From Catajapyx aquilonaris (lineage: Eukaryota), in NCBI GenBank assembly GCA_000934665.2, contig KZ538101.1, positions 1 through 64,000 of the forward strand: DNA of 64,000 nucleotides. Direction: 5' to 3'. How positions within the stretch are numbered: the first letter of the stretch is position 1; each line of letters opens with the position of its first letter. Below are positions 1 through 64,000 of this stretch, piece after piece. Both the position numbers and the translations under genes were made by a program. The notes beneath the pieces were generated by a model that ran no database searches, was not told the DNA's origin, and saw only the letters and a list, made by a program, of their open reading frames with translations.

Positions 1-143
1 ACTAAATTTAATCTGGTAAAACTGATTGTTCCATAAGAGTTCAATTCGATGTGGGTTTCACATATATATTTTTCAAAAAAATCGATGACTATGACATGAC
101 ACCTTTTTTCACTCACTGGCTGATCTGAAATGGAACCACCCTG
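1..143. mobile_element. Probable right end of a CAGGGTGG-type MITE truncated by the window edge
   Basis: aaatggaaccaccctg at 128-143 resembles the right terminus of the element at 211-1124; left end not visible. Confidence 0.3.
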
Positions 144-210
144 TGGAGTCCTTTCAGAACCTGGCCACCCTTTTCCTCACCTGCATGTCCTTAGGCTTAG
201 GGTATGCATA

Positions 211-1124
211 CAGGGTGGTCCATTTAAAACTGCTTCTGCTAATATCCTGACAATCATGCATCCAACAAGACCTGCTGCATATGGAATGTGGGTTGCAGTC
301 GTTGCACCAAGGAGAACACAGGATAGTTCTGCGGGGTAAATTGTGGATGGCGCCACTGACCGTGACCCGGGGTCAAGGTCACATTCGTCAATGGAAACCC
401 CCATAATTTATTGCAGATATTGACACTACATGAAAAGCAAAGACACTTTCACAGGGACTACATTGTCAATTGAATGCGCCAACAGTGCCCCCAAAAAATG
501 TTGAAGATGGTGATATTCACCTTGGTTATGACCTGCAATATGAAATATATGTTGCAATTACATTATATGAGATCTTGTTTGGGTGTATCAACAGTGCAAA
601 AAGAACTGTCCCAGTCATCCTGACGTGTGGGCTGGCCGCTCGACACACACCATGTAAGTTACATGGTGTGTGTCGAGCGGGCAGCACACACATCAGGATG
701 ACTGGGACAATTCTTTTTGAACTGATGATACACATGAAGGTGTAATCCAAATTAGACATGTAATGTAATGTAATTGCAACATTTGTTTCATAGCAGGTCA
801 TAACCAGCTGGCATGATGCCATTGCTCTGCATGCCGTCGAGGTGAATATATTCAACATTTTTTTTGCCGCTGTTGGCGCATTCAATTGACAATGTAGTCC
901 CTGTGGAAGTGTCCTTGCTTTTCATGTAGTGTCAATATCTGCAATAAATTATGAGGGTTTCCATTGACGAATGTGACCTTGACCCCGGGTCATCAGCAAT
1001 GTACCCCGCAGCACTATCCTGCTGTGCCCCCCCCTGGTGCAACCCACATTCCATATGCAGCAGGTCTTGTTGGATGCATGATTGTCATGATAGTAGCAGA
1101 AACAGTTTTAAATGGACCACCCTG
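211..1124. mobile_element. Fully palindromic Tc1/mariner-type MITE (~914 bp)
   Basis: TA-CAGGGTGGTCCATTT...AAATGGACCACCCTG-TA; arms are inverted copies right to a 1-nt centre at 658 (catgtaa-g-ttacatg). Confidence 0.9.
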
Positions 1125-1728
1125 TAGTATACCTGCACATACAATGAGGCAGCGGACCTCTGCTTGGACTGCTCCTGCACCTGCACCGCCGGAAAGAACT
1201 GGAGGTCCACTGCGGCCCATTCTTTGTCCTGGGCAGCATAGGCCATCTCCTGAAGGTACGACGGGAGCGCCTGACCTCCCTGTCCCTGGAGCTGACCCCG
1301 AATGAAAGGCTGGACCTAATGTAGCTCTTGGGATGGCCATCCTGCAAGGATGCCCTTCTCTGAAGTGCCTGTCCCTGCAGGAAGGGATGGCCGCAGTGCA
1401 ATGCTGCAGCGGGGAAGGCGAAGACAATAAGTGGATGCAGGAAAAGGCTGCCAAATGTGGTTCATACCCTAGGTGGGGTGCTTCAGGATGCCTGCGGATT
1501 CTGTAAAGTCGTGGGCTGTTCCTGCCTGAGCTGACCTCCCTGACCTGGCCGCAGATTTCGAATTTTAGGTTATTTTGAACCCATGTGCATCTGTAAGAGC
1601 TCACATTGTGCCAATTCACCGTGTTCAGATATACCACTTGAATTTTCGCCGACCCCCCCCCCCCTCCCCCAGTGACCAACCGTGGTATATCAGCAGACCC
1701 CCACTCCCCCCAAAACGGTCACGACCCC

Positions 1729-3403
1729 TTAGTGGACATTTCCCTTTTCAGGCCTTCTGTAGCAGGTATAGGGTGGCCATTTCCAAATCTTCAGAAAGAA
1801 GGACACAGCTGGTACGTACTTGTATATCGTACAAGTATATATGCTTTATACAGTAGAGTACATTGTGTGACCCCTGACCTCGGGTCACACCCTGACTAGA
1901 TCAGTAACGCAGGTTCAGTTGGAGAAAGATGTCAGACTGGGAGAAAAGGGTTGAAGAAGTGGGGGGAAAACTGGAAACGCAGGGAAAATAATGGTTTCTG
2001 ATAACATACTGTATAATGAATATGCCTTTTTTACTTAATATAACTGAAACACAAATTGTACAAATTCCGGTAAAAAATATACAAGGATATACTATGAGAA
2101 TTTACTTGACAAATGACACTACATTGAGATTAATGGCATTTTGTGGCGCCCTTTCTTTACAATAAGTACATGTGAGAGAGAGAGAGAGAGCGTGAGTATC
2201 GAAGTAGCGCAGTGGTCTAATGGTTAAGACGCTCTCTTCGTAACCTGAAGGTTGAAGGATCGAATCCTGAAAGAAAGGCGTCTTTTCTTTTTATCGCTAT
2301 GGACCTTTCTCGCTGTTACTTGATCTCTCATTTCACATTTATTTGTGCATCTGGTAAATAGGCTAGACCCTTCCAACACCCACAATTTCGTTACAGCAGA
2401 GCGTGGCTGTGTGGTAACGCATCAGACTATCACTCGAGTGGTGTGGGATCAAATCCCGTCGTCTCCACGGTTGAGAGTCATAAAAAAAATTTGCAGCCGA
2501 CATCTCTGGCCAAGATGGCGACTGTTTCTTCGCACATCCCCCATCACTTCTTCGGAGGAGCGGTGGAGAGGGGGAGGAAAGGGGAGGGGAGAAAATTTGT
2601 GGAAATTTTTAAGTCACCTGCTTAATGGGAGGGGGCGGTCACTTTTTTCGAAGAAAAAAGTCAAAAAATAAAAAGTCATAAAAATGATCAAGTGGCTTCG
2701 CTTGTGTTTTCCATCCCGGCAGCCCCCACCCTACCCACCCCATAGTCCCTACATTTGCCTTATACCAGGGAGTTCCATTCTCAAACCTATCACCCCTCCA
2801 AACATATAACCCTAAAATTTAAACTATAGGTCCTATTAAATCACCAGCACATGCAAATGATTCGGCGCAATTTTTAGATCATTTCCAATGTATTGTTGCA
2901 GGCTGACCCTTGACCGGAAAGGCCCTAATATTAGGTTTTTGGTCCGGGGCCAGGCCCTACCTCGGTCTCCATCTGTCGAGTCTTTCGTAATGAGACTGTA
3001 CAGAGCACAGTACATAGATATACAGTAGGCCCTATATCTCTCGGTGTGAGGTAGTATGCCCCTGGCCTGTAGCCAAATGTAGCAGTCCGCCTGTCCTGGT
3101 GGGTGGCAGGGCGGGGGTGGAAAGGGGATAATATGTAAAGTCAAAGAGACAGGAAGGTGACCAAGCTTACACAAAAATTTGCCAATCTAAAACCGCGTCG
3201 ACGATATCCGCATCTCCATCCACAGTAGAAGCGGGTCGGGATTTATTATTTTATTTATCGATAGAGCAATGCCACGAAACAGCGATGCCGAATGTCCGTC
3301 CTGATGACCCCAAGGAGGTGACCACTCGCCTACGTCACATTCATACTGATACCTGCCAACTACGTTTGGCTAGGGGGCATACTACCTCACACCGAGAGAT
3401 ATA

Positions 3404-3478
<75 letters not shown>

Positions 3479-4812
3479 CTATATGATATCTATATGATAA
3501 TATATGATATATATGATCTGTAAAGTCTCATTACGAAAGACCCGACAGATGGAGACCGAGGTAAGGCCTGGCCCCGGACCAAAAACCTAATATTAGGGCC
3601 TTTCAGGTCAAAGGTCAGCCTGCAACAATACATTGGAAATGACCTAAAAATGGCGCCGAATCATTTGCATGTGCTGGTGATTTAATAGGACCTATAGTTT
3701 AAATTGTAGGGTTAAATATTTGGAGGGGTGATAGGTTTGAGAATGGAACTCCCTGGTATAAGACAAATGTAGGGACTATGGGGTGAGTAGGGTGGGGGCT
3801 GCCTGGATGGAAAACACAAGCGAAGCCACTTGATCATTTCATGACTTTTTATTTTGTGACTTTTTTCTTCGAAAAAGTGACCGCCCCCTCCCATTAAGCA
3901 GGTGTCTTAAAAATTTCCCAAAAATTTTCTCCCCTCCCCCTTCCCTCCCCCCTCCCCCTCTCCACCCCTCCCCCCCCCTCTTCGCTGCTCCTCTGACACC
4001 TCTGAAGAAGGGCTGGGGAAACTGCGAAGGAACAGTCGCCATCTTGGCCAGAGATGTCGGTTGCAAATTTTTTTTTTTCCTGACTTTCAACCGCGGAGAT
4101 GAGCGGGATTTGAACCCACATCTCCCGCGTGAGAGTCTGATGCGTTACCACACAGCTACGCCGAAATTGTGGGTGTTGGAAGGGTCTAGCCTATTTACCA
4201 GATGCACTTCAAAGAGAAATAAATGTGAAATGAGAGATCAAGTAACAGCGAGAAAGGTCCATAGCGATAAAAAGAAACGACGTCTTTCTTTCAGGATTCG
4301 ATCCTTGAACCTTCAGGTTACGAAGAGAGCGTCTTAACCATTAGACCGCTGCGCTACCTCGATACTCACACACTCTCTCTCACATGTACTTATTGTAAAG
4401 AAAGGGCGCCACAAAATGCCATTAATCTCAATGTAGTGTCATTTGTCAAGTAAATTCTCATAGTATATCCTTGTATATTTTCTACCGGAATTTGCACAAT
4501 TTGTGTTTCAGTTATAGAGTTTAAAAAATGCATATTCATTATACTGTATGTTATCAGAAACCATTATTTTCCCTGCGTTTCTAGTTTTCCCCGCCACTTC
4601 TTCCACCCTTTTCTCCCAGTCTGACATCTTTTCTCCAACTGAACCTGCGTTACTGATCTAGTCAGGGTGTGACCCGAGGTCAGGGGTCACACAATGTATT
4701 GTACTGTGTAAAGCATATACGATATACCTACCAGCTGTGTCCTTGTTTCTGAAGATTTGGAAATGGGCACCCTACCTGCTACAGAAGGCCCAAAAAGGTA
4801 AATGTCCAATAA
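1729..4812. repeat. Large foldback / inverted duplication: arms ~1729-3083 and ~3359-4812, spacer ~275 bp
   Basis: Arms align as reverse complements throughout (e.g. 1861-1950 vs 4606-4697; 2700-3000 vs 3520-3840) with scattered substitutions and indels; no coding capacity seen. Confidence 0.92.
3407..3475. repeat. (TA)n microsatellite
   Basis: Pure TA run, followed by degenerate ATATATGAT units; present in the right foldback arm only. Confidence 0.97.
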
Positions 4813-5063
4813 AAGAAAATAGTAGATTCCCACACCTGAAGAGCAGAAACTGCGTATGTTCACAAATTATTCCGTCTGCAGTACACCACCACCATCATCA
4901 CAAGATGTTACTCTCGAATTGATACTTCAAGGGGCACTCTCTCAACATGGTATACACAGCGTTGCGATAAAAAAAGCAAATTTTGTACTGCAACATTAGT
5001 ACATTAGTTAGTACAATGCAATAGACCTACACAATTTGCATGTTTTAGCACAACGCTGTGTAC

Positions 5064-5294
5064 CTTTATAATTGATATATTTAAGGAGGTTGGCCCATCA
5101 TTGTCTTTCAACCTCCAAGGATAGGGAAGGAAGGAAGCGGCTGTGGCCTATTATACGGAAGCAACCCCAGAATTATCCTAGAAAGACCCTGGAAAACCAC
5201 CGAAAACCACGGTCAAGGTTGCCGGCCCCGGGATTCGAACCCAGGACCTCCCGATTAGCAGTCGGACTTATCCACTATGCCAACCTGCTTCGGT
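5064..5294 (-). mobile_element. tRNA-derived SINE, family A copy 1
   Basis: B box GGTTCGAATCC on minus strand; 12-bp TSD aacgctgtgtac (5052-5063, 5295-5306); head and body match 28590-28773. Confidence 0.88.
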
Positions 5295-6424
5295 AACGCT
5301 GTGTACTGTACCATGCATACACATTGTTTTTAGAGCGCTTAAAACTTGTCATAGCTAAAATCCTGCTCTATTGAAAAAATAGGCTACTTGTGGATCGCTG
5401 CGAGACACAATAATAAATTGATATAATTATGAAGAAATATATGAAGAAAAAGAGCTGACTCTGCTGGAGTATATGTGCCGGAAGCGCTCACCTACACAAT
5501 CCTGTCGTGCTGACGAATACAAAATGAAGGACTAAGAATTGACAAAAAAAAAATTATCTGAAAATATGAACGTGGATAAGTTAAAACATTAAAATCCCGA
5601 CTGTTTCAAACATATATTATGCACATTTAAGGGGAGGTTCCTGGTTACAATTAAGCATTGCGAATGGTTCAACGAGATTGATAGTATCTGATGCAGTTGT
5701 GAACTGGGTTGTCTAAAAATCAGGTATGACTCACATTTTCTAGATTCAAGTTTTTTTGCCATTATTAGCTCCATATTAGCTACTAAACCAATGCAACACA
5801 TGACAAATATCTACTGCATATGCGAGTAATTAGCTAGTACTGTAATACAGGCCAATGTTTAACTCGAACGAATACTTGAGTACCGGTAACGTATTTTAAT
5901 GTTTAGAGGCAATGACATGCTATAAAATTGAAGCCATTTTGATTCAAATTTCCTTAATAATATACTGTACTTGCCTCCCTGAAGACCTGGCCAACCTCCC
6001 TCTGCACACCGTAATTAGCCTACTCGTAACTGATCTGGAATTTCAACAAGGAAGAATTTATTGAGGGATAATTAAGGTTCTTTATTAGCAAGCTTGTTTT
6101 TTTTTCGATCCACAGACATGGGCACAACACACATTATATGAAAAAAGTTAATCTTCATAATCGCACATCGATGTAGATTCTGCTAGGTATGAAGGTGATG
6201 ACAGTGATGATGGTGTTCCAATATTCCTTCGAGCGTTCTTCTCTGCATTTCTTGCTCCTCCTCCAGGCAGTTTATGTGAACACAGCCTATACAGAGTATA
6301 TGACCTTCTTTTTGGAGATTTGGAAATGGTGTCACCCTACATGAAATTATGTTCAATATTATGTGTTACATATATGAACATGTTCATAGGTCCCCTCGTA
6401 ATGAAGCAATAACTCCTACGAAGT

Positions 6425-6504
6425 GGGGGTGTAGCTCAATGGTAGAGCGTTCGCTTTGCATATGAAAGGTCCCAGATTCGATCCCCGGCACGGCGGCACC
6501 TCCA
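6425..6504 (+). pseudogene. tRNA-Ala(TGC) pseudogene
   Basis: GGGGGTGTAGCTCAATGGTAGAGCGTTCGCTTTGCATATGAAAGGTCCCAGATTCGATCCCCGGCACGGCGGCACCTCCA: Ala-type ends and anticodon, but damaged anticodon and T stems and an ~8-nt CGGCA-type duplication before the 3' acceptor strand; T-run follows. Confidence 0.8.
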
Positions 6505-6748
6505 ATATATTTTCTTCTATTTTCGAGTGTCTTTTTTCCCCCTTTCCTCTTACAGGTTATTCAACTTGTCATTTCTATGTTGTAATTTAAAAATTGAAAA
6601 TAAAGTAGTGTATGTAGGTTAGTAACCAACTGCTGATAATACAGAATTTGAGGTGGGATTGACAGTGGGAAGGCTACCAATAATTGTGAAAGTACTCGTA
6701 AATATTGCGTGAGGAATGCCGGTAAAACATTTCCCATTGAGTTTCATT

Positions 6749-6874
6749 CGAGGGGGTACTCACTCGACTGTAAAGTGTACACCGGAGTACCAAGGAGTAC
6801 CCAAGGAGTATCGAAGAGTACCAAAGAGTACCACTGCAGGTGTACACCGGAGTACCGAAGCGAGTACCCCCTTG
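6749..6874. mobile_element. Short CAAGG-TIR MITE with internal ~10-bp tandem units (copy 1)
   Basis: cgagggggtactc...gagtacccccttg ends; internal ggagtaccaa-like repeats; reverse-orientation relative of 43228-43385; no TSD retained. Confidence 0.75.
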
Positions 6875-8307
6875 GATAGTGGTGTGCCACTCTCCTTCAG
6901 ACCCGTATAAACCAGTAAAAAAGACCGGTATCCGGTTACAACGGGGTAATAGAAAAAATAATAATGTGAAATCCCGCGCCCAGGTTATTGTCCTATTTGC
7001 TCTTACAAAATACACTCAGAAAATTATTTGCACTCTTCCGTGAAGTTCCTTTCTGTTGATTCCTAGTATGGTTAGATTTCCTCAGAGGAAACTTTCCTGG
7101 ATCTCTTTTCCACCACTTCTAATTTCGAGCCTATAAGGCAAAACGAAGAGCCACAAATTGGGGTATTGATCATTTGTGTACAAAAAAATCGAAAACTTAC
7201 CGTAAATTAAACTACTGTATACTAAAGAAGCACCATACATCCTCTGCTGTGGGAAAAACTTCCATCCATTCCATCCTGTATATGCCCATGAAAAATGAAC
7301 CTGTCTCTCAAAAATATAACAATGGGTAGTGCTTCGTATATAATAGCAACCAAGATGTACACAGTATAATAAGTAGGCATATAATGACATGTGAGATGCG
7401 TTGGATTAGAAAGAATGTTTTCCCAAAAGTGGTTGCAGAGAAACGACTGCAGCTTGCGCCATTTGACATAACTATGCGGAGCCAAAAACCGTGTTTAGTC
7501 GGGTTTTTATCACTGCGGCTGTCAAGAAAGTAACTATGCCTCACAATCCCCATGTTGTCGACTAAATGGCGTTCCGTAAATGCCGAAGTGAAAGGAACAC
7601 GACTTTAGTTCTTTCACTCTCGTGGACAAGCCGTGGGAAGGGTATGGTGGCGGCTGTTGGGAGGGTGGAGAAAGAGGATGGTAGAGGGCAGGGTAGTGGG
7701 ATAGGAGGGTGGCTGATAAAATCTGAGTTCAAGGTCTCACAGCCCGTGACAGAAAAGAGCCAGGGGATAGAAGAAAAACACCCAGATCTAGAGGGACAGT
7801 TCAGCCTGGGGGGTGGAGAAAGGAGGAGTGAGGGGACGTGGTCACCATTTTTCATTATTGGAAGAGCGGAAGACTGCAACATCGCTCTCCAGAGCAGAAA
7901 AATACCATCAGTCACATGATTTGGGAAAGCAGCGGCTCCTTTATTTTGGGGTTCCTTATTCCTGACCCGTAAAATCCATCTTCGTGACATTTTGACAAAA
8001 GAATTAAACAAATGCATGGGAGATTTGCCGAAACAACCCAAAATCAGGCTTGAAAAAGTGTCAATAGCTCAATGCCATAGCTAAAAATACAAAATATGAT
8101 GAAATCTGCATACCGTATATCCGAATAGCTGGTATCCGTGTATGCTTTTGGGCAAAAAAAATAATGTAAGACGAGTTGTTGGCAACCTTCATAATTATAC
8201 ATAAAATGAGAGAATGGAACATGGGGTATTTAATAGTTGTAATGTAATTAGCATATCAACTAAAATATCAATTAAGAAATTTTAATATTGTATAAAATTA
8301 TTGCATA

Positions 8308-8514
8308 CAGGGTGTTCAATTGTTTTGTCCGGACAGTTATCGGAAATATTTCACTAAGCTGCTACTTTGTAAGCAGTGTATGCCACTTCAACAGAGTCGC
8401 AGAGAATATTCCCCATTCCTCCGACAAATTTGTTGCAAGTCACTGCTTACTAAGTAGCAGCTTATAGTGCAATATTGCCGATAACTGTTCGGACAAAAAA
8501 GTTGAAACACCCTG
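8308..8514. mobile_element. Tc1/mariner-type MITE, family B
   Basis: TA-CAGGGTGTT...AACACCCTG with ~70-bp imperfect arms; same termini as 26155-26365. Confidence 0.85.
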
Positions 8515-8623
8515 CATATCTGACCACCAACTGTCTCAGTCTGGGGCCTGGGCTGATTGTCATATACCTCAACAGAGGTGCAATTTTATGGTATACTAAT
8601 TGGGGTAAAAATTATTGCTGTAA

Positions 8624-8666
8624 TTCATTGACCGATTTTCAAACGGTTTGAAAATCGGTCAATGAA
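8624..8666. repeat. Perfect 21-bp hairpin, 1-nt loop
   Basis: ttcattgaccgattttcaaac-g-gtttgaaaatcggtcaatgaa. Confidence 0.9.
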
Positions 8667-9385
8667 AAATGATTTTATCGACAAAAATGCAATTTTCAAA
8701 AGAAGAGCGATCCGCATACTGATAAAAAAATAATTCTTGCATAAATTAGCGCACCATAAAAGTGAGCTTCATTTGACACATGTATCATTAAAATCTGTCC
8801 CACAAAGTGAAAAAATATGAGCGAAAAATTGACCTATACTGTGGCTTCATTTCGTCTTATCTTACTTCCAAGACTGTTTACTCTATCGCGGGATAATTTT
8901 TCAATAGGTTGTATCGACTGGACTAGATGCTATAGCTCAATTTGTAAAGACGGTTATCGAACATATTACGTGAATTGTGGACATCGTAAGTGTAGAGTAA
9001 TTTGCATTATGGGTCTTTGGCCCTACTGGGAAACGCATAGGCTGTTCCGATATGTGCTGGGCAGTACATACGTACACATACGTACATTTCTGTTTCGGAC
9101 CTCCGCGTGCTGTCTCGTATACGTAACCGAGGTTCAGCCTCCATCTTCATGGAAGGGACTATACTCACTATAGTAAGATCAATTCCTCCTCTTGCCGGCT
9201 GATGGCGACACGGTCTGCGCAAACTACAATCCCGTTATCCCTATATAGCAGGTTTTCCTTACTGAGGGATATAAAAATGGTGTCTGGTTTCGCATCCGAC
9301 AAATGCTATATCCACCAAAAATACTACACAAATCCTATCTCCCTGTATAGGAACCGAAAAGTTTCCTCAGTCAAGTTTCTCTATA

Positions 9386-9947
9386 CAGGGTGTAAATGAA
9401 TTCAGCCGACAAACTTGTAGGGGTAATAGAGGGGACCAAGACAAACATTTTTGACATAGGAACCCGTGTCCGGAAACGCCACCTAGAGGGGGTTCATAGA
9501 CAAGGAACGGGTGCGCTCAGACGCGTCACGCGAGAGGTGCTAGGTGAGCGGATTGTTTTGTTGATAGATGGCGCTCGGATAGTAACCAACGATGCGATGT
9601 GCCATAACGTGGCAACAACAGAGTCATCTAGCAACTAAAGTCCGCCTCCTAGAAGACGCGCGGATAGTCAACAACGGTTCTGTTGTTGCCAGGTTATGGC
9701 GTATCGCGTTGTTGTTTACTTACAACGACACGATACGCCATAACCTGGCAACACCTGCGCGACATCTATCAACAAAATAGCCCGCTCGACTAGCGCCTCT
9801 CGCGTGACGCGTCTGAGCGCACCCGTTCCTTGTCTATGAACCCCCTCTAGATGGCGTTTCCGGACACGGGTTCCTATGTCAAATATGTTTGTCTTGGTCC
9901 CCTCTATTACCCCTACAAGTTTGTCGGCTGAATTCATTTACACCCTG
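9386..9947. mobile_element. Young Tc1/mariner-type MITE with ~185-bp TIRs
   Basis: TA-CAGGGTGTAAATG...CATTTACACCCTG-TA; near-identical arms; centre has three alternating copies of a gccataac(c/g)tggcaaca unit. Confidence 0.93.
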
Positions 9948-11012
9948 TATAGCCTACTGGATACCCAGGGTCCGATAACGATAAGTATAGCTTCAGCCTA
10001 TACTGCACCCAAGTTGCATGGCCTACGAATTACCCTGTACATCAACACTGGCCTAAAGTAACTATTTTATTTGCATAAAAAGCATACAGAGCAAAATCGA
10101 ATGCCTTCGTTGGCTGAAGATTCCCGTCATTCAACTGTATACTATAGGAGCCCTAGGGGTTATGGAATCCAGAACTCGTGCTTGGCAATCAAGAATGATA
10201 CCACACTGTAACACTCAGCAGCTCATTATCTCCTCTTGGGAAGGGTTAGTCAATTTATCAGCCAGTGTAATCCTGTACTTAACGACAGGACCAACAAAGT
10301 CAAACAAAATCCTGACGGGACTCGAAACTAAGACCTTCTGGATCGAGATGCCAGAACATTGCCCACTAATCTTTGGATACACGTGTCCAGATTGTGCTGT
10401 CCAGTCGGTTATTGACATTCGGTATTAATTATTGGAAACGTTTTAATTACGATTCCCTAGTATAGTGTGCGTTATTTGGCATTATTAGTTATATTAGCGA
10501 CGTGCTTTCAATTTATCTTGAACTTGAAGTACATGAAAATTATTATTGGTGAATTGTTGCTGATACAGCTATGAAAGCACGAATTATTTCAATGGCATGG
10601 AATGGAGTTTAATATCGTTAGAGTAATTAAAATTCGAGTGTTCAAGTTATTTCTTTTGGCATGATTTTGAATGCACCGTAACTCGCCCTCTCATATGGAA
10701 ACAAAGTAATGTCTGCTACTTGGAAGAGGCTACTGGTGCCAAGTGAACTGAAATAACCTCTCCCTCACCTCCTTAAGCTTCATCGCATTCTTCATCTTGG
10801 GTCTCCCAACCCAAAAACAGTTTAAAAAAAAGTCCTTCTTTGCCAGGTACAGTTAGAGCTACCTTGAAAACTTTTGTGTCTTGTGCTGCAATAAACTGAC
10901 AGTCGGGTTGGAGGGGGGGGGGGTCCTACCTCAAGGTAAGGTCAAGGGCAGAGATGGGTAGATACAATGTTCCCAGCCCAAAAAGAGTGGCCTTCAGGGA
11001 GTGGTCTTCCTC

Positions 11013-11050
11013 CATAAAAACTGCTGGGGCCCACACTGATGACTCCAGTA
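11013..11050 (+). promoter_or_regulatory. Candidate core promoter of the CUB gene
   Basis: TATA-like CATAAAAA at 11013-11020 and Inr-like CCAGT about 30 nt downstream, just before the ATG. Confidence 0.4.
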
Positions 11051-11072
11051 GGTTTCCAGCCTGGGAAGTAAG

Positions 11073-11151
11073 ATGAGCCTCACCACAGTCGTATTGTTGG
11101 CGACATGCCTGGCCACTGTCAACACGATGCAACCGGACCACCAACCTAAAT
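11073..11151 (+). CDS. CUB-domain gene exon 1 (signal peptide)
   Basis: ATG at 11073, MSLTTVVLLATCLATVNTMQPDHQPK, donor GTAAGG at 11152; 54-nt intron with CTAAC branch point. Confidence 0.85.
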
Positions 11152-14100
11152 GTAAGGACACCGTGCAAAAGGTTGCGTATCGAGTCTAACTTCCACTTCC
11201 TACAGTCCTGAGCCTCTTCAGTGTGACACGCTTTCCTAACAACGAGTGCGTGGGTACCGACAATCGTCATGGGGTGTGTTATACCAGCACTCAGTGCACT
11301 GCATCTGGTGGAAAGTCGGCTGGTCCTTGTGCGAAGGGAATGGGCGTGTGCTGCGTCAGTGAGTATGAAAGGGTGCATTATGGTATAGTATTTCCATCTT
11401 ACCTGACACATTGTAACTCCTGTGGTCTAATGGCAGGGCGTGGGCCTTACGTGGGCCTGAGGTCTGGGTTCGATTCCCAGCAGGGGTTAGGTGCACCTTA
11501 TCACCATCCTTTCCAGAGGCGTGTTTAAGTGTATTTCTCAAACTAACAGTTTATTTTTACAATTTCACAGTCGAGCGCAGTTGCCGAAATGTCACTACCG
11601 ATTTGGTGTCCACTTTTGTCAATCCCAATTACCCTGACAATGACACTCGCAGTAATTTGTGCGATTACCGCATTGATGTCCACGACCAGAATGTCTGTCA
11701 AATAAGGTACAGTGAAGAATTGTGTGCTAGAGCAGTTATGCCAGTGGTAGCTCATATAATATTATTATGAAAAGAGAGTGACAAATTATAAGATCGTAAT
11801 AGAATCATTCATCTTGATTGTACAACACTCAAAGACCCATACAATGGCGGCATAGTCGTGCTAAAACTTGAATTTTAGAACGAAACGAACTCACCATACA
11901 GTGAAAGGTTACGCCAACAGACCATTCCAGAAGTGATCGACTGCCAACGAAGAATTATTCTTATTGTTGTAAGAAAACAAACACAGGCCTATAGTAAGTG
12001 TACGTTTTCACTATTGCGATAGACCAAAATTGGACGAAAAATAGCACCGGAGCTTTATGCTTTTAGGCCTGTTAAACTGGCCTTTATGTGGTGCCTCAAA
12101 ATGGCGAGCTGTTTCATCTGAACCGCGATATAAACCCTCGCCGGTCAAGTCACTTTTTGCAGCATAAGGAAACCCCATTTAAGGTAGAAAAAGATAAATC
12201 GAGCACATGAAAACGTATCTTAACACTTCGCCGGTATGCACAAACCATTTTTGTTCAAAAACAGCTCGTCCGATGAAATTTTATTCGAAAGCATCTCCTC
12301 CGATGCAATATTCATCTCACCTGGCGTACTATCTCCATATTTTTATAAAAAAATTGACGATGATCGAGATGTCATCAGGTCAAAGCTTTGGACCAAGTGT
12401 CGCTTATTTGTATAATTATACAAGAGGTAAATAGGACCAGATGCCTTCTAAATAAAATAGTTCGGCCGAAGTGTTGTGATACCAATATGTATGTCATATT
12501 ACATTACATAAAGAGTAAAATGATACAATCATGATGCTAGGCCATAATTTTTCTTTCGGTCTCTCCTAGTCCGATTATGCTGCTTTTGTGAGTTACTAAT
12601 TTTCCAATCATTCATTGTGCGACTAAAGTCAGTCACAAGTAGAACTCAAATTTTAATTTGCTTCAGCTGCACAGTCATTGTACGGACCATTATAACAACT
12701 TAATTTTAGTGGATGCCCATGTCTAATTTACTTCCTTTTGAAAGGGCTTTCAAAGGGCATGTGCACATGCTCATGTGAAAAATAATTAGCATATTCTTTT
12801 TCGAGTTAATATAGTTTTTTTTCTTACACCAGTTACAAAACCATGTAAGGAGCTTCCACTTTACCAGACTCAACAGGCATTTTCTAGGATTATTACCTGA
12901 TTTTGTTAGTGCATGCTTTGTTAACGATTGCCTGCAATGTATAACCTACTAATATAAAGAGAGTTCGAAAACCAATTCTATGTGACACTTGAACACCTGC
13001 ACACTAGGCTGGATTTTGAGGAATTCTCCTTAGCTGCACCTCGCCAAGATGACCCTGATGCTGGCGACCCTTACGAATGCTTAGATGATACCCTTAAAAT
13101 AACCCCCCCACCTGTCAATGGTCTAGGATTTGAGTCTTGCTGTGGAGATATGGAAGGTCAGCATGGTAAGTACCAGTTGTCAAAGACACGGACATAAATT
13201 TCAGTATATGCAATTTATTGTTTACCCTTTGAAGTACATTATTATGCTTTTCTTGCAGTGTATGTGCCATTGGACACACATTTTGGACCAACATCACTAA
13301 CCATATTTATCACCACGGCTGCACGTTCGTCACGACATGCTTCACTAGTTCCATATCGCTGGCGTGTTCGTGTTACACAAATAAATTGTCGTGATGATCC
13401 TCACAAGGGTGAGGAACATTGTTGGTGGGAAATGAACAACAGCCACACACTACTTCTAAAATTTTTCCAGCTCCTACTGGATGTCTTCAGTATTTCACTG
13501 AGCGTGTGGGATCCTTCTTTACATTTAACTACAATGGTGGAGAGGGACCCTACCCTTCAAACCTGGACTATGCTGTTTGCATTCGCCGTTTGCCTGAGAC
13601 ATGTAGTGTGGCCTTCCGTGCTGACACTTTCTCAATGGAGGTTGTATGTAGGAGATAATGTCATTACATCACACCACTGATAAATATTTCTTCCTTGTAG
13701 ACAGCGTTGACTGTAGAGAGGGATGCCAATGAAACTGTTTCTGCATTTGGTAGTGAGCAATGTGACCATCCCAGTTCCAGCCAGGACTACTTGAGAATTG
13801 CTGAGGGCCAGTTTCAGCTTGGGGGTGCCACGGAGTCTAAGTTCTGTGGTGGTACCCTGGGCAATGAAAACAACGAGATTATTAGTAAGTGCACAGTGAA
13901 GATATTTGCTATGCATGATAATAATCAACCTTCAAGGACGAGATAATTAAATTGTAAAATACTACTCGTTCCATGTCACGTCCATTTCAGTTAGATTTTT
14001 TTTTGCACTAATCTGCATATTATTAAATAGTTACTATCAACATCCACTTTAAGTTGTCACAAATATTAGCTGCTAACATTAGGTGTAATGTGGATATGTT

Positions 14101-15293
14101 TTAAATGAACTGTAGTGGGATCGAACATTCAGTAAAATGGTTGAAATAGTCAATGGGCAAAATATATCACTGCAATGCCTGTGGCTTGGAAATTCATCCC
14201 AATTCAGGGTCTGACCTTCCGCCTGTTCTTACTGCCACGTCTCAACATAAACGTTAAAATTTCGGACGAATTGCCATGCCGTGCATTTGACGCAATAAGG
14301 TACTTATCACAACTTGGCAACCTTGCGTCTTCGTGTCTTATCACCGTAAGTTAATCATGTTTGGCTTGAGGAGGTGGGTGGTACTGATACTTGTTATACA
14401 GCTGTTTGTCAGCATTGCCTCTTAATCCCAAACAGGCTATACTGTACACTGGTGTTCCAATTTGAAATGTCCATATTAGTTAACGATATTTCACACTAAG
14501 CTACTTATTTTAAAACAATATCTCTGAAGTAGCTTCATTTAGATGTACGATCCGGTCTGTTCCAGGTTTGTAATGTACCAGTAGTGTTTTTATCACTGTT
14601 GTGATACTGATAACACCCTCATAAAAATGACATCACTTACCCACAATGAACAGACTCGTCTATAATATTATGCTGCTCAACCATCATGTATTCGTTCTAG
14701 ATAATATTGTACTGAATGTTTACTTCCACCTTGAGGGCAAATAGGTTTGAGCAGTGTGGCTACAGTGGACGGCCATAATCGCTAGCCTTCACGTGCCTAC
14801 CTCCCCTTAAGTGGGAAATCGGCGAGTCCGTGATGTTTCGCAATTTTACAAGGGACGGCTATAATATTATGAAGGGTGCCAATACAGGGCGTTCCAAATA
14901 TTGGGGTCTTTTTAGTTATCGGAAGTTTCGGCCGAATGTTATTTTTTGTGCAGCTTTTTGCGCTCCTATCGAGGTGCCCAATTATTTCCATATGGTCGAA
15001 TATAGCAGCTGGTGATATAATGGGAATAATTGGACACCTCGATCGGGGCGCAAAAAGCTGCACAGAAAATAACATTCGGGCGAAACTTCCGATAACTAAC
15101 CTACACTTTAAAAACCAGTACTAGCCAGAAATAAAACGATAAATCGTCAATTTCTCATACTCCAGGTGCAGCCAAGGGTCCGATTGTAGTCGGATTCCAC
15201 TCTGACGGTACCGCACGCGACAGCAGCAATCAAGCAATCATGGAACGAGGTTTCCGCATCAACTTCGAGCAACTATCTGGTTGCTCCGATTAA
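11073..15293 (+). CDS. Secreted arthropod-type CUB-domain protein, 8 exons, 386 aa: join(11073-11151,11206-11358,11571-11706,13008-13165,13259-13408,13471-13643,13701-13884,15166-15293)
   Basis: Manual splicing gives 1161 nt in one frame with all GT..AG introns and matching phases. Hydrophobic N-terminus MSLTTVVLLATCLA; family-typical motifs FLSLFSVTRFPNNEC..GVCYT..C...GG...GPCAKGMGVCC, FVNPNYP, VCQIRLDFEEFSL, CGDMEGQHVY, WRVRVTQINC, APTGCLQYF, NLDYAVCIRR, KFCGGTL, GPIVVGFHSD..RGFRINFEQ..C. Confidence 0.92.
11206..11358 (+). CDS. CUB-domain gene exon 2 (Cys-rich N-terminal module)
   Basis: Acceptor cctacag; LSLFSVTRFPNNEC...CAKGMGVCCV; donor GTGAGT. Confidence 0.92.
11416..11488 (+). pseudogene. 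Degenerate tRNA-like element in CUB intron 2
   Basis: ACTCCTG..CAGGGGT acceptor stem, A box TGGTCTAATGG, perfect T arm CTGGG-TTCGATT-CCCAG; enlarged 9-nt anticodon loop. Confidence 0.65.
11571..11706 (+). CDS. CUB-domain gene exon 3
   Basis: Acceptor tttcacag with CTAAC upstream; ERSCRNVTTDLVSTFVNPNYP...VCQIR; donor GTACAG. Absent from the ORF track on this strand. Confidence 0.9.
12224..12473. mobile_element. Degenerate piggyBac-like MITE in CUB intron 3
   Basis: TTAA-CACTTCGCCG ... CGGCCGAAGTG-TTGT; short inverted termini, right TTAA decayed. Confidence 0.4.
13008..13165 (+). CDS. CUB-domain gene exon 4
   Basis: LDFEEFSLAAP...CCGDMEGQH; donor GTAAGT. Confidence 0.9.
13259..13408 (+). CDS. 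CUB-domain gene exon 5
   Basis: Acceptor ttttcttgcag; YVPLD...WRVRVTQINCRDDPHK; donor GTGAGG. Confidence 0.9.
13471..13643 (+). CDS. CUB-domain gene exon 6
   Basis: Acceptor tttttccag; APTGCLQYF...LDYAVCIRR...FSMEV; donor GTATGT at 13644 (alternative in-frame GT at 13641). Confidence 0.88.
13701..13884 (+). CDS. CUB-domain gene exon 7
   Basis: Acceptor ttccttgtag; ...QDYLRI...KFCGGTLG...; donor GTAAGT. Confidence 0.9.
14885..15099. mobile_element. Palindromic MITE related to family C, right terminus lost (CUB intron 7)
   Basis: TA-CAGGGCGTTCC start; arms 14912-14990 and 15020-15099 inverted; centre ggtcgaatatagcag shared with family C. Confidence 0.75.
15166..15293 (+). CDS. CUB-domain gene exon 8 (terminal)
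   Basis: Acceptor catactccag; AAKGPIVVGFHSD...RGFRINFEQLSGCSD then TAA. Absent from the ORF track. Confidence 0.9.
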
Positions 15294-15357
15294 AAAGTTG
15301 CCCCCATTTTTGTTTCTATAAAAAAGTAGTCTAGCTTCTAGTATGGAGTATGCTCCC

Positions 15358-15363
15358 AATAAA
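15358..15363 (+). terminator. Candidate polyadenylation signal of the CUB gene
   Basis: First AATAAA after the stop codon, 65 nt downstream. Confidence 0.5.
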
Positions 15364-17934
15364 ACAGCGTTTTAGGTAAAACTTTCTTTTCCCTGAAGCA
15401 ACAAAAAGGTGACTCTCCAGGGAACACCATCTGATTAGGTAAGGTTTGCCCCCCCGCTCTACTGCAGTGCTGCCACCTGGCCTGGAGAAAATGGCCATCG
15501 ATTGGCAAGGTGGCGGACAGTCTGTTCTCTGCCGATCCTGCCTCCCCTCTAAATAATGCAGGCTTCCCTCCCCACACCATCACCATACTCCATCCCCCTA
15601 CTCTCTCCCTCTCTGCCACCAGTCAATAGCTCAGCAAGAGGGCTTGTGGTTGAAGAGATCCCTAGCAAAAGAGAACCACAATCCTACAGCCTCCCATACC
15701 AAGAAATAAAAAAAAGGTCATTGGGGTCAAGGTAATATCCTTCCCTCGACCCTGAAACTTACTATTGATTTCAGAATAGTACCTCTTCTGCTGGGGGTCC
15801 ACACCGCAGATTCCCCCTGAAAGGTGGAGTGGCATCAGGCGGCAAAGGAAAGGCGTTGGAAAGGCCCGGGATATTTCCGGAGCAGCCCGTTGAGCAATCG
15901 ATCCCCCTAGCGCCATCCTCCATCTCTGGCTCCCTCCCTTGCCCTTCCCTTTTCTCCCTGCCACGCAATTACCCGTCCACGGCAGGCCTTCGTCGTTGCT
16001 GCTGCTGCTCCTAGAAAGGTCGCCTGCACCCACGACCCCTGGCACAATCCTCAGGCTCGTGGGAGCAGAAAATTAGCACCTTACAACTAAACTTGCCTGT
16101 GGCACGTGCTTACACGTAACAGCTGCGCTTTTACATATATATAAACTACATATAGGTGCTGTCGCAAGAGCGATTTTCCCATCCCCCTTTTCAGAGGGCC
16201 ATATAAAGCTCTTAATTGGCTTAACTGTAAGGATATACTAAGCTCGGGTGATTACAGTGCCGTCACATGACAGCTATGCTACATAGACGCGACATTATAA
16301 CCTATTCTTCCGGAGCGTTCCTTTCAATTTTCGCTGTACAGTATTTCCTAGGTCAGGGAAGGTCGACTGAACTCTTACAATCCCGCAAAGAAAACATCCG
16401 TAGATCAGTGGCTTTCAATGGATGTTTCTCGGAATTTCTACGCTCGGCCGAGTCGATATTCCACGTAGCTTCTCGGAAAAAGGCTATTTTTGAGGTTGTA
16501 TTAAAGGGGCGTGCTTTTGAGATGGTATTATAAACAAGCTTCTCCCATTCAGAAAGGCTTAACTCGGCGACGTGGCGACGTGTGTAATTACAACCATAAA
16601 GGCATATTGCTTATGAATACACTGTAACACATTGCGGAGATGTGCTTAAATCGAACCTTTAAGAGCCTACCACTCTTACTCCTACACACATAAGTGACTT
16701 GATATGCCATTACTCTATTGCTGTACCAGCAGTCTGAAAAGAGGGTCAACAAAAAAATTGACCTCGGGAAGGTCCTCGACCGACTTCGTATAGCAAGTGG
16801 AAACGGTGCAGATTTAAGATCTTACATGCGTGTAAAAATACGTCGCAGGCCTACAGTCTGAAAATATTTTTGCCATTTGGATGACTCTGCGACATGAGAT
16901 GACATGTAAACACCGGTGTTGGCAGAATTGAAAGCAAAAGACGGAGCAACTGGGGCGACTCATAAATTAACGCGCCCCGCCATTTTTTCGCTACTCTCCC
17001 ACGTTGCTCCGTCATCGCAGAAATTTTCACCAACAGAGTTACGCATATAAAGTGATAATCAAAATTCGATTAAAGCCAAAATGCTGTCTAACATACACAG
17101 GCCGGATCTCAGGGAAAATATTATCCGAAAGAACCGGCCTGTGTTTATACAGTCGGGACTCAAGGCCAACTCTGGGCTCGAAAACAACAGTCTCTGATGG
17201 CCAGGTCTATACGCTGCCCGGTACGTTGTGAAATAAACTTATGTCAACACAACCGGGTGTTTCATCATATTCGGATTTAGAAATAGCCACTGATATTACG
17301 GAAGTCGATGCAGTAGAGCAATATTAATTTCTACAGTACAACAACCCGACCTGCACCGCGTAACTGTCACACACAAAATACAGCATCTGTACAATCCCCC
17401 CTCCCCTCCCCATGTGCCACTATTACATGGTTTATTCGACTACAATGAAGTTATTTCTGACCCTACCTCTCTTTCTACCAGATAGGGACCCCTGATAATA
17501 CCACCCGTGCAATATCTCTAAAAAGTTTAGATAATAGAATATTATCAGGGGTGGATATGTATACCTCCGGCTAGCCCGACCGGAGCGGCTCAGCTTGGCT
17601 GGTTGGTGGGATGGATGGAATGGGACACAAAAATATGGTCCGGGTCCTCTAACCAAGGTCAACTCCGATTTGAAAACAACCCCCCACCTTAGCCCGCAAA
17701 CCCAGTGACCCCGTCACCCAGCCCACCCACCCCGCCCGCGAGCCTTCCGGTGGGGGTAGCAACAGCTGAAGAAAGGGCAATACCCTTTTTGCTCAATTCC
17801 TTTTCATAAAAAGAAAACCAGTCCCCCGAATATGTTCCCCTCCCGACCCTGAAGACACCCCTCCTATGCCCGCCCTGCTTTTCTTCTGGCGCCTGTCGCT
17901 GTTGCCACCCTCCCATCATCCCTCGCCGGGCGGA

Positions 17935-18013
17935 TTCCTCACAAGCCCTTATCAGTTCTCCGTCCAGTTGTAAAATGGACACCGGACAGGCGAATGATAA
18001 GGAAACGTGAGAA
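17935..18013 (-). ncRNA. mir-184: microRNA-184 precursor hairpin; mature 3p 17945-17966, 5p arm ~17981-18002
   Basis: Reverse complement of 17945-17966 is TGGACGGAGAACTGATAAGGGC, the invertebrate mature miR-184. It pairs with 5p arm CCTTATCATTCGCCTGTCCGGT across a short loop; basal stem ctcac/gtgag. Confidence 0.97.
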
Positions 18014-20455
18014 ATTGGGCGAAACGGTGCCTCACTGGCACGCCCGCCCTCCCCCTCCCGTCCCATCGCCCCCATACGTGTTACCGGCTGGTGTGGGTGC
18101 CTCCGGTCAGCTCCTGGACCAAGATGGCTGCGTGCAGAGGCAGGCTGGTAGGGGGCGGCCAACAGCAGGGGCTTCCTTCATCGCCTGCAAGAAAAGAGGG
18201 CCATCCCTGCCAGCTCCAAATTAAACTTGTTCGTCATTTCCCCTCCCCCCCTCTCTCCACCCCATCCCCGCCTAGTATTGATCCGCGATCGGACAACAAT
18301 GCTCAGCAGCCCTGGCGGGATATGACGGCACACTCCTTGCATCTGGCTGCAATTCGATCAATAGTCAGAGTAGCGGTCTCCTCCTCTCTCCTTCGCCGCT
18401 TTGACTCAAAGCACCCTGATGTGTGGGTGGGGGAGTATCAGACGATACATGGCCAACACCTCATCAATGCATCGGAGCGCTGCTATCTGCATAACCGCTG
18501 CCATTCCAATCAACCTCCCCCTCCCGCCACTCCAGGGCTATTAATACCCCTATTCTGCAAGTGGTTGTTCAAGCACTTCCACAATAAACTGCCCATGTGT
18601 AAATATTTATAGGAGGGATGGAACCGGGGGGGTGGGTGTAGTTGACAGGTACGGGAGCCGCGCTTATCTCGCTCCACATAGTCCGGACCCATCATTTCCC
18701 ACCCCACCAACGCATCGGCCCTATCAGCACTTCACAGACACAATGATATGGGGTGGGTGGGTGGCAAGCGCGGGAGGGTGCGGCGCACAATATAAACAAG
18801 GTTGCGGCCATGGGAAGTGGACCTAGGTCGAAAGCCTTCACCCTGGCTCGTTCTGTGCCAGACAAGCCCGAAATAACCTCGCATAAATACCTTGGGCTCT
18901 CCCTCCCTGTCTGCCTGCCTGGTATAGCCTTCCCCCTGCAGCCACACCATTACCCAAGTGGACATTGAAGAGGACCGCCAATGGCTGCAAATTAATTGCC
19001 CGGGTCCAATTAGAGATGGATATTGCAAAGCTGTCTCCGGGCATTCCCCACAATGCCGATCCGAAGGGAGGAGTGTGGAAAATGGCGGTTTTTTGGAGTC
19101 GACACCGTCCTATTAGGCTAATGAAAATGACCGCGTGCGCTACTTGCAAGTGCCACGTATGAAATGAATACAGCATGGGAGGGAGTCCCTGACCTGAAGG
19201 GAGGGGGTGATAATGCGTGATTGGGACTGGGGGGGTGGGGGGTGCNGCCCTCTTTAGCTTCAGCATGAAGTGGTGGGGCTAATCGAAGAAGGAAGGAAAC
19301 GCCAACAGCAGGAAGAGAGCGGGAGGAGGAGGAGGAGGAGGGACTGGTGGGGTGAGAGAGCTGGAAGGGCAGATGTTGGTGTCACGAGGTTGCCACCTTC
19401 CTTCATCTGCATGTGTCCCCAATGTTCCGCGCAGCTCCTTCCTTGTTGGGGGCAGACAGTCGGATGGCGGGGGAGGACTGTTACCTTGGTCCAGAGCTTT
19501 TGCTTGGTTAGAGCAGCCATGGGATGGAGGAAGGGGGAGCAGAAGGGGGATGAAATGGGATGGCATGGGATGGGCAGGGTTGCCGGATAGTCGATAGCGG
19601 GGTCGACAGCTGCAGCTGCGTGAGCTTCCACGGGACGCGCCCACTCTTTGCCAAGAGGGGAGGAGGAGGAGGAGGAGGACACCAAAGGATACGTGACTCA
19701 TGCGGGTCATGAGAGCAGATGCGGCAGAAATGGCTTTGGATGAATTAGTCTACTGTCGCGCCGTTCAAGAGTCAGTCGCCCCCCACCCTCCTGGCCGCCC
19801 CCATCCCCCACCCCCAAAAAGTGGTGAGACACGCGGCAGATGGAGGTCCCTGACAGCATGGACCCTCTCTTTCTAACTAACACCCAGATGCTCGCAGGCC
19901 TACAAACATACAGAACTTCCAGAGCCTGGCTGTGACAGCAAGCATGTCCTTGGCCGCAGGAAGTGCCTGATGGGCCCTTCATTGGGCGCAATGAAGACTC
20001 CTCTCCCCTAAATCTGGGCGCATACAAGAAGGGAGCAACCGGTCTACCCAACAATAGAACCCAAACGGTTTTGACAACCGGAGAACTGGTTTCCCCTACT
20101 GGGAGGAAATCTGCTCCTGCCGGTTACGGAACACCTCGCACCTTTCCCACCTACGTGTTGCCTAGCGGCAGGCGCAGAGTAAATAAAGGCCCCCAGGCTA
20201 TTCCGATTCCCATTCAACATACCGTGCAGTGTATGCCTCCGCTTGGAGCCTGTTTGCGTGCAGCCGGCTCTCGTTCGATGTCTGGGGTACGGTGGCCACA
20301 ACTGGAAAATAAGAGAGGAACGAGCACACCAATGAAACCCCCAAGCCATCGGGCATGGTAGCCTGATAGCCCCTTTCCCACCATCAACAGCGAAAAGGAA
20401 GAGGCTTGGGAAGGGCATGGGGGAGACCTGATTGTGTCGAGTCTAGTAATGGCAG

Positions 20456-20528
20456 TGCCCCCGCCGGGACTCGAACCCGGATCTCGGGCCTGGGGAGCCC
20501 GCGTCTTGTCCAGTTGGACCACGGGGGC
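20456..20528 (-). tRNA. Atypical tRNA or tRNA-like gene, anticodon CCC (nominal Gly), C33
   Basis: 73 nt: GCCCCCG TG GTC CAACTGGACAA GAC G CGGGC TCCCCAG GCCCG AGAT CCGGG TTCGAGT CCCGG CGGGGGC A. All stems Watson-Crick; A and B boxes intact; first T4 run about 60 nt downstream. Confidence 0.7.
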
Positions 20529-21822
20529 GCTCGTGTGTCAGGGCGACGGGTGGGTGGAATTCAAGCCTGCTCTTCCATCATCTTCGCTGTCCCACCCAGC
20601 TAATCAAAAAGGCAAGCAACGAAAGGATGCTCTGTACTTACGCAGTTTCAGCCGGCGTGTGTCGCACCGCAGGAGCTGGCTGGCCTCGCATCTCCGGGCC
20701 TGCAATCCATAATGAGCATTAAAGTGACATTATGGGCTGGCTGGCTGTGTGCGCGACCTTTGCTTCGTCGATAGGCACGTCCGATAGGGAATGTGGAGAA
20801 GGTTTATCAGTGGTGACGACATGCTAGGAAAGGAAAGGGCACACCGGAGTATGGAAGTGAATAGGGCTCACCGACGGTGCGGAGCGGATGCCGATCCTCG
20901 CTCCCGTCGGTCCAGACCGACAATGTTGCACTGTGGCCAAAAAATGCCAAGTCACCCTCTCGACCCTGCGGCGACCCCTCCCCTAGCCCCTCCCTCCCTC
21001 CCTCCTACCCTCCCCACCCCCGACCCTGGAGGGAGCCCCCAAGAGAACGTCGCTCCCACCCGGAGTCTGAGCACTTGTAGTCCCGGACACCCTGTAGCAA
21101 AGTTTCATGAGGGTATGGGGGGTGGCAGAGCGCTGCGCAGGGGGAAGTGCGCCCGGCACAGACACCGCCTCCCTTCCCGCCTCCCCCTGAACCCCACCCC
21201 AACCCATCCCACTCCCACACCCACATCCACCGCCCATACCCTCCCCCCACCACACCCCCCCGTGCATGTCCCACCAAATTCCAAGGCTCACTTTTTTCCT
21301 TTACTCCCTCCCCCTACTCCCTCCCTCCCCCGCCACCATCGCTCCTCAATCAGGATGAAAAATGCTAAGGAGGAGAAAGAAACATACACACCCACCCACA
21401 CACGCACGCACGCACGCCAGTGTACCACTCGGCCGTGTGCTGCAGTTTACGATACCACACACTACAAACACAGACAACGCACATTGAAGTGTACCTTTTC
21501 CGTACAGTCAGTCAGTGCAGGGAAGCTCACTTATTCGCACAGCCCGCCCTCACAGCGCGCCGAAGACACCGAGCCAGCAGTCCTTCCCTGCTTGGGCCGC
21601 TGCCAGTGCTGCAGTGACTGCAGTCTGCAGTGGCCGGCTACCACCACCTGACCCGTGCAAATGGCGGACGTGCTTATCGATTGGACTCGCCTCGCCACGC
21701 ACAGTTGCCAAATGGCAAGCAAATGCACAACCGCGCGCCTTTTCAATTTATTCATACCCCCCTCCCCCCACCCGCCCTCCCTAACTACCTACCTACCAGG
21801 GGAGAGGGGGGGTCCATCTACT

Positions 21823-21837
21823 CTAGTAGATGGCGCT
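21823..21837 (+). promoter_or_regulatory. CTCF-like motif
   Basis: CTAGTAGATGGCGCT, one mismatch to the CCASYAGRKGGCRS core, inside the largest GC island. Confidence 0.45.
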
Positions 21838-22590
21838 GAAACCCCCACTTCCGGCCGCGTCATATCCCGCCACCCACCCTGCTCACAAGCCAAAGCAGAC
21901 AGTCGGCCACGGCCTGCCTTCCTCCCTTTTATATCCCAAGCGCGAGAATGAGCCGTGTCGCCATAGCAACCACCACGATTATCATGCGGTGCTTACGCTT
22001 ATCCCCCTCCTTCCCCCACCCTATTCGCCCCCCCTTTGCCAAGCAAGGTTGCCAAATGGAACCTGATTTGGCAACGTGGTCGCCATGGCAACATCCTCAT
22101 TAGAAGACGTGGAGTAGGAGGACAGGGCCCAAGAAGAGATGACTACTATCTCCACGGGCCATACCATCCTTCCTCACTTCCTCCACCTACTTCTGCTCCA
22201 ATTTTGAGGGGCAGGTCTGCAGGGAGGGAGGATAGTGGGTGGTAGGGAGGCCCGGCAACACCCCATCTCATTCCTTTTGTGCAGCCAGCCTCCCCATGCA
22301 ACATTGAGGAGGACAGGGGCGCTGCCTAATGCCCGCCCGCCATCATGCTGGCCATTCCCATTCATTTCATGCGTGATCAGATGTCGCAATTGAGCTTCCT
22401 CCTCCCCCTTACCTCCGAATAAAAGTGATCCTCCCCCGGAATCAAGTGCAAGTTTCATGAGATGGCGACGGCCACCAGGAGTTGTGTGCGCGGCCCAACA
22501 TCCCCCCCGCCTCCCCCCAGCAGATGGGCCGACCAACAGGTCACGGGATACATACAACTGCAGTTACAAAGAGAGAAGAAAGGGGGGGGG

Positions 22591-22651
22591 NNNNNNNNNN
22601 NNNNNNNNNNNNNNNNNNNNNNNNNNNNNNNNNNNNNNNNNNNNNNNNNNN
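22591..22651. other. Assembly gap
   Basis: N run between poly-G tracts. Confidence 0.99.
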
Positions 22652-24911
22652 GGGGGGGGGGGGGGAAAGGGAGCCGAATCGAACTCACAGCTTGGGACTA
22701 CCCATATGGATACCCATATTCTGAAACATGGTTTTGTAAGGAAGAGTGAGTCAGGGAGAAGAAGTGATGGCGTAATGAGGCGTTAATGAATGAAGTGTGC
22801 GTTCTTTCAAACTCGATCAAGGCACCAGGGCTTGATGAAAGAATGTGCTGGAATGTTGAGAGGCGTCATCTCGACCATATTTGGTGTCTCAATTGGAGAG
22901 GGGCTTCAGAATGAGTTGAGTAATGTTTTAGTCAAATCTAGTTTGGGATGGCAATTTGCATACATGAGGTTACACCTACCACCAACTGTATAACAAAGCA
23001 GAATTCGTATATAGGCTGGAAAATTATTTTACACGCATCTGTGTAGCTTTAAGGAAATGCTCTCAATCTGAATTTTGGAAATGTGGTTTAAAAAATTCAA
23101 TCGCATTTTATTTTATTTTGTTTGCTTAATTAAATAGAATAATGTTTGTGTAAGGACCAAACTAACTCATCTGGGGGGGGGGGGGNNNGTTTACTAAATA
23201 GGAGTGGGTGCTATTTCAAGTGGTGGGAAACGTGTAAACCGGCCAGATTGGTCCCAGAAGCATTCAAATATTTAAAGCGTATGCTGCTACAAAATTTATA
23301 TTTAGGATACAATTGTCAACCAGAGCCCCACCGGAACTAGTTTTTCTGTTTCACCCTGAAGTAGCGCAAGTTTTATTTCAAGCCTCTGCTAGTACATCGC
23401 CTGCATATTCTACCAGGTATTACACTGTACATTCAACAATGATCAAGCTCTGGAACTATAGTGGCACACAATATCTTCACCAGCAGCCAGCATAAACCGA
23501 CACAACACCGATATCCAAACAAAGTGAATGACTACCGACAAACTCCAAGTATCGCACGCACTAGTCAAGGCCGTCATAATTGATACCGTAGTATCATGCG
23601 AATGTAGACCCCCATGGCTGCGGTCAACTCTCGCTGCACCGGTACATATCTGCAACACCACCCAGCCAATATATGACCGCATTGTGGCCAGGCGTATGAA
23701 AGTGGTTACGTAAATTAGCACCTATCGAGCGATTTGTATCCTGTGAATTTCACTGCGATTAAGAGCATATGTGGCCTGTGACTCGTTGGATCACACCTGA
23801 TTCCGTCTGTTCTAAAGTGAGTTGTGACCAATCAGCTACTTGGGGAGGTGTAATAGCTAGAAAAGTGTTGAAATGATGAAGGGAGGATATTAACACGAGC
23901 GTTAGTTCGAAATCGCAGGAGGAGAGTGATAAATCAGCGTGCAATTATCAAAATCGGAGCGTGAATCTCGTTAAGTTTAGGTCTAGATCATTAAACTGAG
24001 TGGGTCGTTTGGTGATCGGCTGTAATATTTTGGATTCGCGATCGGGAAGTAAATTTTATTCAGTGATTGAAGGGATGCATAAATGACACTCCAAACTGAT
24101 GGTTGAGGAGCGTATAGCATATAGCGGATATCGGTGATGGATCTTGACTGGAATTAAGGGAATTGAGTATGATGAAGAGTTGCAGTGTACCGGAATAGGT
24201 TTGAAGAGAAGATAAGAATGTGTGCATTGCAGATTAAGATGTGGAGAAATTGCCAGGTGTCATTACTCCAATTGGACTAATTAGAGCGCCGCATTAATTC
24301 AGCGATATTGCGTGCACGCGTGAGCACTCCCACTTTTGTTAAGAGTTACAAGAAACTGACGACTCCACAGAATCCGAATGAACCTATCACATGATCAATA
24401 TTTAATACTGAATAAGAACCATCAATTCAGTCCCCCCCCCCACCTCTAATATATAGGCAAGTGCTAAAATCCTCCGCTTAGAACCCTGATTGGCTCCTAA
24501 CAGAAAGGCCTCCCCCTCCACCCTCGTTTGAATCCGCCACCATTCTCACCGAAAACCAAAAAGAAACTTTTGTCACACTCGACACAAAATGCGTCATTGT
24601 ACCTGAAACGATATAATTCGCCATTGTAAGGATATGACGTGACATTCGCAAACTTTCTAACGCCCACCGCTGAAGCACCTTTGCAGTCGACCAAGGCACC
24701 ACTCAACTGGAACTACAGTTAGGGGAAGGGTGCGGGAGGAAATCGGGGAGACCAGACCCCTGGATATTTCCAGCAAGAAAATGTAGCGATATATCCTTCA
24801 TACCCACGAAATCGTCAGAGAATAAATCACCGTGCAATTATCAGCCCAAATTATTTATTTTGTTAATTTAAAAAAATTTAAACAAATTTTGTGAGAAAAG
24901 GAACTAACACA

Positions 24912-25178
24912 CAGTAGCCTATCCACAGCCTAACTTCTCAAAAAAATAGGCATGTCCTGAATATCGCGACATCTGTAGTTAAGCATACACCGTAGGGTTT
25001 CAAAATAGGAAATCTTATGCACCGCACTGTATACCACCATTCCATAAGAGATCTGATTGGTGGAGCAGATGGCGGGAGGCCATCTGCTCCACCAATCAGA
25101 TCGCTTAGGGTGTATGATGGGGTAGTGGAGGGGCAGAGGTCATCGCCTGATTTTTGAGAAGTTATGCTGTGGGTACTG
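24912..25178. mobile_element. CAGTA-ended (Tc1/pogo-like) MITE with an internal perfect 24-bp hairpin
   Basis: cagtagcctatccacagcctaacttctcaaaaa vs tttttgagaagttatgctgtgggtactg-TA; internal stem 25050-25073 / 25079-25102. Confidence 0.72.
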
Positions 25179-26051
25179 TAATGAGTGTACAAGTGTCCTA
25201 TATATAGGACGCTAGGCATATATGGGTCGTTTGGTGAATGTACTGCAATGCACATGCATTTCCCCCAAACTAAGCTGCATCGTGCACCACATAGCTAGGT
25301 TTCCAAGGGATGCAATGACCTCTAGGTTGCTGGCTAGCTCCCTTAGAGCTTTGGTATTTTATGGAGGTAACCCAGAGCTAACGTGAATTGAATAGTCTCA
25401 GGTGAGAAAAAAGAGGAAAATGAGTGGGCTGGCGCATTACCCCCCTCAATTCCCTACCTACCTTCCAACCACTCTTCCTCCCTCCCTCCCTCCTCCCTCC
25501 TCCCCCCACTTCTGGAAGAGAAGTGGGAGAGCAAATCCAAGAAGGGAGGTAGCAGTGGAGGATTTATTCTCCTCGTAGCCAGCCAGCGATTGAAATGAGA
25601 GCCAGAGGGAGGCAGAGAGGATTAAGAGAGGATCAGCGCGGCGTTTGTCAAGAGGGCACCAGCAAGGACGCCAAGCCAAGCTTCTTCTTTTTTGGGGGGG
25701 AGATTTTCTTCTTTTTTTTTTGAAGTAGATCTCTCTCGTGGACTTTCTTTTCATTTTCCAATCTTGCTCTTTGAGGACATCCGCTCATCTGGCCACACTT
25801 GAGCTTTATTTAGCACTTAGGAGATGGATGTAGCAAAAGGCTGGTTTCTGTTATTTAACAGGATGATAGCTTTACAGATTTATGTTATTTAAACATTATG
25901 GTACGCAGTCAGCGAAGAGAAAATATTCCAAAATATTAATATAGTTAAATGTATTTCAAATCCTGCTATGTGATAGCTAGGAAGCAATATTTCGGCTTTA
26001 GTTTACTGTTGACAATAAAGTACTCTACATAACTTACTATAGTATAATATA

Positions 26052-26475
26052 CAGGGTGTTCCATGTTCGTGGGTTACTTTTCTTATCACTAATATTGCCC
26101 GAAGTGGCTTGTTGTGCCCCTAATCATTTGCCCTATTCTACAGCAACTGCTATACAAGGTGTCGCAACTTTTTTGTCCGAACAATTATCGTAAATATTGC
26201 ACTAAACTGCTTATTTTTAGCAGTGACTTGCAACCAGTGATTATTCCCTGGCTTTATTAGTTGAGGGATGTGCCAGGAATGTTGGGGCATATTCTGGCTA
26301 CACAGCTATAGAAAATACATAGGCTTTTCCGATAACTGTTCGGACAAAAAAGTTGAAATACCTTGTATATTCGACCACCTGGGGAAACTGATTAGGGGCA
26401 CAACAAGTTACAAAAAATAACCACTTCGGGCAATATTAGTGATAAGAAAAGGACCCACGAACTAGGAACACCCTG
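26052..26475. mobile_element. Tc1/mariner-type MITE family C containing a nested family B element
   Basis: TA-CAGGGTGTTCC...GGAACACCCTG-TA with ~70-90 bp inverted arms. Confidence 0.9.
26155..26365. mobile_element. Nested family B MITE
   Basis: TA-CAAGGTGTCGCAACTTTTTTGTCCGAAC...GTTCGGACAAAAAAGTTGAAATACCTTG-TA; matches 8308-8514. Confidence 0.85.
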
Positions 26476-27213
26476 TATTTGTATTAATACAGGGCATTTT
26501 CCGACTTATGGCAAGTGCTGCTCTCTGTAGACTTATCGACATTTGACGAGAAAAGAACCGCGGTTGAAATCAGTGTATTGGACACATCCTGCTGTACTAT
26601 TGTTACAGGTACCGCTTACCTAATTTGGTTATTTACTGATTACAGAGGCTTCCAAACCTGAGCGCTTCATGTTGATCCCGACCCTCCCCGCCTACCTCTC
26701 CCCTGTTCTCTCCCCTCTCGCTCCCCTTCCCTCATTTAAAACTGGTTAAATAATGCGTACGACCGTGGGCCCACCAGTACTGGAATCTAACTTGTTTACC
26801 GACCTATTACGGTACGTGAAAACTTGGCAGTTATAACTACGACTGAACACATTCACTCTCCCGCTCACTCGTGTCAAATGGTGATTTAGGCCCGGCGAAT
26901 CAAATAGTAGAACCTCGTTGTTTTGCTTCGTGCCAATATTGGCAAAGGACTGGAATGTTAATTGTACAGTAATAATTGACATTCCACCCGCTAACCAATT
27001 AGACACATTAATCTATCGTTTTTAAGTGCGCCGTTACATAATGATATTAGCAACTGGAATTATTAAATATGAAACGAAAGTTGAGCAATACGAGCTGGAT
27101 TGTCCTTTGGGGACACCTTTGGCATTAACAATTATTTAAAAGGGTATTACAATGCATATTTATGTAAGCCGAATGAACATTGAACAGGTCTATCCTGAAT
27201 CAGGTATAACCTG

Positions 27214-27262
27214 CTCGCTAACAAATAGCTTTAGACCAGGTCTAAAGCTATTTGTTAGCGAG
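27214..27262. repeat. Perfect 24-bp hairpin, 1-nt loop
   Basis: ctcgctaacaaatagctttagacc-a-ggtctaaagctatttgttagcgag. Confidence 0.92.
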
Positions 27263-27670
27263 TAACTGCTTAATAAAAACAGATTAATGCCAAATACTAA
27301 TATGTGATAGCACTGTACATTCAGTCGGAATGATATTGTTGAATGAAACACGCCTGCCACATTCACTTTCTGTGGAACAAAAGAGTAGTTTGAGTTGCCT
27401 ACAATCTCAGGATAAAAGGGGCTGGTTCTAGTTGTAACCTAGTTGCATGAAGTAGTTTTTCCCTCTATTATATCCACCCAACCCCTATTAAAACCCCGAA
27501 AAAAAAATTCAAGTTTTGGCTACGATTATAGGCTAGCCCAGGCCCGTATTCGCATATTTTACTGTATTTTCCGCAGGACATTAATAAGGTTCCCCTCCTC
27601 CTCCTCCTCCCACTTTTTTCTTCCCCCCCCCCCCCCCCCCCCCCCCCCCCTATGCCGGCAAGGCTCCGGA

Positions 27671-27799
27671 NNNNNNNNNNNNNNNNNNNNNNNNNNNNNN
27701 NNNNNNNNNNNNNNNNNNNNNNNNNNNNNNNNNNNNNNNNNNNNNNNNNNNNNNNNNNNNNNNNNNNNNNNNNNNNNNNNNNNNNNNNNNNNNNNNNNN
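27671..27799. other. Assembly gap
   Basis: N run followed by poly-C. Confidence 0.99.
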
Positions 27800-28551
27800 C
27801 CCCCCCCCCTCCTCCCATCCCCTTCCCTAGCCCTCTCTCCCCTCTTTTCACTGGTAGATGTGTCAGAATCATCCCTCGGAGGCTTACTTCCTTCACCACA
27901 AACTGCCTTCGACTCAGGTGCTGCTTCACTTCCCTATTTCGTTTAAAACGCGTTTTTACGTATATTTTTTGCTCCCCTGGCTCACGTTGCCTTTGGCATG
28001 CTCTGTACTTTCATTAGGAGAAATCCTTCTATTTTTCTCCACCCACCCTCTGCCCTCCCCCTCCCTCCCCAAAAGCTTTCTCCCCAAGTAAATTATTTCC
28101 AACCATTGAGCCTGGACAAATAATTTCATTATGCAGCTGCTCATTATTGCCGGTATTAGACTGGCTCGTAAAATGCTATCCCTTCTTGCTAATGAGGCCG
28201 TACGTCACAGCCGCCAGCATATCCATCTTGGCGGGTAGGCTTCGAATTAAAGACGGAGGGAGGAGGGGGGGGGGCAAAGGGTGGAGCAGGGAGTTGGGGG
28301 GGGGGGGGGATCACTCGGGNCTATTTGCATCTGTGCTACTGTGACTGCAGAAAGAGGCACACAAACCAGGCTCCTTGCTTTTGTAGAGTTGGTCGAATTG
28401 TGGGTCTGACTTATATAGAGAATGGCGAACATGAGACTGGTTAGAAATGGCTTACAATATGGATATACTGTACACACAAAAAAATAGCTTGAATTGAACC
28501 TAATAATATTAACTACTTTACTTAAAACATACTAAACAAAAGTAATTGCTT

Positions 28552-28775
28552 TTTATTTTTTACCCCGTTGCTTCATACATGGATGGGGCCAAGGATATAG
28601 TGAAGGAAGGAAGCGCCTGTAGCCTATTATACGGAAGCGACCCCGGAATTATCCTGGGAGGACCGTGGGAAACCACAGAAAACCACGGTTAGGATCGACG
28701 GCCCCGGAAATCGAACCCAGGACCTCCCGATAAGCAGTCGGACTCCTTAACCACTACACCAACCTGCTTCGATTA
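28552..28775 (-). mobile_element. tRNA-derived SINE, family A copy 2
   Basis: Same head and body as 5117-5294; A-rich tail; 9-bp TSD taattgctt (28543-28551, 28776-28784). Confidence 0.85.
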
Positions 28776-29358
28776 TAATTGCTTAATAACTAGCGTTTAA
28801 AAATTACTAGATTTTAGTTTCCTCTACTGCTACATTTCAAGCAGACTATCCTTTACATATACTCGAAGCTAAAAGGCGGCTTCCTGAAAAGCTGGGGGGA
28901 GGGGGGGGGGGCAATCTAACTCTGAAAACATGATCACAAGTTCCGCTTATAGCCCACCTTGTACCAACCCAATCTGCGGTTAGGTCAGTGAATGGCATCT
29001 CGTAATGACAATTAAGCCGGCCGGATCAGCGCGGTGGGGAGACTCGAGTACAATAATCGAGGACTTGATATCGACAGAGTTGGGCGTGATTTTTAAGTGG
29101 ATAATTATGCAACCTATAGCACTATGCCACTGCCACAAACAGTACTAGTTAACTCTATTTTGATCCACTGGTTATACAGCATGGTTGAGAGGTGGTATAC
29201 TGTATACTCCATAATGAGACTATAGGGTTCGAGCCCTTCAGGATGAAAAAAATGGCGCGTTTTATGCAGGGATTGTTAAATACTTCAGTGCAGAAGTTTC
29301 AATAAGGATCTTTGATTGGGGATGATAATGAGCGTCTGTCTAGGTGGTAAATGCTGTA

Positions 29359-29624
29359 TGGACATTAATCGCGTCGTACTGCTAGCGACATTTTCCGATG
29401 CGGCAGACGTACAAATCGAAGTGATAGAGTGCGAGCCACGCGAGAAAGAAATGGTAGGCCTTGGGTGACGTCATCTGCTGGGGACAAGCCTTTTTCTCAA
29501 TTGCTCCCAGCCGGTGACGTCACCCAAGGCCTACCTCTTCTGATTCTCACGCACTCTTATCACTTCGATTTACACGTCTGCCGCACGGTAAATGTCGCTA
29601 GCAGTATGACGCGATTAATGTCCA
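29359..29624. mobile_element. Palindromic MITE-like element
   Basis: ~120-bp imperfect inverted arms tggacattaatcgcgtc...gacgcgattaatgtcca; mirrored TGACGTCA near the centre; TSD unclear. Confidence 0.8.
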
Positions 29625-31627
29625 ACACTGTACAAGCATGTAAGCTAGACCATGTGGCTAGGACACAAACATGACCGCCTCTGTACAGAGATGAATTGAT
29701 TGCTAATTCATCACTTCGATTCGTTCTTTTGCCACCATCGGCTCGTGGCGCCACCAGTAAGACACCATTAACTGTACGAACCCTGATTTCAACCGGACAA
29801 TCCAGAATTGAGCCTGAGCATTGCTCCAGAAAAAAAAAACGGAGTTGTGTGTGTGTTGCCAGGTTTAGCTGGCGCGGAAGGAAGTCTGAATAGGATGGAG
29901 GCAGGTTCCTTCGTTCACCTCTTGGCCGTCAGCCTGTCGGAATTGGATGCTCGCTTTCTAGTTGTCATCTGCCACGCCGCTGTCAAGGATATTAAACGGG
30001 CCTCCTGGAGCGGAGCTTCGATCGCGCAAGGGGACCAGTAAATTTCTTTCCAACACTGTCTTCGATAGAGAATTGGTAAAAGTATGTCATTTCCCCCAAG
30101 AATCGATTATCGAAAAACCAAAGTGAGCAGGGAAGTCCGCATGGGAAAACTCATCCTCAAGTAATATGAAAACTTTGATATGAAGGTTTATAAAAATTAT
30201 TAAGAAGGGACAAGTTTTGGAGTGTTCATGCAAGGGGGTTGTGAAATGGCCAGGACCTGAATTGAGATGACCAAGAACTTTGACATTGATTAGATCGGCA
30301 CAATTTTTGACAATATTGAAAAGGATATGAAAAACCAGAAGTTAGATAGTATGTTTTTTAAAAAAATTGTGGGGGTTTGAGTGGAGCAAACTGTTTGCAA
30401 TCACTTTACTAACTACAGCTGCGTGCTTGTCACCAGCAATTTTTAGCTTCATGTCACGCGATGGTCATGCGTGATCTGTATTCACTCGATTGTGGCGGTC
30501 AATATTGATTCAGGGGTCCCCTGCCTGCCCGTTCGACGGCGATATCACATTTTAGTGCAATGTAAGCCTGGGAGAGACTGTGTCCAGAAGCGGATGCTCG
30601 GGCTCGAAACAACTTCAAGTGATGCATGAAAGTCATTGAAAAATACAGTTTATTGGGTGCAATGTTTTCAAATGACGATCTGAAATGCAAAACGATCACA
30701 GCCATATTAATATTTCAGAAATGAGACACTTATCCAGGATGAACTAATATTTAAGCTTATTTTGATGTTCTCGGAGCATACCGACGTTATACATTTAATT
30801 ATTATCCATGTAGCTCAAGTCCATATTTATGCGCTAAGTTAGTGAATAATTTGGTGTACTCACATCACATGATCCAAGGATGAGAGTATAGATATGGAGG
30901 GTAGTGGAATAGACTCAAAAGTAACGACGTGAGTATACATCATGCTTTTGAAGTGCCACTTTGGTCGTTTTATTATTCATTGGTGTGGTGCAAGCTTGCA
31001 AAATAAATAACCCCTATGTAACAGGCAGAGCAAATAAGAAAGCAAACCCTGCATTTAAAATGAAGGCACACTATGTCCATAGCTAAGTCCATTCCGGGAA
31101 AATACTGTATATTGGTGTACTACATGTATGGCCCTATTACGAAATAAAGGCCTAATTGCTAATTGCCGGAAGGTCAAATGTCACTTGTTTGGTTGAATTC
31201 GACTAATACAACACTCCATTATTTTATCGCACATCACAGTTACTGCTTTTTTTGCATACAACAACAGTATAAAGATGGAAAAATACTTACTGTAAGTTAT
31301 ATAAGTTACTCGCAAGTAACAGGTATGCATGAGTTTTCTGTTAAATCATTAGCCATTGGCTCCAATAAGATAAATAAATATGCTAATATTAAGTTAATAT
31401 GGAATAGGGATTATATTAATGTGACGTACCAGTAATCACCACATACACCGGCATACACTTACACAGAGAGCCCTATTGTATGGCTAATTATTAAGCCTAT
31501 TTTCAAAAAAATTAAATAATAATCAGATCATTATGTACTCAATACCCAAGCAGTGTGATCAATGAAACGTTTTAAAAAACGTCAATATTGTAAAAATGGA
31601 GTTCAAGGTGACATAAATTTCCATGAC

Positions 31628-31655
31628 GCTGACAATTGTCTCCGAGGGTACCAAA

Positions 31656-31694
<39 letters not shown>

Positions 31695-31701
31695 ATTAAT
31701 T
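31628..31701 (+). mobile_element. Severely 5'-truncated retro-insertion with (AAAT)n tail
   Basis: 25 nt of unique sequence plus (AAAT)n, flanked by 12-bp direct repeat aatttccatgac (31616-31627, 31702-31713). Confidence 0.75.
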
Positions 31702-32189
31702 AATTTCCATGACCCAGAGGCTCGTCAGCAGCAAAATGTTACGTATAAGTTATGTATTGTATGCATCAGCCCAATAAAATAAATTCATGAAATGACGTGT
31801 TCTTTCAAAACGCTATGAACAACAACGTAGTTTTGCTACATTTGCAAAACAACAACTTGTTACGCCTAAACTAGGACAGTTTTAGAAATCAGGACTGTCT
31901 TATTTATCCTATAGCTCGAGAATTTCCAATTGAATTTTGAAAATAAATATAGGAATATATTCTAACAATATTATGCACTATTGACCAGTGCAACTGCAAC
32001 AAGCGAGAAACACCCACATACAGGAGTCACTTATTCAATGTGTTTGTCTTCCCCGTCAGAACAGGTAATACGGAAAACACTTCTGACCAAAGGAACCGTA
32101 CGTTCAAGCTCCTAAATAAATTAATGCTAAATTTTAGAACTATTTTGCCTTCATTTTATACGAAAGCGCCTTTGAAATATTCAGAAAAG

Positions 32190-32412
32190 GGCCATGACTT
32201 TCCTAACGCCCTCGCATATATGGTTACGGTTGTCAGAATGCTTATTAGTGGCGTCCATCACAAAAGGAAGAATAAGAAACAGATGTTGTTTTTGACTACT
32301 ATATTTGTGAGTATTGTGACAGTATCAAGTGCGGAACTATCATTTTCCAAGCTGATACTCATAAAAACCTACATAAAGAAGCAGCATGGGTCAGGACAGG
32401 CTATCTTCTCTT
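32190..32412 (+). pseudogene. hAT transposase C-terminal dimerisation domain remnant
   Basis: FPNAL...FLTTIFVSIVTVSSAELSFSKLILIKTYI then, after a 1-nt frameshift, RSSMGQDRLSSL; fits the hAT pattern VTVASAERSFSKLKLIKTYLRSTM.Q.RL..L. Confidence 0.85.
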
Positions 32413-32959
32413 GAAACACCCCCCCCCCCCACACATCCTTCTGGCGATTTGGCATTTGCAAATGTCATAACTTGTGCTGAGAATGACGATGGGTAATGGC
32501 AGCATCGCGAGGTCAATGGTATAGACCTATCATTGTCGTATCACATCGTGAGGTTTCCTTTGACTCATGGCGGAATGGGTGGCAAAGTTTGATTCACGTC
32601 ACTTAACACTAGTTTGTTTTGTTATGCTATCAGTTACTTATCTGGACTCTTGCTCCTTATTGGCCGTAGCTTTGAGTGATAAATACGTCAAAGCTCTTTG
32701 GCGTTTGAAGGACCGGGTTGATTTCTGATTAGAATTGGCGTGAGTCTGTTCAAGACAGTGCATTGATTGCGTGGTCGTCAGCAGATCAGGTTGTAATTTG
32801 CGTATCGCTAATATTCACACAATTCTCCATATTATTCTGATGAATTTGACAGGTGGATTTACGTTGAGATGCAGGTAGCACGTCAGAGTTGCAGTTCCGG
32901 AGAGTATAGCCTAGCATCATTATTGGTGTTAGTTCATTTAAAAACATTTAGAGGGACGC

Positions 32960-33071
32960 CGAATATAGCAGGTGCTCAATGGTTAGGGGCACAACAAGCT
33001 ACAAAAATTAACTGCTATCGTGCGATATATATAAGTGATCAAAAAGTGACCCACGAACCTGGAACACCCTG
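32960..33071. mobile_element. Truncated family C MITE (one arm plus centre)
   Basis: cgaatatagcag...ttaggggcacaacaagctacaaaaat...gacccacgaacctggaacaccctg-TA. Confidence 0.75.
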
Positions 33072-34085
33072 TATACAAACTTTTGCGAGATCAAAATGCG
33101 AAGAACAAGGTCACAAGTTATCATACAGATACTGAAAGTGGTTGAAGGTCAATATTACAAATTCCATTGACTCGAATCATTACTCCCCGGTTTTTTTCGC
33201 AAACAAGGTCGTCCTTGTATATCACAAACATGGTGAAATCACAACGTTCCCGCCAAATGTCAGATTAGTACTGCGTATCGAATTAATGGGGTCAAATTTC
33301 TGTAGTGTACTTTGGACTCCTTGGCAATCAGAAGCATGATTTCCCATATCGTAGAGTTATGATTAAAAACAGATACAACCTATCAAGAAAAACAACTTGG
33401 CACTGTAAATTGCAATAGATAAATGTGCTACATTGTAAGTAAATTTTACAGCACTTACTCTCTCCTTACGATAACCCTTTGACACTAATCTAATAATAGT
33501 TGACAGCTCTTTCATAGTATGGATCAAAAGGACGCACCTCCACTCTGCTTCCTACCCTCATGCTCCCCTATAGCCTGTACGACAACAACTGCAGCACTTC
33601 CGGGCACTGCAGCTTTGCACCATCTCTTCTCATCATTACATTTGCATGACTTGTCACCTGCTGGCATCTGCATTTCTGAGCTAACAAGACCACAAAACAA
33701 GTGTTCCCCTCCCCCCATTCCGTCACTTGTTATATACCATGTGCTTTTCCTCTGGTGCGTTACGGTAAGTTCCCACTTTCCGTGGTTCCGCACGGAAGTC
33801 AGGTTGGGGTGGCTTTTCCAATTCTCTAGGGTCAACGGCGCCTGATTACATCAGCCAGAGAAGAGCGCCTGCCTGCTGCTTCAGAGTTACAATACACTGC
33901 CACATTACTCGGGTCAAAACTCACACGCGGTCAAGAAAGGGAAAATTATATGTGCCCAGTTGACAACACAGCTAATATTTTCCGGAGTTGTTGCGTCAAC
34001 AATGAGGGCGTCAACAATATCAATAGAAGTTTGATTCGAGAAGTGGCTCTATGAAATTAATATATGCAGTCTATATACTACCTAG

Positions 34086-34213
34086 GGGGTGGATTTATCA
34101 AATGTCGTAAGTCAAATTTTCGTCGTAGCCGGTAGTAACTACACAGTTACTAATAATTAACTAACTATGGTTACGACGAAAATTTGACTTACGACATTTG
34201 ATGAATCTACCCC
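34086..34213. mobile_element. PIF/Harbinger-like (Tourist-type) MITE
   Basis: ~45-bp TIRs ggggtggatttatcaaatgtcgtaagtc / gacttacgacatttgatgaatctacccc, flanked by 3-bp TAG repeats. Confidence 0.8.
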
Positions 34214-37200
34214 TAGGTTATTACCCAGTATTTACAAAAACAGAACGCTCAAGTCGCAAACAGGAAAACACGTAAGTTCAATTAACATTACGAGACTGTC
34301 TTGTGGCTGTCTGAATTAATAATAAATCAAGCTGCATGTTTAGAAATGCCGCCTTATCCAATTACAGCAGTGAACCTTCGCTTGTGAACCCCTCCTAGAC
34401 AGGCTTCCACAACAAAATGAAGCAGTCACAATGTTACAACAAGGTATGCCTCGCTGTCGTAAATGGTCAACAAAATAGTTTCAATAATTCAGATCAGCCA
34501 TGGTATAGAACAACGTCGTTACCATCCTAAAATATTTTGTGTCAAAATATTAGCATCGATCAATTTTCAGTACATTTTAAATAAGCTGTTCATACAGGCT
34601 AATGTAGAATTTCTGAACAAAAGTCTGGAAATTGTGGAATTCTAAGATGAGAAATGCTATTTACAGGAATGCGTCCTTTTTTCCTGGCTACAGCCGTCAT
34701 AAGTACTATTTTTTTCTAACCGTTTATAGATCTATATAGATCATTTTTCAAAAACAAACCCAAAAATCCCCACTCATCGTCCATATAACCCAAACTCCGA
34801 AGCAAACTTCCAGCCAAGATTGCACCGTGCATCACAGTTTGCCTCTTTCTCAGGATAAACGCCAAAAACAACAGTGCCAGCAGCCCTTGGCAGCCTATAG
34901 TGACTCCCTTCATCCCAAAAATGACCAACCACATCCAGCAGGAAGACCTGCGCCGGAATCACAACATACTCGTAATAAATGATAACAATAATGGGCCGAA
35001 GTCTAAGCCATGGATTCCAAACATGAGACATCGTTCCAAGCATGGCTAGGAAAGTGCAACTCAATTTCCTCGGCCATCAATCAAAATTACTCCGCTGCCT
35101 GCGAGGCTCGGAAAATATTGGTGCCGCCGCGGAGAGTTAAAGGCTGCAGCAGTCTTCCTTCTCCAACAGCTCAGATATTAAATCTGACTCTGCGGCTTGT
35201 CACTCGCCTCTTGCAAAAGAAAACGAAGCCTTCTGGGCAAAAACCACGGATGGAGAAGAGAGGGAGAGAGAGTGAGAGACTCCGCCATTCATTCAGAATG
35301 AATGCAATCGCATCTGTCGGCTTCATCGAAGTAATTGCTCTGCACACCTCTATTTCCTTTAAAAATCCCAAGCATCCACTTCACAGGTTGATATAACATT
35401 GTTTATTTGTATACAGAAGCAGTTGACTCACAGTGTCAGCGATTAAGATATTTGAGGGGTGTGGTGGAAAAACACCCCTCATTTTACACAACAAGATGCT
35501 GCAACATTGCAGAGTTACAAGGTTCAACAGTTGTTCTTCAAGTGGTTCCCAATGGTCCCATTAGTGGGTTAATCCTAGACACTGCCGCTGCCAGTCTCAC
35601 CCCCAAATGGCAGAAAAAAAGGTGAGAGAGAGAGGGAAGATTTGGCTCCTTGGACGTGGAACTGCGAAAATCGGTATAGAGTCACGTGTATCCGCGATGT
35701 TTGCGCGTTTATTACCCAGGCTGTGGGATTGGAGGCGATTTCCCCGGTCTTCTCAGGGAGGGGAAGAGTTACCGGTACGGATCCGACTGGTGGTGGGAGG
35801 CAGGAAAAACGAGGAGAACCCGCCGGCGAATCAAGCGACAAAGGGATACAAGCCTCCCCCATGGCGGCCATTCAGCCAGAATGAATGCAGTGGCATCTGT
35901 GGGTTTTCTCAGCATTGGTTTCCCCCGCCGCTTGCTCACCACCCTCCCATCCACTACCTCCCTCCTACTGGATTCGCCGTCTTCTTTAGTCCCCCCAAAA
36001 GTCCAAGGTGGCGGGACTCTTCCTTCGAAGGCATCGACAAGGGCGGCCTATTCAATCGGCCCTCCCCAATCCCCCTACCGGGGAATGGCGTGACAGGCTA
36101 ATATCAAAGCAGACGACGGTCTCTCACCTTAGCGCTCGGCGGCGGCGGCGGGCGGCAGCGGCGGCGCTCTCCCCTCCTGCTCACCCGCCTTCCCTCCCCT
36201 GGAAATTGCACGTCGCCCATGACAAATGACGAGCGGCGATGGCCCGGCAGCTGTAATCTTCCCCGCTTAGGCCGCCTCCGAGACCATCTGGAGGGCCTCT
36301 GATGGACTGGCGACTGTCAGCATAGGGCCCCCCAGAGGGGGAAACAGGACCTGAGGAGGATAGGATGGTGAGCTGAGACATTGCCTTGGTTTCCTGCTTC
36401 TGGAAACTAGACTTGGTGGCAAATGGGGGAGACTGGACTCCCTGGCTGCTGACTGGCCCACCGGAACGAACAAAAAAACGAAGACGAAGCTTGGAAGTGT
36501 CCCCCACCCCTCTGAACCAGAACGTAACACCTGTACGTACTGTTGAATGTATAATGTGCATCCCCAGTTTATGTCCTCTCGATATTATGGCACTGAAACG
36601 GGGCTATGAACGGTAATTCAGATTTTCAAGACCCCTTTTCTAGATGAAGGTTGCCTTTTCAGAGTACACCACGGGAAACATGTGGAAACCCCTATCGCAA
36701 TGGAGGTTCCAAGATAACCCACATTTGTCAGCGTCAAGAATCAGTTCAGTCAATGCTTGTCACCCTCCATTCCATGTGAATGACATCTACATGATGGAGT
36801 GCGACTGAACGTTGCACTACGGCATCATCGTTGTACCTTTATTCCTATGTGATGAAACATATTTGCTAGTACAGTACTTTGATATGTTTTGGAGAGGTCA
36901 CATTATTAAACGGGCAAGATAATCATTATTTACTGCAGATGCCCCTAATTGGTTGAGCTCTCACTGTTTAGAGAAGCAATGCAAGAGTTTGTCAAATCAA
37001 ATTGGACAGTCATATACTGTACACAAAGACGAGGGGCGAATTAAGGACAAAAAGTGCAACATCTCATTTATACTCATGGACCACATATTCGACATCAGAG
37101 CTACGTAAGAGAGAGTATAAATTCCAACAGTGGCCCCTTCTCACTCCCACCTAACCATTTCATGCCAAACCTCCATTCCTGTCCCACTTCTGGGTCATGC

Positions 37201-37649
37201 ACTCCAACTTGAAGTGAAATGTCCAGTAGTGGGACAAGTGTCCCAGTGTTCTTGAGCAGTACACTTGAATAAACCTTGCACTCCAAGAAATTGCCTTGCT
37301 TCCATTTGCTGTCCCCTCCATCCCATATTCCTGTCGTTGCGCGCCCTTACGGCGAATGGGACCAAAATGGTCGAGTAGGGAGTCTCTCTATAGGAATTCC
37401 TACAGGTGATGATGACGCTCTTATATCAAACAAATTTATTCCATTGGTAGATGGATCTTACTCAAGATTTACAATATTTTTTGTTCCTCCATTTACTGTC
37501 AAGCGTATGTCTGGGTATGCTGCGTAAGTGAAGATAGGTTGTAATAAAATAGGGAAATATGAGGAAAAACTGGCAGATATGCTGACTGACGAGACTGACA
37601 ATATGCAGGGTTACCAAAAGTCACATTCCATAGGGCCGCAGGTATTGTA

Positions 37650-37915
37650 CAGTACACTAAGTTGCTAAAGGCTTGTTATTTAGTATGTAAAGCCTTCACT
37701 CTAAACCGTTTAACTTTGTAGGCCTACCTGTATCATTACAGGTGATATATGGCTATGTATAGCTTCACAATCCTACTAAGAGTTATTAATATTTTATTCT
37801 CTACCACTTTTAATCCTGCTACATATATAGATCACCTGCAATATATTAACAGTTAACAAGATCTTTGCAGAGTGTTTCAAAGGCTTTACAGGCTTTTAGC
37901 AAGTTAGTGCACCTG
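37650..37915. mobile_element. Old CAG-ended MITE with TA flanks
   Basis: cagtacactaagttgctaaaggcttg vs caggcttttagcaagttagtgcacctg; inner arms tgtaaagcctt / aaggctttaca. Confidence 0.65.
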
Positions 37916-38976
37916 TAGTCGTTTCGTCACATCGAGGTCTATTTACTGTTCACGATGTCTTCCCTATACAGAATCATTTGGAGAATTTTTGATACCAAGT
38001 AGCATAAGCATCAAAATCTGAAAGTTACTTATTCCTACGCAGTACATTTAGTAACCAAGCTCAGGCATCGACATCATTCAACATTATGGGCTGAATGCCA
38101 TCGACGGGCTAGAAGACAAGTTAGACAACACACGTGTAGTTTCAGGGCTGAGCACACAACTAGTGACACTCCTAACACAACAGTAAGCGCTATCACCCTA
38201 CCCTTTCCTCCCCTTCCTTCTCGCCACCCCCTTCAGCAACGCCAGTCTGGAAAAATTTATGCCTCCGTTCCATTCTGTTGCCGCTTTGGCCTCCAGCTCC
38301 TTTGTCCCCTAATGGCCTCGATAACCCGGTAAACTGGGCCCTTCAATGGCAACGCTTTGATAACCTGCAAATGTCGCCTGGCCTCGAGCAGCATTTTTAT
38401 GGAAAAAAAGGTGGAGGAAGGAGTTGGGGAGGAACGGGGAGGTTTTGGGGGTTGTGGGTGGGTATGAGGGACTAGCGCCAGGCGCCATCTTGAGATGCGC
38501 CTGCCCTTCACTTCTCCACTAATTGCTTTCTTTCCAGCACAGAGGACATGGAGTGGTGGAGAAGAGGACCCTTTTGTTCAGCTCGCCTGTCGTTGATGAG
38601 ATCCCCAGGCGAGACCAATTAGTTCCGTCCCCACCCCTCTCTACTACTCACCCTTACCTCCAAACAGGCGACAACTGCACTTTGCCGACATTCCTCCTCA
38701 TATGAAACATGTTCTAAAAAGGACTGCCGGGATACTAGGATTCAGGACATTCATTGCAGACTTTCCTTCCTGGGTATACTTTCAGACGTGATCCGAGCGT
38801 TGACGTCGTGTGGCTGTCAAACTCGCGGATACTTTTGACATAGGATATGTAAGGATGACTTCAAAACGTGCTGGTTTAGTTGTGGTCCATATACGTCGCC
38901 TGGTGTGTGTCCGCAAATTCAGAACAATATATTAATGGCAAACCTCGTGTCAGGCCACTTTTACAGGTATAGCCTG

Positions 38977-39211
38977 CATGATGTTCCAAGTTCGTTTTAT
39001 TTATCCCTAATATCTCTCAAAGCTGTTATTTTTTATAGCTTGTTGCGCCCCTAATCAAGTTGCCCTATTCTATAGCCACTGCTACATTCTACCACCTGAT
39101 AGTAGTCTACTGAGGCAACTTTTGGATCGGGGCACAACAAGCTACAAAAAAATAACACATTTGAGCTATATTAGTGGTAAATAAAACGACCCACGAACTT
39201 GGAATATTTTG
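38977..39211. mobile_element. Family C MITE without the nested insertion (decayed termini)
   Basis: Arms match 26052-26150 and 26390-26475; centre ctgctacattctaccacctg is uninterrupted. Confidence 0.8.
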
Positions 39212-41669
39212 CAGCAGTAAAACATGCCTGTGGCAAGGTCATGCGATAATAAGACAGTGTTCTACAGTACAAATTACAAGCATCCGCAAGGATGGTATAA
39301 TGTGTACACCGTGTGATGAAACAGTGATGGACGTTTCCTAAAGGCTACGATTTTCTTGCACTTTCTGTGTGCGGGGAGAATATTACACATGACATGACGC
39401 GGTATATGTTATGGTCATAAAAGTTATTTTACTCGTGCCAGTTCACGATTTACAGCCAAATATGTGATGGCTACGTCTTAAACGTCACATGGCTGAAAAG
39501 TTGGGTCTGGCCATAAATTTCTACACGCCAAAGCTGAGCCCAAAAGGCGTTTTGCTGCATCATGTTGATTCTATGCTGCGTCAGGCTCAGTTGGTCATCA
39601 TACGATGAGGATGTCATAATTACGACAACACGTATCATGTTCTGAAATGCCTAAACCACAGTAAATGCACGTATACCACTCTTCCGAAGGCTCTTTGTGG
39701 AAAATTAGGCTGTCGCTCTCTTGGACTTCAGAGAAACCTGTTGAACACCTCTTGTCGCCACATCAGGAGTTCTACTCAGGTGATTTACTGCAGATTGCCA
39801 TCGCCACCCATGTTGGTCACGGTATATATAAATCAGTCACTTTTAATGGTTACCGTACTGTTAGTTAGATGCTTGACATTACCGGCCTGATTTGGAACAA
39901 CAAGAATAACAAGAACAACAGGGAGTGTATAAAATCCGCTGCAGATACTCACATACATCCTCACCTCACACTTATTTATTATATGCTTTGATGGGTACAA
40001 AATACTGTATATTTCCAACTATCGACTATGTCCCAGGTCACTATGCGGCGTATAATAAAGTTAGGAGAGGACACTACAGAGCAGGCTATTAGTAAAGGTG
40101 TGACTAAATAAATTTGTGTATATCAACTTGACCTCTCCTGGTGTACGTTTCTCGTACTTCATAAGATAATATTTAGACGAATAAAATTGCCCTTCTTGAT
40201 AATAGGTTATGCCAGCAGTAACTAAAAACATTTGTAACTTCATCTAAAAGGAATTCTTGCTCCAGCCATTTCAACGACTTATACATATTAAATGCATTTT
40301 CAGTAGGCCTACTGCAGTACCCTCTTTTATATTCTTCAGTAATGTTGAGTGGAAACCGACCTCCGCCCTTCTCCATCCAAGAAGCATTAGCAAAAGTTGA
40401 CTCGAATCAATAGACAACTCTATCGAAACTCCACTAACAACGTCTCTCTTCATTCTTTTGCAACAACTTCTTGAAAAAAAAATCGTGGCTCTTGTTACAA
40501 GACAAATTTTTGACCTCAATCCTACAGCATGATTCTTAAATTTGTGGCTCGGAACATTTCTCATCATTTGATTCTCTATTCTCGGCCTGTTCATTCACCT
40601 CCTGAGTTCGTTCTTTCCTTCAGCCTATCTAGACATTTCTTTTTAGCTCACATTAAGCACGGTTCTGGGTGTGCAATGACCAATGAGATACCGTACATTG
40701 CTTGTATACATTTAATAAAGGGCAGTTTCTCAGCCTGACACGTGGTTGTTTTGATGTTTACAAAAATAAATACCGTTGAAATCATTCTAATGAATATTCT
40801 AGGATCCACATGTGCACATGTTCAACACCTATACTACAATCATGTAGCATAGGTGTTGAGCCGCACACTGTGTTGTTATTAGCATTAGCAACAGTCCTAT
40901 TAATTAATAGTTACAGTCTATAATATTAAAAAATTTAAAATTGAAGTACTTGATTTAATTGTGGGTTCAAGCCGGATCCCTAGCTTGATTCGATTATTAT
41001 CTTTTTTACCTGCGCCTTTCACCTGACATCTTGTTCTGGAAAGATTATATTTTCATTGTTGTTTGTTCAGCATAAACAGAAAATACCTAAAAAAGAACGA
41101 AATGAGACACTCTTTTTACACAAATAAATTGGCAGGAACTCATTTTAGTATGTTGAAACAACCTCTCAGTTGAAATCCTTATTACTGTATATATTTCGGA
41201 AGATACTACGGTAAGTATTCGAATCAATTAGCTCCCTGCATATGTTATGCAACTCAGGTTATTGGAATACTAGGCAAAAGAGTTATCTATTCTTGCCAAT
41301 CTCTTTAGGATATATCTACACTGAAAGCTCAATGTACTCTACAAAAATATCTAACAGGTGTATGAAATTATTTTAGATAAGGCTAATTTGTATTTTAAAA
41401 ATTTTCATAAATGTAAGGTTAGCTGAGTGAATAATTTATTATTATTCAACGAGAGTGTGCAGGCCAGCACTTGATAATACATGCTTATAAATATATGCTA
41501 CGTGGTTTTTTATGAAGAATAATATTGAACGAAGGGGTATCATTGATGCTACACTGAATATAACATAATTATATAATATACGGTTATTGCCGACGTTGGC
41601 TAAAACTTTCTTCAGAATCATACACTTCAATAGATAAACTCTAAATGCGTAATTAAGAAATCAAGGGAC

Positions 41670-41870
41670 AAACTATGTCGCACTGCCATCATATCACCAC
41701 AATTCCCATTCCAGTCTCCTCTCCCCTGAGCCATCACCTCCGTTCTCCATTTTGATTCTACACCACCACCCATTGAGGACCCTTCATTTACCTAACCTCG
41801 TACGGTTCTAGACGAGACTCGAACCCACATTTCCCGATCCTGAATCCGACACCTGTCCTATAGCTGCTAA
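41670..41870 (-). mobile_element. Degenerate tRNA-derived SINE-like sequence
   Basis: B box GGTTCGAGTC at ~41817-41826 with a weak A-box region upstream; boundaries approximate, no TSD found. Confidence 0.35.
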
Positions 41871-42096
41871 CGTTGCTGAACGTTTTAAATGTCCAGACCT
41901 CGCCCTCGTCGTGCATTCTATAAATTCGTTGGTCTCCATAATTTGAATAATTCACTATGGGCGACACTGTAAATACACTATAAGCGAAAAATTCTTGAAT
42001 CACTGCAATGATGCATGTTGCAAGTATGTATTTATTTGCGATATGAATATATTTATTAATTTCTAATGTTCATGAGGAGGCAAAATTTAAACTTTA

Positions 42097-42311
42097 AGGT
42101 GACGTGGGGGAAGTGCATACACGGGGTAAGTGCATATATTGTGCCGCCATATTGGAATGAAAATGGCTGACGACACCAAAACGCGGGGGATGTTATGTGC
42201 AGCTACACAAAAGAGTGCCTGACAGGTTTTGGTGTCGTCAGCCATTTTCATTCCAATATGGCGGCACAATATATGCACTTACCCCGTGTATGCACTTCCC
42301 CCACTTCACCT
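42097..42311. mobile_element. Young MITE with ~86-bp near-perfect TIRs
   Basis: TA-aggtgacgtgggggaagtgcatac...gtatgcacttcccccacttcacct-TA; one mismatch seen between arms. Confidence 0.9.
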
Positions 42312-43227
42312 TACCTCTCTCCACAATTTTCTTGGAATCAGACAGGTGCATTAAATGTTTAAATGTACCGATATATAGGATATATCCTGTTTAAAAAATA
42401 ATTAACCTTACATTCGCAACGATGAAAATGTCGAGAACGTTCCTGCGTCATGTTGGTACTCCTGAGCACACCAATTACAGTGTATACTGTATACCTAGGT
42501 ATAGTGAGTTAGTGACCGAAGTTTTAAACGTCAGTAGACTTAACTCACGTCCAAAAAACTTCCTCCTGTTTGCACGATTTCAAGAAATTTTCCAATTTTA
42601 TGATCACTAGATGTTAAATATTTCCACTTACTGTATGTTTGGCTAATAATTATTTTTTTTTCAAAATTCCTTAGCCTGTTCCTATTCATCAGCTTTTCGA
42701 TTCACCCCTGATGATACCTTCTTGACTACTCTCATCAACATGTACCCTATTCGGTGCATTCGTAGTATTTATGGATTCGATTTATGTCATCTCGTCACCT
42801 GAGACCACCCGTCGCATCGGCCCCTTTCCTGCACGTATTCATATTGCCTGCACTTTACACGGTACTGGATATCCTCAACAGTTGGCGACGTTGGCAATAA
42901 AGTTGGACCATTTCAAGATAAATGCCCCCATTTCAAAACTAAAATTCTTATGCTATACTTTCTTCGTCATTCTTTTTTACGGAACGTGACGGTTAGCCCA
43001 AGACCTTGTCCTATACTAATAAAATTAGTAGCCACTGAAACTTTTAAACATAAAAGGAAAATACTATAGGAGTATAGGGGATGGAGAATGTCAGATAAGT
43101 TATTGATTGTTCACTCCAGCAATAAGTTTAATTCACGTCTTAATTTAATTGATGCTCAGCTTATGGATTTTGAAAGTTGGAAGAAATGGGAGAAGCACGA
43201 GAAAATCCACCCGAGAACAGAGAGAAC

Positions 43228-43385
43228 CAAGGGGGTAACCACTTCGGAACTCAGGTGTACACCTGCGAGTGGTACTCCTTGGTAGCCCCAGGTACTCCTT
43301 AGGTACCTTACTCTTTGGTACTCCTTGGTACTCCTTGAATTTGGTACTCCAGCGTACACTTTACAGTCGAATGGTTAACCCCTTG
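43228..43385. mobile_element. Short CAAGG-TIR MITE with 8-bp TSD (P- or hAT-type, copy 2)
   Basis: caagggggtaacca...tggttaaccccttg flanked by direct repeat gagagaac (43220-43227, 43386-43393); internal ggtactcctt tandem units. Confidence 0.85.
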
Positions 43386-44044
43386 GAGAGAACACATCGA
43401 AACTCTTTCCACATGAGATTCATCTGCCTGACGCGACAGTATCTATACCAAGTCAAAAATTATTGCTTAGATTCGTAAATTTTGGGAGTCAGAATATCAG
43501 GGACCGAAGATGGTTAGGTGCTTACAGTACGGGTACCAGAGTTCACTGAAAAGCTAAAGAATATCTACTATGTATCACTGTATCCTATTGACATCAATTT
43601 TTGTGTAGCGCAGCATTTTAGGTTGTACCATTATCCTTCCATATTGACTTTATATAGCTTAAGTTAATAAGTGTGATAGCGATCATCAGTCGCGAACAAG
43701 GAATTTTTTTAAGATAGCAAGATTTGCGATTAGGTTCCATATACTGTAGAGTGTAGAGTATAGTTTTTTATTGCGCGAAGGAAATTACACGGGTGGGGGA
43801 AGCGATATGCAGTAATTATGTGCTATTAGGGAAATGTGATTCAGAAACGATCCAGAGAGCTGCTTTCCGTATTTTTTAAGCGCCTCTCACTAGGTTTGCA
43901 GGTGACTTGACTTACCCGGAGCTGATTTTTTAAATTCTGAGAGACAAGAGAGTTCACCTTTTCTAGAAACCGTATCATATTCTCTCTGACCAAGTCCGAC
44001 AGTTCACAATCTGGTGTCCATAACTGAGTAGTCAGTTATTCTGT

Positions 44045-44397
44045 GGGAAGGGAGGCGGAGTGGTGCTGCGGAAACGTATGCGCCCACGGATGTTAAGGTC
44101 CCGGGTTCGATCCCAGCCCGGGGACACCCCCTTCATCTCGTGCAGAGTTCATTGGGTCACCTCTGGCTTCGTCTCGGGTGGTATTTCCTACAGACTAAAC
44201 CACCCGGGAGAGTTCACTAAAAATGGCCACATAAAGACATTGCACTGCACCTTGCACATCCCCTCCTGTCATCCTGCCCGTGGGCCCGGGCGCTACGTAT
44301 AAAGGCTCCAAATGTACTTGACATAATAAATAAAGGTCCGTGCTGCATACCTCAGATGAGGTCAAGCACTACCCCGGATTATTATTATTATATATTA
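44045..44397 (+). mobile_element. Full-length tRNA-derived SINE, family D
   Basis: A-box-like aggcggagtgg, B box GGTTCGATCC, (ATT)n tail, 16-bp TSD tagtcagttattctgt (44029-44044, 44398-44413). Confidence 0.92.
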
Positions 44398-47055
44398 TAG
44401 TCAGTTATTCTGTTCTTTAATAAAGACTAAAAAAAGTAAATACCGGTACTGTATAACATACAGATATTACATAGTAATTTGCTGTGACCCAGCATTCTTG
44501 AGCTTGTGTTCAGTTGACTTGAACCTATTTGCCATATAAGCACAATCCGACATATATTCAGATATTTCATCATTATTTCAAATTGATGCAACCGGCCCTA
44601 AGCCTAAACTTTAATTAAATTTACTTATGTGCATTACTTTTTCTCATTGTAATACCTCATTTGAAGTGGTGCCACATTGTGCAACCAGTAGGCTATCGAT
44701 TTTATCAAAAATGTAGACTGTGTTAGTGAATATTTCACATCTATAAAATGGGACATCATCTACGTTCTTATAGAAATTTAAATTTAAATTCTAGAAGCTT
44801 CCCATCGCCTGTCTATAGTCACATGAAAAGCACACAAATTGCAAATTCGTGACATTCAATCTCACAGTCAGATTTAACATGACTTTGTCTTTATGGCTGA
44901 GCATGATTTCTTTCTCCTTTTGCTTGGTTTATTGCGGTCTGGCGAGTCCTTTTTCAATCATATTTTAATAGCAAGTGCCTGAGACTTCCAGGATGGTACT
45001 CAAGGCAAAATGGGATGGGAGAAAAATTCAGAGAAAATGCTCCACCATTATAAGGAGCCAAAGCTAAAGTATATAGAGCAGTGTGGTCATGCGGCTATTT
45101 ATTTCAGCCTGACTTGTAAATGATCAGATAGTAGCTACGTAGAATAAACTATGTATTACAAAATATCATGGGTGATTCTCATGACCAGTTTCATCCACTT
45201 TGTCGACATATGTGCTGCACGGAAACATTTATGATTTGATACCTATTAATTATTCCATTCATGCATTTTTGTTTGTTTGTGATGGGGTGCGAGTTCAAAG
45301 GAGTGCATCAGACTCTTTTGCAGGTACTGTACCTATAAAGTGTCAAAAAAGTATATCAACAATTTAGAAATATTCCTGTGTAGTGAAGGTGCATTTATGA
45401 CACAGTAGGCTAAGAGCCATATTATAGACCCAGTGTCTATAATTAGGCCTGTTGCACATGATTGTTTAATTAAGAAAAATATGAATGTTAAAATGATTTC
45501 CTATAACCTTGTTGAAGGGAAAGGTTTTAACTTCCAGATCATAAAGTAATCCTGGTAAGTTTGAGTAACATGTAATCGCAGCAAAGGTTTGTTCCTTGCT
45601 GTGTGACCTTATTTTGGTCCCTGATTACGCATGATTAACGATAGGTATTATGTTATTCCCATTCGCAACGTAAGGAAACTTGTGTTTTTTGGTCATGTTT
45701 GCTGAAAACTTTACCAAAAATGACTCTGATAGCGTGTTTTTATAGAGTAAGTCTATAGCGCTCATAAAAATAGGGCCTAGCAAGCGAAGCAAGCAATCCG
45801 ACTCCAAGCCCAGGGTCAGCATTAAATAATAAAATACAATTCGGAACGGCGCAGGTTGCTATAGGAATGCATGCATAAATCTCCGATATTGAAGTACGGC
45901 CTCATACAGCGATTGCCTGCAGTACTTAGACTTCCTAATAATTTTATTTTTCCTTTCATTTACGGTTGGCTCTCAAAATTACAATAAGTCAAAAACATAT
46001 GTACTGTAGTATTTATGGTTCGCTAATCACTGTGTGTCTCAATTTGTTAAAAATGTGCTAAAATGTGTCACTGGATTACCCAATCATCTTCGAGAGCTCA
46101 CAGTCTATTGACTTTTCGAGCCTTTGATGCTGGCAGTTCTTACCCCAGTTTTGTACCTTTATGTGGAAAATTATATTTCCTGAACGGTGGCATTTCAGCT
46201 GGTGAGGGATATTGAGGACGGTCATACTAAACTGTGCTAGAATGAAAGGGTTTTCCTCTCTTCCATATGGGTTATCCTAATGACTGACAAAAAGTCGAGT
46301 TATACTCCATTACAATGGTAGTATTCGCCTGCCTACATCATTCTCCATGTTATAGGGCAGAATGATTTCCAAACAGGCAAGATGAAATGATTAAAAAACT
46401 AGCACCACACGTGTGCAGTGTCAAAAACAATAAAAACACTATTAAAAGACGCAGTACTAAATCAAAACCGATTCTGTCCACTTAATTTGAGTTGAATATC
46501 GCTGCATTCCATTTGAGTAACGGTTATACTTTATAGTCTGTGCAAGTTTTGTCCTGAGAATAATTTATGGGTATGTGCTACTTGTATATTACTTCCTGAT
46601 AGACACAGTGTATAGCACAGCAGTCCCATTAGCCAATTCAATTTGCTTCATTTCCTTGAGAAACATGACTTCCCACGCTGTAAATCAAATCCGGAAGTTC
46701 TCCCCCACAACCACTCTGGAACATCCATCAGGTCCTCTTTGTTGATGGAGAAACGTCCTTTTTCACAGGACAGCGGAAGTAGAAGTCACTTATGATGTTA
46801 TGAAAACCCACATTCGCAAATGACAGTGTAGACAGCACAATCATTGTTGACAGGCATGTTGTCTCAAATAATCATACGCCACAAAATATTTCGATTTTAT
46901 CCGGTTAAAGCCAAAACAATCGCTACCTCTCCTAAATCCATGTGTCATTTTTTTGTCAACGAGGGCCATACTGTACGTTCGAAAATATGGCACATTTAAT
47001 CGCGTCTTGTCACGATCAAATCAAAAAATTCTGAAGCCCCAATCGCATCCATTAA

Positions 47056-47411
47056 CCTAAATATGCCTGAATTATTTTTGTGTTAATTTTGGGAGTTCCA
47101 TTTCACCTGCGTCGCGTCGGGAGGGTTTCTGACCTGCACCGTGGAGGTGTCTGGCAACCTAACCTCCTGGTGGACTGATGCACATGGCCCATTATTGAGA
47201 TATTGCACCTGCACCCGTGTCCCCTCCCCGAAAATCCCTATCCTTACCCTACGTCCTTGATTCCTTGCACCGGAGAGTGAAATTAATTCAGAAAAATGGA
47301 GCGAAATGGTGGTACTCCACCCCCATGAAAGGGCCCACGGCCTACGGGGTAAAACAGCTAATACAATAACTAAAATTTGTCCTTTATATAGGACGCTATG
47401 CTTATCTTGGG
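47056..47411. mobile_element. Possible degenerate piggyBac-like MITE
   Basis: TTAA-cctaaatatgcct at left; tgtcctttatataggacgctatgcttatcttggg at right, with a similar end at 25194-25226. Confidence 0.3.
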
Positions 47412-50400
47412 TAATTAAATATCAACAAAAATCCAGAAATTGGTATTATAAACTCCAATGTCAGTCATCAGACCTATAGTAAGCATTCTGAACACGACTA
47501 TAGAGCACTAGACCTCATCATCTGAGAAGCCAACCACCTGCCAACTTGCTGTCTATCTGCATTTTGCCGGCTGTTCGCCCACTTCTATCCAGGTCACTGT
47601 CACGACTTTAGAAACTGCTTGAGTTGCTGGCCTTGAAACAGTACAGCGCGCCATTCAGAGCCCTTTCCCGTGTTCAAAGGACTTATCAGCATTAATCTTC
47701 ATCCGCGTCTAGTGAGGAGGCGTACTATTCAACCTGGAGAACGACCTTTGCAGATCCGCTTTACCGTCAAAAGGGACAGCGTTGCTATCATCTCGGAGTT
47801 AGTTCACCCGAGCTGGCTGTTTTGTCATGCATTGCTAAACCCATCACTTTGACTAACTATCGTAGTTTCTCATTTATTACTGAGTGACTGATTTCCGTCA
47901 GGCTAATTGAAGGTTAAAGTGTATTCGCAGTGCGATTTTGTATTTGCAAATATGAGCAAAATTACGAATTGTGATTTTATGGCGAAGTAGCTATTGCTTC
48001 AATTTCAGAGCAAGAACTTGCCAGTATTGCACTGTTCTACATAAACAAAAACAGATTTACGAAATATTGGATCGACCAAATTGGATAAATACGGATTGTG
48101 CAGAACCAAGCGTCTATTTTGGACTTTTTACAGAGCATTTCCCAGGATCGCTTCCAATATCTTCGGATTCGTCTAATAACTTAATCAATTATTCCATCAC
48201 TGACTAAATTGGGCGATTCGCTTTATATAGTATGGCTGAGGTAGTTGATACGTAATATCGATACAAAATATCGACGAATGTTCCAGGAACGTGCTATAGC
48301 CTACTATCATGGATGTATAATTTTACAACGTGTTGGACCACCATTTTCTTCGGAAAACGGATACATTTACATCCATATTTACTACCTAATTTGCACTGAT
48401 AATTTGAATATTTTGTCTAAGTATTAACACGGACTGATTTCTTCACAAATAGCTAAAACCAAACAGTAGTAAAGAAATGTTTCTCTTGGCTGCATGCGCA
48501 TCATATAAGGTTTTAAAATAAACAGTATAAAATGTCACAAACAGAGCAACTTTCCGAGTCTGCTGACGAGGAGGGGCATCATACTGTATAGCCACGCCAT
48601 GTTTTATTCATTATTGCATTGATCCAGTTTGGAAGCACATCCCTGGCAACATGGTCCACATCAGGTTTATTTTGTAATACTGCAGCATGTTCATCACGCA
48701 CTGGCTAAAACCACTCTCACTCTGTTTCACTCTGGATGACCTATCCTACCGATTAACATTGCAAACGCATAAAATTTCGTCCAAGAAGAGCTAATGGTTG
48801 TACATTCTAGCAACCCCCTTCTGACTATGTCGTGCACCAAGTTAGCAGACCATTCTACAGTACTATACATGCACGCACGCTCTTCTCCAAGCCCAACGAA
48901 TAAAGACGAATTTCTCCCAAGAGATCATGGCGCCGAAACTTTGCTATTGCTAGACGATGCTCACGTCGAGAGAGCGGCTAATCTAGAAGAACAAGCGAAG
49001 GGGTTGGAGGAAAAGGGGGGGGGGGGTATGAAACAATTAAAACCATAGACCGGCAGTGCACTTTGGCCCCCATCTTCTCCACGCCCATTCCCACAGGCCT
49101 CGTCCGGACAGCCCAATTCCATTAGGCAGTGCGGCAACCCACCACCGGATTAGCGCCAAGAAGTAGGCCTACCTCCATACAACCCATACCAGACCCTAAC
49201 CCTGCATGGTCCTCTCACACATCCGCACATAACAAGGGGTGCGTGGCTCGAAATGGACTGTGTATGATTCTGGATGAAAACATGTTTGCATACTGTATGT
49301 CAGCCCTTGGCTATACACAGTGGGGGGTGTTACACCCACCCACCCCCCCAAAATAAAACCAACACACATAGGCCTACACAAAGAGAATTACTTCTGAGTT
49401 ACATAGTAATACTATGACTGATATGAAGGCAAACCATACTGTATTTTCCTGGAGTTATTTTAAGGGTCGGGCCACTCTGGCTCTGAGGGACCCCCATTTA
49501 AGTTATGTCACAATGCACTAATGCAACCCTTGTGCTGTGCTTGCGATTTGATATCTGTTCGTGGCATTCGCCCTATATTTCTTCGCTGGGTGTCATTAGT
49601 CTCGGAGTAGAACATAGCTGTTTCTGTTCTCTGCTGACTTTTTTTTTTGCTTGTACACGTGTTCCTTTAGATGGTTACGGCTCAGAGGAAAATTCTCCAA
49701 GGGGGCAAATAAATTTTATTGATTTATTGATATTTCTTCACTAGGGATTAGATGTGCAGGACGGTGTAAATAACCCGTGTCGATACTTTTCAGTAAAGGT
49801 CACATGCAGTAAAGGCCCTTTATACACTAGCTTAATTCACGGTGTTGATTTTTTCATTTTGTGGAAACAAAAGTGTACTGTATGAATAATTGAGCTTCCC
49901 TATTTACAATGGAAAAGGTGAAAATAGCACTAAAAAGTTTTTACAACTCCACAACCACAAACAAGTGCGGTAACCCACTAGTAGGATTACACAAAAATAA
50001 TAGCAAAACTGTTACACCTGTGAGAGTGACGGCATAAGTTCATTTTTGAAGTCATAAGCTATACATCAAACCACGACATAAACACAATAATAACGTATAG
50101 ATGCTTGTATATACTGTACAGTACATGCACTGAGAAGTAAATTAATAATGTCTAATGCAAAAAAATGATGTCTTAACTCATTTATAATATATAATCAGGA
50201 AATATTGCAGGCTGGGGCTAACCACTCATCATATTAGCTAGTCGATAGAGAGAAAACCCAGATTTTAATTTCCTTGAAAAGTAATTTTTCAGATACTTTT
50301 CACCTGTCCTATACATCCCACTGTAAAAGAGTCTGGGTGCATTACATATTCTACCTTGTAAATAATAAAAATAAATGCAATATACGGTAACAAACGGCGA

Positions 50401-53400
50401 GGGGTCTTTTCCAGCTTAATTTCATCTCGACAGGTGCGACAATTCAACAAATGATTGTAGCAAGCCGAAGAGGTCAGCCCTCCAATATTTGTCCCAAAGA
50501 AATGTTATCCAGCTGGCTGTTCTGGCGGATGCGTCTCAAATAATGTCTTTTCTCCCCTCTAAACACAAACAAAAAAAGAAGAAAACTGCACAAGTTACAG
50601 CTCTTGGGCTAGAAGTTAGACATGTTTATAGGGTTGGTCTTTTGTTAAAAAATCCGCGCTTTGCTCCTTCCCATATCTCATCCTGCACAGTGGGCCTATA
50701 TGAGTGTCTAAATATTAAAGAACTGCATAGTTACATGGGTGTATAGAAGAACTTTAAATAACGTCTGTTTAACAAATTTACCTTATTATAATAGTCTATC
50801 AAAAATATGCTTTGGTTATTAGTATACTATAGTCGCAATGAGCTTTCCATGTGAGACATCCCGAAGTATGTCCGTCACATATCGTTTTCAGTTTACTTTT
50901 TAAAATCGGTAATATGTATTCTTAAAGTAGATTTTTATGCCGCATGTAACAGCACTGACTTCCCTGGCTATATCGCCTATACATAAGTCACGTGACCCTT
51001 CCTATTGCAAGTATAGTGGGGGAATGGTCCTTCGGTTCTCCTCCCAGGATCGTAGTTAGTTGGTACACTCGGGAACAGGGGTGTACCATCTTGACGCAGA
51101 AGAGTATGCGAATCACCAACAGGGATGTGAGCCGAATTCTAATACACACTGTATATTGCACAAGCCTACCTGCTGGCTTTATAAAATTCCCTCAGTGAGA
51201 TATACAGTGATTAGGTTACCTTTTTCAACTATAGCTACAGTATGAACTAGCGGAATAGGCCTTATGTTTTTGTTACGAATTTGTGAAAAATATAATGTAT
51301 CTTATTAGCAAACGTTTGTGCGCTCTGAAAATATATAATAACTCTGAACACATAGACATTAAGCGAGGAAAAACGAAATTAACATTTCTGGTGCCAGCAT
51401 AATGCAATCTGTTGGGGATATCAAGTTTAGTCTGAATAAATACTGTAATTCATATCTCCTGTTTCAGTCTAATTGGACCACGTACCACATAATGCATTTT
51501 AATGGCTTGTTATTTACAGGTTTAAAAATCACGTGATGCAGCATAGTTCAAAATTTACAGTTTTATATTATGTATTGATTGTTGCACAGAAAAGACCATG
51601 GAAAAAGTAAAAGGATGATTTTTATATATAACTTATAATTCCTTCAGTTCATTACTTACACATTAAGAACAAATTACCGCGATAGTATTATATTGTAAGT
51701 TATAATTCTGATTTTACCGCAGATTATGTAAATGTCCCCGAATCTCTCTCACAGTCAGTTGTAAGTGCTCAACTGGAAGGAGGACTGCTACAAGAAGTCG
51801 TCCTGTTCCTGTGCAACTGAACTTACAGTGGTTCCAAAGTCTTGCTCTCCTGATGTTGTAAGCTGGATAAGATGTCTTAGACTAATCTTAGAGAAAGAAG
51901 GATAATGCTATAAGAGTAAGACTCTGCCTAACTTAGCTTTGATGCGTTGGGCCCTAACCGGTGTCAAAAATTGATGGATCGATGGATGGATTAATTAACA
52001 AATTAACGAATACCCCACGAATCCTTGGGCTAATTATTATCCACTGAAAAGCGGACGTAAAAACAAGTTTAAGTCCACGTTGTATATTACAGTACAGGTA
52101 CATCAGTTCCAGAATTAAACAAGAATGCACAGCACAGCATAACTGCCAAGAAATTTAAGATTTATTTCTGAATGAACATTGGATCAATGCACTTGAAGCA
52201 CAAGTACAAGGAAAATGAGCTCGTAGGTTATGTTATCTCTGATAGCTCACTAATTCATAAATTCCTATCCTCAAAACTAAAATAAAAACACAAATGGCTC
52301 TTTCTCAAAAACCAAGTTACAGGTAGGCCGTACCCATGTACAATATTTGACTCTAGGATGTGAAACTAAAATTCTAAATAGTATACCATTTCATTGCTAA
52401 AGTATAGAGGTAGATTTGGCTCTACCTTCCTTCCTAGTAAACTACCTCCCAACAGATTGGCAGCGCGCACCTTACTCCTTGCTACCAGAAGACACATTAT
52501 AGCTCAGCAATAAATATAGTTTCCTTTCCACTCCTTTCCTCCAATGCCACATAAAGGCAGTTAGATCTTTTTTCCGTGACACCCTTTCAATTTTCTCCCA
52601 GCCACAGCCGGTGGAACAAAACCCTGAGCCATTATCTCCTCCTATTCACTAGCAGTACAGTATGTGTATGTGTGAAGACATTGGCACTTCCATCAGCTCC
52701 CCGCGATTTATGCCGAAGGGGGCAGAGTTCCCATGCCCCCCACCTGCCCGGCCTCGGCCATCTTCCCACCACCTGCTACCCATCCCCGCAATTTATGGGG
52801 CTTACATCACATCTTCCCTTTACCCCCCCGGCCCCCTTCCACCACCATATCCTACCACCTCAACAATTGAAAGATGATTAGCGGAGAGAGGGAGGCTGCT
52901 GCGCCAAAAACTGGGCCCCCCCTGTTATACACGTGACATAAGCGTCATCGCCCTTAGGCGCCTCCGCATGACAGCCAAGCTATTAAGGAGATAAGAATTT
53001 CTCATTTCCTCTCCAAATGGCGACGAAGCGGACTCGGTTTCCCTCCAGGCCGGTACAGGGAACAATGAGGAAGAGATCGAGCCTGGAAGGAAAAGATGGC
53101 AGCAAAGACTGGTTTGCTTGCCTCCTTGCCTCCCTGTCGCAAAGATGGCCGGGGACCTACTAGCTACCAACCAGCGGTGCCCCGCCATCTTGGGTCCCCC
53201 CCTCTTCCCCGGGCCACCGGACCGGCCATTAGCATGCTACCCTCGAACACAAGGCACCGGCATATTTCCAACTTAGTGAGCACGGAGCCTGTCGTTTGGC
53301 TTCATTTATCACTTGGCTTTATTTCCGAAATTTAATCATGTGCCCAAGTCTAGCAGAATAGAGTTGACATATTGAGCAGATTATGAAAATAGGTTTATCG

Positions 53401-54820
53401 GCCGAAGCTAAATGGCAGCGAACGAGCGCATATTAATGGGGGGTGACCCCCCCTCCCCCTCTCTCCTGCCCCCCAGTTTCCCCACCGCTGTGTGCCGACT
53501 CCTCCACTCACCAGCCACTCCCCTTGCCCCCATACTACCGCCTGCCCCCACCACCGTTGCCAAAAAAAAAAAAAAATAAAAAAGGGAAACGCAGCATTGA
53601 GAGGCGTATCAGGGCGGTCAGAGGCGCCTCGCCGAGATTCCGGCAGCGGCGAAATTAATTTTCTTGTATTCAACTTGGCGCTTCCCTGCTCTCCTGGCCA
53701 GGAAACGAGACGCCTTTCAAACCAAAGCTTCCGCCTCTTTCCTCCCCGCCGATGTTGGCCCGCACAAAACAATGGAAGATCGATGTGTGCATATTTATCT
53801 CATTGGGAGGCGGGGAGGGGAAACTGTGGGGGGGGGGCACGATGAAATACATTGTTCGTGTTGTTGTGCACCTCTGCTCTTCCCTACCCTTCCCTCCCCC
53901 AGCCCTACTCCTAGATTCAATAGAAATATTGAAAATTCTTTCACCCTTGCTTGGGCACGGAAAATAAGGGCGCTCTACCAAGCATTAAACAACGCCAGCG
54001 AGTGGCTTCGACAGAGCTTCGCCTGGCCTATCTCTTTTTGGGCCGTGCTTCGTAAAGGACCAAAACTGGAAAACCGAGCGAGCGCTGCATCCAGCATCCG
54101 AAACTTGAAAAGCCCTCCCCCTTTCCCACAACCCCCCTAACCCGTATCCAAAACCCTCCCCGGATGGGGACCACTATGTTGCCACATTTTGGGACTTCTC
54201 GCCTTAATGCATGGATTTTGCTCGCCACTCCCCAGCCTCCCTGTGCTATACCCCCTCCACTGCCAGCCTCCCTCCCCCCTCTTCTCATCTCTCTCACTGC
54301 CACGAGAACAAGGCCACAAGCCCTTGTTTCAAACTGGCATGACATGAAAATCAATGCGAGCTGCAGGTCGGCGCTTGTAAAGAGCCATGGGGAAAGGAGG
54401 GGAGGACCTGGGGAGAGAGAGGGAATGGCGGCAGGCAAAAGGACACAGGCAACGTCGCCTTCATCCACCACCTCTCCCAACTCCCCTTCCATTTCACCCA
54501 AGCCGCCCTCCGAAACCAACCCCCAAACCCACTCCTCAAGTTTGGAAAGTTCAGCCAAGCAAGCGGAAAGCGGGAGGAAAAATGACTGCATGCCAAGCCG
54601 GAATTTTCATATTTCATACTGGGCGAGTAACTTGCGCCAAATTATTATTCCCTGTGTGTCTTTCTGCTAGCCCCCCCCCCCACCCCTTCCTCCAAGCCTT
54701 CCCTCCTTCTACGGTCTCCGCCAGCCCCCTCTAGCCGATTCAACCCATCCAGCCGATCTACTTTTCTCTAACTCGTTTTCTGCCAAAGGAGAGAATAAAA
54801 TGAGGAGATTACACTATGAT

Positions 54821-54895
54821 NNNNNNNNNNNNNNNNNNNNNNNNNNNNNNNNNNNNNNNNNNNNNNNNNNNNNNNNNNNNNNNNNNNNNNNNNNN
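54821..54895. other. Assembly gap
   Basis: N run followed by poly-G. Confidence 0.99.
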
Positions 54896-57800
54896 GGGGG
54901 GGGGGGGGATGAGGGTCGAATGGCCCGCAGTGTTTCATTCTTGTCAACACTTGGACCTTATAAAGAGGGCAGACAAGAAGCTATGGTGGTTTGACATCTT
55001 CAGTAATATGGTGTCGGGATATTTAAATGTCATATTATAACAGTCATTACTTTCAAGGTGTCATAAGCCTCGGTTTTTGCAATCAAATTATACATAAGTA
55101 TGAGAATGTCATTTTTATCCGTACTTTCCAGCAGGAAAAGTCGTTGAAAAATATGCAAAATTATATCAAGGAGAGTTTACTAGAAAATTATATTAGCATT
55201 TCAGAGCAGTTCTCGAAATATCACCGGATATCCTCCTTTCAGAGAAGTGCAGTGGAGGAATCACAATATTAGGAAGGAAATGGTGCCCCCCTATTTACAC
55301 TAATTGCGTCATTATGAAGGTGAAAGAAAGGAATAACCTATATAGTATTGTTTCATGCTGCAATATTATTTTCTGGCATAAGAATATTATGCAACGCTTG
55401 TTAAAATGTCAGCTTATTAAACCACAAATCTGTCGAAGAACCTGCAGCATTCTGACAGTCCAAATAATACAGTATATTCTTCCACGTTTTAATTTTCTGA
55501 CATCAAAAGCAATCCTCCTGACACTTTCATTGAATTAATTTCACCTCAAATGAACCAGTCAGTATTTCACTAGCCGAAAACAAAGCCAATCCGCAGTGAT
55601 CTAAAGATTGTGTAGGTTAATTCTTCTGAATATATGTGTTGTAAATCATTATCACAAAAACTGTCTTGTAAAACCGCCAGAGAAAAAATATTATTAAGCG
55701 AACAAGTTGTATGTTCTGGTTTGTGGAGGCAGAAATATTGGCCAGCATCCTGTGTAATGGCAGCATTTGAGTTTCAGGCACGCATCAGACAGCGCTGTCG
55801 AAAATATGTGTGCAGCAGCTCCACACCTGCGAATCGACCCCTCACCATCCAGCAATGGACCAGTTACATGACCATTTCGTCTTGCTAAATATGCAACCTC
55901 TGAATCGCACAATGACACCGTACCAGCATGTTGTGTACAAAAAAATAACCAATGGTATTATTACTAATAAATGCTCTTCAACAGCACGAGGTGATAGAGA
56001 AGCTAGGCAGTGGCTATACCAAGAGTAACTTTTCCCTATTCACCTCACATGAGTAAATGTTATTATGATTCGAGTCTAGTAACCGGCAGTGAATAGGTCA
56101 AGGTACCTGAAATTTTTGTAAACCAACCATATTTACATGTGTCCTTATCACACCTACTCCACTTCCCCTCAAGACGGGGTCCAGGATGGTAGGACAAGTG
56201 CTTGGGATAGTGTCAGCAAAGAAATCAGGCCTGCTAAGGAAAGAAGTGACTGAACACTGGGAACATGTCTTAATCAATCAACTCTTCCGTTTCCCCTCCT
56301 CTTCGGGTCGTTAACATGGGAGGATACACATCATGTACTATCGTAGAGCTATAGAGGCCAAAAAAATTATTCAGATCATTATGCATTTCAGGTCTTTATG
56401 TGAGTGTATTACTTAATTTTAATATATTTTAATATGATTTCCCTCCCCTCTGTACAACTGCAGTGTACACTGTACAGTATTTTTAAGTTGTGTTTTGTTT
56501 CAAATATTTTCATTTTTTTTTGCAATGGTGATGTGCACTAAGCTGAAGTGGAATGACCATGCATATAACTACGTCTCCCAAATCGTGCAAGGAATCATAT
56601 TTTAAGCCTTGTTCTCATGAGAGCGTTTTGTCGCTCTAAGTTATGTCGGAGATAGGGGGTTTCCCCGAAAAAGCGACCTTACTGGTGCCATTAGCTGATC
56701 CGATAGAAAACACCACTAGTTCTTTTACAATGTATATGAAACCGGTTTCCCATGCCTAGGAGCACACATATAATATTCGCCCTATTATAAGGCCCATCAC
56801 ATCCCTGATATACTCTCTGACGTTAATTATCGAGCTTACAATATAAAATATAATGAAAAGAATATTTTTGCATCATCCATCCATACTAAATATTGAGCTC
56901 CCTAAAATTAGCCTCTCTGTAACACAAGTTAAGTTTTTTCAATAACATTATAACATAATAACCGCGTGTTATTCACCGACTACAATGAGGACCCCCCTTT
57001 GTCCTGCTACCCCTTCAGGCTGAATCGAGGGGCGGGTGTCACTGACCCCTTTTCCTCCCACCCCATCACCGACTACCCTGACTTGTGTCCCCTATTTCCG
57101 ATGCCTCTAGCCCTACCTTGTTTTCCCGACCATGCAAATGAAGCCCACGCCATATAATATCAGTGATACCATATCAATCGGGCCACAGGGCATTGGCCTC
57201 CAGTAAATTGAGTATAAAAAGAAATTCTAAACTCTCCATTAGTAGTCATTACTCAGGCTGCAGCCTCTCATGTACCAGTGTCTATTTTTTCATTCTGAAA
57301 GTGTCATATAGTATAGCATGGTCAGATTGAACGTGTTGATTTTCAACTTGGATAGAAAAAGTAATTAAAACTATCGAAATCTGTTAGCTGAGACCCACTA
57401 GAGCCTGTAAAGCAACACCTGAAGGTTTTTGTCCTAGAGCAAGTTGATAGATGAGTTGAGTGAGCAGTGTCGCTCAGCTTGACTCCATGGATGCAAGGGT
57501 TCGATACCATGTGTCAGTCAGCTTTCAAGATACATATTGATGCACATTTTGACCCTTCCATTTCCCTTCCCCCTCTGTATTCTCCCCCATCATGGTAGTG
57601 GTCTACATCTGGTTTTAAATCGAGAGGGACGATACAATAAGCCCGGTATTTTTTGCATCCTTCTGTGGGGGATGGAGGGGGCATATGTGGGGAGAGAGCA
57701 ACAGACCGGGGGGGGGGGGNGGATGTTTTTTTTTTTCCACTGGCCAGCGCAACTGCAATGTGTTTTCCTGAGCACCATAAAGAGTTTGTAATCCATGTCC

Positions 57801-60800
57801 CGCTGATTAATCGATTAAATAATGCCACTCGTATGAATAAAACACATTGTACCGCAAATACTGTTGGACGAACAAAGCGGTGGGATACGTATACTGTGCG
57901 CATATAGTGCATATCGGACCTCATTTTTAACCCGTGCTGGGCGTATCTTCTGGAAACCAAACTGGCGGTACTTAAATGGCTAGACACACAGTTATCATGC
58001 CACGAACGTGATCCTAAATGTTATTACTGCATTAAAGGATTTATTAGGAAGTGAACGTATGTAAACGAATTACTTGCACTCTTGGCACATTGTTCCTGAT
58101 GGAGGGTGAAACATTGTTGGGAACGTTAATCGCGCGTAAGGTGTCGCCTAATCCGGTTTAAATTTTAGCAGGTGCTCTGAATCCGGGTTTATTACTTAGA
58201 GGGGGGTATATCTGAGTTCAACGATGTCTACCATTTTGTTGCAATTATGGAGAAGACATTCACGACGGTACTGAACGTAAATCAATTCGGCTGAAGTTAC
58301 TGCAGCGGCAAAGGATCGGTGACCTATATTGGCCAAAATTTACGACCAAAAGTTCAGTTCAAAACTTGTCACACTCCAATTAAATATTACCTTGCGGCGT
58401 TTTTTAATAATGAAAGTCTTCAGTTTGTTCTGCAGTAGTTTGCACAAATAGTCTTTTGAATTATGCATCCAAAATATATTGGTCGCATTTCGATGCGGCC
58501 ATCCACGTCAACAAACTTTATCTGTCCATACTGCACATCCTCTCTCTTAATTACACCTACTGCGCACCTTACAGGTTAGAGGTAAAAAGAGCAAAGGTAT
58601 CATCAACCGACTGTCCAATTAGCCAAAGGGCCAAGAGTGTTGGAAATACGTGAGGTGTGCAAAACATCAGTGTAAACGAAGGTGACGATTAGGTACAACA
58701 ACACAACCGTATGTGTGGGTATGTGATGGATGGGTGGGAGTGGGGAGTTCACGTGTGGGAAAGGGATGAGGGAGGGGGGAGGATTGGCTAGTGACGCCCC
58801 CGAGAGGGGGAACACAAGCTCTCCTTAAATATTACATGTGGCGCAGCGGTGCAAAATTGATGGGCGCCTCGGCCCGGAGGCCACTTGACAGTCCGGCGAT
58901 CCATAAGTGGCAACAGAGCTGGAAATAAGGCCGCCTTTTCGTGGGTCGTATNGGGGGTCAAGAGGAGCACGAATTATTGAAGGTGAGGCCCGAGGCGTGC
59001 TGACCTACGGACTTCTTGCGGAATTTGGTGTCGGACTGGGAGTCGAACCTGGAAGTGGGAGGAAGATGAGGGAAGGAGGGGGTAGGAGGGGCAATCACCT
59101 CCTGCTCTGGCCTCACCAATGAATTAACCAGTGGGAACCGGGGCTTTGTCTCGGATGCCAAATTGAAACCTAATCTTTTCCGGGCGTGCAATTTTCATCA
59201 GGCTTTTACTTTCTTGCCTTGGCTTTGGATAGAGGGGGGTGGAGTTGTGGAGGGTGGGGGGTGTGGGGTGTTCGCTAGGGGAATATATGGGTCCCGGGTG
59301 GAGGCGCCTTCAGGCAATCTCACAATGCAAGGCGCCCAGGTGAATTATTCCGCAGGGCTCGACCCCGAGGAATCATAAACTTGCCCGCTTAGCCCTTCGC
59401 TTCCGTCCCCATGGCAACGGCCGCTCTGCACCTCTGGAGGTGGCTTTGGATCGTATGGGGTGGTAGTGGGAACGGGGGTGTCCGGGAGGAAAGAGGGGGT
59501 TGCGAAAAAGCCAGCTGCTACCCCTCCCCGCGTGTCACGCTGTCGTTAGAAAGGCGTGGACATTCCCGAAAAGAAGCTTCCCATGTAGGCAACATTGTTG
59601 GTGTAGGACACGGTGGGAAATGCCGTGCCTGAATTTCATTTGCCCCACCCCAGCCAGCCCCCAACCAACTCACTATGATACTTTTTTCCCACTAACGAAC
59701 GAACATTAAATTGAACCCGCCGGCCAGACCTGAAATGGACCTCTTCAGCGGAGGAAAAATGATCCCCAGGCACTGCAACAACACTTAGCTGCCCTTCCAC
59801 CCACCCCCACCCCCTTCCTTCCGAACAATTGAGCCTGGTAATTGAATGGGCGACCGACATGTGGGCCTTTCCGCCGCATTAGGCGCCGCGGCGGCCGCTT
59901 ATGACGGCAGACTTCTTTCCGGGCTATTTCCTCCTGGCCTCGGGCTACGGCGCCACTTTCTTCGCCTCCACTGAACCACCCCCACCCACCCAACTATATT
60001 CCTCAACAATAGGCCTGCTTGGAAATTATCCAACCACTAGGCTTCCCCCAACCCAGCCCGCCCAGAGAAGCCTATTGAGTTCACATCGACATCCATCCCC
60101 AGGATTACTGCTATTGACAGCTGGGGGCTGGTCCGAAAGCAGCCATCTTAGTTTCAGCCCATTTCATTATTCGTTGGGAGAAAAATCCGGGACGTATCCA
60201 GCGTATGATCCAGATGTTCTGGTCTGGCTAGTGATGTCTTCCACGGCCACAATCCCCAAGAAGCAATATGAAACAATGCAGGCAGACAGCGGCTTTGTCC
60301 GCGGCCGGCCATAATTCCATTTGTAAGCCAAAGTGACCCGGGCAACCCCCGACTTAGGTTAGCACTTACCTTGCCGTAGTGGCAAAAAAGCGGTGCGGTG
60401 GGCGTAGCGGGATTGGAAGGCAGCCCGGCGTCAAATGACGAGGCCTAGGGTCTCAGGCTTAACCACCAGACCACCGCGCTCGTCACTACGTGGCTGGAGT
60501 GGCTTAAATTCACATAATGTTGAGTGTTAACGCGATAAATCTGGTTGGCTAATGTGGGTTGGAGTCCCTTTCTTCCTACAGGACGACTCCGATTCTACTG
60601 GTTCGAATGGGGTTGGCCAAGAGTGGAATGGAAAGAGATCCTCTGTAACCGCCTCGCGTAAATTCATCGTTGCAAAACACGTACAGTATACCAGCTTTCC
60701 CCTCGCTTCCCACCACCCCCCACCACCCCTCGAATGGAATTACTGTAGCGAGGGGAGTACAAATAAATTTATACAGTAGGTCGAGTCAAACTGGAAGCAG

Positions 60801-61393
60801 GAAAATCTACACAGTGCAAGCGGGATACAATTTACATAAACATGAGTTTTACCCGCTATTTGGAGCTGCACTGATTGTGGAAAACGCCGGTTAGCACTTC
60901 CATGCGACATTGTGCACTATCGTGTTCAAATGAAATAGATACATGGGTTCAAACTCTCTTTCAGGCGAGTGAGTATTATATGTTTGGGCTGGAATCATGT
61001 GACGCACCTGCTGGATACCCGGATCAAAATGGCAACGACTTCTCCGGTTTTAGCTGGAATATTTAGGGTTTTTTTATAGGGACCAAAATGCTATGGAATA
61101 GTCTCAGTCAACACAAACCATTCGCAGCTAGTAATGCAATTTTCCGGGTGAGGTGGTGCCGCAAAAAAGCCGGCCGTATGGAAAAGAAAAATAGAGCCTG
61201 CTCTGTTCGCAGCCACCAGGTTTAGCCAAATACCGGTTTTGTGTCGCAGCACATGGAAGCCCCTCAGTTTTAGCAGGGCAACTCCATTGCTATTTGCCAG
61301 GGGGAGGAATCAGTCACTTTTTCTATTGACGTTGAAGGATGCCTATTTGGACAGCTTATTAGTCCACTATGTGTATGAATATTTAGAAAAGGC

Positions 61394-61414
61394 TTATTAT
61401 TATTATTATTATTA

Positions 61415-61498
<84 letters not shown>
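61394..61498. repeat. (TTA)n microsatellite
   Basis: Long TTA run with one TCA variant. Confidence 0.97.
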
Positions 61499-61607
61499 GA
61501 GGACGTTCTGTGACGCAAGTACTGTATAAGGAAATGTTTCTCAGGACAACAGTGCGTGGTGGTGTACCGGTTTTATTTCACGTTTTTGGATGCATGTCAC
61601 TATAATA

Positions 61608-61864
61608 TGAAGACCTCGGGAGAAGAATGATCAAGGTCCACCTCAGGTGAAACTGAGATAATTATTTCAATTTCAAATTTCGAAGGCCCATAAGGTTTTA
61701 TTGTAAATCCCACTTTCGGGGCCTTCCATAGTGACTTATGATCGTTACTCCACAACCACGCCCCAACCATCATATTATTCTACAATAGTGAAACTATCTT
61801 CTGAGATATGTGACTCATTTTTGACAAAAAGTGGACCTTGATCGTTCTTCCCCCGAGGTCTTCA
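61608..61864. mobile_element. MITE with ~34-bp TIRs and TA flanks
   Basis: TA-tgaagacctcgggagaagaatgatcaaggtccac...gtggaccttgatcgttcttcccccgaggtcttca-TA. Confidence 0.82.
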
Positions 61865-62130
61865 TACATTATTATTGGCAACAGAAACAATAGCTTCTCT
61901 CTTCAAAAATATTAGACCCATGAAATGTGTTCTGTGTACATGTAAAAAAATTTGTAACTCATGTCATCATTAACAGTTTTTCATCGAATAAATTCATTCT
62001 CATGTAAAGTTTACTGCAAACATGTGGCTTAAAGAACTTCCAAAAAGTTTTCATACTGCTTCATCACGGGGTATCCTCTATTAACTAATAGACTATACAG
62101 TACTGATATCAGTGTTCTCCTCCCACTCAC

Positions 62131-62864
62131 AATGGACACTATCCAAGTGTCACTCACCGATTTTCTTGAAATTCGGTGCACAAAAACAAAAGAAGAGCCT
62201 TTAGTGTTGTGTACTTGTGTGTTTAGACTAAGAAGTGTTGCAGTGATGTGTTTGTTTAGATTGTGTTGTTATCTTCAAATATTTGAAAAAATGTAATTTT
62301 TTTCAAATGTAATTTTAAAACCGGCGCGGCGTTAAATGTGAAACGACGTAAAATGGAGCGGCGCGTAAAACGGGTACTTCCCGTGTACGTCTGGCGACAG
62401 TGATGCCACCGTGCGATCAGCCACCAGTACGTTACAGCCGAGATCTCCTGACACATCTCAAACTTGTGCGTCGGTCACTTACAATGAGATAATGTACGCT
62501 ACAATTACAAAAAAAAAACCTGTGACAAGTTTCACACCATCCTGAATAAGTGTTCCCAAAATAGGCGTCACCATGACTTTCGTTTTGGTCTTCAGCATTG
62601 CCTGATATTTCGAACATATCACGATATTTCATGTCGAGTGGTGCACCAGGTCATGGTTTCCCATTACATTTACTTGAAGAGGTCGTCAAAAATGGAAATT
62701 TGGAGTTTTCGGAATTTTACGAGTTGACCTCTGTACTGCCCCCTCAAAAATGGGTCACATGGTCATTTTGCGCAGATCACATTAGGTGCGTTTTTCATAC
62801 CTTGGAGTGGGCTACCAATGCACCGAATTGCAAGAAAATCGGTGATACTTGGATAGTCTCCCTT
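62131..62864. mobile_element. Non-autonomous DNA transposon, ~730 bp
   Basis: actatccaagtgtcactcaccgattttcttgaaattcggtgca (62138-62180) is the inverted counterpart of tgcaccgaattgcaagaaaatcggtgatacttggatagt (62819-62857); superfamily not assignable. Confidence 0.7.
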
Positions 62865-64000
62865 GTCAGCCAAGATATGCCGCAGAGGAGTGGATGCAAT
62901 CTGAGTCTACCTCTGGTGATTGCATCGCGGGGACATTTCATATATCCTCCTGATCTAAAAAAAATATTTTTGACGCCAACCAGTGATGCCAACAGAACTG
63001 TAATATACTGGTATCCCATGGTTACAATCTGGCCTCAATAGCTGTAGCCACCTAGCGTCGAATATCTGGCTTGGGCCGCGAAAATTAAATCGCGGACAAA
63101 ATGGCGGATTCCGCTGCTGATGATTCTGTGACAATCTTTGTTGCTGTAGAGAACTGGTCATTTTCTTTTCTTCCTGAGACCAAATGCCCATTTAAATGGA
63201 CATCCGAAAAGTGGCATTTTTAGCTGAATGGGTGTGACTTTTCTTTACGTGTCTGTACCTATACACCCATAAGGAAGTGGACTTTGCACTATGCAGTTCA
63301 GTTTTAAAATCTAGAATAGCAAAGTACCACTCCAGCGGGTAAGAAGGGAAGGAGCAAGCCCTATCCCTGGAGTGGTGGCGTTAAAAAATAATTTCATTTA
63401 TCTTTAACTGTCTTCTGAGAGGAATTGCTACCACGAATACCACAAATAAATTTTAAAAACATTGTTTGGAGGATAGAGCACTATGTGAGTGATCCCTTAA
63501 GTGGTATTTCAATTTTCAGCTTTCATCCGTTCTGCTTTTGTAGCACCAATTGGGTCCTAATGTTCTCATTGGTTGTTTGTCGCCATTTTTGTCGATATTT
63601 TAAAACTAAATTTTTTTTCTCGTTTCTTATTGGGAACATGTTCAGAAAATGCAATAGGAACTGACATTGCGTTAAAAAATTCTTCTCAGGTCTCAGGAGG
63701 ATAATGCAGCTTTTCAATATAGGAATATTTTATTACCAACATTATAATTATTATCCTCTGCGTGGCCTGACCGGTGACCAGAGGATTCATTGTATTGGTC
63801 GTGTGAGATGTCCAGGTATGCACCTGGTCATCGCTGGCTATCCCATCATGGGAGAAAGCAGCAATGGAATGAAAAAAATGAACGAACACTATTATTACGT
63901 CTATAAGTGATTGTTGCATTGGATTATAATCGTCCTCGATAATGGCTAATGTCACAGCCTTTCACCTGGAAACCTGCACTCATAGGTGAGGCGCTTAGAA

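Follow-up and report, generated by a model that had tools for sequence, protein, structure and literature searches.

The movement of anticodons from one tRNA isotype to another is documented in eukaryotes (Rogers and Griffiths-Jones 2014, PMC3923123). According to Westhof et al. (2022, PMC9023262), C33 is normal only in initiator tRNA-Met, and other departures from the conserved positions "most likely correspond to pseudogenes". A mutation of base 33 "markedly degrades translational efficiency", and the U33C allele of yeast tRNA-Gln(CUG) has a phenotype, yet is usable (PMC3664417). In Candida, Ser-tRNA(CAG) is a tRNA of hybrid identity; its G33 serves as an anti-determinant, which may have reduced toxicity (PMC1991585). 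Furthermore, RNase P cleavage has a precedent at the tRNA-like element of MALAT1, a non-coding transcript (PMC8457004, PMC4824109).

The locus described here is a tRNA-type gene of Catajapyx aquilonaris with the anticodon CCC and with C33. It lies in a window of 64,000 nucleotides (the whole stretch of DNA that was analysed) and comprises the following features:

20456..20528, minus strand: tRNA-type gene of 73 nt with an Arg-like body, anticodon CCC, C33, a 4-nt variable loop and A73 (Rfam, ARAGORN, parse and pair list)
20490..20496, minus strand: anticodon loop U32 C33 C34 C35 C36 A37 G38 (Rfam alignment and parse)
20510..20521, minus strand: A-box region TGGTCCAACTGG, tRNA positions 8-19 (sequence reading)
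20467..20477, minus strand: B box GGTTCGAGTCC, linear tRNA positions 52-62 (regular-expression match to the consensus)
20393..20396, minus strand: first T4 run 3' of the tRNA, 60-63 nt past A73 (sequence reading)

Rfam model RF00005 matched the gene at 20528-20456 (minus strand) with 53.6 bits against a gathering score of 29, over model positions 1-71, i.e., in full (E-value 1e-8 in the 64-kb window, 9.6e-10 in a 6-kb local scan). ARAGORN called a tRNA-Gly(ccc) at 20455-20528, one base more than the Rfam span, so that the 73-nt cloverleaf proposed in a preliminary description of this DNA stands. From the acceptor to the anticodon arm the molecule parses as GCCCCCG UG GUCC AACUGGACA AGAC G CGGGC UCCCCAG GCCCG, and after the anticodon arm as AGAU CCGGG UUCGAGU CCCGG CGGGGGC A. 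Twenty of the 21 pairs of the cloverleaf are Watson-Crick (19 G:C and one U:A), the sole exception being C13·A22. The statement that every stem is Watson-Crick is therefore right for a D stem of 3 bp, as the preliminary description had notated it, but not for one of 4 bp, where C13·A22 is not a Watson-Crick pair. G18, G19, U54, U55 and C56 are all present. The determinants named in the preliminary description for Arg (A20, C35) and for Gly (C2:G71, C35, C36, A73) can all be read directly in the sequence, A20 with one extra base in the D loop, and its reading of the loop as U32-C33-CCC-A-G, i.e., without U33, agrees with the Rfam alignment and the parse. The B box, for which the consensus is GGTTCGANTCC, is intact as had been claimed, and the A-box region is present.

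Up to the region of the 3' splice site of the intron described below, the T4 run at 20393..20396 is the sole candidate terminator for Pol III, and 60 nt is far for a tRNA gene. The idea of a retro-copy was rejected: no CCA directly follows A73, and any direct repeat flanking the tRNA does not exceed chance (278 of 500 shuffles were as good), i.e., no target-site duplication was found.

Several other tRNA-like sequences occur in the window. A tRNA-derived SINE-like repeat is present in two copies (5115-5292 and 28589-28771, both on the minus strand; 85% alike over 183 nt), each of which starts with a degenerate, D-arm-poor tRNA-like head called Ser(gct) by ARAGORN; the first copy scored 29.9 bits with Rfam. 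The tRNA-like sequence at 11415-11489 (plus strand; 47.1 bits, ARAGORN Arg(acg)) is the sole copy of its kind in the window and has a 9-nt loop, two bases over the model in the anticodon region and imperfect acceptor pairing. At 6429-6491 (plus strand) a partial match spans model positions 5-66 (34.6 bits), but several of its pairs are broken; short repeats of its flanks occur elsewhere in the window, e.g., at 43309-43383. No Pfam family was found in 20 of the 57 stop-to-stop ORFs of at least 110 aa, and the window therefore appears as a gene desert around mir-184.

The isotype of the body was assessed by a hand count of matched columns against the aligned human and silkworm tRNAs for Arg, Gly and Thr published in the supplement of PMC9023262, and by the stem motifs given for human, mouse and silkworm in Table 1 of the same paper (Westhof et al. 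2022). In this hand count, 53 of 74 columns matched human Arg-CCU and 52 of 74 silkworm Arg-CCU, followed by human intron-less Arg-UCU (49/75), human Gly-CCC (46/73), silkworm Gly-CCC (45/73) and human Thr-AGU (44/74). The T arm CCGGG-UUCGAGU-CCCGG is identical to that of human and mouse Arg-UCU. The Arg motifs of the acceptor (G.CC..G) and T stems (..GGG) fit, that of the D stem (GC.Y) is matched at 3 of 4 and that of the anticodon stem (YYKGM) at 4 of 5 positions. The D loop is Arg-like and of the A20 type; the variable loop has 4 nt versus 5 nt in Arg, and a 4-nt variable loop is a trait of Gly, Glu, Gln and Asp, as well as His, rather than of Arg (PMC9023262). On the Gly(CCC) side, the gene shares the anticodon CCC, C2:G71, A73 and the 4-nt variable loop (PMC3923123, PMC9023262), A73 with C2:G71 being named for Gly in the former paper. 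The Gly motifs of the D (GU.C), anticodon (...GC) and T stems (CCGGG) fit, and 4 of 7 positions agree with the acceptor motif GCRYUGG. The gene lacks the U13oU22 signature of Gly-CCC, since position 13:22 is C·A, and C13·A22 is a published trait of Arg-ACG.

The body is therefore best described, from such motifs and from a hand count against three distant reference species, as Arg-type by a modest margin with some Gly-like features. The preliminary description had given an Arg-CCT layout, which turned out to be the human Arg-CCU sequence of the supplement, and had denied a resemblance to animal tRNA-Gly(CCC); the first part is carried by the counts (52-53/74 for Arg-CCU versus 45-46/73 for Gly-CCC), but the 4-nt variable loop and the D, anticodon and T motifs do fit Gly. 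The stem differences from human Arg-CCU are two-sided at 6:67, 11:24, 28:42, 49:65 and 50:64 and thus compensatory, as had been noted. The conclusion drawn from them at that time, that the structure is under selection but not for normal decoding, does not follow: compensatory changes relative to another phylum show constraint in the lineage, not selection on this copy. ArgRS requires C35 with U36 or G36, plus A20. The anticodon CCC, having C36, departs from the anticodon part of this requirement.

A canonical elongator tRNA has a 7-nt anticodon loop with U33, which makes the U-turn, and a purine at position 37. Here A37 is present and position 33 is C, and a C33 that comes without a low score and without other mutations is unusual. 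The predicted folding is a further irregularity. The nearest-neighbour minimum free energy fold of the tRNA is not the cloverleaf (-40.7 versus -33.8 kcal/mol, a gap of 6.9); the canonical D stem has an ensemble probability of about 0, because GUCC (10-13) pairs with GGAC (18-20a) in a rival hairpin, and the anticodon and T stems have about 0.4. Against shuffled sequences the fold has z = -2.41, 6 of 200 shuffles being equally stable. As nearest-neighbour models ignore tertiary contacts and modifications, this result calls for caution and does not refute a tRNA. The tRNA is probably a poor decoder, given its C33, the hairpin that competes with the D stem and the distance to the terminator.

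Copy number was estimated from contigs of public runs of the same organism, placed on 19288-21477 at 80% likeness. The DNA runs X1, X2 and X4 come from one sample, from which the window itself may derive, and X5 from a different sample of the same organism. X1, X2 and X4 agree: one contig spans the tRNA locus, and five more (1.2-8.8 kb) match inside the tRNA only, with no alignment to its flanks. Word depth in X1 is 17-31 for these five contigs versus 21 for the locus contig, i.e., single-copy-like. Since contigs show presence and not absence, the figure of about six loci is a minimum. No second copy of the element was found within the 64-kb window.

One of the paralogues covers 20455-20523 (69 nt) with 12 mismatches; it begins with GCUUU versus GCCCC at the locus and, in an ungapped alignment, has G36, U37, A38 and U40. 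In the other four the match is confined to 32-35 nt at the 3' end, from 20455/7/8 to 20487/9 (3' anticodon-stem strand, variable loop, T arm and 3' acceptor strand), with 1-3 mismatches. One of these four reads in sense ...AAGACGCGGGCU-AGGCCUUAUGGCCAGU-CCGAGAU... in a 30-letter loose contig end (X1, X2 and X4). Its 3' D strand, G26, 5' anticodon strand and U32 are identical to those of the locus tRNA, and U32 is followed by 8 extra bases, giving a closed hairpin GGCC-UUAU-GGCC with a 4-nt loop, and then by G39-U40, with G30·U40. The other three stop matching exactly at the 38/39 boundary, and upstream of it they differ from one another (agreement 0.53); our guess is that such a picture would arise from different introns at the canonical 37/38 site. 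One paralogue has TTTT 5 nt past its end, versus 60 nt to the first T4 at the locus. With the paralogue loops read from 30-letter loose contig ends, all three readable anticodon loops (the locus and two paralogues) are non-canonical, and the 3' half of the family is nearly constant.

No relatives were found in metagenome scans: the 30-mer of the 3' half had no match there, and the D-arm 19-mer occurred at six loci, of which only L002 and L004 are tRNA-like, with bodies otherwise unrelated to the Catajapyx tRNA. These two (L002 240-313, plus strand; L004 352-425, minus strand) are near-identical tRNA-like genes of 33.5 bits without an ARAGORN call, which have the 19-base D-arm string in common with the locus tRNA and a 9-nt anticodon loop ACACUCAAU on an unrelated body; they look prokaryotic or viral, because a start codon lies about 25 nt downstream. 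A 19-mer from the 3' end of the tRNA did not occur in a full-text literature search.

The tRNA lies upstream of mir-184 on the same strand (minus), with 2441 nt between them, as described before, and in addition probably falls within the same spliced transcription unit according to X5. The kind of this run is not on record (share 0.17); five contigs with a likeness of 99% or more were obtained from it, with joints at 20301/20642 (340 nt skipped) and 20698/20871 (172 nt skipped), both CT..AC on the plus strand. The first of these joints comes from a 60-nt contig with 30 letters per side, at the detection limit. Junctions of this type would be absent from DNA, and X5 therefore behaves like an assembled transcriptome. 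The resulting map is as follows:

20700..20871, minus strand: intron of 172 nt, GT-AG, GTGAGC...TTGCAG (joint 20698/20871, cut +1, X5 contig 24)
20642..20699, minus strand: exon upstream of the tRNA intron, about 57-58 nt (X5 contigs 22 and 24)
20302..20641, minus strand: tRNA-holding intron of 340 nt, GT-AG, GTAAGT...polypyrimidine CAG (TCTCTTATTTTCCAG) (X5 joint 20301/20642)
20223..20301, minus strand: exon downstream of the tRNA intron (X5 contigs 20, 21 and 22)
18185..20222, minus strand: intron of 2038 nt, GT-AG, GTATGT...TTGCAG (TTTTCTTGCAG) (loose end of X5 contig 20)
18154..18184, minus strand: start of the next exon, of which the 5' part is seen, 170 nt upstream of the mir-184 hairpin (overhang of X5 contig 20 and splice site)
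17935..18014, minus strand: mir-184 precursor hairpin (Rfam RF00657, 68.4 bits, E-value 8.7e-13)

The long intron is supported by X5 contig 20, which ends at 20222 and has a 30-letter overhang matching 18154-18183 exactly (0 of 100 shuffles); from the exon at 18154..18184 the spliced transcript would continue to the mir-184 hairpin. The window contains 272 N, one of them at about 19247 within this 2-kb intron. The tRNA lies in sense in the second intron seen, starting 113 nt past its 5' splice site and ending 154 nt before its 3' splice site. Furthermore, one contig of X5, at 20487-20671, spans the 5' splice site without interruption, from the upstream exon to 42 nt inside the tRNA, and therefore an unspliced precursor with cloverleaf sequence exists. 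Its stop at the multi-locus 3' half is a graph break and not an RNA end; X5 has no cover at 20378-20486 (the tRNA's 3' half plus the 78 nt of trailer next to it), as its contigs break at the repeated 3' half, and this gap is given no weight. The block at 18000-22000, which holds the 5' exons of the host, has 57-59% GC versus about 42% elsewhere, with G-runs and low-complexity tracts of the GGGA/GGGT type; with a CpG observed/expected ratio of 0.62 versus 0.70 in the rest, it does not qualify as a CpG island. Transcription by Pol III from the tRNA through to mir-184 was considered and rejected, since six runs of T4 or longer intervene and Pol III would not reach the hairpin. A literature search for an intronic tRNA in the mir-184 host gene found nothing relevant among the matches listed. 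New here is the exon-intron structure of the spliced host transcript of mir-184, where the tRNA occupies the second intron seen; it makes the idea of tRNA processing from this transcript directly testable.

We give roughly an even chance to the interpretation that the gene is a decoding-impaired, anticodon-shifted paralogue of an Arg-type tRNA family that has lost U33 and came to lie in the pri-mir-184 intron by chance. As a nuclear gene of tRNA type, it would belong to a small, lineage-specific family that has a CCU/UCU-like Arg body; its anticodon would have moved from the AGG/AGA box to GGG (CCU to CCC, at position 36) while U33 was lost. Its RNA, made by Pol III or excised from the host intron, might be trimmed by RNase P and RNase Z and receive CCA; C35, C36, C2:G71 and A73 would favour glycylation, if the RNA is charged at all, and the reading of GGG would be poor, since the U-turn is spoilt by C33 and the rival hairpin is the preferred fold of the D region. 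The sense placement in the intron of pri-mir-184 is most likely incidental. This interpretation is supported by the genuine tRNA architecture, the body nearer to Arg, the small family and the unique flanks, and also by the aberrant loops of the visible paralogues, the literature on C33, the far T4, the gap in folding energy and the lack of a duplication. Against it stands that there is no decay outside the loop, although an old neutral pseudogene should carry stem mismatches. Moreover, the 3' half is 1-3 bases away from four other loci while the loop is very different, for which simple neutral drift from those copies is no explanation. Finally, the variable loop and the D, anticodon and T motifs fit Gly, and the margin in favour of Arg is modest and comes from the hand count against three distant species. 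If the gene is only an impaired paralogue, it would illustrate that one anticodon base (CCU to CCC) moves a tRNA gene between codon boxes, and that such copies persist with intact structure.

Because the stems are clean, the 3' half is near-identical at four loci and the paralogue loops are odd, rival explanations stay alive. By analogy with Candida, the gene could encode a selected, functional tRNA of hybrid identity, in which an Arg body with a Gly anticodon reads GGG, is charged with Gly or ambiguously with Arg, and has its decoding or mischarging attenuated by C33 as by the Candida G33; we regard this as unlikely. The perfect stems, the intact boxes and the Gly determinants C2:G71, C35, C36 and A73 (A73 and C2:G71 being those named in PMC3923123) would suit such a tRNA, and so would the isotype shifts documented in that paper, the lowering of leucylation and possibly of toxicity by G33 in Candida tRNA-Ser(CAG) (PMC1991585) and the viability of yeast with a U33C allele of an essential single-copy tRNA (PMC3664417), but the terminator is distant, the rival hairpin in the D region is favoured, and the C33-CCC loop was seen at a single locus among the contigs compared.

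A broader version of this idea, which appears rather unlikely, would take the whole family into account: the about six loci would form a lineage-specific family on an Arg scaffold with near-identical 3' halves and non-canonical loops (C33-CCC, an 8-base hairpin insertion, U37), and the member at this locus would be a selected hybrid-identity RNA, either a GGG reader attenuated by C33, in analogy to the Candida G33, or a cloverleaf excised by RNase P and RNase Z that couples a small RNA to mir-184. Should the RNA prove to be expressed and conserved, animals would have their own equivalent of the Candida G33 hybrid tRNA or, alternatively, a conserved microRNA transcript would for the first time be linked to a tRNA-like processing element. 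Either outcome, if true, would have implications for the way in which tRNAs of mismatched identity are tolerated or exploited by cells.

Taken by itself, a processing signal analogous to mascRNA is quite improbable. RNase P and RNase Z would then cut the cloverleaf from pri-mir-184, free a tRNA-like RNA, sever the capped upstream exons from the part with the hairpin and thereby tune mir-184. The position of the tRNA in sense in intron 2 of a spliced minus-strand transcript, the precursor RNA reaching 42 nt into the tRNA (20487-20671) and the RNase P precedent at MALAT1 (PMC8457004, PMC4824109) are consistent with such a signal. However, the tRNA, 2.4 kb away from the hairpin, is part of an intron that splicing removes, a sense orientation has a prior of 50%, the five paralogues elsewhere have unrelated flanks, and the standard 5-bp anticodon stem, 7-nt loop and full Pol III boxes are unlike mascRNA. 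In addition, many tRNA genes sit in introns.

Very improbable is a TFIIIC/Pol III boundary or chromatin element in the GC-rich, promoter-proximal region of pri-mir-184, acting via the A and B boxes and not as RNA; the intact B box, the A-box region and the location in the block of 57-59% GC at 18-22 kb (5' part of the host transcript) would fit without being specific to it, and TFIIIC binding does not require that all stems pair perfectly. The head of an ordinary tRNA-derived SINE, an option raised in the preliminary description, is close to refuted and was rejected: such SINEs do exist in the genome (5115-5292, 28589-28771), but in contigs from the organism's DNA runs the likeness does not extend beyond the tRNA, the flanks are unique, only five other loci with partial paralogues of single-copy-like depth were found, none of them in the window, and there is neither a target-site duplication nor a common downstream body, which is incompatible with the hundreds of copies sharing such a body that would mark an ordinary SINE.

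In a comparison with described systems, the gene shares with animal Arg(CCU)/(UCU) the acceptor G.CC..G, the D loop AA(C)UGGA(C)A with A20 and the T loop UUCGAGU. It differs from these tRNAs in CCC, C33, U32, G38, the 4-nt instead of 5-nt variable loop, the extra D-loop base, U11:A24 and the nearly all-G:C stems. With animal Gly(CCC) it shares the anticodon, C2:G71, A73, the 4-nt variable loop and the D (GU.C), anticodon (...GC) and T (CCGGG) motifs, but it has a longer, Arg-like D loop, the T loop UUCGAGU instead of UUCGAUU, C33, the acceptor GCCCCCG rather than GCRYUGG, and no U13oU22. C33 is natural in initiator tRNA-Met (PMC9023262), whereas the gene studied here has CCC instead of CAU, G1:C72 instead of A1:U72, U54 (no A54·A58) and an ordinary UUCGAGU.

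In the nematode nev-tRNA-Gly(CCC) (PMC3333845) the anticodon CCC likewise sits on the body of another isotype; the nev-tRNAs, however, belong to class II, have a long variable arm and carry Leu, so that the class I tRNA described here, with its 4-nt variable loop, does not belong to them. The mascRNA/MALAT1 element (PMC8457004, PMC4824109) is similar in being a sense cloverleaf in a Pol II non-coding transcript and a potential substrate of RNase P and RNase Z, and the Catajapyx tRNA is indeed in sense within a Pol II transcript (intron 20302-20641). However, mascRNA sits at the 3' end of a lncRNA and has neither a normal anticodon arm nor the features of a Pol III gene, whereas the sequence here is intronic and looks like a complete tRNA gene. 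Candida tRNA-Ser(CAG) (PMC1991585) offers the parallel of a hybrid identity with a base other than U33 that lowers recognition and decoding, but it is a fungal, expressed and proven decoder of class II with G33, and the present tRNA has C33 and is known from its sequence. A further parallel is offered by the anticodon-shifted eukaryotic tRNAs (Rogers and Griffiths-Jones 2014, PMC3923123), which combine the body of one isotype with the anticodon of another; CCU and CCC are one base apart, at position 36. The shifts in that work were defined by syntenic orthologues, whereas the tRNA here is known from one locus and has C33 in addition. Anticodon-shifted or otherwise aberrant copies of tRNA genes are a known kind, of which this tRNA is a further case.
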